Shown piece by piece: positions 1 through 64,000 of a stretch of 64,000 bases of DNA. Location of the stretch: assembly GCA_965262915.1 (NCBI GenBank), contig OZ253564.1, forward strand, positions 1,920,001 through 1,984,000. Reading direction: 5' to 3'. A program made the position numbers and the translations under genes. Each line of letters begins with the position of its first letter. Positions within the stretch are counted from its first letter, which is position 1. The notes below the pieces were generated by a model. That model was not told the origin of the DNA and did no database searches. It saw nothing but the letters and a program-made list of their open reading frames with translations. Origin of the DNA: Candidatus Spongiisociaceae bacterium (GTDB lineage: Bacteria; Actinomycetota; Acidimicrobiia; Spongiisociales; Spongiisociaceae).

Positions 1-474
1 GACTTCAACGACGGTGATTACCTGGGTGCCGACCACATCCTCGCCGAGGAATACGGATTCGGTTGCGCGGGCGGCAACCGGTCACCCCATCTTTCGTGGT
101 CGGGTGCCCCGGAGGGCACCGGCAGCTTCGCGGTTAGCTGCTACGACCCGGACGCTCCGACCGGGTCGGGCTTCTGGCACTGGGTGGTGGTGAACATACC
201 CGCCGACGTGACCGCACTAGCCACGGGCGCCGGGGACGGGTCCGGCATCCCCGCCGGCGCCCTACAGACCCGTACGGACTTCGGCCAACCCGGGTACGGA
301 GGACCCTGCCCGCCCGCGGGGGACCATCCCCATCGTTACCTGTTCACGGTTCATGCGGTGGGCGTCGACGCACTACCGGTGGACGCCGACACCATGCCCG
401 CGGTGGTCGGTTTCATGCTCCACTTCAACACGCTCGAGAAGGCGGCACTGATGGGGCTGTACAAGCGCGGGTAG
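1..474 (+). CDS. YbhB/YbcL family Raf kinase inhibitor-like (PEBP) protein, 5'-truncated by window edge
   Basis: Frame 1 is open from base 1: GGNRSPHLSWSGAPEGT..YDPDAPTGSGFWHWVV..YGGPCPPAGDHPHRYLFTVHA, typical PEBP motifs. Confidence 0.9.
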   Translation, partial: DFNDGDYLGADHILAEEYGFGCAGGNRSPHLSWSGAPEGTGSFAVSCYDPDAPTGSGFWHWVVVNIPADVTALATGAGDGSGIPAGALQTRTDFGQPGYGGPCPPAGDHPHRYLFTVHAVGVDALPVDADTMPAVVGFMLHFNTLEKAALMGLYKRG

Positions 475-556
475 CGGATACACATCCCGTAGCGGTTCCT
501 CCCGGTGTCTGATGGCCGCGCATCGGGGTAGCCTGCTGTGTGCTCCAGGAGTGGTC

Positions 557-671
557 CAGGATGGTGCTGAAAATCGAATCCTGCGGGGTTCGCAGGTCGA
601 CAAACTACCTGGTCTGAGAGTTGTGGGCTAGCGTGCGAACCCGTTTGTACGGGCTTTTCAGCACCATCCTG
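557..671. mobile_element. MITE-like element (115 bp) with 17-bp perfect terminal inverted repeats
   Basis: CAGGATGGTGCTGAAAA at 557 and TTTTCAGCACCATCCTG ending at 671; non-coding interior; TIR resembles those at 14576 and 18430. Confidence 0.65.
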
Positions 672-787
672 AAACGGTGGAGAGCAACGGCCCTTCTTCC
701 TCTGAACAGGCATTGTGTCATCGGTCGAGGGGCCGTGAAGGCGTTTCACACCACCCTCCCGGTGTCCGCCGCCCGGGTCACCAGGCC

Positions 788-1654
788 ATGATCCGGGCGG
801 CGCTCTGGCTCTTTTCGGAGCTACTGGTGTTGTTCCTCGGGGTGTCCTTCGGGCTCACGCTGCTGAGGCGCCGTCTCGGTGACGAACGTCTGCGGTCGCT
901 GATGGGCGCCTCTCCGCTCGGGGCTGCCCTGCGCGGGATCGCGATCGGGTTCGTCACTCCCTTCTGCACCTACTCCGCCATACCGGTGCTGGTATCACTC
1001 CGCCAGGCCGGTGTGTCCGCGGCCGGTTACGTGGCTTTCATCGTGGCCGCCCCGGTGCTCGATCCGGTGCTGTTCGGAGCTCTGGCCATCATCGTGGGGT
1101 TTCCCGCGCGATGATCTACCTGGTAGTGGCCTTTGCGGCGGCGCTGATGCTGGCCTTGTTGGCCGAAAGGGTGGATCTGGACCGGTTCATGAAGCCGCTC
1201 CGAGCAGGCGTCAACGGGCTCGGCCACAACCCGGGAACCGATGGCACACCTTGGCGGGGACTGCGCCGCGAATGGCGGCCCGCGATGCAGTCCTCCGGGG
1301 TCTTGCTCCGTACGATGCTCCCCCTGCTCGTCGTGGGTATCGGCATCGGAATGGCCATCACCGCTTTCCTTCCGGCGGAAGCCGTGGCCCGCGTCCCGAG
1401 TCTGTCGGGCGGGCAGGCGATACCGGCGGCCGCCGCGGTCGGAACGTTCTTCTACATCAATACCGAGTTGTTCGTTCCCATCGCCGACGCCCTGAGATCC
1501 GCCGGGATCGGGATTGGCGCCATAGTCGCCCTGACCATCGCCGGAGCAGGCGCCAACGTCCCTGAGTTCGTGATCCTGGCGCGCCTCACCACCCGGAGGG
1601 TCCTGGCGGTATTCGGTGGTTATGTCTTCACGGTCGCGATGGCCGGCTGGGTGA
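788..1654 (+). pseudogene. ArsP/DUF318-family permease, frameshifted near 1105 (possibly sequencing indel)
   Basis: ORF 677..1114 carries GFVTPFCTYSAIPV; ORF 1111.. continues with a second hydrophobic half (FFYINTELFVPIA, GANVPEFVIL); no in-frame stop before the RDD sequence. Confidence 0.65.
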
Positions 1655-2116
1655 CCCTGGGCAATGGCGATGTGCGCGAGCTGGCCAACCTCGGTAGCCG
1701 GTTGGGGGCGAGGATCCTCGACTGGATCCTCGTCGGGGTGGTTGTCGCGGTCCTAGCGGTGATCGGCATAGTCGACGCTATCGCATCCGGGGATGGGGCA
1801 ACCTTCATCGGGGTCGTGTTCGGGCTTGCGCTCACGGTCCTCGTGATAACCCTCCTCTACGAGATGACGATGATCGCTCTCCGGGGCCAGACCCGTCGGC
1901 AAGATGATGGTCGGGATCAAAGTGGTACGGGCCGACGACGGTGGTATACGCGGTTGGGGAAAGTCGATCGGCCGCTGGATGGTTCTGGTGCTACCCAGTC
2001 TGATTCCTATCGGGGGCTTCCTGCTGGTCCTTCTCGTGTACCTGTCACCGACCTTCGACGATCGTCGCCAGGGCTGGCACGACAAGGCAGCAGCCACGGT
2101 CGTCGTCAGGTCGTAG
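1651..2116 (+). pseudogene. RDD family membrane protein, frameshifted near 1895
   Basis: LANLGSRLGARILD..RGQT / GKMMVGIKVV..RRQGWHDKAAATVVV split over two frames by an extra C in cagacccgtc. Confidence 0.75.
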
Positions 2117-2204
2117 GACACGACCGCTCTTTCTGGACGGAAGGTTTGCACCGGCTGACAGGCGTCAACTCATTCACGGCCCGTTGCTCGGGTGGAAGTA
2201 ACGA

Positions 2205-3682
2205 CTATTCGCCTCGACGCCACAGATCGAGTGCTTGGAGCAGGTACTTGTCGAGCCAGGGATCGAACCGCGCCTGTACTGCTTCCAAGGATTCCAGGTA
2301 GTTGATCTGGAAGACCCCAAAGGAAAGAGTTCCTTGCTGACAGTGTGGAGGTCTTCGATCGTCGAGTGACCTTCGTCGGCCTCGGGTTTTCGATAGAAGC
2401 AAAGCGAAACGCCGACAATACCCCGGTACTCGCGCCCGATCCCGTGGAACGATAGAACGATTTCGGAACGTCCGGTCTCTGTCTCCAGCACGATACGCCG
2501 CCAACCGCTGAACTCGCCGATGTTCGCGTGGTATCCGAGATCTTTGGCTGCTTTGATGATCTGGGCGCGGTGCCAACGTCGTCGGTATTTCGTTTCGCTC
2601 GGCGCACTGTAATCATCGAATACGTTGCGCTCGGAGGGGCCGCGGATCGCTTCGCCGAGTTGTCCGGATGCTTTGGCGAACGTAATTCCTGCCTGGCTCC
2701 ATAGGGCGTCCGCATGATCCTTCGCTTGGTCCATATTCCTGGCCAACGCCTCGTCCCGCTTACGAAAGTGGTCACCGATAGCAGCCACCATCTGATCGAG
2801 GTGCTCTCCCGCTCGTAGAACCTCGCGCGCAATTCCGAGTGCATTCACGAAGGCCTTGCGTTGGGTGGCGGCGAACATCTCGATGAGCGGTAAGAGATTT
2901 CCTCGGTCGGCTACTTCGAGAGCGTCTATGTAATCGGTCCGCTGATCGCGGTGGATTATTAGAGGGAACCATCCCTGTCTCAGGAACACGAGGGAAGCTA
3001 GTGCCCGGGCAACGCGGCCGTTTCCGTCCTGGAAGGGATGGATCTGCACGAAGCGATGGTGCAGCCAGGCCGCGAACACCTCCGGCGCGACGCCCTCCTC
3101 GCTGTAACGATCATGGAACTCGACGAGACGTTCCATCTCGACCGTGACCTGTTCAGGATGACAGTAATCGTGCACAGAACCGTCCGCTCGAGTCGGATTG
3201 TTGGGCCACTTCTTGTAGGCGCCGCGCAGCAGTGGAACCTCCACTTTGCGACCAGACGCAATCCCTGTGGCAGTGTCCTGGCTGCGCGTGATCAGTGCAT
3301 GGAGTTCCTTGATGAAGGACTCGGAGAACGGGCGTTCAGATTTGACGAACTCGAAGAGCCAATCGATCGCGTCCTTCTGGTCGTGGATGTGGGCCGCCAC
3401 CTGGGCGGGCGGTCTGTCCGTGGCGTCGTGGGAGATGAGCGATTCGTCGATACCCCGTTCGATCAGCAACCTCGTTATACCGCGGTCGAGTGTGTAGAGA
3501 CCCTCGAGGATGCCGGTCTCGATCGCCCACTCGCGCGCCAACCGCTCGTTGAAATCCTTGAGACTCTCGGTCTCGAGCAGTGATTCACGCTGCTCGGACC
3601 AGACCGCTATCAGCGGTGGCAGTTCCCGACTGGCCAACTCCTCCCAGCCGTCTCCGAGTCCGGTGATCGGTTCCCATGCCAT
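2205..3682 (-). CDS. Fic-domain AMP transferase (class II type) with long C-terminal extension; tail frameshifted near 2320
   Basis: Canonical HPFQDGNGRVAR motif; N-terminal inhibitory-like TGILEG; protein-like tail FQINYLESLEAVQARFDPWLDKYLLQALDLWRRGE continues in another frame to 2205. Confidence 0.85.
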
Positions 3683-3767
3683 CCGGTCGTTCCTATCCGA
3701 TCGAGGCTCCGCGCAACCCCGGCGTGCTTCTCATGCTATTCCCCGCGGGATCGAGCTAGTGCCGGAG

Positions 3768-4281
3768 TCAGATATCGGTGATCTCGAGCAAATGGTCGAG
3801 GCCACCGAAGTCTCTTGCTGTTGCGTGTCGGCAGGGGTAGGTTCGCGGCGAGCGCGGTGGCGGCTATGAGGAGGTCGACCGCGCGGGTACCTCTCGCCTT
3901 CCTGTCGCTCGCGGTGACCGCAGCGGCGACGCGGCCGTAGGCACGGGCGGCGCCCATATCGAAGGGGATCGGGTGGAAGAAGGCTTCGGCTCGTTGGACG
4001 TGCTCCTGCCGCCGTGCGCCTTCGTGGGAGTCTTTGGTGGCATGGGGAGCGGCGGCTAGTTCGGCGAGGGTGATTGCGCTGATGGCCAAATCGATCGGCA
4101 ATCGGGCCGGATCTAGTCCGTACAGGTCGATCACAACGTAGGTCGGCGACGTCTCAGCGGTTTGAGTTCTCTGATTGGACCACCGTTGCGGATCGCTATG
4201 AATCTCCTGCCCCTCGTTCAACTCGCGCATGATCCTGGCGCTGTTGTTACGTAGTTCTCGTTGACTGATGTTACGCGGCAC
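3768..4281 (-). pseudogene. vapBC: Decayed VapBC toxin-antitoxin pair (Phd-type antitoxin N-terminus joined to a PIN toxin lacking its N-terminus)
   Basis: ISQRELRNNSARIMREL (Phd/YefM-like), alternative frame FIAIRNGGPIRELKPLRRR, then PIN motifs ISAITLAEL, DLLIAATALAANLPL.TRN and frameshifted DFGGLDHLLEI. Confidence 0.75.
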
Positions 4282-4366
4282 GCAGTGGCCGTAGCACACC
4301 GTGCTACGGGTACATATGGCCCTTCAGCGTTCGTTGTGGTGTCGATACGCTCCAGACCCGGACCGG

Positions 4367-7774
<3,408 letters not shown>

Positions 7775-7856
7775 GTTGCCCTCCCCTACGAAGCCCCCCG
7801 TGGCCGTACTTGACGCCTTTTCTCCCGGGTCGTATCCCGAAGGAACAGGACCAAAC

Positions 7857-7885
7857 AATGTAATGACACCCTTGTAGTTTGTCAA
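7857..7885 (-). promoter_or_regulatory. Housekeeping sigma70-type promoter of nrdJ
   Basis: Minus strand TTGACA (7885-7880), 17-bp spacer, TACATT (7862-7857), about 80 bp upstream of the start codon. Confidence 0.8.
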
Positions 7886-8118
7886 GCCACATCCCGTCCG
7901 TCATGCTTGCCACTTGCATTTTCGATACGCCTGCGAGCCGGATGAGCCTGAAATTACCCACCCGAAGGAGCGAAGCGGTGGTCCAAGGGAAGAGGGGCGG
8001 ACCGCCCCGGGGAGTTGGGGAAGTTTACACGCCCCGCAATGGGGGGCGTCGTACTAGTGGACCCGATCCTGCCTCGTGCCTGCGATTTCTCCGGTGCCTC
8101 GCCTTCCCATCCACTCAC

Positions 8119-8898
8119 TCAATCCGATCTCGGGTACAGGGTCTCGGTGTGGCCGTCCACCGCGATGGTCTGGCCGCTGATATGCCTTGCGCACCGGGAT
8201 GCCAGGTACACGACCACGGCGGCGACCTCCTCGGGCGAGACGAAGGTACCCATCGAGGTACCGCTCGCATAGGAGGCGCGCACTTCGGATCGGGAAAGGC
8301 CCTCGGCCTCGGCATGGGCCTCGACGACACGCTCCATCCTGTCGCCGGTGATCGCCCCGGGGGCGATGGCGTTCACGCGGATGTTGTGACGACCCAGTTC
8401 CATCGCCAGGGCCTTGGTGAGCCCGATCACGCCGAACTTGGCGGCCACGTAGGGCGCCCGGTAGGGCATGCCCATGATCCCCGCGGTCGAGGCGATATTG
8501 ATGATCGCACCTGCCTTTCGGGACTTCATACCGGGGACGACCCGTCGCGCGCAGTGGAACTGGCTGTCGAGACCCACCGCCAGGCATCGGCGCCACTCCT
8601 CCGGGGTCACCTGCTCGACCGGTCCGGTGGGTCCGGCCGTCCCGGCGTTGTTCACCAGGACGTCGATGCCTCCCTCCGCGATCGGGTCCAGCCAGGCGGC
8701 CACCGCGCCGGCGTCCGATACATCGACCCAGGCGCCCTCCAGATGGCCGGGTAGCGCCTCCAGCGCCGGCCCGTCTATGTCACATACGAACACGTCGGCG
8801 CCTTCGGCGGAAAGGGCCGTCGCGATGACGAGACCGAGCCCGCCCGCTCCGGCCGTCACCACGGCGCGCTGCCCATCGAGTCGGGTGTCCATGAACAT
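8119..8898 (-). CDS. Short-chain dehydrogenase/reductase
   Basis: TAGAGGLG, NNAG, YVAAK, NAIAPG, GQTIAVDG. Confidence 0.93.
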   Translation of the reverse strand: MFMDTRLDGQRAVVTAGAGGLGLVIATALSAEGADVFVCDIDGPALEALPGHLEGAWVDVSDAGAVAAWLDPIAEGGIDVLVNNAGTAGPTGPVEQVTPEEWRRCLAVGLDSQFHCARRVVPGMKSRKAGAIINIASTAGIMGMPYRAPYVAAKFGVIGLTKALAMELGRHNIRVNAIAPGAITGDRMERVVEAHAEAEGLSRSEVRASYASGTSMGTFVSPEEVAAVVVYLASRCARHISGQTIAVDGHTETLYPRSD

Positions 8899-8923
8899 GG
8901 CAGCTTATCCGGGGTTGTCCTGC

Positions 8924-9125
8924 TAGTGGTCTGCCACGCTGCGTCTAACAGACAGAACACAGTGGTCTGTCTGCAGAGCAACTTGGCGTGCTCTGCTTGC
9001 CATCGACGTCCCTCGCCGCGTTCCACCTCCTCGACATACCGCGGCGGGTACGCCTTCGTCGGCGGGCCTTGCGAGGAACGCCGCTGCGGGCGCATGTCAC
9101 GCCGCCACTTCACAGACAGACCACT
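8924..9125. mobile_element. MITE-like element family A (165-bp unit 8961-9125 plus a mini copy 8924-8960)
   Basis: TIRs AGTGGTCTGTCTG / CAGACAGACCACT; diverged inverted copy at 14408-14572. Confidence 0.65.
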
Positions 9126-9185
9126 ACCAGGTAGCAGACGGCGCATAATCGTTCCATCCGGTCGGACAGCCGATAGAATCTGCGG

Positions 9186-10430
9186 ATGGATCTTTATGCC
9201 CGAGTCAACATCCTCGAGGGTCGCGCGGTTCGCCTCGGTCGTGGCAGTCTCGACGATGTCATATCGCTGGACGCCGATCCCCTCAACCGGGCTAGGGGCT
9301 GGGTCGACATGGGAGTGGACTACCTGCTGGTTGTCGACCTCGACGCCGCCGCCTACCGCTCGTATCGCAATCGGCCCCTGATCGATCGGATGCTGGACTC
9401 ATTGGATGTGCCCGTCGTGGTCGCGGGCGGGATCCGGTCGGAACGCGAAGCCGCCCGGTTGATCCAGCGAGGTGCCTGGAAGGTGACCATGGGTACGGCG
9501 GCCATCGAACGCCCGACCATGGTGTGGGATCTGTGCCGAGATTACCCCGGTCGGATGATGGTCTCCCTCGATGTGCTCGAGAACGAGGAGTTGGTCACAC
9601 GTGGCTGGACTTCCGATTCGGGCCGGTTTCTCGAAGAGGTGATGCTCGAGATGGCATCGTGCGGAGCAAGTGGCTTTCTGGTCGCCGACGCCAGGCGTGA
9701 CGTGTTGAGCGAAGCACCGAATGTCGAGATCCTCCGGACGGCGCTCGAATACGTGGACGAGCCGGTCATCGCGTCCGGAGGCGTGAGGCATCTCGACGAT
9801 CTCCGGATGCTCGCTTCGATCGAAGTCGAGGGTCGCTCCCTGGCAGGCCTGGTGGTCGGTCGCGAGGTGACCGAAGGACGGTTCACCATCGGGCAGGCCA
9901 AGGCCGTGCTCAGCGGACCTGCCCGAGTGCCCTCCCAGGTGCGGCAGATGCGGGTGGTCATCCCCTGCAGCGACATCGATCAGAGCATCGAGTTCTATCA
10001 GAGAACCCTCGGCCTGCCCCGTCTGGACATGTTCGAGCGCGAGGACGTGCGAGAGATCCCGCTGCAGTGGGGGGACGGACACGGGAACGTGATGAAGGTG
10101 GGCGACGGGCGCCTGTCGCTGGAGCTGTCCAGGTACCGTCGCCTGACCGATCGGGGCGTGTTGCTCGAGGTAAGCGACGGGAGGCTGCTGGAACTGGTCT
10201 CGGACAGCGACGCCGGCGATGCGTACGCGGACGGATACAGGTGCCGGCTGGTTTTGGTGGTGGACGATGTCGGGGCGTGGCGCGATCGCATCGGACGGCT
10301 CGGTCACATACCGATGCAGTCCGCCGACGCCTCGCCCGGGTCGTTCGAGATCCGTGGTCCCGACGGTGTTGCGGTGACGATCTCCGAACCGCTTGGTTTG
10401 CGGACATCCGAAGTGGGCCGTGTCGTCTAG
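9186..10430 (+). CDS. HisA/HisF-like TIM barrel fused to a C-terminal VOC/glyoxalase-like domain
   Basis: GRAVRL, VVDLDAA, VAGGIRS, MGTAA, VSLDV, IASGGV; tail VIPCSDIDQSIEFYQRTLGL..LVVDDV..RGPDGVAVTI. Confidence 0.8.
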   Translation: MDLYARVNILEGRAVRLGRGSLDDVISLDADPLNRARGWVDMGVDYLLVVDLDAAAYRSYRNRPLIDRMLDSLDVPVVVAGGIRSEREAARLIQRGAWKVTMGTAAIERPTMVWDLCRDYPGRMMVSLDVLENEELVTRGWTSDSGRFLEEVMLEMASCGASGFLVADARRDVLSEAPNVEILRTALEYVDEPVIASGGVRHLDDLRMLASIEVEGRSLAGLVVGREVTEGRFTIGQAKAVLSGPARVPSQVRQMRVVIPCSDIDQSIEFYQRTLGLPRLDMFEREDVREIPLQWGDGHGNVMKVGDGRLSLELSRYRRLTDRGVLLEVSDGRLLELVSDSDAGDAYADGYRCRLVLVVDDVGAWRDRIGRLGHIPMQSADASPGSFEIRGPDGVAVTISEPLGLRTSEVGRVV

Positions 10431-10460
10431 CGAGCGAGTTCGGTGTAGAGGAGGATTGGT

Positions 10461-11240
10461 GTGAAGATCGGTTGGAGCAGTACACCGCTGCCTGTCCTGT
10501 TGCTGGTCGCGACCCTGGTCCTGGCGGCCTGCGAATTCCGCATCCATGCAGACCTGGTGATCGAGGACGACGAGACCGGAACGCTGTCGGTCGAGTTGTC
10601 GATGGACGAGGAGCTCGCAGCGCTGGCGGGTAGTGGCTTCGGTGGTGTAGTGGCCATCGGCGAGGACATGGTTCCATCCGGCTGGGCCGCCGACTTGGTG
10701 TCAGAAGGTGGGTACGAGGGCATTCGCTCCTCGACCGGGTTCGAGTCTCTCGACGGCCTCAGAGGGCGGCTGGAGGATCTGGTCGACGAGGCCGGCACCG
10801 CCGGCACCCCGCTGCCGGCTTTCCTCTCCGACATCTCCCCCAATCGAGACGGAGATACGTTCATCTTCCGCCTGGTGATCCCTGAGGCGGTCGAGGATCT
10901 GATCGGGGCGGGGTTGGAGGAGAGCCCCATACCGGTCGACTTGGCCACGCTCGACACGGTGTTCGATATCCGACTGACCATGGTGCTTCCGGGAGAACTC
11001 GTCACGAACAACGCCGATGTGGTGACCGGAGAGACCCTCGTATGGAACGTCTCGCTGACCGACGCCGGCAGGGTTCTCGAGGCCGAGTCGGAACTGCCCG
11101 GTCCCGACCGGACCAGGTTCATCGCGTGGGCGGCCGTAGCGCTCGCGCTCGTGATCGCCGCCTATATCGTGGTCAAGTTGCGCAAGCGCCGGCGGGCGGC
11201 GGTCCGCGACCGGGCGCAAGAACCGCCCGTGAGTTCCTGA
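10461..11240 (+). CDS. LppM-like (DUF3153-type) lipoprotein with C-terminal membrane anchor
   Basis: Lipobox LAAC; LPGELVTNNA..GETLVW; C-terminal hydrophobic helix followed by RKRRR. Confidence 0.7.
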   Translation: MKIGWSSTPLPVLLLVATLVLAACEFRIHADLVIEDDETGTLSVELSMDEELAALAGSGFGGVVAIGEDMVPSGWAADLVSEGGYEGIRSSTGFESLDGLRGRLEDLVDEAGTAGTPLPAFLSDISPNRDGDTFIFRLVIPEAVEDLIGAGLEESPIPVDLATLDTVFDIRLTMVLPGELVTNNADVVTGETLVWNVSLTDAGRVLEAESELPGPDRTRFIAWAAVALALVIAAYIVVKLRKRRRAAVRDRAQEPPVSS

Positions 11241-11325
11241 ACCGCGATTACCCGTCCGGACCGGCGGGTATCCGCCGGCTTGTGAGATACTGGACCGGCC
11301 AAGTGCGCTCCGCGGGGGAGGCTAC

Positions 11326-12765
11326 GTGAGGTTCATCGACGATCTGGCGCCGCGCCACGAGTTGACCTACTCGGATGTGTTCCTGGCGCCTTCGTTCTCG
11401 GATGTCGGTTCCCGGATGGATGTGGACCTGACCACTCCCGACGGGATCGGTACCAACATCCCGGTAGTGGTCGCCAACATGACCGCCGTGGCGGGCCGCC
11501 GCATGGCCGAGACAGTGGCCAGACGCGGTGCGATGGCGGTATTCCCCCAAGACGTTGAGGTCGACGCCATCGCCGATATGGTTGCCTCCGTGAAGCGGGC
11601 CCATCTGGTGGTGGACACCGCCATAACGCTGCGCCCCCAAGACACCATCGTCACGGCCCGGGCGCTGATCAACAAACGATCCCACCGGGCGGTGATCGTT
11701 GTGGATGGCGGGAATCGACCCGTCGGGATCTTCACCGAGGTCGACCAGGAGGGCGCCGACCCCTTCACCCAGCTGGCGGATGTGATGTCGCAGGACCCGA
11801 TCGTCCTCTCCGTCGATCTGGGTCCGGAGGCCATGTTCAACGCCCTGAACCGGCGCCGGATCCACCTCGCGCCGGTGGTGGAGGGATCGGGCCGGTTGGT
11901 GGGCGTCATCACCGAACAGGGCGCCCTCCGGGCCACCCTGTACGAGCCGGCTGTGGACGGACGCGAAAGCTTGCTGGTGGCTGCCGCCGTCGGGATCAGC
12001 GGCAAGGCGGGAGCGAAGGCGGCCGAGCTGGTCGACGTGGGGGTGGACGTTCTGGTTGTCGATACAGCGCACGGGCACCAGGCGAGGATGCTCAAGGCGC
12101 TCAAGGAGGTCCGCTCGGCCGTCGACGGTGTTCCGATCGTGGCGGGCAACGTGGTCACGAGCCGGGGTGTGAACGACCTCGTGGATGCCGGGGCGGATAT
12201 CGTCAAGGTCGGTGTGGGGCCGGGCGCTATGTGCACCACGAGGATGATGACAGGAGTCGGCCGTCCCCAGTTCTCGGCTGTTGCCGAGTGTGCGGCGACG
12301 GCCAGGGCGCGGGGCCGGCATGTGTGGGCGGACGGGGGTCTGCGCCATCCCCGCGATGTCGCGCTGGCGCTGGCCGCCGGAGCGGCCGGTGTGATGATCG
12401 GGTCGTGGTTTGCCGGTACCTACGAGTCGGCGGCAGAGGCGGTGCCCGACCGGAGCGGGCGGATCTACAAGGAGAACTACGGGATGGCGTCACGGCGGGC
12501 GGTGAGCCGGCGCGCCCGCAACGACACGCCCTACCAGAGGGCGCTCAAGACGCTGTTCGAGGAGGGCATCTCCGAGTCGCGCATGTATGTGGATCCGGAG
12601 GCGCCCGGTGTGGAGGACCTGATCGATCGCATCACGGCCGGCGTGAGGTCTGCATTTACCTATGCCGGCGCCCGGAACATCGACGAGTTCCACGAAAGGG
12701 CGGTCATCGGCGTCCAATCGATGGCCGGATACACCGAGGGCCAACCCCTCGAAGACGGCTGGTAG
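11326..12765 (+). CDS. guaB1: GuaB1-family IMPDH-like protein with CBS domains (GMP reductase in mycobacteria)
   Basis: LTYSDVF, VVANMTAVAGRRMAET, DTAHGHQ, GVGPGAMCTTR, YGMAS, FEEGIS. Confidence 0.92.
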   Translation: MRFIDDLAPRHELTYSDVFLAPSFSDVGSRMDVDLTTPDGIGTNIPVVVANMTAVAGRRMAETVARRGAMAVFPQDVEVDAIADMVASVKRAHLVVDTAITLRPQDTIVTARALINKRSHRAVIVVDGGNRPVGIFTEVDQEGADPFTQLADVMSQDPIVLSVDLGPEAMFNALNRRRIHLAPVVEGSGRLVGVITEQGALRATLYEPAVDGRESLLVAAAVGISGKAGAKAAELVDVGVDVLVVDTAHGHQARMLKALKEVRSAVDGVPIVAGNVVTSRGVNDLVDAGADIVKVGVGPGAMCTTRMMTGVGRPQFSAVAECAATARARGRHVWADGGLRHPRDVALALAAGAAGVMIGSWFAGTYESAAEAVPDRSGRIYKENYGMASRRAVSRRARNDTPYQRALKTLFEEGISESRMYVDPEAPGVEDLIDRITAGVRSAFTYAGARNIDEFHERAVIGVQSMAGYTEGQPLEDGW

Positions 12766-12857
12766 AGGCATCGAGCGGCGCTCGGTAACAGGTGAGCGGC
12801 CAGGATGTCGTTCGCTACGGTTGACCGGTACCCCAAGGGCCGTCAGGGGAGTGGACG

Positions 12858-13229
12858 ATGAAACCGGTCGAGATCACGGTTACCTGCGGCAGCGCCGAAG
12901 AGGCTGGCCGGATAATGCACGCAGTGGTCGAGCAACGGCTCGCCGCCTGCGGGCAGACCTGGCCCATCCGCAGCTGCTACCGATGGCAGGGAGGGGTCGT
13001 CACCGACGAGGAGCACGTGCTCCTGATGAAGTCGGTCGACATGCATTTCGAGGCAATCTGCGAGGTGATCGCACTGCTGCACGGCTACGAGTTGCCTTCC
13101 GTGGTGATGATCCCGCTGACGGGTCACGGGCCCGGTTACCTGGACTGGCTGCTCGAGGCGACGGGTCTGAACCCTCCCTCCCCACCGGTCGGCGGGCCGG
13201 CCGACCGGCTCCCGACGCGACCCGAGTGA
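12858..13229 (+). CDS. cutA: Divalent-cation tolerance protein CutA
   Basis: VEQRLAAC, SCYRWQG, LHGYELP, YLDWL. Confidence 0.9.
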   Translation: MKPVEITVTCGSAEEAGRIMHAVVEQRLAACGQTWPIRSCYRWQGGVVTDEEHVLLMKSVDMHFEAICEVIALLHGYELPSVVMIPLTGHGPGYLDWLLEATGLNPPSPPVGGPADRLPTRPE

Positions 13230-13350
13230 AGCGACAACTCCGTAACGAGACACCGGGAGCGGGTGTCGGGGCGCTCGGCGGGAGTCCCCGCGCCCGGCCA
13301 GGGTCGAAATGGCGCTTGCCCGAGACGAATTCCGAGTAGCCTTCGGGTGG

Positions 13351-14337
13351 ATGGCACGAGTAAGACTGTTCGCGAGCCTGCGCGAGATCGCGGGAGCCTC
13401 GCAGCTCGACGTCGAAGGCGAAACGGTCGGGGATGTGGTGGCGGCTCTGGCGGCGCGTTACGGGCAGGGGTTCACCAGACGCCTGGAGACCGCGCGGATC
13501 TGGAAGAACGGGGACGAGGCCGCGGCCGGCGATCCAGTCACCGCAACCGACGAGTTGGCTGTGATACCGCCGGTCTCGGGAGGCGCAGCGGTGGGGATCG
13601 CGGGCAGCGGTCTCGAAAGCCTCGTGCTGGTCGGTCTGGTGGCGATACTGCTGGGTGCCAACGCTCTCAGCTCGGCCGTCCTGGCTGCGACGTGGGTCGG
13701 TGTGACGGCTCTCTGGGTGATCGATCTGGCGCGTTCCGCTTCCGATGGTGACTTCAGGATCGATTACCCGCCCCTCCTCGCTGCGATCCTGGTCTCGATG
13801 TCGTCCAGCATCACCTTCGGCCCGTCCGGACTCGGTGTGGGCGTCGCGATCTCGATGGTCATGGTCATGGGGTGGGCAATCGTCCAGCCCAGGGCGCGTG
13901 ATCTGACGATCATCGTGTCTTCGGTGCTCTGCGCGCTGATCGCCTCGCTATCGGTCGGTTCGATCATGCTGGCCCGAGCGTCGGCGGAGGGTGATCGCAA
14001 GGTAGCCGGGTTGTTGATCATCGCCGTGTTGGGAGCGCTTACGGGACGGGTCGTCGAGCGAAGCCGGGCCCGGATAGCCGATCCGTACCTGACGGCCTCC
14101 ATCATCACGGTACTGGCTGCCCTGGCGGTGGCCTACCTCTCGGACTTCGAGCTTCTCGGTTGGTTCTTCATAGGGTTGGTTCTGGCGGGCGGTATGATCG
14201 CCGGCCGGGGTATCGGCTCGGCTTTCCGGACGGGGCGGATCCAGTTGGCGGTGCGCCCGGACGGATTCCTGGCGGCGCTCGATGGTCCGATGGTTGCGGT
14301 GGCTGCTTTCATGCCGGTGGTCTGGTTGATATCCTGA
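13351..14337 (+). CDS. MoaD/ThiS ubiquitin-like domain fused to a multi-pass membrane domain (degenerate CdsA-like)
   Basis: VRLFASLREIAG..TVGDVVAAL..DELAVIPPVSGG continues without a stop into about 8 hydrophobic segments ending PDGFLAALDG. Confidence 0.75.
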   Translation: MARVRLFASLREIAGASQLDVEGETVGDVVAALAARYGQGFTRRLETARIWKNGDEAAAGDPVTATDELAVIPPVSGGAAVGIAGSGLESLVLVGLVAILLGANALSSAVLAATWVGVTALWVIDLARSASDGDFRIDYPPLLAAILVSMSSSITFGPSGLGVGVAISMVMVMGWAIVQPRARDLTIIVSSVLCALIASLSVGSIMLARASAEGDRKVAGLLIIAVLGALTGRVVERSRARIADPYLTASIITVLAALAVAYLSDFELLGWFFIGLVLAGGMIAGRGIGSAFRTGRIQLAVRPDGFLAALDGPMVAVAAFMPVVWLIS

Positions 14338-14407
14338 GCTTCCGGTGCCGATCGGCCCGAGGTCAGGGACAGGCATCCACCACAATCCCCACCCGGCAAC
14401 AAGCGCT

Positions 14408-14572
14408 GGTGGTCTGTCTTTGAAATGGCGGTGCGGTATGCGCCGGGAGCGGCGTTCCTCGAAAGGGCCTCCGACGGAGGTGTGCGGAGAGCGCGTGCCG
14501 GGGATGGGCGGACCGAACGAGGCTCACGGGTGGCAGGTCGGCCACGGCGAATCATCTGGCAGGCATGCAGCC
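14408..14572. mobile_element. MITE-like element family A, diverged copy
   Basis: GTGGTCTGTCT..TGGCGG..GCGGCGTTCCTCG..CCGACG aligns with the reverse complement of 8961-9125. Confidence 0.6.
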
Positions 14573-14575
14573 GGC

Positions 14576-14677
14576 AAGGTGCTGAGAACCTCTCCGTTGG
14601 CTCGACGGTCGATGACAAAATGCCACGTCAGCGGACGATTGGTCAGCCATTTTGCCCGTTCTTCAGCACCCTCCTAG
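14576..14677. mobile_element. MITE-like element family B (about 100 bp)
   Basis: GGTGCTGAGAA...TTCTTCAGCACCCTCCTAG; reverse complement aligns end to end with 18430-18532. Confidence 0.65.
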
Positions 14678-14689
14678 CCTCCGAGTTCG

Positions 14690-15799
14690 ATGTTGAGGCA
14701 CTCGCGGCGTGTCCTGGTGGTGGTCGTCCTCGTCGCGTTGGCGGCGACCTCGGACCCGGTTCCCTCGGCGGCGGTCACCAAAGCGGAGGTGGACGAGGCC
14801 TGCGCGGTATACCGGGACGCCAAGCAACGACTCGATGATGCCATCGGGGAGCGGGACGAGGCGCAGGCCCAGTATGCCGAGCTCCTCTCGGAGCGGGAGG
14901 TCACCTCCGACCGGGCTGATCGGCTGCAGCGCCAGATCGCGGAGCGCGAGGACGAGGTGGAGGAGCTCCATGACCGGGTGGTCGAGTGGGCTGTCGAGTC
15001 GTACATGGCGGCCGGAACCGAGATCAGCGGAATCGTGCTCCAGACCCGGTCCCTGGAGCAACTCGTGACCGGCCAGGAGTTCCTGGCGGTGATCACCACC
15101 GACCGCGTGGCGGCCGTGGACCGCCTCAAGATCATCGTCGCCGAGACCGGGGTCATGCAGGACGAACTCGATGAGCGTACGCTTCGCCTGCTATTGATCG
15201 AAACCGAGGCTCACCGATTGGCTCAAATCCTGGCGGGAGCCACCGACGAAGCGCTGGACGTGGCCCGCGAACTGAAGGGGGACTGCCGGCGCCTGTACGA
15301 GAAACGGCAGGCCGAGCTGGCCTTGGCCCGTGCACGCGAGGCTGCCCGGCGCTCCGGGGGAGCGGGGGGAGTCTCCCCGGCCCTCACCACGGGGTTCGTG
15401 TGCCCCATGAACCGGGGAGCGGTCTCCTTCATCAACGACTGGGGTTTCCCCCGGTCGGGTGGTCGCAAGCACCGGGGAAACGACATCTTCGCACCGATGC
15501 GCCAGGCCGTGAAAGCGGTGGTGAGCGGTTCGATAAGGTTGACGGGGGGAGGTCTGGGTGGAACCGGGCTCTGGTTGTCGGCCGACAACGGGGTCGACTA
15601 CTACTACGCCCACCTGGCCGGGTACGCGTCCGGCGTGAGCAGCGGCGCGCGCGTAGCCAGAGGCCAGGTGATCGCCTACAACGGCAACAGCGGCAACGCC
15701 CGCGGGGGTGCTCCTCACCTCCATTTCCAACTGCATCCGCGCGGAAGGACCAGTGCTCCGGTGAACCCCTACCCGACCCTCGTACGGGCCTGCCGGTGA
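14690..15799 (+). CDS. Coiled-coil M23 family peptidoglycan endopeptidase
   Basis: Signal peptide, coiled coil, HRGNDIFA, YYYAHL, HLHFQ. Confidence 0.88.
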   Translation: MLRHSRRVLVVVVLVALAATSDPVPSAAVTKAEVDEACAVYRDAKQRLDDAIGERDEAQAQYAELLSEREVTSDRADRLQRQIAEREDEVEELHDRVVEWAVESYMAAGTEISGIVLQTRSLEQLVTGQEFLAVITTDRVAAVDRLKIIVAETGVMQDELDERTLRLLLIETEAHRLAQILAGATDEALDVARELKGDCRRLYEKRQAELALARAREAARRSGGAGGVSPALTTGFVCPMNRGAVSFINDWGFPRSGGRKHRGNDIFAPMRQAVKAVVSGSIRLTGGGLGGTGLWLSADNGVDYYYAHLAGYASGVSSGARVARGQVIAYNGNSGNARGGAPHLHFQLHPRGRTSAPVNPYPTLVRACR

Positions 15800-15894
15800 A
15801 ATGAGGACCGATTCGCCGCGGAGCGCGCATCGGAAGGGCCCGCCGGGCCCGCGCCGGTGGCATTGCGGACACGACGCCCGGGGCTTGCCGGTTG

Positions 15895-16791
15895 ATGTTC
15901 ACCACGATCGCTGATCGCCACTCGCCGGTCGCGCCGAGGATAGGCCCCTTCGCGGGCCGGCACTTCTTGAGCACCGTGTGGAGGCATACCGCCGAGCCTT
16001 GGCAGACACCTCGTGTGCTCGCGGACGGCAAGGGCGAGGTGGTACTGGTGGAGGACTCCGACGGGGTCGGGCTGGCAGGCCACGAGGATCTGGTCGATTA
16101 CCGGTCCCCCGTCGGGGATTCGGTGCCCTTGCTGGCCGAGTATTTCGGGAAGCTCGGTCGAGGCCACACGTTACGCTTCGACTCCCTACCGGCCACCGCG
16201 GCCGATGTGTTCACGGCGGCGCTTGACCGCGTCGGGATCCCGCACCGCACGGTTGCCCATACCGCGACCGCCGTCGTGGACCTCCCGGGTTCCTTCGATG
16301 ACTACCTGATGTCGATCGGCAAGAAGGAGAGGCACGAGACACGCCGCAAGCGGCGCCGCTTCGAGGCGGCGCTGGGAAAGCCGCGCGTGGTCACTTTCGG
16401 GGAGGCGGGTCCCGCCCTCGAGGAGTTCTTCCGCCTGCACCGGAGGGCGGAGGGGGCCAAGGGTTCGTTCATGACCGATCGGATGTCCGGTATGTTCGGA
16501 GATCTCCTGGGGGGTGAAGGCTGGCGGCTGGACGCCCTGTACGGCGATGATCCGCGACCGGCGGCGGCCGTGATCGGCTACACCGACCAGGACGGCTACT
16601 ACCTCTACAACTCTGCCTACGACCCCGATCTGCGTGGCGCGTCGCCGGGTGTGGTGCTGCTGAGCGAACTTATCCGGTCGTCCATCGAGAGAGGGCTGGA
16701 GGTGTTCGACTTCCTCAAGGGCGACGAGACCTACAAGTTCAAGATGGGTGCCCGTTCCCGCTCCCTCTTCGTCATCGAGGGCACGACATGA
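15895..16791 (+). CDS. GNAT acetyltransferase, CelD/BcsL type
   Basis: LPGSFDDYL..RRKRRR, YNSAYDP..SPGVVLL..FDFLKGDETYK. Confidence 0.85.
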   Translation: MFTTIADRHSPVAPRIGPFAGRHFLSTVWRHTAEPWQTPRVLADGKGEVVLVEDSDGVGLAGHEDLVDYRSPVGDSVPLLAEYFGKLGRGHTLRFDSLPATAADVFTAALDRVGIPHRTVAHTATAVVDLPGSFDDYLMSIGKKERHETRRKRRRFEAALGKPRVVTFGEAGPALEEFFRLHRRAEGAKGSFMTDRMSGMFGDLLGGEGWRLDALYGDDPRPAAAVIGYTDQDGYYLYNSAYDPDLRGASPGVVLLSELIRSSIERGLEVFDFLKGDETYKFKMGARSRSLFVIEGTT

Positions 16792-18023
16792 TCGGGCGGG
16801 TCGCCTTCCTGTCGATGCACACCTCCCCGCTCGACCTTCCCGGGTCGGGTGACGCCGGCGGCATGAACGTCTGCATCGACGAGTTGGCCACCAGCCTGGT
16901 TCGCCGGGGTGTGGAAGTCACGGTCTTCACCAGGCGTACCGATCCGGAACAGCCCGAGTCGACGGACACGTCGGACGGGTACCGGGTGGCGCATGTGGAT
17001 GCCGGGCCACCGCGGCGGATTCCCATAGCCGGGCTGGGGGATTGGGTGGGCGAGTTCGCCGGCCACGTCATCGAGGCCATCGCCGACCATCACCGCGGGG
17101 AGATCGCAACCGATCTCGTCCATAGCCACTACTGGCTGTCTGGTTGGGCGGGTCTGATCGTCAAGCAGGCCACCGGGCTTCCGATGGCCAACTCGTTCCA
17201 TACGCTCGGCAGGGTCAAGGACGCCACCAGGCGCCCTGGGCAGCCACCGGAACCGTTGCGGCGGATCGCGGCCGAGGCTGAGGTCATCGCCCTCTCGGAC
17301 TGCGTCATCGCATCCACCGACTACGAGGCGTTCGAGCTGATCGATCACTATGGTGCCGACCCGAGCCGGGTCTGCGTCAACCCGCCCGGAATCGATCTCC
17401 GGTTGTTCCGGCCCGGTGAGTGCCAGGAGGCGCGCCACGAGATCGGAATCGACGACGCGCCTACGGTCCTGTTCGTGGGTCGTATCCAGCCGCTGAAGGG
17501 ACTCGATGTGGCCGTCGAGGCGCTCCGAACGGTTCGGGAGCGGCTTCCACAGGCCCGGCTGCTGGTGGTGGGGGGGCCGAGCGGTCCGTCGGGCGAGGCT
17601 GAATACCGCCTCGTCAGGGAGTTGGCGGATCGGCTGGGACTGCGGGAGGCCGTGACCTGGTGGGGCGTGCAACCGCGCCACCGCATCCCGCTGTTCTACC
17701 GGGCGGCCGATGTGCTGATCGTACCCTCGCGGAGCGAATCGTTCGGCTTGGTGGCCGCCGAGGCGCAGGCCACCGGATTGCCGGTGGTGGCCGCCAACGT
17801 CGGCGGCCTGCGGTACATAGTCCGCGACGGCGCCTCGGGGATCCTGGTGGATGGATGGGATCCGGCCGGCTACGGCAAGGTACTGTCTGGGATCCTCGAA
17901 TCTCCGGCCGAACGCCTCCACCTCGCGAGAGGTGCTGTGGAGGCGGGTAGCCGTTACGGCTGGGGCACGGCGACCGATCGCCTCTTGGAGCTCTACCGTG
18001 GGATAACCGATGGGACGCGCTGA
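16788..18023 (+). CDS. mshA: D-inositol-3-phosphate glycosyltransferase (mycothiol synthesis)
   Basis: SMHTSPL..PGSGDAGGMNV, HSHYWLSG, GRIQPLKG, SESFGLVAAEAQA; followed by ybjN. Confidence 0.88.
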   Translation: MIGRVAFLSMHTSPLDLPGSGDAGGMNVCIDELATSLVRRGVEVTVFTRRTDPEQPESTDTSDGYRVAHVDAGPPRRIPIAGLGDWVGEFAGHVIEAIADHHRGEIATDLVHSHYWLSGWAGLIVKQATGLPMANSFHTLGRVKDATRRPGQPPEPLRRIAAEAEVIALSDCVIASTDYEAFELIDHYGADPSRVCVNPPGIDLRLFRPGECQEARHEIGIDDAPTVLFVGRIQPLKGLDVAVEALRTVRERLPQARLLVVGGPSGPSGEAEYRLVRELADRLGLREAVTWWGVQPRHRIPLFYRAADVLIVPSRSESFGLVAAEAQATGLPVVAANVGGLRYIVRDGASGILVDGWDPAGYGKVLSGILESPAERLHLARGAVEAGSRYGWGTATDRLLELYRGITDGTR

Positions 18024-18432
18024 ACTCTCGGAGCGCCTCGGGACCGTATTCGGGTCATGGGTCGACGACCCGGACTCCGACGTCGTGGCCGCCGAGTTGG
18101 TCGAGGGGCGCTGGGCTGTACGCATGGCTCAGCAGACCCGCGATTTCACGACGGTGTGGGTGACACCGGGGGATCTGACCGTTGCCTTCGAGGCCTACGT
18201 GCTGCCGCCGCCGCCTCGAAGAGTTGAGGAGGTGTACCGGCATCTTCTGTTCCGCAACCACCGGGCCTGGCGCGTCCACTTCGCGATCGATCGCTACGGC
18301 GAGATATACCTATTCGGCCGGGTGGATGTCTCCCAGGCGACCGAGGACACCCTCCAGTACGTGTTCGCGGAGATATACGGGCTGGTCGATCTGTCCTTCC
18401 GGCCCCTGGTGAGGACCGGATTCGGTCGTTAG
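18010..18432 (+). CDS. YbjN-domain (T3SS chaperone-like) protein
   Basis: Usual partner downstream of mshA; EAYVLP..VYRHLLFRN..HFAID..GEIYL. Confidence 0.75.
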   Translation: MGRAELSERLGTVFGSWVDDPDSDVVAAELVEGRWAVRMAQQTRDFTTVWVTPGDLTVAFEAYVLPPPPRRVEEVYRHLLFRNHRAWRVHFAIDRYGEIYLFGRVDVSQATEDTLQYVFAEIYGLVDLSFRPLVRTGFGR

Positions 18433-18532
18433 GAGAATGCCGAAAAACGGGTAAATGGTTGGCCCGTCGTCGCCGACGTAGCATCTTGTCGTCGACCGTC
18501 GGGCCAACGGGGGTTTCTCAGCACTCTCCTAG
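18430..18532. mobile_element. MITE-like element family B; its left end coincides with the ybjN stop codon
   Basis: TAGGAGAATGCCGAAAAAC...GTTTCTCAGCACTCTCCTAG; homologous to 14576-14677. Confidence 0.65.
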
Positions 18533-18802
18533 AGGGTGAGCGGATAAGCGGAGTTCGATCGCCCGTGTAGCCGCTCCCTGTCCGGTTGCCGGCCGGCTCT
18601 CTCCTGATCGTCGCTGTCTCCTCATGAACTGTCGCAATCTGTGTGTTCCAACCTGAACTCCTATCCGCGCATCCTCTCAGGAGGCTTGGATGCCGACGAT
18701 TGCTCCGGGCCCGCCGCGCTCGGATCAGGCGTCTACGGGTGGCCGCGGGCCGCGTGCGACCAGCCCCGCGGATGCCACTCCGTCAAAAAAACCCTTGCAT
18801 TC

Positions 18803-18870
18803 TTATCTACAGACAGTGTGCACAACCCCTTGGGGATTGTGTGGATAACTGCTCTTCGGGGGCTCATAAT
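18803..18870. promoter_or_regulatory. Cluster of three DnaA-box-like sites with a possible overlapping promoter
   Basis: TTATCTACA (18803), TGTGCACAA (18817), perfect TGTGGATAA (18840); TGGATA-17 bp-CATAAT on + strand; locally AT-rich. Confidence 0.55.
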
Positions 18871-18876
18871 CTGATG

Positions 18877-19059
18877 ATGGCCCTATAAACAATTTGGTAA
18901 CAGCTGTTTACAGGAGGATTGATTCTCCGGATACGACCACGTAAGGTATTAGCACGAAGGCCCGAGGTGCTGGAGCCGAGCGAATCCGTCAGGGGAAGTG
19001 CGGTGGAATTCGGTAAAGGTTCCTCGGGCTTTCGTCGTGCGGGTCGTGTCATGTTCCGG
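18877..19059 (+). ncRNA. Candidate structured RNA or leader upstream of pyc (family unassigned)
   Basis: Nested stems 18930-38/19042-50, 18954-67/19022-35, 18975-80/19009-14, whose mismatches are all G-U on the + strand; two short 5' hairpins. Confidence 0.4.
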
Positions 19060-19195
19060 GTCGCCCGCTACCGGGGGACAGGCACTGCAGCGGGGGAACC
19101 TGGGGTTACACCAGGATCGGTCAGTGGGGGCCGCGCTCGTGCACCCGGATGCGAGTACGGTCGCGTCCTGCCTGGTAGTCTTGCTGCCGGAAACG

Positions 19196-22100
19196 ATGAA
19201 GAAAATCATGGCTGCCAACCGGGGCGAGATCGCCATTCGAATCATGCGGGCGGCGACCGAGTTGGGCCTTCGCACCGCGACGATCTACTCCAACGAAGAC
19301 CGCCTCAGCCTGCACCGGTTCAAGGCGGACGAAGCCTACGAGATCGGTAGCGACAAGGGACCGGTGGCTGCCTACCTGGACGTGGACGGCATCATCGCTC
19401 TGGCCAGGGAACGCGGGGTAGACGCCATCCACCCCGGTTACGGATTCCTCTCGGAGAACAGCAGGTTCTCGCGGGCCTGCGCCGATGCCGGTATCACCTT
19501 CGTCGGGCCGACGCCCGAACTGCTCGAGGCGCTCGGCGACAAGACGGCGGCGCGCCGGCTGGCACGGAAGGCCGGCGTTCCGACCGTTCCCGGCACCGGC
19601 CTGGTGCCCGATGACCCGGACCGGATCCTGCAGATGGCCGAGTCGGTGGGATATCCCCTGATCGTAAAGGCGTCCTTCGGGGGCGGCGGCCGGGGTATGC
19701 GGGTCGTGAGCGGCCGTGACAAGCTCCTGGGCAGGCTGGAGGAGGCCCGGGGGGAGGCCCAGCGCACCTTCGGCGACGGATCCGTGTTCCTCGAGCGTTA
19801 CATCGCCCGGGCGCGTCACATCGAGGTTCAGATCCTGGCCGATGTGCACGGATCCGTGGTCCACCTGTGGGAGCGGGACTGCTCGGTCCAGCGGCGACAC
19901 CAGAAGGTGGTAGAGCTCGCTCCGGCGCCCAACCTCTCCGACGAACTGCGCGACGAGATCTGCGCGGCGGCGATCCGCGTCGCCCGCACGACCGGCTACG
20001 TCAACGCCGGCACCGTCGAGTTCCTGGTGGACGCGGACACCGGCGAGTGGTTCTTCATCGAGGTGAACCCGCGCATACAGGTGGAGCACACCGTCACCGA
20101 GGTGGTGACCGGCATCGACCTGGTGCGGTCCCAGTTCCTGGTGGCACAGGGTTGCCGGCTGCACAAGGCACCCCTGTCGATCCCGCAGCAGCACGAGATC
20201 CCCCGGCGAGGCACCGCCATCCAATGCCGGATCACAACCGAGGATCCCGAGAACGAGTTCTCGCCCGACTACGGCCGCCTCCAGACGTTCCGCACCGCCG
20301 GAGGGTTGGGTATCCGCCTCGACGGGACGGCCTATGCCGGCGCGGTCCTCAGCCCGTTCTACGATTCGCTCCTGGTCAAGCTCACCGCCTGGGACGCCGA
20401 CGTTTCCGGTGCCTGCACCCGGGCCGACCGCGCTCTTCAGGAGTTCCGCATCCGGGGCGTCAAGACCAACATCGGGTTCCTGCGGAACGTGGTCAACCAC
20501 GAGGACTTCCAGAACGGGGCGGTGACGACGCACTTCCTCGACGAGACGCCCGAGTTGTTCGATTTGAAGCCGGCCCGCGACCGAGCCAACCGGTTGCTCA
20601 GCTTCATCGGTGACACCATCCTCAACGGGAACCCCACCGTGGCGGGGAAGGACCATCCCAAGAAGCTCAAGCCTCCCCTGGCGGTGCCGTTCGAGCAGGG
20701 CTCGGATCCGCCACCCGGTACGCGCCAACTCCTGCTGGAGTTGGGACCCGACCGCTTCGCCCAGTGGGTGTGGGACCGCAAGTGCTTGCTGGTAACCGAC
20801 ACGACCTTCCGTGACGCGCACCAGTCCCTGCTGGCGACCCGGGTCCGTACCTACGATCTGCTGGGGACGGCCCGGGCTGTGGCGAGGCGGCTACCGAACC
20901 TGTTCAGCGTCGAGATGTGGGGAGACGCCACCTTCGACGCCGCGCTCCGCTTCCTCTACGAAGACCCGTGGGAGCGCCTGCGCCTGCTGCGCGAGGCGAT
21001 CCCGAACATCTGCTTCCAGATGCTGCTCCGAGCCTCCAACGCGGTGGGCTACACCAGCTACCCGGACAACGTCGTGCGCGATTTCACGATCGAAGCCGCC
21101 CGGCAGGGCATTGATGTGTTCCGGGTCTTCGACTCGCTCAATGACGTGAGGAACATGGAGGTGGCCATCGATACGGTACGCAGCACGCACGCTGTCTGCG
21201 AGGCCGCCATCTGTTACACCGGCGACATCCTCGATCCGAGCCGTCCCAAGTACAGCCTCGACTACTACGTGGACCTGGCCGGCCAACTCAAGGAGATGGG
21301 CACGCACATGCTCTGCATCAAGGACATGGCGGGGCTGTGCCGACCGTATGCAGCCGCCCGGTTGGTGCGGGTGCTGCGGGAGGAAGTAGGCCTGCCGATC
21401 CACTTCCACACCCACGATGCGAGCGGAGTGCAGGCGGCGACCCTGATCAAGGGCGGCGAGGCCGGGATCGATGTGATCGACGCGGCCGTGGCGGCGGTGT
21501 CGGGCTCGACCAGCCAGCCGAACCTCAACACGATCGTTGGTTCTCTCAAAGGCACGGAGCGCGACACCGGGCTCGACTCGGACGCCTTGGGCGACTGTTC
21601 GCTCTACTGGGAGACGGTCCGCACCTATTACAGGCCGTTCGACAACTCGCCCAAGTCCGGGAGCGCCCGGCTATACGACCACGAGATCCCGGGCGGCCAG
21701 TTCACCAACCTCCAGCAGCAGGCCGCGGCCCTGGGTCTCGGTCAACGCTGGCGGGAGGTCGAGGAGATGTATGCGGATGTCAACCGGATGCTGGGCGACA
21801 TCGTCAAGGTGACTCCGTCCAGCAAGGTGGTGGGCGATCTGGCCCTGTTCCTGCTTGCCAAGGGCATGACCTGCGACGAGGTACGGAGGCTACCGGCGGA
21901 GCACAATGTCGGGTTCCCCGAGTCGGTGGTCGACATGATGCGGGGGTCCCTAGGTGAGCCTCCCGGCGGGTGGCCACCGGACATCCGGGAGATCCTGCTC
22001 TGCCGCAACGAACCGATCGACGGGAGGGCGGGCGAGAGCTTGCCCGGGGCCGATATCGATGCGGCCGTAGTGGCGGCGGGAGAGTTGCTCGGGCGGGAGG

Positions 22101-22724
22101 CGGAGTGGGCGGACGGTCTCAGCTACCTGCTGTACCCGAATGAGTTCGCCCGCTTCGCCGAGACGCGCCGCCGCTACGCCGATGTCGGGGTGCTTCCCAC
22201 TCCGGTGTTCTTCTACGGGCTGGAGGAGGGCGAGGAGTGCATGTTCGACATCGAGCCCGGCAAACGCCTCATCGTCAAGTTCCATACGATCGGTGAACCT
22301 CAGCCCGACGGTACCCGCATGATCTTCTTCGATCTCAACGGGCAGCCCCGTGAGATACGGGTTCGCGACATGTCGCTCCAGGCCGACAAGCCGGCCGCTC
22401 GCAAGGCCGACGGCAGCACCCGAACCATCTCGGCGCGCCGACGCCGGGCGTGGTGACCGGCCTCTTCGTCACCGTGGGAGACGAGGTGACGGCCAATACC
22501 AAGCTGCTGACCCTCGAAGCGATGAAGATGCAGAGCACCATCTACGCGCCCGACTCGGGTCGGGTCGGGTCGAGGAGATACTGGTGGAGGCGGGGAGCCG
22601 GGTGGACGCCAAGGACCTGCTCCTCATCATAGACCAGGTGTCAGGTGTCAGGTGTCAGGTGTCAGGTGTCAGGCCACTGACCACCGACAACTGGCGGCTG
22701 ACCACCGGCTACCGGCGCCGGTAG
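19196..22724 (+). CDS. pyc: Pyruvate carboxylase; biotin-carrier domain disrupted by two frameshifts (pseudogene or assembly error)
   Basis: ANRGEIAIR, HPGYGFLSEN, RDCSVQRRHQK, DTTFRDAHQS, HFHTHD, IVKVTPSSK; EAMKM biotin motif lies in another frame (22450..), third frame ends at 22724. Confidence 0.9.
22635..22720. repeat. Heptamer tandem repeat (CAGGTGT)x5 followed by degenerate complementary heptamers
   Basis: Five exact copies 22635-22669, then CTGACCA-CCGACAA-CTGGCGG-CTGACCA-CCGGCTA; between convergent genes. Confidence 0.85.
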
Positions 22725-23612
22725 CTACTCCAGTCCGAACATCACCTCTCGCAGGTTGACCGTGGTGGTGTGGAAGCTGTTCGGGTCGAGTCGGGCCGAG
22801 CCGATCCGAAGGCCCGCCATTCCCTCCGCGAAGGAGGTGGTGACCCGGAGCCCGGTGTCGTCGTGGTCCAGAACCCCGAGACCCAGGCAGCGTCCGGCCC
22901 GGTCATGGACGCCCACTATGAGGCGGTCGAGCCGGGACTGGTCGAAGCCGGCGGGAAGGCTGGGGGCGAACACCGTCGGGCGTACCCTCCAGCGTTGCAG
23001 CGACTCCTCCACGGCCAGCAGGAAGCTGGCGGCGCGCAGTTCCATCCGCTCGCCGGGGCTCATGGGTATCACGCCCCGAGGGGCCGGAACCGTCACGATT
23101 TCGGCGGACAGGAAGCGCCGCAGGAGACCTACCAGGGGTTCCATCTCGGACCCTCGCTGGAGGGCCACCACCATATCGGGGCGCGTCAACTCCACCTTGT
23201 GGTATTTGAGCGACTGGCCCGTCACCCCGGAGATCCGGCCGCAGGTGTCGATCACTATGAGGTCCGCCTCGGCCCGGGCCGAGTCCACCAGAGCGGCCAC
23301 GCCCGCTACCTGCTGGAGCCGGAACCGATCCGGCTCGATCCCTCCCACGAAACGGAGTTCGTCGGCCGCAGCCATGGTCGTCAGGTCGTCCGGTGAGCGC
23401 AGCCACTTCAAGCCGACACATGTGGGAGGCCCGACCGTGGTGCGGGCGAGGTCGCTGTCGATGTACGCCACCGTCCGCCCGAACTCGAGGGCCGATCCGA
23501 CCAGCATGCGCGAGAAGGTGGTCTTGCCGGTGTCGGGCCCGCCGATCATCATCACGACGCCGCCGCTATCGGCGAGTCGTGCGGCGAGGTCGACGTGAAC
23601 AGGATCGCCCAT
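22725..23612 (-). CDS. Clp1/Grc3-family polynucleotide 5'-hydroxyl kinase-like protein
   Basis: P-loop GGPDTGKTT, IDSDL..TTVGPP, VIDTCG, LKYHK, clasp-like ERMELR. Confidence 0.78.
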   Translation of the reverse strand: MGDPVHVDLAARLADSGGVVMMIGGPDTGKTTFSRMLVGSALEFGRTVAYIDSDLARTTVGPPTCVGLKWLRSPDDLTTMAAADELRFVGGIEPDRFRLQQVAGVAALVDSARAEADLIVIDTCGRISGVTGQSLKYHKVELTRPDMVVALQRGSEMEPLVGLLRRFLSAEIVTVPAPRGVIPMSPGERMELRAASFLLAVEESLQRWRVRPTVFAPSLPAGFDQSRLDRLIVGVHDRAGRCLGLGVLDHDDTGLRVTTSFAEGMAGLRIGSARLDPNSFHTTTVNLREVMFGLE

Positions 23613-23754
23613 GGTTCAATGCTAAACGGACCGGCGTACGGCTTCGCTACCGGCCGGGAGTAGCACTCTCCTGGGAGAGTGTCAGCAACCCACCTGCGCC
23701 CCGTTGCTCAGCCGGAGAGTGGACGGTCATCCGGCGACGGTCCATCAGCAATCG

Positions 23755-24471
23755 TCATCGGTCAGCGTTGTGCTCGCGGAGGCCGCGGCGGAGAAGCGCC
23801 AGCCCTCGCAGGGTGCGGGGGACTCGGCGGAGGAGTGAGGAGCGGGCCTCTCGCAACTCCTCTACGACGACCGGGACTTCGGCTATCCGGTAACCGGCTC
23901 GCTCCGCACGCAATATCAGTTCGGTGTCGAACAGGTCGTTTGTCAACCGCACATCGGGAAGCAGTTGCTGGGCCGTCGAGGCGCGAAGCGCCTTCATGCC
24001 ATGGGTGTCGCTGAGGTTGGAGCCCACCACCGTACGCAGCAGGAAGTTGAAGACCGTGGTGGCCAGCCGGCGAATCCGGGGTCGGCGGTCCTGCGAACCG
24101 GGTGCCCGCTTGGATCCGATGACCACGTCGTTGCAGTCTGCCAACTCGGTCACCGTTCCGATGAAGGCACCCGAGTAGTAGTCGATGTCGAACACCACCA
24201 GCCAGCCCCGGGAGCCGGCGGCTTCCATCCCGGTCCGGATTGCCAGCCCGTAGTCGGCTACCGGGAGTCTGATGACATCGAGCCGGGGATCCGAGCCGGC
24301 CTCGACCACGGCTTCCGCATAGGTAGTGTCGGTGGAGCCGTTCTCGACCAGGATGATCCGGTAGTCAGCCGAGGTGGCGTCGACTTCCTGTCTCATCTTG
24401 TCGAGGGCCGGTCCCATGAATCCCGACTCGTTATGAACCGGGACGATGATGGTGAGGAATGGTTCGGTCAT
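23755..24471 (-). CDS. GT2 glycosyltransferase (polyprenol-phosphate mannose synthase-like)
   Basis: IIVPVHNE, ENGSTD, DID, VIGSK, SDTHGMK, FDTELI. Confidence 0.85.
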   Translation of the reverse strand: MTEPFLTIIVPVHNESGFMGPALDKMRQEVDATSADYRIILVENGSTDTTYAEAVVEAGSDPRLDVIRLPVADYGLAIRTGMEAAGSRGWLVVFDIDYYSGAFIGTVTELADCNDVVIGSKRAPGSQDRRPRIRRLATTVFNFLLRTVVGSNLSDTHGMKALRASTAQQLLPDVRLTNDLFDTELILRAERAGYRIAEVPVVVEELREARSSLLRRVPRTLRGLALLRRGLREHNADR

Positions 24472-24647
24472 AGCGTTGCGGGTTGGAGTGTAGATTCGGA
24501 GCGTTCGGTGTTTCTCCGGAATGCCCCTGCAGGTGACACCGGGTCTCGGCCTGCCGAGGATTGGTTCGGGGGCCGGCCGGTCCACCACCGGTGCCTCGAT
24601 CAGTGACAGAATGCCGCTTGACGGACCACGGGTACGGCAAGGCGGTC

Positions 24648-26012
24648 ATGGAACGGAACGACATCGATACCTTCGACACGATCTTCAAGGCTTATGACGT
24701 GCGGGGCCGCGTCGACACGGGGGAACTGGATGAGGAGGCCGCGGAGAGGATAGGCGCGGGATTCGCCCGTTACACCGGCGCGGCCGCGGTCGCCCTCGGC
24801 CGTGACTGCCGTCCTTCCTCGCCGTCGCTGGCGGCGGCGTTCGCGGCCGGGGTCACATCGCAGGAGGTGGATGTCGCGGACCTGGGCCAGGTGCCGACAG
24901 AGGTCGTCTACTTCCACTCGGGTCGGAACGAGGTCCCGGGCGCCGTGGTCACGGCCTCCCACAACCCTGCCGGTTACAACGGGTTCAAGCTGTGTCACCG
25001 GGGTGCGGCTCCGATAGGCGCCGGCACCGGGCTCGAGGAGATCAGGGAGTTCGCCCGCCGGGCGGTACCGGGTTCGCCCGCCGGGCGGAGGGGGCGGGTG
25101 GCGGCGTTCGATGCGATGCCGGGGTTTCTTGAACATCTCACCGGGATCGTCGATCCGGCCGGTATCGGGCGGTTGCGGGTTGCGGTGGACGCCGGCAACG
25201 GGATGGCGGGCCTGGTCCTCGGGGATTTGTTCGGACGCTTGGATGCCCGGATGACGGGTCTCTATCTCGAACCGGATGGTTCCTTTCCCAACCATCCCGC
25301 CGATCCCCTCGACCCGGACAACCTGGCCGACCTGGCCGAGTCGGTCCTCTCCGGAGCGGCCGACGTCGGGGTGGCGTTCGATGGTGATGCCGACAGGGCG
25401 GTATTCGTGGACGAAGCCGGAGTGCCGCTCCCGGGGAGTACCACGACCGCCATCATCTCGGGTTGGTTTCTCCGGCGTCGCCCGGGTGCCCGCATCGTCC
25501 ATAACCTGATCTGTTCCAGGAACGTGGCCGAGACCATCCGCGCCGCGGGGGGAGTGCCCGTCCGCACGAGGGTCGGCCACTCGTTCATCAAGGCGGTGAT
25601 GGCCGAGACGGGGGCGGTGTTCGGAGGGGAGCACTCGGGTCACTACTACTTCCGGGACAACTACGGCGCCGACAGCGGGATGCTGGCCATGCTGGTGCTG
25701 ATGACGGTGCTCACCGAAGCAGGCGCGCCATTGTCGGAGTTGCGTCGTAGCTACGAGCCGTACGCGATGTCGGGCGAGATCAACACCGAGGTGGCGGATC
25801 CGGGGGCCGCAATCGAAGCGGTGGCGGCTGCGTATGCGGATGTTCCCCAAGACCGGCTGGATGGCCTCACCGTCGACCTGGGGGATCGCTGGTTCAACCT
25901 GCGGCCCAGCAATACCGAGCCGCTCCTACGGCTCAACGCGGAAGCCCCGGACCGGAGGGCGGTGGCTGTGCTGGCGGCCGACGTAGGTGAGATGATCTCC
26001 CGATTCCGGTAG
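24648..26012 (+). CDS. manB: Phosphomannomutase/phosphoglucomutase
   Basis: IFKAYDVRG, TASHNP, FDGDADR, GGEHSGHYYF, LRPSNTEPLLRLN. Confidence 0.92.
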   Translation: MERNDIDTFDTIFKAYDVRGRVDTGELDEEAAERIGAGFARYTGAAAVALGRDCRPSSPSLAAAFAAGVTSQEVDVADLGQVPTEVVYFHSGRNEVPGAVVTASHNPAGYNGFKLCHRGAAPIGAGTGLEEIREFARRAVPGSPAGRRGRVAAFDAMPGFLEHLTGIVDPAGIGRLRVAVDAGNGMAGLVLGDLFGRLDARMTGLYLEPDGSFPNHPADPLDPDNLADLAESVLSGAADVGVAFDGDADRAVFVDEAGVPLPGSTTTAIISGWFLRRRPGARIVHNLICSRNVAETIRAAGGVPVRTRVGHSFIKAVMAETGAVFGGEHSGHYYFRDNYGADSGMLAMLVLMTVLTEAGAPLSELRRSYEPYAMSGEINTEVADPGAAIEAVAAAYADVPQDRLDGLTVDLGDRWFNLRPSNTEPLLRLNAEAPDRRAVAVLAADVGEMISRFR

Positions 26013-26132
26013 CGGGATGCCAGGTTCGTCGACATGACCTCGCGGCGCCGGCTCGGTTCGTGCGGGGCTGAACCGGTGTGACCGTCGCCCGGTGGCGTCG
26101 GGATGTCACAGCGGCTCGTTACTTTTTAGGTC

Positions 26133-26735
26133 ATGGTCTGCGTCGTGTGCGGATGGTTGAGGGGACGGGTGGTGGAGACACGCGGACTCCGGGGGAGGGC
26201 GGCGGGCGGTGCCCTATGCCTGAGTTGCACCCGGTCGCTACGTCGCGCCGAAGATGTGAGGCTCGAGTCAGGTCTCTTGGTCCGGTCGCTCTTCGTTCAC
26301 GAAGGACCCGCCCGGTCGGCCGTGCACGCTCTGAAGTATCGGGGAGCCGACCGCATCGCCGCGGTACTGGCCCCACGCCTCGCCGGTCTCCTGCCCGACG
26401 GTACGTCGGCCGTGGTTCCGGTGCCTCGCGCCCTGGTACGAAGGATCCGCTTCGGGATCGATCCCGGTCGGGTTCTCGCCCGGGAGGTGGGGCGCGTCGC
26501 CGGACTGCCCGTCGCGGATGTGCTGCGCGCTCCCGTGCACCACCGGAGCCAGCTGCAGGTACGAAGAGCCGAGGGCCTCCGGTTCCGGCCGGTCGGTCAC
26601 GCCCCCGGCCACGCGGTCCTGATCGACGATGTCCTGACCACCGGCGCCACCCTCGACGCGGCCGCCGCGGCGTGCCGAGGATCGGTCTCGAGGGCGATCA
26701 CGTTGACCCGGTCACCCGCCACCGGTGGCCGGTGA
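26133..26735 (+). CDS. comF: ComF family phosphoribosyltransferase-like protein
   Basis: N-terminal CxxC..CxxC, ALKY, LIDDVLTTGATL; conserved position upstream of hpf-secA. Confidence 0.8.
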   Translation: MVCVVCGWLRGRVVETRGLRGRAAGGALCLSCTRSLRRAEDVRLESGLLVRSLFVHEGPARSAVHALKYRGADRIAAVLAPRLAGLLPDGTSAVVPVPRALVRRIRFGIDPGRVLAREVGRVAGLPVADVLRAPVHHRSQLQVRRAEGLRFRPVGHAPGHAVLIDDVLTTGATLDAAAAACRGSVSRAITLTRSPATGGR

Positions 26736-26765
26736 CCGGGTTCCTGCTACCTGTCACCGGCTACT
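26720..26765. repeat. Short heptamer-type hairpin
   Basis: GGTGGCCGGTGACCGG...CCTGTCACCGGCTAC, similar to 22635 and 30784 elements. Confidence 0.5.
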
Positions 26766-26776
26766 AATGTCGTGGC

Positions 26777-27337
26777 ATGGAGGTGCGGGTACACGGACGC
26801 GGGGTCCGGATCACCGAGCGAATCCGTACCTACGCGGTGGCGAAGGTGGTCCGATCAGCCAGATTCTTCAACCGGCTGGGTGATGTAGATGTGAATCTCA
26901 TCTCGGTTGACCCGCCCCAAGCGGGTAAGCGTTTCCGAGCCGAGTTGTCGACCCGCTCGGCGCGGCACAGCGTACGAGCCGCGGGTGACGGAGACACGAT
27001 GGAGCATGCTCTGGATGTTGCCGCCGACCGCTTCGGCGCCCGTCTCCGGCGCCTTGGTGAGCGGTTGACCGAGCGGCGCAGGCAACGAACTGGGAGCCCG
27101 GCGACGGACGGGACACGGGGTGGGGATCTCGGTGAAGCGTCCGCACCCGCCGACCGTATCCGCGAGATTGTGCGGGTGCGCCCCTCCGCGGACAAACCGA
27201 TGACCCCCGAAGACGCCGCCCTGGTCATGGACCAGCAAGGCCACTCGTTCCTTGTATTCACCAATGCCGAGACCGGCCGGTTCGGGGTTCTTTACCGGCG
27301 AAACGATGGCAGGCTGGGGCTGATCGAGCCGGAATGA
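26777..27337 (+). CDS. hpf: Ribosome hibernation promoting factor (long HPF)
   Basis: MEVRVHGR..ITERIR; C-terminal KPMTPEDA..GHSFLVF.NAET..VLYRRNDGRLGLIEP. Confidence 0.88.
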   Translation: MEVRVHGRGVRITERIRTYAVAKVVRSARFFNRLGDVDVNLISVDPPQAGKRFRAELSTRSARHSVRAAGDGDTMEHALDVAADRFGARLRRLGERLTERRRQRTGSPATDGTRGGDLGEASAPADRIREIVRVRPSADKPMTPEDAALVMDQQGHSFLVFTNAETGRFGVLYRRNDGRLGLIEPE

Positions 27338-27494
27338 GGCAATGGCGGCGGCACCGCCGGAGTGAAGGAGAATGCTCGACGATGACGATTTCCGTTGGTC
27401 TGCCGCCGGACGACCCGGTTCCCGGTTCGATAGCATGTAATCGATCCGTTCCTCCCGGCGGATCCCCCGATTGACCCCGAAAGAACGGTGAGCG

Positions 27495-30133
<2,639 letters not shown>

Positions 30134-30137
<4 letters not shown>

Positions 30138-30364
30138 CCGTCCTTCTTCTTGAAGGACTTGGCGTAGTTCTGGTGGCCCTCTTCGATTTGCGTGTATACG
30201 GCGCCAGTGGCGCTGTAACCACCTCCGGAACCAGTGCCACCCATGCCAGGACCACTTGAGTGAAGTGCGTCCTTGGCGGTCCTGGCGAGCGAATCGTCCA
30301 CGCTCGGAGCGGGAGGCTGCCAGTTCTTGTTCAGCAGCAAGCGGAAGAATCGTCTCAGGCTCAT
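30134..30364 (-). CDS. Small hypothetical protein (76 aa, Gly-rich)
   Basis: Strong RBS GAGGAGGG before ATG; MSLRRFFRLLL..GMGGTGSGGG..KKKDG; stop overlaps secA stop. Confidence 0.55.
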
Positions 30365-30440
30365 CTTGCTCCCCTCCTCTTCCCCGGGCGACATGGTACT
30401 CGGGTTGCTGGTACACGGCTCCGAGAACGGGTGAACAGGA

Positions 30441-30773
30441 TCAGACGTTACCCGCCGGCCGGTTGCGGGAGTCGTGGTTCCAATCCTCGATGCAGCGCTC
30501 CACCAGTGGTACCGGATGGACCGACCTGGTGAGGTCGCCGGCGGAGACGAACACGCTGGGCGGGATCTTCGGATCGAAGGAACGCAGGTAGGCGGGGCCG
30601 TCTTCCTCGAGCCGCCTCCAGGCGGCGGACCACTGGAACCCGGTCGGGCCGATGATATGGCGAGCCGCGGTATGGATATCGCGGGGGAGTTGGCGGACGC
30701 CCGCACGGCGGGCCATCCATTCCGCGATGAACTCCTTGCAGCATCTTCGGAGTGTTGTAACTGACTGTCTCAT
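30441..30773 (-). CDS. Hypothetical protein (110 aa)
   Basis: GC-rich third codon positions typical of this genome's genes; no recognised motif. Confidence 0.55.
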   Translation of the reverse strand: MRQSVTTLRRCCKEFIAEWMARRAGVRQLPRDIHTAARHIIGPTGFQWSAAWRRLEEDGPAYLRSFDPKIPPSVFVSAGDLTRSVHPVPLVERCIEDWNHDSRNRPAGNV

Positions 30774-30783
30774 AGCCCCAATC

Positions 30784-30845
30784 TAGTGGTCGGTGGCCGG
30801 TACTCCGCACTGGTCACCGACCACCCGCTACTGATCTCCGGCCGC
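30784..30845. repeat. Heptamer-type hairpin
   Basis: TAGTGGTCGGTGGCCGGT...ACTGGTCACCGACCAC. Confidence 0.55.
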
Positions 30846-30867
30846 CGGTGCTAGCCTTCCGCCCGTT

Positions 30868-32005
30868 ATGGATCGTCCCGACCCCCGCTCGATCATCGAA
30901 GACCTCCGCGCCCGGCTGTCCGATGCCCGGAGGTTCCTTTGATGTCGACGCGAAGGTCGCCGAACTGGCGGACCTCAGGGTGGCGGTCGCTCGCCCGAAC
31001 CTGTGGGACGATCCCGGCAACGCCACCCGCCTGACCCGCCGCCTGGGTCGGATCGAGCGGTTGGTCGCCCGGGTGGAGGCTCTGTCCGGAGAGTTGGAGG
31101 ACGCCGCGATCCTGGCGGATCTCGCCGATGAGGAGGACGACGCCGCCACGTTCGCAGAGGTAAGCGACGATCTGGTGTCGACCGCCCGGCGGATCTCCGA
31201 CCTGGAGTTGGAGTCGCTCTACTTCGGCGAGTACGACGACCATCCGGCAATACTGAGCGTGCATGCCGGCGCCGGGGGGGTGGACGCCCAGGACTGGGCG
31301 GAGATGATGCTCCGGATGTACACCCGCTACGTGGGCGTTGCGGGCCTCGACCACGAGATCGACGATCTCCAGCCGGGGGAGGAGGCCGGGATCAAGTCCG
31401 CCACGTTGACGGTGGAAGGCACCCACGCCTACGCCATCCTCGAGGCCGAGCGGGGCGTGCATCGGCTGGTACGCATCTCCCCGTTCGATTCCAACTCGCG
31501 GCGCCACACGTCGTTCGCGGGCGTGGACGTGGTGCCGCTGGTCGAGGACACGCGGGTCGAGATCGACAGCGAGGATCTACGTATAGACACCTACCGGTCG
31601 CAGGGCGCCGGCGGCCAGCACGTGAACACCACCGACTCCGCGGTCCGTCTTACCCACCTTCCGAGCGGGATTGTGGTGGCCTGCCAGGCGGAGCGGTCCC
31701 AGATCCAGAACCGGGCCAGGGCCATGGCGTTGCTCAGAGCCAAGCTGGCCGAACTGGCTCGTGAGGAGCAGCGACGGGAGCTGGACCAGATCAGGGGCGA
31801 GCAGACCGAGGCGGGGTGGGGACGCCAGATCCGTTCGTACGTACTCCAACCCTACCAACAGGTCAAGGATCTGAGGACGGGTCTCGAGATAGGCAACGTG
31901 TCGGGGGTGCTGAACGGGAACCTGGGCGGATTGACTGAGTCCTACCTCCATTGGCGGCGCGCCAACCGGGAGCGTCAGGACCGAGTATCCACCCAAAGAC
32001 TCTGA
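30868..32005 (+). CDS. prfB: Peptide chain release factor 2 with programmed +1 frameshift
   Basis: ATG 30868, 24 codons to GGAGG-TTC-CTT-TGA-T; +1 frame contains SPF and GAGGQHVN. Confidence 0.95.
30929..30943 (+). promoter_or_regulatory. RF2 autoregulatory frameshift cassette
   Basis: Internal SD GGAGG 3 nt before in-frame CTT TGA. Confidence 0.9.
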
Positions 32006-32070
32006 GTAATGCGGGCCCGTTGTTAACCTCAGCCTTCCGCACGCCTCCCAGTTCATAGCATTGGAACGTC

Positions 32071-32772
32071 ATGATCCGGCTCCATAAGGTCTCCAAGGTC
32101 TACGACGGTGGCATCGTCGCGGTGCGTGACATCGAGATGGACATCAGGAAAGGCGAGTTCGTGTTCCTGGTCGGGCCTTCCGGCTCGGGTAAGTCCACGT
32201 TGATACGGATGTGCCTGCGCGAGGAGAAGGTGACCAGGGGCAGGATCTGGGTAGCGGGTAAGGATATCACCAGGATGCCGTCGTGGAGGGTGCCGTACCT
32301 GCGCCGCACCGTGGGCACCGTGTTCCAGGACTTCAAGCTGCTGCCCAACAAGACCGTGGCCGAGAACGTGGCCTTCGCCATGAAGGTTACCGGACGTCCG
32401 CGCTCCATCGTCCGCCGCCAGGTGCCCCAGATCCTGGAGTTGGTGGGCCTCTCCGCCAAGGCCGATCGCTATCCCCGGCAGCTGTCGGGAGGCGAGCAGC
32501 AGCGGGTGTCGATCGCACGGGCCTTCGTCAACCGGCCCATGATCCTGCTGGCCGACGAGCCCACCGGCAACCTCGACCCGGCCACCTCGGTGGGCATCAT
32601 GCGCCTCCTCGACCGTATCAACCGGACCGGAACGACGGTGATGATGGCCACTCACGATCATGCCATCGTGGATGCCATGCGCCGGCGGGTCGTGCAACTC
32701 GACCGCGGCCGGGTGGTGCGGGACCAACCCGGATCCGGTTACGAATCGGGCCGTGAACTGATGGAGCCCTAG
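32071..32772 (+). CDS. ftsE: Cell division ATP-binding protein FtsE
   Basis: GPSGSGKS, VFQDFKLL, LSGGEQQR, ADEPTGNLD; upstream of ftsX. Confidence 0.95.
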   Translation: MIRLHKVSKVYDGGIVAVRDIEMDIRKGEFVFLVGPSGSGKSTLIRMCLREEKVTRGRIWVAGKDITRMPSWRVPYLRRTVGTVFQDFKLLPNKTVAENVAFAMKVTGRPRSIVRRQVPQILELVGLSAKADRYPRQLSGGEQQRVSIARAFVNRPMILLADEPTGNLDPATSVGIMRLLDRINRTGTTVMMATHDHAIVDAMRRRVVQLDRGRVVRDQPGSGYESGRELMEP

Positions 32773-32894
32773 TGGTTAGTAGATGCACCCCTGCGGGTAA
32801 GCCTTCGCGGGAGGGCCTCGGAGGGATCGGTGTCAACGGCGAATACGACGCTGCATCTTCCCGAGGGGTCGCTGCTAGTGAATCCCCGTAGCGC

Positions 32895-33767
32895 ATGAGC
32901 ATCATCCTCTACCTGGTCAGCGAGGCTTTCATCAACCTGCGTCGCAACGTCCTGGTGGCGATGGGCGCGGTCCTGGCGGTGTTCGTCTCGCTGGCTCTGT
33001 CATTCGGCGCGCTGGTGTTCAACGAGCTGGTCCGGATCAATACGTTGCAGTGGCAGGAGGGGGATCACCTGATCGTCTTCCTCAAGGATGAAGGTGGGAC
33101 GGCGGCCCACCACGAACTCCTGAGACAGGTCAGTGAGTACGAAGAGGTGGAGAGGGCCTGGTATCTGGACAAGGCGGGCGCCTACCAGGAGTTCCAGGAG
33201 ATGTACAGTGACCAGCCGGCCCTGGCCGCCACCGTCACGGCCGCGGACCTTCCGGCATCCATACGGGTGGAACTGAAGGACATCTCCGCCTACCAGGAGG
33301 TGCAGTTCCGCCTCGTAGGCGATCCGCTGCTGCGGCGACTCTCCGTATTCAGCGAAGGCATCGAGCGGCTCATGAGCCTGACTCAGGTCCTCAACTCGAT
33401 CGGTATCGGTCTCGTGGCTGTCCTGGGGGCGGCCGCCGTGGTGCTGATCGCCAACACCATCCGGATGGCTATCTACGCCCGGCGGGAGGAGATAGCCATC
33501 ATGAAGCTGGTCGGGGCGGGGAACTGGTTCATCCGGGTGCCGTTCATCCTGGAAGGCGCCACCGTCGGCTTGTTGGGGGGCGCCCTGGCGGTGGCGGCGG
33601 TGTTCGCCAGCCACCAGTTGCTGGGGCGGATTCCCACCGACATCCTCATCCGTTTCCAAGTCGAATCGGACTTCCTATTCGGGCGCGGCATCATGATCCT
33701 TTCGTTCGGGGGTCTGGCAGGATTCTTGGGGAGCAGCCTCGGTCTGAGACGGTTCCTGAGGGTGTGA
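32895..33767 (+). CDS. ftsX: Cell division permease FtsX
   Basis: NTIRMAIYARREEIAIMKLVGAGNWFIRVPFILEG. Confidence 0.93.
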   Translation: MSIILYLVSEAFINLRRNVLVAMGAVLAVFVSLALSFGALVFNELVRINTLQWQEGDHLIVFLKDEGGTAAHHELLRQVSEYEEVERAWYLDKAGAYQEFQEMYSDQPALAATVTAADLPASIRVELKDISAYQEVQFRLVGDPLLRRLSVFSEGIERLMSLTQVLNSIGIGLVAVLGAAAVVLIANTIRMAIYARREEIAIMKLVGAGNWFIRVPFILEGATVGLLGGALAVAAVFASHQLLGRIPTDILIRFQVESDFLFGRGIMILSFGGLAGFLGSSLGLRRFLRV

Positions 33768-33770
33768 CCG

Positions 33771-34976
33771 GTGCGCCGACGGGTGCTGGTCGGATGTCTG
33801 GCGGGACTCCTGCTGGCACTCGCCGCCATGACTGCTCCGGTGGTGGAAGCCCAGGATGAGGAGCAGAGGCTGGAAGATGTGGAGCGGCAGATCCAGGATT
33901 TCCGCAGTCGGATCGAGGCCGCCCGATCGGAACGCACCGCCTATGCGGAGGCTATCGAAGTGGCGCAGGCTCGGCTCGGCCAGCTGGCTGCCACCCTCTC
34001 GGAGGCCGAAGCGGCTCTGATGGCAGCCGAGTCCGTGGTGCGGGCCGGAGAGGACGCAGTGGCCGAACTGGATCGTAGGATCCGGCTGCTCGACGCTGAA
34101 CTCGGCGGGACGAGGCTGGAGCAACGCCTGACCCGTGACATGATCCGTGACCGGGCCGTGGAGTTGTACATGAACGCTTCGTCGGGCGTCTATACCGCCT
34201 TCTTCGGCACCGAGGATGTCGAGGCGGCCTCGATCAAGCTCGAATACACCCGGGGCCTCCTGGAGGACACTGAGATCTTGCTGGCCTCCCTACAGGTGTT
34301 GGAGCGGCAGGAGATCACCCGCCAGGATCGGTTGTGGGAGGAGCAGGACCGCGAGGCGGTGGTGCTGCAGCAACTGGAAGCCGAACTGGTCCGGGCCGAG
34401 GAGCACCGGACGGCGGTTGAAGCCGCCCGGGAGGATGTTCGGCGGGAGGTCTCCCTCCAGGAGTCCCTGCTGGCCGAGGTCACCGCCGAGATCGCGCAAC
34501 ACGAGGATCATGTGGTGGCCCTTGAGGCCGAATCCAAGCAGCTCGAGTTGGAGATCCTGCGGCGGCAGGTCAGGGAGGGACGGGCGCCTGGGCGGCTGGC
34601 CTGGCCGGTGGGTGGGGAGATCACGTCTCCGTTCGGGTGGCGTATCCATCCGATCCTGGGTGGTCGGCGGATGCACAACGGTATCGACATGGGCTCCTGG
34701 TCGGGAGAACCGATCCACGCCGCCGGCAACGGGACGGTCATCCTCGCCGAGCGATGGGGAGGTTACGGCCGGACGGTGGTCATCGACCACGGGGGTAGGG
34801 TGGCCACCCTGTACGGTCACCAGTCGTCGATCGCCGTGTCGGTGGGCGATGAGGTGCTTGCCGGTGACGTCATCGGGTATGTAGGGTGCTCCGGCTATTG
34901 CACCGGTCCGCACCTCCACTTCGAGGTTCGGGAGGTGGGCGCGCCTGTGGATCCTATGCTCTACCTGCCCCGGTAA
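33771..34976 (+). CDS. Coiled-coil M23 peptidoglycan hydrolase (FtsEX partner)
   Basis: Signal peptide, long coiled coil, MHNGID, TLYGH, TGPHLHFE. Confidence 0.88.
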   Translation: MRRRVLVGCLAGLLLALAAMTAPVVEAQDEEQRLEDVERQIQDFRSRIEAARSERTAYAEAIEVAQARLGQLAATLSEAEAALMAAESVVRAGEDAVAELDRRIRLLDAELGGTRLEQRLTRDMIRDRAVELYMNASSGVYTAFFGTEDVEAASIKLEYTRGLLEDTEILLASLQVLERQEITRQDRLWEEQDREAVVLQQLEAELVRAEEHRTAVEAAREDVRREVSLQESLLAEVTAEIAQHEDHVVALEAESKQLELEILRRQVREGRAPGRLAWPVGGEITSPFGWRIHPILGGRRMHNGIDMGSWSGEPIHAAGNGTVILAERWGGYGRTVVIDHGGRVATLYGHQSSIAVSVGDEVLAGDVIGYVGCSGYCTGPHLHFEVREVGAPVDPMLYLPR

Positions 34977-35000
34977 CCGAAGCATGAACGGGAAGGGCCG

Positions 35001-35480
35001 ATGAGCGGGAAGAAGCTGAACAGGGCCGCCATAGCCACGAACCGGCGCGCCCGGTACGACTACGTCTTCGAGGACGAGTACGAGGCGGGGATAGTCCTGA
35101 CCGGCTCGGAGGTGAAAAGTCTGAGGGCGGGCCAAGCGCAGCTCAAGGAGGCCTACGGTCTGGTCAGGGAGGGGGAGGTGTGGCTGGTCGGCGTGCATAT
35201 CGCCCCCTACAGGATGGCTCGGCACGGTGGCCACGAGCCCACCCGGGACCGGAAGCTGTTGCTGCACGCCGGCGAGATTGCCCGTATCTCCCGGCGGGTT
35301 CATGAGCGGGGCCGCACCCTGGTTCCGATCCGGATGTACTGGAAGGGTGGTCGTGCGAAGGTACTCCTGGGACTCGGCCGCGGCGCCCGCAAGTACGACA
35401 AGCGTCAGAAGATCAGGACCCGCGAGATGCGGAGGGAAGCCGAACAAGCCATCTCCGGCAAGGGCCGCCGTCCTCGCTGA
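35001..35480 (+). CDS. smpB: SsrA-binding protein
   Basis: NRRARYDY, EAGIVLTGSEVKSLR, RKLLLH, YDKR. Confidence 0.96.
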   Translation: MSGKKLNRAAIATNRRARYDYVFEDEYEAGIVLTGSEVKSLRAGQAQLKEAYGLVREGEVWLVGVHIAPYRMARHGGHEPTRDRKLLLHAGEIARISRRVHERGRTLVPIRMYWKGGRAKVLLGLGRGARKYDKRQKIRTREMRREAEQAISGKGRRPR

Positions 35481-35561
35481 CGCCCACGGTCGGCTGTGTG
35501 TGGTTGTATCGAGCGTGGCCGCGGTGTCCCCGTGTTGCGGTACACTTGGGGCCAGCCCTAT

Positions 35562-35915
35562 GGGGGTGAACTGGTTTCGACGTCGATAGTCGAGGTGTCG
35601 GAAGCGAGCCGAGGTCGCCGGAGTCCTCGTTAAATAGCCGGTAACAACCATAAGTGCCAGACCAAACCTTGCACTGGCTGCCTAGATAGACAGCCCGTCC
35701 GCCCGGGGGGTTCCTGCCCCGTCGGTGCCGGGCGTCGCTTAGCAGGATGGATCTCCGGGGTTCCCGGACCGGAGTATCGAGACTGATTCGGGATTAGGGC
35801 GGCCGGTCGCTCGCCGATGGAGTCCGGTCTCCCGAATGCTCGCCGTCGGCTGCGCTCGGAGATGCCGGCGCTGAGGTATCGACGGACCGGGGTTCGATTC
35901 CCCGCACCTCCACCA
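35562..35915 (+). ncRNA. ssrA: tmRNA, tag peptide (A)ARPNLALAA*
   Basis: 5' GGGGGTG pairs with 3' CACCTCC-ACCA with G3-U70; T arm GGTTCGATTCC; tag ORF 35656-35685; TACACT -10 at 35541; follows smpB. Confidence 0.96.
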
Positions 35916-36204
35916 GTGACCTGCGGATATACTCCCAGGTCACAGGTTATTTGGAGGTTTGACTTATCATTTTGAGTATCGTCCGTCATACGCGTCTTGA
36001 TGAAGGCAGGCGCAGGCATCGTGAATGCGAATCGGCTGTTCGTAATCGTGCCAACAGCGCGACGGCGGATATTCTCTGGGAGCCATTGGCGACACGAAGG
36101 ACAGGTCAGGGCCGAAGACGGCCTTGGTCGGGTAGATACACCCCGACATCCGAAACCGGGTAACCATCACACTCTCCGGAAAGGCGGGGGTGCCTCTGTG
36201 TATG

Positions 36205-37264
36205 TCAAGCCGCCTTTGGATGGGGTCTGTTGACGTGGTGTCGGTGTCGTTCGTCGGCGAGCCTGATCCGCTAAACGCGCGATGCGATTTTGCGTTTGAG
36301 GCAGCGCATCGCTGCTTTGTGGGTCTTCCCTTCGTTGATCTTGCGGTCGCAGTATCGGCGGCCGGTGCTGTTGTGCATGCGGACCCGGGTGACAGCGATG
36401 AGATGCAGCGCCGAGGTCAGTTTCCGGTCACCGCTGCGTAACAGCCGGTGGACGGCCCGCTCGCCGGTGGAGACCTCTACGGGTGCGACACCGGCATAGC
36501 TAGCGAACGCGTCGGCGTTGGGGAACCCACAAGCCCCGGCCGCAGCGGCCTATGAGACGAACTGCCAGCACCGGCCCGATACCGTCAACGTCGAGCAGCC
36601 TGCTGGGGTAGTCGTGGAGCGCTTGGGTCATCTGCGCGGTTATCCCTTCCAGCCGGGTGTCAATACCTCGGATCTCGCGTACCAGGTCCCACCCGAGCGC
36701 CTTGCGGGTTGCTTCTGGTGGTGTCTTGGGACGGACTTTGCGTAGAGTATCCCCGCTGTGTTGGCCTTGAGCGCTTTGGGTGCGCCGCCCGGGATCAGGT
36801 CTCCGACACAGGGCGTGGGGCTGGTTTACGGACCGGACCCGCTGAGCCGCCAGGTTCGCCCGTCGCTTCTCCAACAGGGCGAACACCACAGTCTCGTCCT
36901 CCGCGACGACTACCGACGCGTCGCCTTGAAGCGCTGGAACATGGGCTGCCGCCGCAGCGGCGTCGATCACATCGTTCTTGCGTCGTCCGCCGCGGGACAG
37001 TTCACGCACCCGGGCGGTCGCGGCAGTCGACGCGTCGAGCACGGTCTCGTCTTGGGCGACCAGCCACTGCGCGAGATGACAGCCCAGGCCTTGGGCGTTT
37101 TCTACCGCCCAGCGTCGCTCACCGAACTGCCGTGCCCAGCGCAGCAACTGCCGATAACCGGCGACGCTGGCATCGACCCGCAACGACCCCACCGCCGTGT
37201 TCGTCGATGCGTCAACCGCCGTGGCGGTGTGGTTGGTCTTATGCGGATCAACCCCGATAATCAT
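36205..37264 (-). pseudogene. IS110 recombinase/transposase with frameshifts and an internal stop
   Basis: MIIGVDPHK, WAVEN, KNDVIDA (DEDD), DGIGPV, FASYAGVAPVEVSTG, HRL.RSGDRKL; several frame changes; TAG near 36271. Confidence 0.9.
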
Positions 37265-37294
37265 GCTCTTCCTTGGTCTCAGAGGAATGGGACA

Positions 37295-37480
37295 CCGTGG
37301 TCGGCATGCCGACATCGAGACCCACTACGGGGGAATCGCGCCTCTGTTGAGCCAGACCGCAGCCGGCCGTCAACTGGGAGGCCCACCCCGGGAGAGCCAA
37401 CCAAAAGGTGGTAGGCGATTCACGAGCCAACCCAGCCAAGGACCTACCAGACGCTACGACCCCACAGCCACAGCGACCAG
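37295..37480 (-). ncRNA. Putative IS110 bridge RNA
   Basis: Two stem-internal loop-hairpin modules; loop sequences match the flanking target (12/13) and the element's right end (9/10); ends approximate. Confidence 0.7.
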
Positions 37481-38132
37481 CCCACACATACAAAGTCGGC
37501 GATTCACTCCCGAGTTGATTCCACTCCCTCCGCAGAGATTCGACAGTTCTACCCGTTGGGTCGCCTCTTACGAAAGTCAGTTATCACTTCCAGTGAAACC
37601 GGTCAATCCTGGTTGGTCGATGGGGTGATCGCGTGGGCGTCAGGTGATAAGGCCGGGTGCTATGAATACAGGGAGCGCTCCGTGTTTCCCAGACGGCGGA
37701 ATCTGGCACTGGTGGAACGGTTGTGGTCGTCCCCGAACTCGCCGAGCGCCCGGCAGCCCGGGCCCCTACCCTGATCCCAGCCGCTTGGGGACTGTCACCC
37801 GCAACCCGACGATGGTTGTGACGGTCGGTACGTACGAGATCAGCCAGCAGCTTCGATCCGAGCGGGCTGGTCTTGCTCATCCCAGCCCGCGACGGTCCCG
37901 GTAGCGGAACACGGGACCTATGGGGTGCACGATTGGAGGCTGTGCCCTGGATACTCGGGACGTGAGCGTCGTCGGGTGTCGTGCAGTTCGTCTGCAGATC
38001 CGTTCGCCATCACCACCCGGTGACGCAGCCGGGGTACCGGGTTCTCGCGCCTGCCCGTGGCGCGATTTTGCCGAGTAAGCTCTGGGGTATCTAATATTGA
38101 TCGTTGGCTCGCCGAGCCTGGAGACGGGCCGA

Positions 38133-38567
38133 ATGTTCAGAACTGGCTTTGAAGACATACAGGTCGGAGACCTCCAGATGTCGTTGGGGCGGACGATTGA
38201 TTCGGCCGACCTTTTGGCCTACTCGATGCTCTCCGGCGATTGGGCTGCGCACCACATCGACGCCGAATACACCGCACGCACCCGGTTCCGGGGGCGCATC
38301 GCCCATGGAACTATCCCGCTCGCCGCCGTCTTCGGTCTTCTCCGCCTGCCACCCGACTCGACCTGGAAGCTCATCTATGGGTTGCGGAGCGTACGTTGGA
38401 TTGCGCCTGTTTGCATCGACGACACGATTCGCGGGAGGCTCGAGGTCAAAGGCAAGCACGATAGCAAGGGACCAACCGGAACGCTGGAACTGGTCCTTAC
38501 GGTCTTGAATCAACGGGATGTGGAAGTGATGGTGGCACCGCTCAAATCAGAGGTCGCTCGTGGCTGA
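38133..38567 (+). CDS. MaoC-like hotdog dehydratase
   Basis: FEDIQVG, SGDWAAHHID..RIAHG, GLRSVRWIAPV.IDDTI. Confidence 0.85.
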   Translation: MFRTGFEDIQVGDLQMSLGRTIDSADLLAYSMLSGDWAAHHIDAEYTARTRFRGRIAHGTIPLAAVFGLLRLPPDSTWKLIYGLRSVRWIAPVCIDDTIRGRLEVKGKHDSKGPTGTLELVLTVLNQRDVEVMVAPLKSEVARG

Positions 38568-38606
38568 CCAAGCCCTGGCGCGCAGAGCAGGCCTGGGGTT
38601 TGCATC

Positions 38607-39089
38607 GTGGTGAGCAGATTCTTCGATGAGTCGAAGGTCGGAGATGTCAACTACTCGCGAGAACGGGTTATCTCCGAGGGCGACGTACAGAGGTTTTGTG
38701 GATTCAGCGGCGACTGGTTCGGCTCTTGGAGCTTCGCCCACATGGATCGGGACACGGGACTCGATCAAGAGTTCGAGCGAGACCAACTGCATGGAACGGC
38801 CATCATCGGTTTGAGCTACGGGCTGCAGTATCTCGAGAACCCCAACGTCATCGTCGCCGCCTACGGGTACGACGACATCGAGCACTTACGTCCGTTGTGG
38901 ATCGGTGACTCCATTCGCTACGAGTTCGAAGTCATCGCAAAAGAAGACCGCGGTGATGGCACCGGCACGTTGAGCACCGAGACGCGTATCTTCAATCAGC
39001 ACGACGAACTCGTCCTCCGATTTACGACACGCTCGCGAACCCGGACAAGGGAGAATTGGGAAGCGATCGAGCGTCGCGGCCTCGAGTGA
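38607..39089 (+). CDS. MaoC-like hotdog dehydratase (second copy)
   Basis: FFDESKVG, SGDW..HMD..LHG, YGYDDIEHLRPLWIGDSI, NQHDE. Confidence 0.82.
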   Translation: MVSRFFDESKVGDVNYSRERVISEGDVQRFCGFSGDWFGSWSFAHMDRDTGLDQEFERDQLHGTAIIGLSYGLQYLENPNVIVAAYGYDDIEHLRPLWIGDSIRYEFEVIAKEDRGDGTGTLSTETRIFNQHDELVLRFTTRSRTRTRENWEAIERRGLE

Positions 39090-39094
39090 GCAGG

Positions 39095-39767
39095 TTATTG
39101 GGAAGCCGGGGCGTCGTCCTCAGCCACAGTCCTGGTGAGCCCCTGGCGTGACGGACCAGTCTCGGGTCGCGCTCCTTGGAACCGCCAGGGGTCATCGATC
39201 GGCCCCGTGGTGGGAGGTGGCCGAACTCCATCGCGGACACGACCAGATCTCCTTGCCCTGCTTCGCGGTAACGGCACACTGCGGCGGGTTTGTCGGCGCG
39301 AGACGCTTTGGGCCACCACACCCGGTCATACCAAGTCTCGACTTCGGGCCATGCTTCCGGAGCCACGTGAAGGCTCTCGATGCGCACGGCCACCGGCGGA
39401 ACCGCCGTAGCCGGAGACGGAGTGCTGGACCGTGTCACCAGACCGACGAAGACCGTGAAGTAGTCGGCGATCACGCTCGGGGCAATGCGCTGCGTTCATG
39501 GCGACGGATTTCGCCGCTGCTGTTCGAAACCTGCAGACCGATATGTCCGGACGTCTTCTAACGCGTACCAGGCCAGATGCTTCGGCCCACCCTCCACAGC
39601 CTCGAAGCGCGCCGCCCACAACACGCCTGGTATCGCCGCCAGATCCGGCAGATGCTCCTGGTTGTGAATTCGGCCTCATGGACCTGAGGCATGTCTGCCC
39701 ATACCAACAGAACCCCGCCCTTCGGCTCCCGCTCGTGCGATGCTCCGCCACTCACCTTGTCGTCCAT
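39095..39767 (-). pseudogene. Two-domain EthD/DUF4286-like protein, disrupted
   Basis: LLVWADMP..EAEF, HLPDLAAIPGVLWARRFEA..HLAWYALE, second domain EVETWYD; frameshifts and a TGA near 39497. Confidence 0.6.
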
Positions 39768-39810
39768 GCCATCGCGCCGTCCGCTCTTTAGCCGGCTACC
39801 GATCTCTCGA

Positions 39811-40887
39811 TCAGCTCTCCGGCCCCGGTCGTATGACAGCCCTGATCGGACGGCCTGACTGTTTGGGGCCCATCATCTCGACGGCCTCGGAAACGCCCCC
39901 AAGGGGGAAGGTTCTTGACACCATCTCATGGAACGGGATCTCCTTGTGCTGCAGCAGACGCAGTGCAGTCCGGTACGAACCCGCGCCCTTTTCGAACACG
40001 CCGCGCAGTTCGATGTCGTTCCATACCAGTCGATCGAGGTTCACCGTCGATGACCTTCCGCTCAGGCCTGCCCAAATTAGGCGACCCTGGGGGGGTAATA
40101 AGCCGAGGTCGGCTTCGACCGCAGTTGCGTCGCCGGACGCATCGATCACCAGTTCCGGTCCGGGGTCGCCGACGAGGCGGCGGACTTTCGTCGGCTCCCC
40201 CTCGCCGGCGAGAAGCACCGCATCAGCCCCGAGTCGTTGTGCCAGCTTGTGGCGAGGTTCATCAGCATCACGCCCGATCAACACTACGGCGTCGGCTCCG
40301 GCGTGGCGGGCAACCGCCACACATGCCATCCCGTGGGCACCGTCACCGCGGACTACCACGGAAACGCCGGGACCTGCGCGTCCGACTTCAATCGTCCATG
40401 AGACGGCATTTGCTACTACCGACGCCAGGACCGCCGACTCAGGAGACACACTGTCGGGAATCCGATGGACAATCGAACCGGGCGCGAGGTACATCTCGTC
40501 GGCCATTGCACCCCAAAGGTGCGGCGGGACATCACACGATGTCGTCGTTCCGTAGCCCTTTCGGGCGGGGCAGTACTTGTAGATGCCCCTGCGGCACCAC
40601 GCGCAGCGGCCGCACGGAACCGTTGATTCGACGGCAACTCGATCTCCTGTCGTCACGTCCCACCGCTCTGCCGCGGCCGGTCCGATCCGCGCGATTCGCC
40701 CCACAATCTCATGTCCGAGGACCAGCGGAAGAGGAGCATCGATTTCGCCGTTGAAGAGGTGATAGTCGGTGCCGCAGACACCCGCTGACTCAACGGCAAG
40801 CACGGCGTCGTCGTCTCGTGGCCTTATCGCCTCGAACTGCCTTATCTCGACAGAGCCCGGCCTGGTAACCACCGCTGCTCGGACCAC
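39811..40887 (-). CDS. Zinc-binding medium-chain alcohol dehydrogenase
   Basis: GVCGTD, LGHE, CGRCAWCRRG..C; NAD motif atypical (RGDGAHG). Confidence 0.88.
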   Translation of the reverse strand: MVRAAVVTRPGSVEIRQFEAIRPRDDDAVLAVESAGVCGTDYHLFNGEIDAPLPLVLGHEIVGRIARIGPAAAERWDVTTGDRVAVESTVPCGRCAWCRRGIYKYCPARKGYGTTTSCDVPPHLWGAMADEMYLAPGSIVHRIPDSVSPESAVLASVVANAVSWTIEVGRAGPGVSVVVRGDGAHGMACVAVARHAGADAVVLIGRDADEPRHKLAQRLGADAVLLAGEGEPTKVRRLVGDPGPELVIDASGDATAVEADLGLLPPQGRLIWAGLSGRSSTVNLDRLVWNDIELRGVFEKGAGSYRTALRLLQHKEIPFHEMVSRTFPLGGVSEAVEMMGPKQSGRPIRAVIRPGPES

Positions 40888-41053
40888 ACAACCTCCCATG
40901 CGACTCCCAGCCGGTCAAGCATCAACACGGCCCGGTCCGGGGACCGATTCTCACCGGCGGCTCGCACCTTACGCTCAGAGACAGAACATACCCGGCGCCG
41001 TCATACAAGGCTGAGCGCAGGTACCGTGCCATCATCGACGTTAGGAGGTCGGA

Positions 41054-41398
41054 GTGCTCCAGACCACATCGGGGGAAGAGATTTCCGACGTAGTGGCCCA
41101 ATATTTCGCCGCGGTCATGGGGCGTGATCCTGATGGCCTGAGGAAGGTGTTCGCCGAAGATGCCGTTCTGCAGGATCCGATGGGCATCCGACGCGGTCCC
41201 ACCCAGATCGTGAGTGGGTTTGTGGATCGCTTCTTCGGATCGGAGGATTTTGTCCCTGAGCCGGGGCCACTGCTCATCGAGGGTGACCGCGTGGCGGTCG
41301 AGATCAGCTTGCGTCTCGGCGGCGAGGTCGTTCGCCTCGCCGACTTCTTCACCATCGCCGATGGCAAGATCACCCGGCTCGACATTTACCGGGGCTGA
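41054..41398 (+). CDS. SnoaL/NTF2-like protein
   Basis: YFAAV..VFAEDAVLQDP..EGDRVAVE..ADGKITRL; RBS AGGAGG. Confidence 0.8.
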   Translation: MLQTTSGEEISDVVAQYFAAVMGRDPDGLRKVFAEDAVLQDPMGIRRGPTQIVSGFVDRFFGSEDFVPEPGPLLIEGDRVAVEISLRLGGEVVRLADFFTIADGKITRLDIYRG

Positions 41399-43026
41399 TC
41401 GACCGGACCCTGCGACGATCTCTTCGGGCGGCTTGCATCGCCTACTCGCCCGAGACTATCCCACGTGGCTCCGGTCGCTCCCGAGTTCCGCAGCTCCTGT
41501 TTCTGGACCCGGCCGAGTACCGAGCGAGGCAGGCTCTCAACCAACTCGACATACCTGGGGACCATGTGCTCGGGTAGATAGTTCCGCAGGAACTCGATGA
41601 AGTCACTGGTTTCGAGCGTCGAGCCCGGTTCGAGCTCCAAGACGATCTTCAGTTCCTCGTCGCCGAAGGCGTCCGGCACTCCAACGAGGACGGCTTCCAC
41701 GACGCCGCTGTACCTGGCGGCGGTCTGCTCGATGTCGTACACGGGAATCCGGGTGCCGCGTCTTCTGATTGCATCGGTCTCGCGGCGCACGAAGTACATG
41801 AACCCGGCCTCGTCCCGATAACCCACGTCTCCTGTGTGGTACCAGAGGTTGCGGAACGCTTCCAGGGTCTCGTCCGGCTGCTTGTAGTAGCCTTCCATGA
41901 TCGTAAATGGCAGGCGTGGCCTGGCGACGAATTCACCTTCCGCTCCGGGCGGAAGTTCCCGGCCTATAGCATCGACGACCCTCATCTCAGCTCCGCCCGG
42001 CATCGGGCGACCGCAAGACCCGAGGGGTGTTCCGTCGAATGGGCTCGTCGTGAGGGCGAGCGTCTCCGTCACAGCGTACCCGTCGAGGAGCTTCACTCCG
42101 AAGCGTTGCTCGAAGTCGCGATGGATGTCTTTGGGCATCGGGTTGCCGACGATGTAGTGCAGTGGGTGGTCCAGGTCGTCATCGCGCACGGGTTGGGACC
42201 AGAGGATAGGCACCATCCCACCGACCAGCATCGTCATGGTCGCGCTCGAGTCGCGAACGTTATCCCAGAACTGGCTTGCGCTGAACTTGTCGATGATCGC
42301 CAGCTGGGCGCCGACCAGCAGCGGGGTCAACAAGGCATGGAACTGGATGCCGTGGAAGAGCGGGAGGCAACAGAGGAACGTACCGTCGGTGTCGAGGATC
42401 GGTCTCTCATACGACTCGCTCTGTCTGGTGATGTTGGAGACGGCAAAATTGTGCGTGATCATGACGCCCTTCGGCGGCCCGGTCGTTCCGCCCGTGTAGA
42501 TGACGCCGACGAGGTCGTGGGGCCTAACTTCGGGAAAGGCACCACCGTCATCGGTCGCGTAGAGCGCATCGAGGGACAGAAGCGTCGCGGCCGGAAAGGC
42601 AGGCACGGTGGATATGTCTCCCCGTCCCACGAGAGTTGTCAACGACGGAGCGAGTTCCAGCTCCGATCGAAGCCCACGGAGCCGGTCGGCTTCTGCTATG
42701 AGAACGGTGGCGTCGCAGTGGCCGAGGACGTATTCGAGAGGCTGGCCCCGGAACTGCGGATTGATCGGTACGTGGACCGCACCAAGCTTGGCTAGGGCGT
42801 AGAAGAGCACAACGAAGTCGTCACAGTTCGGAAGCATCACTGCCACTTTGGCTGCTCTGTCGATGCCGATGCGGGCCAGGCCCGATGCCAGATGGGCGAC
42901 GCGGTCGGCCAATTCTCCGTAGGTGACTGTCCCGGATCCGTGGCTGAGGTAGACCCGATCGGCGTAAGCGGCTGTGAACCGGTCGAAGGTTCCGCCAACC
43001 GTTGTCATCTCAGGATGTTCGCTCAC
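41386..43026 (-). CDS. ATP-dependent acyl-CoA ligase (CaiC-like)
   Basis: YTGGTTGPPKGV, PLFH, GYAVTE, WYHTGD, IRRRG, LPRSVLGRVQK. Confidence 0.9.
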   Translation of the reverse strand: MSEHPEMTTVGGTFDRFTAAYADRVYLSHGSGTVTYGELADRVAHLASGLARIGIDRAAKVAVMLPNCDDFVVLFYALAKLGAVHVPINPQFRGQPLEYVLGHCDATVLIAEADRLRGLRSELELAPSLTTLVGRGDISTVPAFPAATLLSLDALYATDDGGAFPEVRPHDLVGVIYTGGTTGPPKGVMITHNFAVSNITRQSESYERPILDTDGTFLCCLPLFHGIQFHALLTPLLVGAQLAIIDKFSASQFWDNVRDSSATMTMLVGGMVPILWSQPVRDDDLDHPLHYIVGNPMPKDIHRDFEQRFGVKLLDGYAVTETLALTTSPFDGTPLGSCGRPMPGGAEMRVVDAIGRELPPGAEGEFVARPRLPFTIMEGYYKQPDETLEAFRNLWYHTGDVGYRDEAGFMYFVRRETDAIRRRGTRIPVYDIEQTAARYSGVVEAVLVGVPDAFGDEELKIVLELEPGSTLETSDFIEFLRNYLPEHMVPRYVELVESLPRSVLGRVQKQELRNSGATGATWDSLGRVGDASRPKRSSQGPVDQPR

Positions 43027-43111
43027 AAACCAGCCTTCACAACGCTCACATCCGGGGTAACGTTGCGGGAATGTCTATGCACAAGGACCGACCGTGGAGA
43101 GGATGGCGATC

Positions 43112-44926
43112 ATGCCTAGATTGAGTCTGAAGCGTAGCATTCCGGCAGTTGCTACGGTCCTGGTGCTCCTTGCCGCTGCGTGCGGTGACACCGCCGACAC
43201 GACTACTACCACCGCAGCGGCGACGACTCAGCCTGCGGCACCTGCTACGACCCAGGCCGAGGCAGCGGCGACGACCCAGGCCGAGGCAGCGGCGACGACC
43301 CAGGCCGAGGCAGCGGCGACGACCCAGGCTGCGGCAGCGGCGACGACCCAGGCTGCGGCAGCGGCGACGACCCAGGCTGCGGCAGCGGCGACGACCCAGC
43401 CCCCACAACCCGCCGTCAGCGGAACCGTGACGGTCGCACTGGCCAATCTCGGCACTGAATCCCTCGATCCCGGACTCGGGCAGAGCCGGGACAAGCTCTA
43501 TTGGGGCCCGATGTACGACTTCTTCATCGGTGCGGATCCCGATGGCAACCTGTCTCCGGATCTCGGGGCGTTGGAGCGATGGGACGCCAATGCCGACGCG
43601 ACGGAGTGGACACTCACCATCCGCACGGGAATGCGGTGGCACGATGGCACACCGGTCACGGCGGACGACGGCGTGTTCTCGATCGAGCGGTACCTGGCCG
43701 AGGATGCCGTCTGTAGCAGATGTCCGGCGTTGCAGAACCTGATCAACCGGGCCGAGAAGGTCGACCAGCAGACCTTCAGGGTGATCCTTGACTCCCCGTT
43801 CCCGTCCTTCGATGGAGACCTCAGTCCGTTGTCGGGCACCATCCCGATCCTTCCCAAGCACTACTTCGAGGCAGTGGGAGCGGCAGAATTCGGCAACAAC
43901 CCGATGGGGAGCGGGCCCTTCAAGTTCGTCGAACGCCAGATCGGGGAGTCGATCGAATTCGAGGCCAATCTCGACTATTGGAACCCGGACCGCGTTCCCA
44001 CGGTGGAGAGGCTCCGAATCATCGCGGTGCCTGAGGCCTTCAATCGCCTCACCCTCCTCGGCACCGGTGAGTTGGACCTCGCCCTTATGAGCCCCGTGCT
44101 CATAGACGACATCCTGGAAAGCGGGTTTCGCGTGATGGGACCCCAGAAGGTCCATACAGTGATGGCTGCTCTGGGACAGAGTTGGCGCGAGGACTACGAC
44201 ACAAGGCTGCTCGACATGCGTCGAGCCATGGCGCTGGCGGTAGATCAGGTGGCCCTCGTGAATGCCGTCTACGGGGACTCTGGGGTCCCGGCAGCCTCGT
44301 TCATAGGTTCCCCCGTCCACCCCGGCTACGACCCAACTCTCGAGGTCTACCCCTACGACCCCGGAGAGGCGACCCGAATCCTCCAAGATGCGGGCCTCGC
44401 CGGGTCCACTGTCACGATCTACACATGGACGAGCTTCTCGGCCCTGCCTGAAGCACCTCTGGTGCTCGAAGCGATCGCGGCATTCCTCGATCAAGTCGGG
44501 CTCGAGACCGAGATCGTCCCGACCGACTTTGCCTCCATCGCCCCGCAGCTCTACATGTCCGAGGGGTCGGAGGCCGGCATCGAGGGCGACAACGCAATCC
44601 ACATCTGGTTCGTCCAATCGGCTGGCTCTCTGGAGAGTGCGATCCGATTCGGGCTCGTTTGTCAGGCAGACGGAGGCAACTTTGGCGCGTATTGGGACTG
44701 CCCAACCGTGAACCGACTGTATGGCGATCTCTTGTCGTCGTCGGACGTTGCGAAGCGACACGAGATCGCTTTGGAGCTCAATCGCGCGGCGCATGACACG
44801 TTCGCCGCCCTTCCTGTCGCCCTAGTCGATCAGGTGTGGGCAGTCGGACCCCGGGTGACGGGCTGGTCCCCTACGGACTTTTCGTCCGAAGACCCACGTT
44901 ACGAAACGATCAGCATCTCGGGCTGA
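43112..44926 (+). CDS. Family 5 (Opp/Dpp-type) ABC substrate-binding lipoprotein
   Basis: Lipobox LAAAC, Ala/Thr linker, WHDGTPVTADD, GSGPFKF, YDP. Confidence 0.9.
   Translation: MPRLSLKRSIPAVATVLVLLAAACGDTADTTTTTAAATTQPAAPATTQAEAAATTQAEAAATTQAEAAATTQAAAAATTQAAAAATTQAAAAATTQPPQPAVSGTVTVALANLGTESLDPGLGQSRDKLYWGPMYDFFIGADPDGNLSPDLGALERWDANADATEWTLTIRTGMRWHDGTPVTADDGVFSIERYLAEDAVCSRCPALQNLINRAEKVDQQTFRVILDSPFPSFDGDLSPLSGTIPILPKHYFEAVGAAEFGNNPMGSGPFKFVERQIGESIEFEANLDYWNPDRVPTVERLRIIAVPEAFNRLTLLGTGELDLALMSPVLIDDILESGFRVMGPQKVHTVMAALGQSWREDYDTRLLDMRRAMALAVDQVALVNAVYGDSGVPAASFIGSPVHPGYDPTLEVYPYDPGEATRILQDAGLAGSTVTIYTWTSFSALPEAPLVLEAIAAFLDQVGLETEIVPTDFASIAPQLYMSEGSEAGIEGDNAIHIWFVQSAGSLESAIRFGLVCQADGGNFGAYWDCPTVNRLYGDLLSSSDVAKRHEIALELNRAAHDTFAALPVALVDQVWAVGPRVTGWSPTDFSSEDPRYETISISG
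43244..43399 (+). repeat. 24-bp coding tandem repeat (ATTQA[E/A]AA)x6
   Basis: GCGACGACCCAGGC(CGA/TGC)GGCAGCG units. Confidence 0.9.
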
Positions 44927-45009
44927 AGGCACTGCTCGGCGCCACGGGAAGGGTTCTGAGTGCTGCGTTCCCTGCGTGGACGCCGAAAGGAAGGTAAGGG
45001 AGGTTGAAC

Positions 45010-45333
45010 TTGATCGTCGACTATCGGGCATACACATTCAAGCCGGGTTCCGTGCCCACGTTTCTTCGGATGTTCGAAGAGGAAGGGCTTGAGATCCAGC
45101 AGCGGATCTGTGGGCGCTTCCTGGGGATCTTCCGGACTGAGGTCGGCAACCTGAATGAAATCATCCAGATGTGGGGGTACGACAGCCTTGCCGAACGCGA
45201 GCGGCGGCGGAAGCTGTTGTTCGAGGATGAGCATTTTCTCGATTACGCCGAGAGAGCCCGGGAAATCATCGTGTCTCAGGAAGTTCGCGTCCTGGAGATG
45301 CCGGCTTTCGCGGCTCACGAGTTGATCGGGTAG
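45010..45333 (+). CDS. NIPSNAP family protein
   Basis: IVDYRAYTFKPG..TEVGNLNEIIQMWGYDSLAERERRR. Confidence 0.85.
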   Translation: MIVDYRAYTFKPGSVPTFLRMFEEEGLEIQQRICGRFLGIFRTEVGNLNEIIQMWGYDSLAERERRRKLLFEDEHFLDYAERAREIIVSQEVRVLEMPAFAAHELIG

Positions 45334-45667
45334 AAACCGCTAAGCCGTCGCTCCGGCATCGAGTCCGAGTTATGCACCGGTATCGAAGAGGTCCCTCCTA
45401 CGCTTGACGGAGACCCGGTTGTCCACGATGCAACTCGTACTACTCGTACGATCCGAGCACGAGGCCCACGCCGTTGCTCCTTCAGCGACCACCTGAACCC
45501 GGAGACCATGGCGGGCCTGCCATCGGGACTCTCGTGAGCCCTGCCGATCAAATGGATCGCTCGACGGTGCATGGTCGGTTCCGAGGCGTCCGGCCCGAGT
45601 ACAGTGGGTGTCGCGGCTTCCGAGCAGCGACCGGAATGCGGCGGTGAAGCGAGCCCGGAGGCGCTTG

Positions 45668-46438
45668 GTGGGAACGCGTGAAGTAGCGGTGATCACGGGT
45701 TCGGGCAGGCCTTGGAGTCTCGGGCGCGCTTGCGCTGTCCTACTCGCGTCTAAAGGAGTCGACATCGCCGTCGTCGACCTTCGGGCGGATTGGGGGAGAG
45801 AGGCCGTCACGGCCGTTGAACAGGCCGGAGCGAAGGGCTTCTTCGCTCATACCGACATCTCCCGCCGCGACGACGTAGAGGCGATGGTGGCGGGCGTCCT
45901 CGACGAGTTCGGTCGCATCGACACGCTCATTAACAGCGCGGCCGTCGTCGAGAACAGGCCCCTTGACGAGATCACTGATGAGCATTTCGATCGTGTCATC
46001 GGTATCAACCTGCACGGAACGATCCTCACCTGTCAGGCAGTAGCACCGACCATGCGACGGCTCGGCCGAGGCCGGATCATCAACATAGCCTCCGGGGCCG
46101 CCGTCCGGCCGCTGCGAACCACCGGTGTGTACAGCGCTTCCAAAGCGGCGGTAGTCGGCTTCAGCCGGGTCCTCGCACTAGAGTTGGCCGAAGACGACAT
46201 CGTGGTCAATGTCGTTGCGCCGGGGACGATGGGCAATGCAATGGGGAGTGAGCGTGGCCCGGAGGTCCGGGGCGATGTCGGATCGGCGAAGCTCGCGGCG
46301 GCGCTCCCCGCGCAGCCCTTCGGAACGCTCCCGACCATCGATCAAGTGACGGACCTCATCGCCTACCTCGCCACCTCGGACTCGCCGATCCTTGCCGGAC
46401 AGACATTGCACGCCAATGCTGGGGCGTGGATGGTGTGA
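45668..46438 (+). CDS. Short-chain dehydrogenase/reductase
   Basis: ITGSG..SLG, INSAA, YSASK, NVVAPG, GQTLHAN. Confidence 0.88.
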   Translation: MGTREVAVITGSGRPWSLGRACAVLLASKGVDIAVVDLRADWGREAVTAVEQAGAKGFFAHTDISRRDDVEAMVAGVLDEFGRIDTLINSAAVVENRPLDEITDEHFDRVIGINLHGTILTCQAVAPTMRRLGRGRIINIASGAAVRPLRTTGVYSASKAAVVGFSRVLALELAEDDIVVNVVAPGTMGNAMGSERGPEVRGDVGSAKLAAALPAQPFGTLPTIDQVTDLIAYLATSDSPILAGQTLHANAGAWMV

Positions 46439-46774
46439 GGTCGATTCAGTCTGCGCCGCGGTGAGTTGTGCCCCTGATGCCACGGTGCCTCAAGCATGGT
46501 GTCGGACCTCGATAGATCGACCCGACGGGATATCGCCTTCGACCGGCAACAGGATCCCAGTAGCGATAGGCGTGGAGCCGTCCGATAGGTCGATCCGTGG
46601 CCCTAGTCCCGTGGCACCGGCGACGCCGAGGTTGAGGATGGGTCGGTTCCAATTCAGTCTCGAACCTTTCCGCAAGACTTTCCAAACAGGCTGAGAGGAT
46701 TTTCCGAGTTGTCAGCGATATCCTGAGGGCTGACCCCTAGAGTCTACGATCCGAGCGATACCAGAGGAGGCTGC

Positions 46775-47833
46775 ATGGAATCGACGGCAGGCACCTCCGG
46801 CCCGCCGAAATCACCGGTTTCCACCTTGACTCACGAGGCAGTCTTGTCGGTGCGGGACCTCAGGACCTACGTGTTCACACGCCGCGGTGAAGGGAAGGCC
46901 GTCGACGGTGTCAGCTTTGATGTCTATCGCGGTAAGACGCTGGGTGTGGTCGGCGAATCCGGATCAGGAAAGAGCATGACGGCGCTGTCGATTCTCGGTC
47001 TGAACCCGAAACCGGAGACCCGAATCGTGAGCGGCGAGATCGTCCTCAACGGGGAAGACCTTCTCGGCAAGACTCCCCGCGAAATGCGTGCCGTCCGTGG
47101 CAAGCTCCTCGGCATGATCCTCCAGGATCCGATGACGGCCCTGAACCCGGTACTGACGATAGAGGATCAGGTATCCGAACCGCTCCTCGTTCACCGATTG
47201 TACTCCGGCCGAGGGATCCGGGAACGCGTCATCGATCTCCTCCGCATGCTGCGCATCCCTGGAGCGGAAAGCAGGCTGAAGAACTTTCCGCACCAATTCT
47301 CCGGTGGAATGCGCCAGCGCGTGGTGGGCGCAATTGCAATGTCCTGCAACCCCGACGTGCTGATCGCGGACGAGCCGACAACTGCGCTGGACGTGACTCT
47401 GCAGGCTGCCTACCTTGAGGTGCTGAAACGAATCCAGCAGGATCACTCGGTGGCGATCATCTTCATCACGCACGATTTCGGCATCGTCGCCGACATGTGC
47501 GACCGCGTCGCCGTGATGTACGCCGGCAAGATCGTCGAGGATGCGGCGACGGTCGAGTTGTTCGATCATCCCGCACACCCCTACACGATGGGCCTCCTGG
47601 GGTCGATACCCAATGTCGAAGAGGATGTCGCGCGCCTGGTTTCGATACCTGGCAGTCCGCCTTCGATTTTCGACAGGACACCCGGCTGCTCCTTTGCCCC
47701 CCGGTGCCGGTTTGCCACCGACCAGTGTGGTGCCGAAGAACCGCCTGTTGTGGAGGTCGCGATCAACCATTTCTCGCGGTGCTGGTACGCACGGGAGATC
47801 CACTCTGGAGAGATCAGCGACCATGACGCCTGA
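46775..47833 (+). CDS. Oligopeptide-type ABC ATP-binding protein (OppD-like)
   Basis: GESGSGKS, FSGGMRQR, DEPTTALD, C-terminal Cys domain. Confidence 0.92.
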   Translation: MESTAGTSGPPKSPVSTLTHEAVLSVRDLRTYVFTRRGEGKAVDGVSFDVYRGKTLGVVGESGSGKSMTALSILGLNPKPETRIVSGEIVLNGEDLLGKTPREMRAVRGKLLGMILQDPMTALNPVLTIEDQVSEPLLVHRLYSGRGIRERVIDLLRMLRIPGAESRLKNFPHQFSGGMRQRVVGAIAMSCNPDVLIADEPTTALDVTLQAAYLEVLKRIQQDHSVAIIFITHDFGIVADMCDRVAVMYAGKIVEDAATVELFDHPAHPYTMGLLGSIPNVEEDVARLVSIPGSPPSIFDRTPGCSFAPRCRFATDQCGAEEPPVVEVAINHFSRCWYAREIHSGEISDHDA

Positions 47834-48845
47834 GCCGATGGCCCTCCCGGATGCTGCACCTCTCCTCGAGGGTCGCAACCTCACGAAGCATTTCAGCGTG
47901 GCGCGCCGCAAGCCATGGGGAGATCGGGAATCGGTTCGTGCCGTCGACGGCGTTTCGTTCTCGGTCAAGCCCCACGAGACCTTCGGCCTCGTGGGCGAGT
48001 CTGGATGTGGCAAGACAACCACGGCACGAATGCTGCTACGGCTCGAAACGCCGACCTCCGGGGAAGTCCTTTACAAAGGGCAGAACGTGAGCGAACTCCG
48101 CGGCGAAGGCTTGCGGGCCTACCGCGGCGCTGTCCAAGCCGTGTTCCAGGATCCGTGGAGCTCGCTCAATCCCAGGATTCGAGCCGGGTCGATCATCGCT
48201 GAGCCGCTCGTCGTCAACGAGAACCTCAGCAGATCCCAGATCAGGCAGAAAGTGGGTGATCTGCTCACGGCGGTTGGTCTCGAGCCGGCGCTCGCCTTCA
48301 ACTACCCGCATGAGTTCAGCGGTGGCATGCGTCAGCGGATTGCTGTTGCGCGCGCGCTGTCGTTGAACCCTGATCTGATCGTCCTCGACGAGCCGGTCAG
48401 CGCACTCGACGTGAGCATTCGGGCCCAGATCATGAACCTGCTGCGCGACCTCCAGGATGAGTTCGGAGTCGCTTACTTTCTCGTCGCGCACGACCTCGCA
48501 ACCGTCCGCTATCTCAGTCACTGGGTAGCCGTGATGTACCTCGGGCAGATCGTCGAGATCGCCCAATCTGACGAGCTGTTCTCCAATCCGCTGCATCCCT
48601 ACACGGAGGCCCTCATCTCGGCGGCCCTGCCGGCTCATCCCAGGCGGAAGCGCCAGCCCATCATCCTGTCCGGCGAGGTTCCCTCGCCGACCCACCCACC
48701 CTCGGGTTGCCGATTCCACACCCGGTGCCCGGTCTCGCTCACAGCCGCCGCGGACGGAGATCCGTTCTTCGAGCTCACGATCAGCGAAGTCCCCGAGCTC
48801 AAGGAAGTCGCTCCCGACCACTTCGTACGATGTCACCAATACTGA
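47823..48845 (+). CDS. Oligopeptide-type ABC ATP-binding protein (OppF-like)
   Basis: GESGCGKT, FSGGMRQR, DEPVSALD, GCRFHTRC. Confidence 0.92.
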   Translation: MTPEPMALPDAAPLLEGRNLTKHFSVARRKPWGDRESVRAVDGVSFSVKPHETFGLVGESGCGKTTTARMLLRLETPTSGEVLYKGQNVSELRGEGLRAYRGAVQAVFQDPWSSLNPRIRAGSIIAEPLVVNENLSRSQIRQKVGDLLTAVGLEPALAFNYPHEFSGGMRQRIAVARALSLNPDLIVLDEPVSALDVSIRAQIMNLLRDLQDEFGVAYFLVAHDLATVRYLSHWVAVMYLGQIVEIAQSDELFSNPLHPYTEALISAALPAHPRRKRQPIILSGEVPSPTHPPSGCRFHTRCPVSLTAAADGDPFFELTISEVPELKEVAPDHFVRCHQY

Positions 48846-48879
48846 GATCGGACCGCGGGCAATTCGCTCTGCCCTCCCG

Positions 48880-49794
48880 ATGAAGGTCGGAATCTTCGGC
48901 CTGGGACTCGATGGGGCCGGCCTCGGAATGGAGGTCCGCACATCGCGCGGGCGGGCCGTGACCGTGGTAGGCCTCGACGAGGACCCGGACCGGACTCGCA
49001 AATCCCACGCTGCGGGAGCCATTGACGAAGCGGCTCCGGACGTGGCGACGCTGGCCGCCATACCTACGATCTTCGTCGCCGTCGAACCGGCCGCCCTGGA
49101 GCGCGCATTCCGCACGCTCAGTCCCCACCTCCGTCCCGGTGCTGTGGTGAGCGAGGTCGCCCCCGTCAAGAGTCCAGGCGCGATGCTCGCAGGAAGGATC
49201 CTGCCCCCTTCGGTCTCTTTTGTCGGCAGCCATCCTGTCGAGCGTGCCGGGCCGCCCACTGATATCCATGACGGTTGCCGGGTATGGTGTCTCACTCCCG
49301 GACAAGGTGCGACTGCCGACGCCATCGCGACGCTCAGCGACCTCGCCGTTGCCATGGACTACCGACCCTTGATCCTGACCCCCGAGGAACACGACCTCTT
49401 TGTCGGCGGGACTCAACACCTTCCTGCCCTGGCCAGGGCAGCCCTGCTCGCGATCGTCGTCGGCAGTGCCGGCTGGCGGGACCTGGCTCCGCTTGCTGCG
49501 GATCTCGGTGCAACGAAGGTGGCTATACCCACACCGGCCGATCTCGTCGCCAACCACGAGCCGGTCACTCACTGGCTGGACAGACTCCAAGCGCAGCTGG
49601 ACGAGATCAAAGGCGTGCTGGCCGCTGGCGACACGGACGGCATTGCTCGCCTACTCGAGGATCTCGCCCTGCACGAAGGCCGTATCACCGCATCCGAAGC
49701 CGAAACCCACGAACCCGGCTTTTTCCGGCGCGTCGCCGAAGGACTGTTCGGCGATCGATTGGTGAAGATCGTGGGCGGAAGGCCAGTGCCGTGA
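48880..49794 (+). CDS. Prephenate/arogenate dehydrogenase-like (TyrA fold), divergent
   Basis: GLGLDG, PVK, GSHP, PEEHD..QHLP. Confidence 0.7.
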   Translation: MKVGIFGLGLDGAGLGMEVRTSRGRAVTVVGLDEDPDRTRKSHAAGAIDEAAPDVATLAAIPTIFVAVEPAALERAFRTLSPHLRPGAVVSEVAPVKSPGAMLAGRILPPSVSFVGSHPVERAGPPTDIHDGCRVWCLTPGQGATADAIATLSDLAVAMDYRPLILTPEEHDLFVGGTQHLPALARAALLAIVVGSAGWRDLAPLAADLGATKVAIPTPADLVANHEPVTHWLDRLQAQLDEIKGVLAAGDTDGIARLLEDLALHEGRITASEAETHEPGFFRRVAEGLFGDRLVKIVGGRPVP

Positions 49795-51311
49795 ACGCAG
49801 CCGGGAACGGATCTATAGATCTGCTCATCACCGGCGGCACCGTTGTCGACGCCGGTGGATCGACGATCGCCGACCTCGCGGTGACGAACGGGACTATCAC
49901 CGCGGTAGGAGAACTCGCGGGCTGGCTGGACGCGGCACAGACATTGGACGCGACCGGATTGCTGGTCTTGCCCGGCCTCGTCGACGGCCACTTCCACTGC
50001 GCTGCGGCCTCGGCGTCACCGGTGGCCGACGACATGCGTCAGGGAACGATCAGCGCGGTCCACGGTGGCGTCACCACGGTCATGGTGCACGTGTTCGGCA
50101 GTCGCGGTCAGCCGTTGACGGAAGCCCTCGAATCCTTCGCTGCCACCGCCGGTGCCCAATCGCTGATCGACTACGGGATGCACTGCGGTGTGCGGCCGGA
50201 ACCGGAGTTGGTCGACCAGATCCCCACCGTGGTGTCTCTCGGCAGCCGGTCATTCAAGTTCCACCTCGATTATCGCAAGACGGGCGACGGCAGGATGTTC
50301 GATACCGACCTGCTTCTCGCCGGCATGGAGCACGTTGCATCGGTCGGCGCCGTCGCTATCGTCCACGCCGAGGATGGCCACGTCATCGACCACCTAGAGA
50401 ACAAGGTCTCCGCTCTCGGGCAAAGCGCGGTGTCGTCTTTCCTCGGCACCCGGCCCGACATAGCTGAAGAGATGGCAATCGAGCGGGTTGCCGCACTCAG
50501 CGAGTTGAGTGGCTGCCCGGTGGTCTTCGCCCACGTCACATCGGCTCGCTCCTCCTCCCGGCTTGCCGAGCTTCAGGCGAGGCGATCCGGTCTCCATGCC
50601 GAGACGCAACCCCACTACCTCGTCCTTACCGATGATGACCTCCAAAAGCAAGGCGCCATGGTGAAGGTCGGCCCTCCCCTTCGATCGGCGGCAGACAATT
50701 CGGCGATGTGGGAGGCCCTCCGGCGGGGAACGGTCGAGAGCCTTTCCAGCGACCACGTCCCCTACCGCCGTGCGATGAAAGCCGCGGCCGGGTCCGACTT
50801 CCTCGTCGATACGCCCTTCGGACTGCCCGGCGTGGAGACAATGTTGGGAGTTGCCTACACCCACGGCGTGACTGAGGGCCGGGTGTCCTTGCCCCAGATG
50901 GTGCGCTTCCTTTCGGAAGCGCCGGCCCGTCGCTTCGGTATCTATCCCCGGAAGGGGTCCCTGCGGCCGGGGGCCGACGCTGACATCGTAATCTTCGATT
51001 CGCGATCGAGATGGACGGTGAATTCGGATGACTTGCACTCGGCGGCCGACTTCACGCCATATGAAGGCTGGACGTTTGAGGGCCGGGTCAAGTCTGTGTT
51101 CCAACGCGGACGCCAAGTCGTGGCCGATGGCGAGCTCTTGGCGGAGCCGGGTGACGGGAAGTATGTGCCACAGACCGCCGTCGATCACATCGGCGTTCTA
51201 GCGGTGCCGAATACCGAGAGGGAGACCGTCGGAGGTAGTGTCAGGCATGTCGGCGAATCATCCGTCGGTCGATCCGTGAGGGCCGGACCGACGATGGGGA
51301 GGACGAGATGA
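49791..51311 (+). CDS. Cyclic amidohydrolase (dihydropyrimidinase/hydantoinase/allantoinase family)
   Basis: PGLVDGHFH, GGVTT, SFK, HAE, HVT, ETQPHYL, SSDH, PGADADIVI. Confidence 0.87.
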   Translation: MNAAGNGSIDLLITGGTVVDAGGSTIADLAVTNGTITAVGELAGWLDAAQTLDATGLLVLPGLVDGHFHCAAASASPVADDMRQGTISAVHGGVTTVMVHVFGSRGQPLTEALESFAATAGAQSLIDYGMHCGVRPEPELVDQIPTVVSLGSRSFKFHLDYRKTGDGRMFDTDLLLAGMEHVASVGAVAIVHAEDGHVIDHLENKVSALGQSAVSSFLGTRPDIAEEMAIERVAALSELSGCPVVFAHVTSARSSSRLAELQARRSGLHAETQPHYLVLTDDDLQKQGAMVKVGPPLRSAADNSAMWEALRRGTVESLSSDHVPYRRAMKAAAGSDFLVDTPFGLPGVETMLGVAYTHGVTEGRVSLPQMVRFLSEAPARRFGIYPRKGSLRPGADADIVIFDSRSRWTVNSDDLHSAADFTPYEGWTFEGRVKSVFQRGRQVVADGELLAEPGDGKYVPQTAVDHIGVLAVPNTERETVGGSVRHVGESSVGRSVRAGPTMGRTR

Positions 51312-52222
51312 TCTCGTTTATCGCGAAGCGCCTGGCTCAGGCTGCAATCACCATGATCGCGGTCACCATCGCCGTCTTCCTCCTGAGCCACGCGACGGGG
51401 AATCCGGCCGACGTGATACTCCCGATCGAAGCTACCGGCGAGCAGCGCGCCGCTCTCATCGACCGCCTCGGCCTCAATGAGCCCCTTCCCGAGCAGTATT
51501 GGATCTTCATCACAAACGCCGTGCAGGGGGATTTCGAGCGTTCGATCCGGACGCGCTCTCCCGTCATGGACCTCGTCGGCGACCGCTTCTGGAACTCGAT
51601 CAAGCTCGCGACTGCGGCGATCGGTTTTACGATCCTGGTCAGTGCTCCGCTCGGTGTGATTGCGGCCGTGAGGCGAGGCCGGTGGGCCGACAAGGGCGCG
51701 ATGACCTTCGCCACCCTGGGCCAGTCGTTACCGCCTTTCTTCACCGGCGTGCTTGCGATTCTCGTGTTCGCAGTCTGGTTCCGTGTTCTCCCTGCTCAGG
51801 GTGCCGACACCTGGAAACACTACGTCTTGCCGGCCGTCACGATGGGCTGGTTCACGGGGGCCGGCGTAACCCGCCTGATGCGTTCGGGCATGTTGGAAGT
51901 GCTCGATAGTGAGTACATCAAGCTAGCCCGGGCCAAGGGCACCTCAGAGACCAAGGTCATCTGGAAGCACGCCATGCGCAATGCTCTGATCCCGGTCGTG
52001 ACCTTCGTAGGGCTTATGTACGGGATTCTTCTAGCCGCCGCCGTTTCGACCGAGGTTGTGTTCGGGTGGCCAGGCATGGGCCGACTCGCTTTCGAAGCCG
52101 TTTCCTGGCGGGATTTCCCTCTGTTGCAAGCGGTTGTGCTCGTATGGTCCCTTGTCATCATTGGAATCAACCTCGTGGTGGACCTGAGCTATGGCCTTCT
52201 CGACCCTCGCATCCGGCGCTGA
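51308..52222 (+). CDS. ABC permease (OppB-like)
   Basis: EYIKLARAKG, VFGWPGMG, LLDPRIR. Confidence 0.92.
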   Translation: MISFIAKRLAQAAITMIAVTIAVFLLSHATGNPADVILPIEATGEQRAALIDRLGLNEPLPEQYWIFITNAVQGDFERSIRTRSPVMDLVGDRFWNSIKLATAAIGFTILVSAPLGVIAAVRRGRWADKGAMTFATLGQSLPPFFTGVLAILVFAVWFRVLPAQGADTWKHYVLPAVTMGWFTGAGVTRLMRSGMLEVLDSEYIKLARAKGTSETKVIWKHAMRNALIPVVTFVGLMYGILLAAAVSTEVVFGWPGMGRLAFEAVSWRDFPLLQAVVLVWSLVIIGINLVVDLSYGLLDPRIRR

Positions 52223-52223
52223 C

Positions 52224-53114
52224 ATGGTGCCCGAAATGCACGCACCTTCGAAACCTCGGCTTGGCCGGTTACGGAAGACCCGTGCCGCGTTGCGCGGTAT
52301 CCCGAAGCTCCCGATGCTCGTTGTGCTGACTACGGTGTTCCTCGCGCTCTTCGGAGAGGCGATCGCTCCGTACGGACCAACGACGATCGATCTTGCCAAC
52401 GCCCGTCTCCCCCCGTTTTGGGCAGGAGACGGCAGTACACAGTTTCTCCTCGGAACCGACGAGTTAGGCCGTGACGTCCTGAGCCGCGTGATAGTGGGAG
52501 CCAGAGTATCCCTCGGCGTAGCCGTCGTCACTATCGCCGTCGGAGGGATTATCGGCACCACTCTGGGGATCTGGGCCGGGTACGCAGGCGGGTTAACGGA
52601 TGTCGTCATAATGCGTATCGTCGACGGCTTCCTGGCGTTTCCCGCCATTCTCATCGCGCTCGTGTTCTCAGTGACGGTCGGTCCGGGCTTCGGTGTCGTC
52701 GTGCTCGTGCTCGCGTTGATGCTGTGGTCGCGTTACGCCCGCCTCATCCGGGGCGAGGTCTTGAGTCTACGCGACCGTGATTTCGTGAACCTGGCGAGGG
52801 TGGCTGGAGCTTCGCCGTTCCGAATAGTGCTCGTACACATCTTTCCCAATGTGCTGAGCACTTTGCTGGTTCTGTCGACACTGCAGGTCGGGTGGGCTAT
52901 TACCGTGGAGGCAACCCTTAGCTTCCTCGGAGCGGGTGTCCCGCCACCCGATCCGACGTGGGGCGGCATGGTGGCCGGTGGGCAGGATCTCCTCAGACGG
53001 GAGTGGTGGGTGTCGGTCTTCCCGGGGGTAGCCATCGGAGCCGTCGTACTGTCATTCAACTTGCTGGGCGATTGGATCCGTGACGCGCTCGATCCCAAGC
53101 TGCGGCAGTTGTAG
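52224..53114 (+). CDS. ABC permease (OppC-like)
   Basis: LGTDELGRDVLSR, EATLSFLG, GDWIRDALDP. Confidence 0.92.
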   Translation: MVPEMHAPSKPRLGRLRKTRAALRGIPKLPMLVVLTTVFLALFGEAIAPYGPTTIDLANARLPPFWAGDGSTQFLLGTDELGRDVLSRVIVGARVSLGVAVVTIAVGGIIGTTLGIWAGYAGGLTDVVIMRIVDGFLAFPAILIALVFSVTVGPGFGVVVLVLALMLWSRYARLIRGEVLSLRDRDFVNLARVAGASPFRIVLVHIFPNVLSTLLVLSTLQVGWAITVEATLSFLGAGVPPPDPTWGGMVAGGQDLLRREWWVSVFPGVAIGAVVLSFNLLGDWIRDALDPKLRQL

Positions 53115-53169
53115 GGCATCAGGTATCGCGCCCCAAGTCCAGAGCGTTAGCACAGAAAGGCTGAACAAA

Positions 53170-54165
53170 GTGCAATTCGGAGCGACATTCCTTACCGATC
53201 CTCCGGTGCGCCGGATCGTCGAACTTGCCAAGAAAGCAGAAGATGCGGGCTTCGACTACGTGTGGCTCGTCGACAGTCAGGTGCTCTGGCAAGACTCGTG
53301 GATCGCGGCCGCGCTCATCGCGGAAGCCACAGAACGCATCAGAATCGGCCCGATGGTCACCAATCCGGTGACGAGGGATTGGTCGGTCATAGCGAGCATG
53401 CTCGCCGTGCTCGACGAAGTGTCCGGAGGCCGGATCGTGTGCGGGATAGGCCGTGGCGACTCGGCCGTACGCACCGTCGGGCTCAAGCCGTCCTCCGTCG
53501 ATGAGTTCCGCCGTTCGATCGGGGTCATCAAGGGCCTTTTTGCAGGAAGGTCGGTCGAGCACAACGGGGTGGACGTCAAGATCGAATGGGCCGAAGGGCG
53601 GGACTTGGAAGTGTGGGGAGCCGGATACGGACCGCGCGTTCTCAACGTCGTGGGTGGTGAATGCGACGGTTTCATCCTTCAACTGACGGACCCCGACATC
53701 TTCGAGTGGATACTGCCGCTCGTCCGCAAAGGTGCGGCTGCTGCCGGCAGAATCGAGGGATCGGTGAAAGCGATGGTTGCGGGCCCCGCCTACATCACCA
53801 GCGGCAACCGGGAGCACGCGCACGCGCAGCTCAGATGGTTTGCCGGTTCGGTGGCCAATCACGTGGCCGACCTCATAGCGACCCACGGTGTAGAGCAGTT
53901 CCCACCAGCGCTGACCACCTTCATGGCCGGTCGGCCCAAATACGACTACAACAGGCACGGCCAGGTGGGCAATCCTTCGACCGAGTACGTTCCGAGCGAA
54001 ATCAATGAGCGATTCTGCGTGATCGGTGAACCGCAGGAGCATATCGAGAAGTTGCAGCGGTTGCGGGACCTCGGGATGGATCAGTACAACATCTACTTCA
54101 TCCACGATGCGGTGGAAGCGACGATGGAGGGATATGGCGAACACGTGATCCCGGCCTTTCGATAG
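53170..54165 (+). CDS. LLM-class probable F420-dependent oxidoreductase (TIGR03842-like)
   Basis: TDPP, DSQVLWQ, GPMVTNP.TRDW, CGIGRGDSA, DGFILQL.DP, YDY..HG..GNPST. Confidence 0.82.
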   Translation: MQFGATFLTDPPVRRIVELAKKAEDAGFDYVWLVDSQVLWQDSWIAAALIAEATERIRIGPMVTNPVTRDWSVIASMLAVLDEVSGGRIVCGIGRGDSAVRTVGLKPSSVDEFRRSIGVIKGLFAGRSVEHNGVDVKIEWAEGRDLEVWGAGYGPRVLNVVGGECDGFILQLTDPDIFEWILPLVRKGAAAAGRIEGSVKAMVAGPAYITSGNREHAHAQLRWFAGSVANHVADLIATHGVEQFPPALTTFMAGRPKYDYNRHGQVGNPSTEYVPSEINERFCVIGEPQEHIEKLQRLRDLGMDQYNIYFIHDAVEATMEGYGEHVIPAFR

Positions 54166-54173
54166 GCCCAGGA

Positions 54174-55412
54174 TCAAACGGTCCGGGGGTCACCGGCCGG
54201 GAGCCTCCGGTTGTGCATGTATCGAGCCGTCGCGAGCAGCGCCGCAGCAATTACTGCCCACACCGCCAGAAGCGTCCACGCCATCTCGAACGAGGTTGTC
54301 TCGAGGACATACCCGAAGAGTACGGGGGTCACTATCCCGCCGAGAGAACCGCCCGTGAGCAACATCCCGGCTGTAGCCCCGGGATTCTCGGGATACATTC
54401 GCCCGAGCGCGAAGAACACGATCGCAGGGAATCCCCACCCGAAACCGAACGCCACGATCGTCCCGATGATCATGGCCGCGGGTGCCCCGGTGGCCAGAAG
54501 GGCGTAGCCGACGAAGCCGGCGGCGATCATCCACGCGGCAACCAGCAGATGGCTGTGAGTCCAGCGATCGGCGAGCCTCCCGGTGATCAGGCGTGCGACG
54601 ATGGACGACGCCCCACCGATAGCGAGTACAAACCCGGCTTCACCTTTGCCGATGCCGGCGTCAACCGCCGACTCGACCAGAAAGGTGCTCATCGTTGTTG
54701 CGGCGCCAAACCCGAACGCCACGGCAACCGCAATGATGGCAGGCCCGCGCAGCGGCACCGGTTTCCGGCGTTCGCCATCTGGATTCCGAGAAACTGCCGC
54801 AACTTTCGGAACTAAGAATAGAACGCACGCCGCCAGGATCCCCGCCCCACCGAAGACCCAGCGCCACCCGAGTGTCAAGGCAACCAGCGGCACCGCGAAA
54901 CCGCCGACGAGGGCGGCCCCGGGGGGACCGGCCTGCTGGAAGCCGAACGCGATGCCGCGCCGGCCCACCCGAACGGCTCGGGCGATGAAGGCGCTCATCG
55001 CCGGACCCGCCAGCGCGCTGGCCACACCGCCGAGCACGAGCCATGCCACCAGCGCTCCCCACGAGTCAGCGAAAAGCCCGATGCCGATCGCTGTGATAGC
55101 GGTTAGCGAGACGGCGGCCCGCATAGCGCGAGACGGCCCGGTGATGTCGACCACGCGACCGAGGGTGGCCGACGATAGGGTCACGATGCCACGAAAGGAA
55201 GCTGCCGCGATCCCGAGCTGGGTCGGTGAGAAGTCGAGGTCGGCGCGGAGTTGCACTGCAAGGGCACCCAGAAGAAAGGGCGGGGAGACCGCCACCAGGC
55301 TGACGGAACCGGCGGCGAGGACGGCCCGTCGCAACGATGGCGAACTTTCCTCGACCCTGCCGGACGGGCTTGCCGACTGCGGATCCACGTCGCCGGAACC
55401 TGTAGGCCTCAT
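54174..55412 (-). CDS. MFS transporter
   Basis: About 12 hydrophobic segments; GRVVD..GP and GRLADR motif A. Confidence 0.85.
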   Translation of the reverse strand: MRPTGSGDVDPQSASPSGRVEESSPSLRRAVLAAGSVSLVAVSPPFLLGALAVQLRADLDFSPTQLGIAAASFRGIVTLSSATLGRVVDITGPSRAMRAAVSLTAITAIGIGLFADSWGALVAWLVLGGVASALAGPAMSAFIARAVRVGRRGIAFGFQQAGPPGAALVGGFAVPLVALTLGWRWVFGGAGILAACVLFLVPKVAAVSRNPDGERRKPVPLRGPAIIAVAVAFGFGAATTMSTFLVESAVDAGIGKGEAGFVLAIGGASSIVARLITGRLADRWTHSHLLVAAWMIAAGFVGYALLATGAPAAMIIGTIVAFGFGWGFPAIVFFALGRMYPENPGATAGMLLTGGSLGGIVTPVLFGYVLETTSFEMAWTLLAVWAVIAAALLATARYMHNRRLPAGDPRTV

Positions 55413-55498
55413 ACTCTGTTCACGATTGGAAGGATTGTGGCATCGTTTCGACGGTGGTGAGAGGTACCTATCCTGCAAGACGAAGACCGGAGGATCCC

Positions 55499-56566
55499 AT
55501 GACGACTCAACCGGCAATACTGCTCGGCCAGGACGACCTTGAAGCCATCATCTCCATGCGAGATGCTGTCGAGGCAGTACGGCGCGCTCACGTCGAATGG
55601 GCAGACCAGCAGGATCTCAACGCGATCTGTCATCGAATTCATACGCCGACCAATGTCCGTATCTGTACTCACCAGGGTGCCATTCCTGTGCTCTCGGCGG
55701 CGGGACTTCTCGTGCATTGCGAGCGGCTCGACGAGTCGGCAGACCAGCAGAGCTTCGCAACGGCCGACCCTCCTGTGTCCGTCGTGTATGACGCCGTGAG
55801 CGGCCGACTCCGCGGCATCCTCGTCGGAGAGCCGACCTGTACAGAGCTCCCGAAGACGCGCGGCGTCGCCGGCTTGCGGACGGCGGCCACCAGCGCTCTT
55901 GGTACGATCGCGCTGGCTCGGCGGGACGCGGTTACGGTGGCGATGATAGGCTCCGGCAAGCAGGCAGCGCTACATCTGACCGCTCTTCACGGCGTGCGGC
56001 CGCTACGGCGGGTTAGCGTTTTCAGCCGGAATCCGGACAGGAGACACCGGTTTGCAGCCACGATGTCCGGCGTCCTCGAAACAGCGGTGATTCCGGTCGC
56101 CACGGCCGCCGCCGCAGTCGCCGGCAGCGACATCGTGCTCACCGCCACCAACTCCATGCGGGCGGTGATCGAAGGGACCCTCCTTGAGCCCGGTCAACAC
56201 GTCACATCCATCGTCGGGGGTGGGCAAGGCTCCGGGCCGGTTGAGCCTCGCCGCAGCGAACTCGACGCGACAGCCGACGAGCGTGCCGCAGTGATTGGGA
56301 TGGCGTCCGTCGCTCAGGCACGTGCGGGCTTCTTTCCTCTCGCCGAGAAAGGGCAGGTGAAAGGGGAGACGGCGACTGCGGCGTATCCCCATTGGCACAA
56401 GTGCGTCGAGCTTCACGATCTCCTCACGGGCCGTCATACAGCCCGCAACGGGGATGCCGACATCACGATCTTCAAGAACAACGCGGGACAAGGAGTCGCC
56501 GATGTTGCTTTGGCGGGGGCCTTGCTCGATCGTGCCGCTGCCCTGGGACGGGGAACACCCGTCTGA
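55499..56566 (+). CDS. Ornithine cyclodeaminase/mu-crystallin family protein
   Basis: LRTAATSA, IGSGKQA, DIVLTATNS, PGQHVTSI, ITIFKN..GQGVADVA. Confidence 0.85.
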   Translation: MTTQPAILLGQDDLEAIISMRDAVEAVRRAHVEWADQQDLNAICHRIHTPTNVRICTHQGAIPVLSAAGLLVHCERLDESADQQSFATADPPVSVVYDAVSGRLRGILVGEPTCTELPKTRGVAGLRTAATSALGTIALARRDAVTVAMIGSGKQAALHLTALHGVRPLRRVSVFSRNPDRRHRFAATMSGVLETAVIPVATAAAAVAGSDIVLTATNSMRAVIEGTLLEPGQHVTSIVGGGQGSGPVEPRRSELDATADERAAVIGMASVAQARAGFFPLAEKGQVKGETATAAYPHWHKCVELHDLLTGRHTARNGDADITIFKNNAGQGVADVALAGALLDRAAALGRGTPV

Positions 56567-56780
56567 CCGGAGTGATCGGTTGGGGTGGCCGTCGGGAGGA
56601 TGGCAGCACTCGACGCCGTCTTGGCGGTTGCGACACTCGGTCCTCACGTGGACCGCCGATGCGGCCACGGGCTCCTGGCGATCTCGGATCGCGCAATCCG
56701 ACGCGAAATGCCAGAGATGGCTATCTTTGCATGAAGCGCCGAGGAGGATCGTTACGTCGGAGTTCTCAGAAACCGAAGAT

Positions 56781-57299
56781 GTGCCCAAGTACGCGGAACT
56801 CATGCTCCAAGGCCTCAAGGAGGCGGACGTTTCGATCGTCACGGCGCTTCCCGAATCACTCCTGAAGTCGCTCTACCGACTCCTGGCAGCGGATCCGGAT
56901 ATTCGATACGTCCTGGTTGCCAACGAGGGAGAAATGCCCGGCATCGCGGCCGGCGCCTATCTCGGCGGAAAGAAAGCCGTGATGATCATGGAGAACTCCG
57001 GCCTGCGCCAAGCGCTGGAGCCGATAGCTCGGTTCGCTCTCAGCCATCAGGTCCCACTCGTCATGCTGATGCCCTACCGCGGTGACTTCGGTGAACGGAC
57101 ATGGTGGGGCCACAGCCATGCCCAGACCATGGAGCCGATTCTCAACGCCCTTAACATCCCGTATCGCATTGTGCGCCGCCTCGACGAGATCAAAGCGGCG
57201 ATCGCCAAAGCTGTGACGCATGCCGATTCCAGCCAGTACCCGGCCGCGCTGATCTTTGCCGATGAGTGCCTGGAGACACCCCGATATGCGAAGGATTGA
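56781..57299 (+). CDS. Sulfopyruvate/phosphonopyruvate decarboxylase-like alpha subunit (ComD-like)
   Basis: LPESLL, ANEGE..GIAAGAYLGG, MENSG, YRGDFGE; start codon uncertain. Confidence 0.8.
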   Translation: MPKYAELMLQGLKEADVSIVTALPESLLKSLYRLLAADPDIRYVLVANEGEMPGIAAGAYLGGKKAVMIMENSGLRQALEPIARFALSHQVPLVMLMPYRGDFGERTWWGHSHAQTMEPILNALNIPYRIVRRLDEIKAAIAKAVTHADSSQYPAALIFADECLETPRYAKD

Positions 57300-57897
57300 C
57301 GGCGTGCGAATACTCGGCGAACTGCTGACCTCCGAGGACCTCGTGATCAACCGAGTCGGGCCGCTCAGCGACGACTGGTGGAACCATCGACCGCAAGGCG
57401 CCGACATGGCTTTCGCTCCGGTCATTCTCGGCTCTATTACATCGACTGCTCTCGGACTGGCTCTGGCACTCCCGCACCGTCGTGTCGCGGCGTTTGACAC
57501 CGACGGTTCGATTCTCATGAATACCGGCATTCTCGCCACCCTCGGCAACGAGCGCCCGACCAACCTGACCGTGTTCGTGTTCGACAACGAGGTGTACGAG
57601 AGCATCGGTTCTGCGCCGACTCATACGGCGGGAAACACGGACCTCGCCGCTATGGCCGAAGGAGCGGGATGTATCAACTGCGTCACCGTGTCCGGCGAGG
57701 CCGCCTTCGCCGGACACGCCGAGTCCATGCTCAATGATGACGAGATGGGGTTTCTGGTCGCCAAGATCGAACCGGGTCACGATCACTGGCCGTGGGAACA
57801 GCGCAAGGAGACCGACGGCGTCGAGGACAAGTACCGATTCATGCGTCACGTTGAGCGACTGGAAGGAACCACGGTGCACGATCTGAGGTTCTGGTGA
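57286..57897 (+). CDS. ThDP-binding decarboxylase beta subunit 1 (ComE-like)
   Basis: LGLALALP.RRV..DTDGSILMN..L.T..DNEVYESIG. Confidence 0.8.
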   Translation: MRRIDGVRILGELLTSEDLVINRVGPLSDDWWNHRPQGADMAFAPVILGSITSTALGLALALPHRRVAAFDTDGSILMNTGILATLGNERPTNLTVFVFDNEVYESIGSAPTHTAGNTDLAAMAEGAGCINCVTVSGEAAFAGHAESMLNDDEMGFLVAKIEPGHDHWPWEQRKETDGVEDKYRFMRHVERLEGTTVHDLRFW

Positions 57898-58556
57898 TGG
57901 CGACACGCGGGAGTCCGGCGGGAATGACCCGGGTCGATGTCCTTGACACGCTGGCTCATCTGCTCGACGAGGAGGATATCCTGGTCACGATCCCATCGGC
58001 CCGCCGCCACTTCCGCGAGGTCACTCGCTCCATCATCGGAATGGAACCACCCCACAACACCTTCGCTCCGGTCGTTCTCGGATCGATCTCTTCGACAGCC
58101 TTCGGACTGGCGCTGGCGATGCCGCACCGTCGCATCGTGGCGCTCGACACCGACGGTTCGGTTCTTATGAACACCGGCATCCTCGCCACCCTCGGCAACG
58201 AACGTCCCCCGAATCTGACCGTCATCGTGCTCGACAACGAGGTTTACGAGAGTATCGGTCTGCATCCTACGCACACGGCGGGGTTGACTGATCTGGCTCA
58301 AATGGCAAAGGGAGCAGGGTGTCTGAATTGCAGCACCGTATTCGATGTCGAGCAGGTCGCGGATCGTGTGGGGAAGGCGCTGGATGACGGAGAGTTCGGA
58401 TTCATCGTCACGAAAATCGCCCCAGGGGGCATGCCGCCCGAGTGGAGCAAATCCCGGCTCCCCGGCGACACTGATGGAGTCGAAGACAAGTATCGCCTCA
58501 TCCGGCACATCCAGGCGCTGGAAGGCGTAGCGATCCACGATGTCCGCTTCTGGTGA
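57897..58556 (+). CDS. ThDP-binding decarboxylase beta subunit 2 (ComE-like paralog)
   Basis: Same core motif as beta 1; TGATG coupling. Confidence 0.8.
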   Translation: MATRGSPAGMTRVDVLDTLAHLLDEEDILVTIPSARRHFREVTRSIIGMEPPHNTFAPVVLGSISSTAFGLALAMPHRRIVALDTDGSVLMNTGILATLGNERPPNLTVIVLDNEVYESIGLHPTHTAGLTDLAQMAKGAGCLNCSTVFDVEQVADRVGKALDDGEFGFIVTKIAPGGMPPEWSKSRLPGDTDGVEDKYRLIRHIQALEGVAIHDVRFW

Positions 58557-58634
58557 GACGACCGACCGGCCGTAATGGGGCCTCGCTCCGCGTTGCGCTG
58601 CACGCGTACCCACCCCCGAGGCCCGAGCGGACCC

Positions 58635-60911
58635 GTGTCTAAGCACTTTTCGTCGGCGGCCGGCAGCACGATCACTAGGCAGCAGCAGCGTGAGCGATAC
58701 GGCGTGGGCTCAGACGCGGTGCGGCCCGATGGCCGTGCCAAGGTCCGCGGCGAGTTCGCATTCTCATCCGATCTTTGGGCAGACCGGATGCTGTGGGGAG
58801 TGACGGTGCGCAGCCCCCACCCTTACGCCAGGATTAGACGTGTCGATCTCACGGCCGCTCTTCGAATCCCGGGTGTAGCCGCGGTGATCACCGCCGACGA
58901 CGTGCCGGGACGACCCTGCTTCGGGATCGCGGTCAGCGACCAGCCGGTATTCGCTTCCGATGTCGTTCGCTATTCCGGCGAACCGGTAGCTGCGGTTGCT
59001 GCAGAGCGGCTTAGCACCGCAAGGGCCGCCGCGGCGGCCGTCGAGGTGGATTACGAAGTGCTCGACCCGCTGACCGATCCGGAGGCTGCGATCACTGCCG
59101 CACCCATCCATCCCGACGGCAATGTGTTCAGACACGTCCGCCTACGGAGAGGGGACCCTGAGGTGACGGGTGATGTGGTCGTCGAGGGTGAATACTCGGT
59201 GGGCATGCAGGATCAAGCGTTCCTAGGGACGGAATCGGCGCTCGCTATTCCGGGCAGCGACCGTGTGGATCTTTTCGTATCCACACAGGCTCTTCACGGT
59301 GACCACAATCAGGTAGCGGCGTCGTTGGACCTCCCGCCGGAAAGGATTCGGCTGCACCTCGCCGGTGTCGGCGGCGCGTTTGGCGGCAAGGAGGACGTGA
59401 GCGTGCACATCCACGCCTGCCTACTAGCACTGCGGACGGGGCGGGCCGTCAAGATGCACTACTCGCGTCCAGAGTCTTTCGTCGGACACGTCCACCGGCA
59501 TCCGGCACGAATGTGGTACCGGCATCACGCGTTGCGCGATGGAACCCTGGTCAAGGTCGAAGCACGAATCGTGTTCGACGGAGGGGCCTACGCATCGACC
59601 AGCGGGTTCGTCATCGGCAATGCTGTTGCCTTCGGGGCCGGTCCCTACCGGGTTCCCAACGCGGCCGTCGACGGCTGGGCGATGCGGACCAACAACCCTC
59701 CGTGCGGTTCGATGCGTGGACTCGGGACACCACAGGTTTGCTTCGGCTACGAGTCGCAGATGGACAAGCTCGCAGCTGCGCTCGAAATCGACGAGGTCGA
59801 GATTCGCATCCTCAATGCGCTCGAATCCGGGGACACACTCATCACAGGCCAGCGATTGGAGGGACCCGCTCCCGTCACAGAGTGCCTTCGTGCCGCTGCA
59901 AGCTTTCCGCTTCCGCGGCGTGCCTCGTCCGACCACCGGACCCTGCCGGGTGGTACAGGCCTGTCCGCCGACGAACGCCGGATCCGCCGCGGTATCGGAT
60001 TCGCGGTCGGATTCAAGAACCTGATGTCGCCGGAAGGCCGCGACGACTTCGCGACGGCACAGGTCACACTGGATCTGGGCATCGACGGTAAAGCGCTGGC
60101 CACGGTACGAAGCGCGGCTGCTGAGATAGGTCAGGGCTTCGTGACTCTGGCGCAGCAGATCGTGCGCACCGAACTCGGAGTCGACCAGGTCATTCTCGAG
60201 CCACCGGACACGACAATGGGCTCCGCAGGGTCCTCGAGCGCATCCCGCCAGACGTGGATGAGTGGCGGTGCCATCCAGCAGGCATGTCACAACATCTTGT
60301 TCCAGATCGAGAAGCGACGAACAGCCGCCGCATCGAACGAGAGCGCGACGCGAAGGGCCGGATCGCTCGAAGCGTTGCTTCACGCCGGTCCGGTAACGGC
60401 CACAGTCGTGTACCGCCACGCTCCAACGAAGCCGCTGGACGCGAATGGGCAGGGCACTGCACACGTGGCTTTCGCGTTCGTTGCCCACCGTGCCGTCGTG
60501 GACGTCGACCTCGATTTGGGGTTGGTGAAGGTCGTCGAGATTGCGACCGGCCAGGATGTCGGCAGGGCCCTGAACCCCGCCCATGTCGTCGGCCAGATCG
60601 AAGGTGGCATCGCGCAGGGCCTAGGGCTGGCGCTCATGGAAGAGTTGGTCGTGGATCAAGGTGTGATCCGCAACGATTCGCTCACCGACTACCTGCTCCC
60701 GACGACACTCGACATGCCCCCTGTGCGGATCGAACTCATCGAGATGCCCCACCCCGAAGGTCCGTTCGGCGCCAAGGGCGTCGGCGAGCCGCCGATCATC
60801 TCCTCTCCCGCCGCCATCGCGGCAGCTGTTCGGAACGCGGCCGAGGCCGACATCAGGCGGCTCCCTATTCTCCCGGAGCACATCCTTGCACCGTATCTCC
60901 GAATCGAGTGA
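58635..60911 (+). CDS. Xanthine dehydrogenase-family molybdopterin-binding subunit (PucD-like)
   Basis: RSPHPYARI, GGAFGGKE, MRGLGTPQ, EIGQG, SASRQT, GQIEGG, AKGVGE; start approximate. Confidence 0.9.
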   Translation: MSKHFSSAAGSTITRQQQRERYGVGSDAVRPDGRAKVRGEFAFSSDLWADRMLWGVTVRSPHPYARIRRVDLTAALRIPGVAAVITADDVPGRPCFGIAVSDQPVFASDVVRYSGEPVAAVAAERLSTARAAAAAVEVDYEVLDPLTDPEAAITAAPIHPDGNVFRHVRLRRGDPEVTGDVVVEGEYSVGMQDQAFLGTESALAIPGSDRVDLFVSTQALHGDHNQVAASLDLPPERIRLHLAGVGGAFGGKEDVSVHIHACLLALRTGRAVKMHYSRPESFVGHVHRHPARMWYRHHALRDGTLVKVEARIVFDGGAYASTSGFVIGNAVAFGAGPYRVPNAAVDGWAMRTNNPPCGSMRGLGTPQVCFGYESQMDKLAAALEIDEVEIRILNALESGDTLITGQRLEGPAPVTECLRAAASFPLPRRASSDHRTLPGGTGLSADERRIRRGIGFAVGFKNLMSPEGRDDFATAQVTLDLGIDGKALATVRSAAAEIGQGFVTLAQQIVRTELGVDQVILEPPDTTMGSAGSSSASRQTWMSGGAIQQACHNILFQIEKRRTAAASNESATRRAGSLEALLHAGPVTATVVYRHAPTKPLDANGQGTAHVAFAFVAHRAVVDVDLDLGLVKVVEIATGQDVGRALNPAHVVGQIEGGIAQGLGLALMEELVVDQGVIRNDSLTDYLLPTTLDMPPVRIELIEMPHPEGPFGAKGVGEPPIISSPAAIAAAVRNAAEADIRRLPILPEHILAPYLRIE

Positions 60912-61075
60912 CGCGAACGAAGTAGGACAAAAAGTAGGTGGAAATACAAACTGAATAGAGAGTTGGCAAGTATCTGGCTAGATTGAGCGAAGGGCGAGGG
61001 CTGTAGTCGGTACGCTGAGGCCCGGCCTATTTTGACACCCCCTGTACCGGATCGCAGACCATGAAGGAGAAATCG

Positions 61076-62830
61076 ATGAAAATCCGAAGACTGTTGGCTG
61101 CTCTCTTGGCGCTTGCCCTCATGGCAGCGGCGTGCGGCGACGACGACCAAGAGCAGGCACCGGCGACGACCCAGGCACCGGCGACGACTCAGGCCGAGGC
61201 AGCGACGGCGACGACTCAGGCCGAGGCAGCGACGGCGACGACTCAGGCCGAGGCAGCGACGGCGACGACTCAGGCCGAGGCAGCGACGGCGACGACCGCG
61301 CCGGAAGCTATGCCTGCCGGTCCAACCGGCACACTCACGGTGGCGCTGCCTACGTTCGGCAAGGAAGTGTTCGATCCGAGCATCGGCACCTCCCTGGAGA
61401 AGTCGATCTACGGGCCGATGTACGACTTCTTCGTCGGCCTCAGCCAGGACGGAGTCGAGAGCGCACCCGGCGGAGCGCTGGAGAGTTGGGAGATGGCGCC
61501 CGACGGCATGTCGTGGACACTCACGCTCCACCCGAACATGACGTGGCACGATGGGACTCCGGTCACATCTGCCGACTCCAAGTTCAGCTTCGAGCGGTAC
61601 GCTGAAGAGACTGCCACCTGCAGCCGCTGCCAGGCCCTCAAGACCATCCTCGGCGCCGTCGAGATCATCGACGACCTGACGGTTAAGGTGAACTTCACAT
61701 CGCCGAATCCGGCACTACTCGGCGACCTCACGGCCGCCCAGGGTGACATTCCGATCCTGCCCAAGAACTACTACGAGTCGCTGGGTACCGATGGTTTCAA
61801 TGCCGCCCCGATAGGCAGCGGACCCTTCAAGTTCGTCGACCACAAGGTTGGCGAAGAGATCGTATACGAGGCTTATCTGGATTACTGGAACCAGGATCGG
61901 CTGGCCGGCTTCGAGCGCCTCGTCATCAAGGTGGTCCCCGAAAGCCTTTCCCGCCTCGCCCTGGTCGAGACGGGCGATGTCGATCTGGCCCTCATGGAAC
62001 CACAAGTCGTTGGCAACATTCGCGACGCGGGTCTCCGAGTCGGCGGGCCAAAGGCCATCGCGACGGTAATGGCCGCACTGGCGCACAGCTACGAACCCCA
62101 CTTCGAGATGAGCAACGAGGAGTTCCGCAAGGCGGTCATCCTCGCGGTCGACAAGGCTGCACTCATCGGGGCGATCTATCCGGAAGGCACTGCTATACCG
62201 GCCGCCTCATTGATCAACGTGCCGACCCATCTCGGGTACGACCCCGATTTGGAGCCGCGTCCATACGATCCCGACGAGTCACGCCGGATCATCGCTGCCA
62301 ACGGGTGGGAGGGTACGCCGGTCACGTTGTACTCCTGGAGCACCTGGTCGAGCATTCCTGAACTGCCGACGCTGATGGAAGCGATCGCTGGTTACCTCGA
62401 TGCTGTGGGCCTCGATCCGGAGATCAAGCCCGTCGATTACACGGCGATACGACCCAACCTGCTGAGGCTCGAAGGCAACACGATCACCGACCCGAACCCC
62501 ATTCACGGCTGGTTCGTCACGTCGACCGGGGCCTTCGAGACACTGGTGCGCATCGGCCTGCTGGCTCACGCCGACGGCGGCCTCTACGGGGCTTACCACG
62601 ATGCCGCAACCGTCGATCGGATCTACGACACGATGTCCGCTGAGATCGACCTTGCAAAGCGGGGCGAGCTTGCCGCCGAGTTCAACCAAGCCGTGTACGA
62701 CACCTGGGGTTTGCTGCCCATTGCCGTCACAGACTCGATCTGGGCGATCGGACCTGGCGTGGGCGACTGGAGGCCCACCAACTTCACGCCGAGCGATTAC
62801 CGCTTCGAGACGGCAACTCCGGCGTCGTAG
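61076..62830 (+). CDS. Family 5 ABC substrate-binding lipoprotein (paralog of 43112)
   Basis: Lipobox MAAAC, Ala/Thr linker, WHDGTPVT, GSGPFKF; RBS AAGGAG. Confidence 0.9.
   Translation: MKIRRLLAALLALALMAAACGDDDQEQAPATTQAPATTQAEAATATTQAEAATATTQAEAATATTQAEAATATTAPEAMPAGPTGTLTVALPTFGKEVFDPSIGTSLEKSIYGPMYDFFVGLSQDGVESAPGGALESWEMAPDGMSWTLTLHPNMTWHDGTPVTSADSKFSFERYAEETATCSRCQALKTILGAVEIIDDLTVKVNFTSPNPALLGDLTAAQGDIPILPKNYYESLGTDGFNAAPIGSGPFKFVDHKVGEEIVYEAYLDYWNQDRLAGFERLVIKVVPESLSRLALVETGDVDLALMEPQVVGNIRDAGLRVGGPKAIATVMAALAHSYEPHFEMSNEEFRKAVILAVDKAALIGAIYPEGTAIPAASLINVPTHLGYDPDLEPRPYDPDESRRIIAANGWEGTPVTLYSWSTWSSIPELPTLMEAIAGYLDAVGLDPEIKPVDYTAIRPNLLRLEGNTITDPNPIHGWFVTSTGAFETLVRIGLLAHADGGLYGAYHDAATVDRIYDTMSAEIDLAKRGELAAEFNQAVYDTWGLLPIAVTDSIWAIGPGVGDWRPTNFTPSDYRFETATPAS
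61181..61297 (+). repeat. 27-bp coding tandem repeat (ATTQAEAAT)x4
   Basis: GCGACGACTCAGGCCGAGGCAGCGACG x4. Confidence 0.9.
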
Positions 62831-62866
62831 ACCGGCACACGAGAAAGAGACAAAGACGAGTGACGC

Positions 62867-62902
62867 GGCGGGGCGCCCGGAGTCGGGTGCCCCGCCCGTT
62901 TT
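62867..62902 (+). terminator. Intrinsic terminator or stabilising hairpin after the binding-protein gene
   Basis: GGCGGGGCGCCCG-GAGT-CGGGTGCCCCGCC followed by CGTTTT. Confidence 0.6.
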
Positions 62903-62950
62903 GTGGGTCGCTAACTCAGCGAACGGGAACTGGACGACAAGGAGACGGTT

Positions 62951-63952
62951 GTGGACAAAGTAGGGATGGCGTTTCTCGATCGCCCGTCCGCCATGGAGCA
63001 GGTGCGACTGGTGAAGAAGATCGAGGACCTGGGCTACGAATCGGCTTGGATCGCCGAGACAAGACTGGCCCGGGATGCGTTCTCGATCCTCGGGGCGTTC
63101 GCGGTGAACACGAGCCGCATAACGATCGGCCCCGGCGTCGTCAACACCTGGACTCGCGGGCCGGCGCTGATGGCCGTGACACTCGCCACGCTCCACGAAA
63201 TGGCGCCCGGAAGGGTGGTCGCCGGTATCGGCGCCTATTGGGACCCTCTGGCGTGGAAGCAGGGAATCGAGCGACGTAAGCCGCTCACCCAGATGCGAGA
63301 GTACGCGAACGTCTTGCGCAGGCTGCTGGCGCTGGACGAAGGAGTAACCCTCGAGGGCGAAGTCGTCCAGGTCCGGGACCTGACGCTCGATCTCGGCCAT
63401 GGGGCCCCTCGTGTGCCGGTGGACGTCCCCCTCTATGTCGGGCCGACCGGCCCGAAGATGATGGAGCTCGCCGGCGAGATCTTCGATGGCGCGCTGATCA
63501 ACGGTTTGCTCTCGACCGATTACACGAGATGGGCCGTCGATCACATCAAGGCCGGAGCAGCCAAGGCCGGAAGAGACCCCGAAGAGATCGATCGGCCCCA
63601 ATTCGTCAACGTCGCGATGGCCGACGACGCCTCGGAGGCACGCCAGGTTGCAAAGCATCTCGTCACGAAATACCTCGGCCAGCAGCCCCACATCGCCAAG
63701 GCCAGCGGGCTCGAGGAGGATCTCATCGCGAAGCTCAACGAGACAATGGGCGGCTGGCCGGCACGTCCGGGTGGCGTCGAAGACGCGATGCGGCTCGTCT
63801 CCGACGACATCGTTGACCGCCTTGCGATATCGGGAGACCCCGGGCACTGTCGGAGCCGTATCGGCGAGTGGGTGGAAGCAGGCGCTTCCTATCCGATCAT
63901 CGTTCCCATGACGGACAACTTCGATCAGATCGCCGAGGAGCTCGCTCCGTGA
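62951..63952 (+). CDS. LLM-class flavin/F420-dependent oxidoreductase (Mer-like)
   Basis: WIAETRLARD, IGPGVVN.WTR, APGRV..GIG, GPTGPKMMELAGE. Confidence 0.85.
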   Translation: MDKVGMAFLDRPSAMEQVRLVKKIEDLGYESAWIAETRLARDAFSILGAFAVNTSRITIGPGVVNTWTRGPALMAVTLATLHEMAPGRVVAGIGAYWDPLAWKQGIERRKPLTQMREYANVLRRLLALDEGVTLEGEVVQVRDLTLDLGHGAPRVPVDVPLYVGPTGPKMMELAGEIFDGALINGLLSTDYTRWAVDHIKAGAAKAGRDPEEIDRPQFVNVAMADDASEARQVAKHLVTKYLGQQPHIAKASGLEEDLIAKLNETMGGWPARPGGVEDAMRLVSDDIVDRLAISGDPGHCRSRIGEWVEAGASYPIIVPMTDNFDQIAEELAP

Positions 63953-64000
63953 TCTACGGCGTCTCGCACTCCGCTGTCGCTCCGGGGAGAGCACCGCGGG

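What the first reader, a model, noticed from the sequence alone, without database searches (positions are those of the whole stretch)
36190..37507. IS110 element whose non-coding end carries bridge-RNA guides matching its own insertion site and donor end
Seen, minus strand: the left non-coding end folds into two stem/internal-loop/hairpin modules. Loop 1 top GTGAATCGCCTAC (37423-37411) matches the adjacent flank GTGAATCGCCGAC (37507-37495) at 12/13. Its bottom strand GGGGT (37389-37385) is complementary to the other flank ACCCC. Loop 2 top ACAGAGGCGC (37347-37338) matches the element's right end ACAGAGGCAC (36199-36190) at 9/10. The right donor guide is only partial (CGATGT vs expected CAAAGT). 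Established: IS110 recombinases use a bispecific bridge RNA with target and donor loops around a 2-nt core. Inferred: this is a readable natural programme with an AC core and an unusually long target match, although the recombinase is now broken.
Basis: partly seen in the sequence, partly recalled or inferred. Interest (0 to 1): 0.78.

Follow-up and report, generated by a model that had tools for sequence, protein, structure and literature searches.

The report
Dead IS110 element with readable bridge RNA
This is a decayed copy of a known kind of RNA-guided jumping gene (IS110 family) whose guide RNA still spells out the site it landed in, which turns out to be the end of another jumping gene (an IS3-family element).

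Summary
On the minus strand, 37497-36191 is an IS110-family element. Its left non-coding end encodes a bridge RNA. Its recombinase is split by three frameshifts.

Across 25 distinct relatives the RNA forms two stem/internal-loop/hairpin modules: 96.7% of cells paired, 18 of 35 pairs compensatory. The loop sequences change together with the flanks of each copy, with 0 of 20000 shuffles reaching the observed match.

Two details need correcting:
- **Core.** The crossover dinucleotide is CC, not AC, so the element starts 3 nt further left and ends 1 nt further right. The true left-guide match is 10 of 10 (37423-37414 against 37507-37498).
- **Match length.** It is ordinary for the family, not unusually long.

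New here: the target is the tip of the terminal inverted repeat of IS3-family elements. In 11 of 19 insertion sites the repeat is in exact register.

The window copy is a relic, with mutated guides as well as a broken gene. I file it as a new member of a known kind, of moderate interest.

The parts
37498..37507 (-). Left target plus core: the 10 nt that equal the left target guide. The last two (37499-37498) are the left copy of the CC core. 37506-37498 is the outer 9 nt of an IS3-type terminal inverted repeat.
36191..37497 (-). Body of the IS110-family element, 1307 bp, excluding the right core copy.
   Evidence: The left end is conserved from GAC onward in 30 of 32 relatives aligned. The right end is conserved up to the base before the CC. 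Empty-site logic.
37446..37481 (-). 5' stem-loop of the non-coding end, predicted from the single sequence only.
   Evidence: Not part of the RNAalifold consensus.
37365..37444 (-). Target-binding module: outer stem 37444-37426 with 37382-37365, an internal loop, and an inner hairpin 37412-37396.
   Evidence: 13 of 17 outer-stem pairs show compensatory changes.
37414..37423 (-). Left target guide, on the 5' side of the internal loop. Identical to 37507-37498.
37384..37392 (-). The 3' side of the target loop. 37389-37388 pairs with the right target, 37387-37386 pairs with the core, and 37385-37384 is the handshake dinucleotide complementary to the last two bases of the element (36192-36191).
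   Evidence: Handshake definition from PMC11208158.
37295..37362 (-). Donor-binding module: stem 37362-37351 with 37305-37295, enclosing the donor loop.
   Evidence: Includes a G-C to A-U compensatory pair (7 against 18 sequences).
37340..37347 (-). Left donor guide ACAGAGGC, identical to 36199-36192 at the right end.
37307..37313 (-). Right donor guide remnant (37313-37311, complementary to the element's first three bases 37497-37495), core-pairing GG (37310-37309) and donor-loop handshake dinucleotide (37308-37307). Two bases upstream, an A-to-T change weakens the guide relative to all relatives.
36271..37264 (-). DEDD recombinase pseudogene with three frameshifts.
36203..36208 (-). TTGACA in the right end, conserved in all 18 relatives' right ends found. 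It would sit 17 nt from the left-end TTGTAT-type hexamer in a circle junction built on the CC core.
   Evidence: The promoter role is inference only. The scan of the integrated copy found no promoter.
36189..36190 (-). Right copy of the CC core.
36130..36188 (-). Remainder of the interrupted IS3-type inverted repeat and its subterminal region. It is a relic: no IS3 genes follow.
   Evidence: ungapped collinearity with own-genome IS3-type ends. (no further similarity).

Best explanation
The window holds a decayed IS110-group insertion sequence (minus strand, 37497-36191) that inserted by bridge-RNA-guided recombination into the tip of the terminal inverted repeat of an IS3-family element.

The 233-nt left end encodes a bridge RNA with two internal loops:
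- **Loop 1 (target loop).** Its 5' side has the sequence of the 8 nt left of the crossover plus the CC core. Its 3' side is complementary to the core and the right flank. Two further bases are complementary to the element's own last two bases (a handshake guide).
- **Loop 2 (donor loop).** Its 5' side repeats the element's right end. Its 3' side is complementary to the core plus the element's first bases. One further base pairs with the last target base.

Shown here: the anatomy, the covariation of guides with flanks, the crossover position, the target identity and the decay.

Inferred from IS621 work: a DEDD/Ser recombinase tetramer uses this RNA to synapse a circular donor junction with the target and exchange strands at the core. 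This copy can no longer move. Its recombinase has three frameshifts, two stem pairs are broken, the right donor guide is mutated, the left end carries an extra T, and no intact recombinase of the same subfamily exists in the genome.
For: **Family membership.** PF01548 (E 2e-17) and PF02371 (E 3.7e-13) are present. The nearest relative, L010, has an intact 351-aa ORF at 76% identity.

**RNA structure.** 25 distinct sequences, 35 pairs, 96.7% of cells paired, 18 compensatory pairs, 0 of 500 shuffles as good.

**Guide covariation.**
- Left guide against left flank: 195 of 225 identities against a shuffled mean of 162.3 (sd 4.4); 0 of 20000 shuffles reach it.
- 26 of 40 guide cells that depart from consensus are matched by the flank.
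- Right guide: 20 of 23 departing cells are matched.
- Target-loop handshake: 5 of 5 departing cells are matched.
- The reverse complement of the donor-loop 3' side equals the last target base, CC, and the element's first five bases in 23 of 26 rows. The exceptions are a wobble at the handshake base in L022 and one guide mismatch each in the window copy and L024.

**CC core.**
- The left-guide match ends exactly at CC.
- The invariant AAGTCGG in the donor loop is explained only if GAC belongs to the element.
- Joining the flanks at CC gives a sequence collinear without gaps with own-genome IS3-type ends. Alignment score sum is 116, against 78 for the AC model, which needs a 4-nt insertion.
- In L031 the interrupted repeat has an uninterrupted inverted partner of the same length.

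**Target identity.**
- 53 IS3-type end motifs occur in the own genome, 21 with at most 2 substitutions.
- HTH_Tnp_1 and/or rve genes lie behind the right flank in L012, L027, L032 and L038.
- 11 of 19 right flanks carry the repeat in exact register.
- The reconstructed L029 site equals the 28-nt IS6110 repeat printed in PMC5896891 Methods (passages read).
Against: - The single-sequence fold is no better than shuffles (z 0.05).
- In the window copy, right-guide complementarity reaches only the core plus 2 nt, then a mismatch.
- Across the family the left donor guide matches 7-8 nt but is not Watson-Crick complementary at the core. There are only wobbles or mismatches there. This differs from the IS621 description and is unexplained.
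- In 7 of 25 elements the last position of the left target guide does not match the second core base.
- No orthologous empty site for this exact locus was recovered, so the crossover position rests on paralogous and partner repeats.
- Rfam 15 reports no RNA family here.
- The integrated copy has no promoter-like site.
Confidence: 0.88

Rival explanations
1. One reading: same element and same bridge RNA, but with an AC core, boundaries at 37494 and 36190, and a 13-nt left guide.
For: AC is also present at both junctions. The window copy matches at 12 of 13 over that span.
Against: - In every one of the 29 relatives whose loop 1 is present, guide positions 11-12 read TG where the flank reads GA. 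The window's A at 37412 breaks a pair that is G-C in 24 of 25.
- The empty site would be 4 nt longer than every IS3-type repeat seen.
- Only 4 of the 7 invariant bases on the donor-loop 3' side would be explained.
- The circle-junction spacing between TTGACA and the left-end hexamer would be 13 nt instead of 17.
Confidence: 0.07
2. The loop/flank identity is not RNA guidance. The left end carries a copy of the IS3 repeat tip as a protein-binding or hitch-hiking site, or the repeat arose by local duplication.
For: The commonest guide has the same sequence as the IS3 repeat tip, so a DNA-level mimic is conceivable.
Against: - Sublineages inserted in unrelated, non-IS3 sites (L011, L015, L016, L021/L025, L022/L032, L037) have changed both sides of loop 1 to match their new flanks.
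- The 3' side of the loop is the reverse complement, not a copy, of the right flank.
- The matching bases sit in the internal loops of a covariation-supported RNA structure.
Confidence: 0.03
3. The matches are chance in G+C-rich DNA.
For: Short pieces such as GGGGT/ACCCC or the 8-mer at the right end are individually weak.
Against: The 10-mer occurs only at the two predicted places in 64 kb (expected 0.30). Family-wide shuffles never reach the observed agreement (0 of 20000, twice).
Confidence: 0.01

Closest known systems
IS621 (IS110 group) and its bridge RNA (Durrant et al. 2024, PMC11208160; Hiraizumi et al. 2024, PMC11208158; passages read)
   Same: - DEDD plus Tnp-domain recombinase.
- Long left end encoding an RNA with a target loop followed by a donor loop.
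[quoted passage not shown] The 3' side is the reverse complement.
- 2-nt core.
- 2-nt handshake guides directly 3' of the right guides, pairing with the non-cognate DNA.
   Different: - Core is CC rather than CT.
- Host is an actinobacterium.
- The target is an IS3-type inverted repeat.
- The left donor guide lacks Watson-Crick pairing at the core across the clade.
- This copy is inactive.
- Sequence relatedness of the RNA to IS621 was not tested, because no model was available.
ISEc21 (IS110 family; Siddiquee et al. 2024, PMC11187229, passage read)
   Same: [quoted passage not shown]
   Different: ISEc21 targets codons inside the IS3-family transposase gene. This clade targets the terminal inverted repeat.
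IS4321/IS5075 (IS1111 group; cited in PMC11208160 and PMC11187229 reference lists; paper itself not read)
   Same: DEDD-transposase elements that insert in one orientation at a fixed position inside the terminal inverted repeats of another transposon family.
   Different: They belong to the IS1111 group, with the guide RNA downstream of the gene. Their targets are Tn21-family 38-bp repeats in proteobacteria.

Membership tests
IS110 family (IS110 group) | N-terminal DEDD (RuvC-like) transposase domain | tested here: met
   PF01548, E 2e-17, residues 3-152 of window:36503-37264:-.
IS110 family (IS110 group) | C-terminal Tnp domain (Transposase_20) | tested here: met
   PF02371, E 3.7e-13, in window:36274-36549:-, in a different frame from the N-terminal domain.
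IS110 family (IS110 group) | An intact, single open reading frame | tested here: not met
   Three frameshifts. This concerns activity, not ancestry. The relative L010 has an intact 351-aa ORF.
IS110 family (IS110 group) | Left non-coding end longer than the right end, with no long terminal inverted repeats | tested here: met
   Left end 233 nt (37497-37265) and right end 80 nt (36270-36191). Only a short subterminal inverted repeat is seen by eye.
Bridge RNA (bRNA / seekRNA) | Two stem / internal-loop / hairpin modules | tested here: met
Bridge RNA (bRNA / seekRNA) | Loop 1 matches the target on both sides of a 2-nt core, and covaries with it | tested here: met
Bridge RNA (bRNA / seekRNA) | Loop 2 matches the donor (right end, core, left end) | tested here: inconclusive
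   - The right donor guide matches the core plus 5-6 nt in 24 of 26 rows.
- The left donor guide matches 7-8 nt, but not the core.
- The donor is nearly invariant, so covariation is limited: position 8 matches in 14 of 19 rows.
Bridge RNA (bRNA / seekRNA) | Handshake dinucleotides 3' of the right guides that pair with the non-cognate DNA | tested here: met
   In the target loop, 5 of 5 departing cells are matched. In the donor loop, the first handshake base matches the last target base in 25 of 26 rows, with one wobble.
Bridge RNA (bRNA / seekRNA) | The RNA is transcribed, binds the recombinase and is needed for recombination | not testable with these tools
   No RNA run is listed for this stretch. 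There is no assay.
Bridge RNA (bRNA / seekRNA) | Match to a curated RNA family | tested here: not met
   No Rfam 15 family matches 37265-37497 at E up to 1. Whether Rfam holds a bridge RNA model was not checked.

The most novel reading that the evidence does not exclude
The window copy is one relic of a widespread actinobacterial IS110 clade. It was found in Acidimicrobiia, Mycobacterium, Pseudonocardia, Actinomycetospora, Micromonospora and others.

The clade's bridge RNAs are natively programmed to cut the terminal inverted repeat of IS3-family elements after its ninth base, which splits and presumably disables that end. In other words, this is an RNA-guided insertion sequence that preys on another insertion-sequence family.

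At least five sublineages have been naturally reprogrammed to unrelated targets by coordinated changes in the left guide, the right guide and the handshake bases. The clade also differs from IS621 in having no Watson-Crick pairing between the left donor guide and the core.
Probability: 0.6. Interest if true: 0.5.

Novelty: new member of a known kind. Interest (0 to 1): 0.4.

Why it matters
For this window it matters little. It is a dead IS110 relic in a junkyard of mobile DNA next to the tmRNA gene.

At family level there are three points:
- It is a clean natural example in which all four guides and both handshake dinucleotides of a bridge RNA can be read off and checked against flanks. That is enough to fix the crossover to the base.
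- A whole actinobacterial clade is aimed at the inverted repeats of IS3-family elements. Targeting of other transposons is already known for ISEc21 and IS4321/IS5075, so this extends a known theme.
- Two full-text searches found no paper describing IS110 elements that target IS3-family terminal repeats. The supplementary target tables of PMC11208160 and PMC11187229 could not be opened and may already list it.

Tried and rejected
- **Orthologous empty site.** The left flank (window 37498-38200) was searched in 30 relatives plus the own genome. Only dispersed repeats matched (query 289-497). No syntenic site was found.
- **Public runs.** 20 rows hold the stretch and no RNA holder is listed. Contigs of 4 runs laid on 35900-37800 showed no joint that skips the element. 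Depth over 37308-37499 was about tenfold higher in two runs, which I read as related left ends from other copies.
- **Uninterrupted IS3 copy.** I looked for an uninterrupted copy of the very IS3 element interrupted in L029, in its own genome. Only 66% and 85% relatives turned up.
- **AC-model empty site.** I searched for it in the own genome and in the loci. There was no convincing hit.
- **Promoter scan.** The integrated copy has 0 promoter-like sites.
- **Rfam.** No family matched.
- **Pfam on ORFs behind the right flank.** No hit for L013, L029 or one L032 frame. L017 has a hydrolase and L014 an IS630-type transposase, so not every site has IS3 genes next to the repeat.
- **Frankia IS paper** (PMC2770080, passages). 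Nothing relevant.

Full report
**1. Observation.**
- the 13-mer pair 37507-37495 / 37423-37411, agreeing at 12 of 13;
- GGGGT at 37389-37385;
- the 10-mer pair 37347-37338 / 36199-36190, agreeing at 9 of 10;
- the poor right donor guide.

The 10-mer GTGAATCGCC occurs twice in the 64 kb window, exactly at 37507-37498 and 37423-37414, against 0.30 expected.

The recombinase is broken. The DEDD domain (PF01548, E 2e-17) and the Tnp domain (PF02371, E 3.7e-13) lie in different frames. Comparison of the three frames places frame changes near 36809-36801, about 36737 and 36539-36525.

**2. Copies and relatives.**
The own genome is one 5.05-Mb contig. It holds this one full copy plus short relics of the same subfamily. 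A tblastn with the intact relative's protein finds no other copy above 33% identity, apart from those relics.

A scan of one genome per species returned 34 related loci, all but one from Actinomycetota. The best was an Acidimicrobiia genome at 76% protein identity with an intact 351-aa ORF.

I aligned the 270 nt upstream of the start codon for the window and 32 loci. L019 was dropped because it has too little upstream DNA. L043 was dropped as a distant 30% hit.

**3. The RNA.**
The single-sequence fold is no more stable than shuffles (z 0.05), so thermodynamics alone says nothing.

For the comparative test I used 25 distinct sequences. I left out four identical copies (L020, L029, L038, L040) and four truncated or internally deleted ones (L016, L025, L035, L036). 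On this set RNAalifold gives two modules, each a stem, an internal loop and a hairpin. For its 35 pairs:
- 96.7% of cells are standard pairs, against 23-50% when partners are slid by 1-3 columns;
- 18 pairs have compensatory changes;
- 0 of 500 shuffles reach the observed values.

In window coordinates the target module is 37444-37365 and the donor module 37362-37295. The window copy breaks two otherwise conserved pairs: A-C at 37412, and C-A in the donor stem.

**4. Guides covary with flanks.**
Durrant et al. (PMC11208160, passages read) state the rule. [quoted passage not shown] The 3' side is the reverse complement of the core plus the right half-site.

I computed all comparisons from the stored alignment.

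*Left guide.* I used 25 elements for the left guide. Eight aligned loci were left out:
- L036, whose loop 1 is deleted;
- four identical copies (L020, L029, L038, L040);
- L015, L025 and L035, which lack 10 nt of left flank.

Own-pair identities over positions 2-10 are 195 of 225, against a shuffled mean of 162.3 (sd 4.4). No shuffle in 20000 reaches this. Of the 40 guide cells that depart from the family consensus, the flank carries the same departing base in 26, keeps the consensus in 9, and has another base in 5.

*Right guide.* I used the 16 elements whose right end was found. Two rows were shifted by one base because their spacer is 1 nt longer. Of 23 departing cells, 20 are matched by the flank. 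Overall identities are 138 of 176, against 106.4 (sd 4.9), and 0 of 20000 shuffles reach this.

Sublineages in L011, L015, L016, L021/L025, L022/L032 and L037 sit in unrelated sites and have changed both sides of loop 1 accordingly.

**5. The core is CC, not AC.**
Both dinucleotides occur at both junctions, so the junctions alone do not decide. Five observations do.

(a) The left-guide match ends exactly at CC. The next two guide bases are TG in all 29 relatives with an intact loop 1, where the flank has GA.

(b) The 3' side of the donor loop carries an invariant AAGTCGG. Its reverse complement is CC plus the first five bases of the element, provided the element starts at GAC (37497). With an AC core only four of these bases are explained.

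(c) Hiraizumi et al. (PMC11208158, passages read) define handshake guides as the two bases directly 3' of the right guides. These pair with the last two bases of the non-cognate left half-site after strand exchange. With a CC core this is what is seen:
- The two bases after the core-pairing GG in loop 1 follow the element's last two bases (5 of 5 departing cells).
- The base after the GG in loop 2 follows the last target base in 25 of 26 rows, with one wobble.

(d) Counting the C run shows how many Cs each partner contributes. The left junction has two Cs and the right junction has four. So the donor contributes two and the target four, and only a crossover at the first two target Cs reproduces both junctions.

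(e) The empty-site sequence. See section 6.

The element is therefore 37497-36191. The core copies are at 37499-37498 and 36190-36189.

**6. The target is the tip of an IS3-family inverted repeat.**
Right flanks of unrelated loci stay similar for about 25 nt, further than any guide reaches. Several lines show this is an IS3-type repeat:
- HTH_Tnp_1 and/or rve genes lie behind them in L012, L027 (opposite strand), L032 and L038.
- The own genome has 53 matches to the corresponding end motif at up to 4 substitutions, and 21 at up to 2.
- Joining the window's flanks at the CC core gives a sequence collinear without gaps for about 58 nt with own-genome ends such as C1:634793. The summed alignment score over seven ends is 116, against 78 for the AC model, which needs a 4-nt insertion.
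- In L031 the interrupted repeat faces an intact inverted partner of exactly the length the CC model predicts, differing at one base.
- In G001, uninterrupted IS3 ends (L046, L047) have the same register.
- 11 of 19 right flanks carry the repeat in exact register, and two more are off by one.
- The site reconstructed for L029 equals the 28-nt IS6110 repeat as printed in the Methods of PMC5896891 (passages read).

In the window only about 60 nt of the IS3 end remain, and no IS3 genes follow. So the target itself is a relic.

**7. Mechanism.**
*Shown here:*
- the anatomy of the element and its RNA;
- the covariation of all guide classes that vary;
- the crossover position;
- the orientation-specific insertion after base 9 of the repeat.

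*Inferred from IS621:*
- A circular donor forms with the ends abutted at CC.
- A recombinase tetramer holds both loops.
- The top strands are cut next to the core and exchanged, helped by the handshake bases.

A TTGACA conserved in all 18 relatives' right ends found would lie 17 nt from the left-end hexamer across such a junction. That fits the junction promoters reported for this family (PMC11187229, passage). The hexamer is a poor -10, and this point is inference.

Splitting the repeat after base 9 should disable that IS3 end. This was not tested.

**8. Decay of this copy.**
Relative to its nearest relatives the window copy has:
- three frameshifts;
- an extra T in the left end, which some related contigs in public runs lack;
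- two broken stem pairs;
- an A-to-T change in the right donor guide;
- right-target complementarity of only the core plus 2 nt.

**9. Against, and open.**
- No orthologous empty site was found in 30 relatives, or in the contigs of 4 runs.
- There is no expression evidence.
- Rfam is silent.
- The left donor guide does not pair canonically with the core anywhere in the clade. This departs from the IS621 description and is unexplained.

**10. Comparison and novelty.**
This is a member of the IS110 group with a bridge RNA of the IS621 type. Every defining feature that can be tested in sequence is met except an intact gene.

Targeting of other mobile elements is already known. ISEc21 inserts in IS3-family transposase codons (PMC11187229). 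IS4321/IS5075 insert in Tn21-family repeats (seen in reference lists only).

Two full-text searches found no description of IS110 elements aimed at IS3-family terminal repeats. The supplementary tables of the two 2024 papers, which I could not open, may already contain this target.

Verdict: a new member of a known kind. It needs correcting on the core, the boundaries and the length of the match.

Noticed in passing
window 35562-35915 (+), 35001-35480 (+): A tmRNA gene (Rfam RF00023, 148.6 bits) lies directly after an smpB-like ORF. The IS110 relic and the IS3-repeat relic lie within 300 nt downstream of it, a classic landing zone for mobile DNA. The 39 nt at 35916-35954 recur at G000:C1:341718-341755 (95%).
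   Followed up: partly
window 37704-37753 and 37755-37912: Two adjacent repeat segments have 10 or more copies each in the own genome and further copies in 5 of 7 genomes of the same genus. A sub-threshold Rfam hit to Ms_AS-4 (42.6 bits against a gathering score of 50) overlaps them. This is probably the end of another mobile element.
   Followed up: no
G000:C1:1460688-1460960, 2863789-2863855, 753575-753722, 797088-797310, 659984-660198: These are further relics of the same IS110 subfamily in the own genome. Two of them (1460, 2863) have lost exactly the 30 nt holding the left guide and inner hairpin, between two copies of a 9-nt direct repeat. Their left flanks again resemble the IS3 repeat tip.
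   Followed up: partly
own genome, whole: The genome is very rich in insertion sequences. There are 53 IS3-type end motifs. About 30 recombinase genes of other IS110 subfamilies, 28-33% identical to the L010 protein, are also present. None of them belongs to the window element's subfamily.
   Followed up: partly
L031 3664-3725: The target here is a head-to-head pair of IS3-type repeats with no gene between them. One of the pair is interrupted by the IS110 element and the other is intact. It could be a minimal repeat-only derivative or an IS3 circle-junction remnant.
   Followed up: partly
family alignment, loop 2 5' side (window 37339-37337 and homologous columns): Across the clade, the three bases after the 8-nt left donor guide are never Watson-Crick matches to the last donor base and the core. 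There are only G-T or U-G wobbles, or mismatches. Likewise the second core position of the left target guide is A, G or T in 7 of 25 elements. No explanation so far.
   Followed up: no
L048 (G000:C1:632600-634900): Behind an own-genome IS3-type end at C1:634793 lie an rve_3 fragment and a different IS110-family DEDD ORF (E 1e-34). This is another case of an IS110-family gene sitting inside IS3-type DNA.
   Followed up: no
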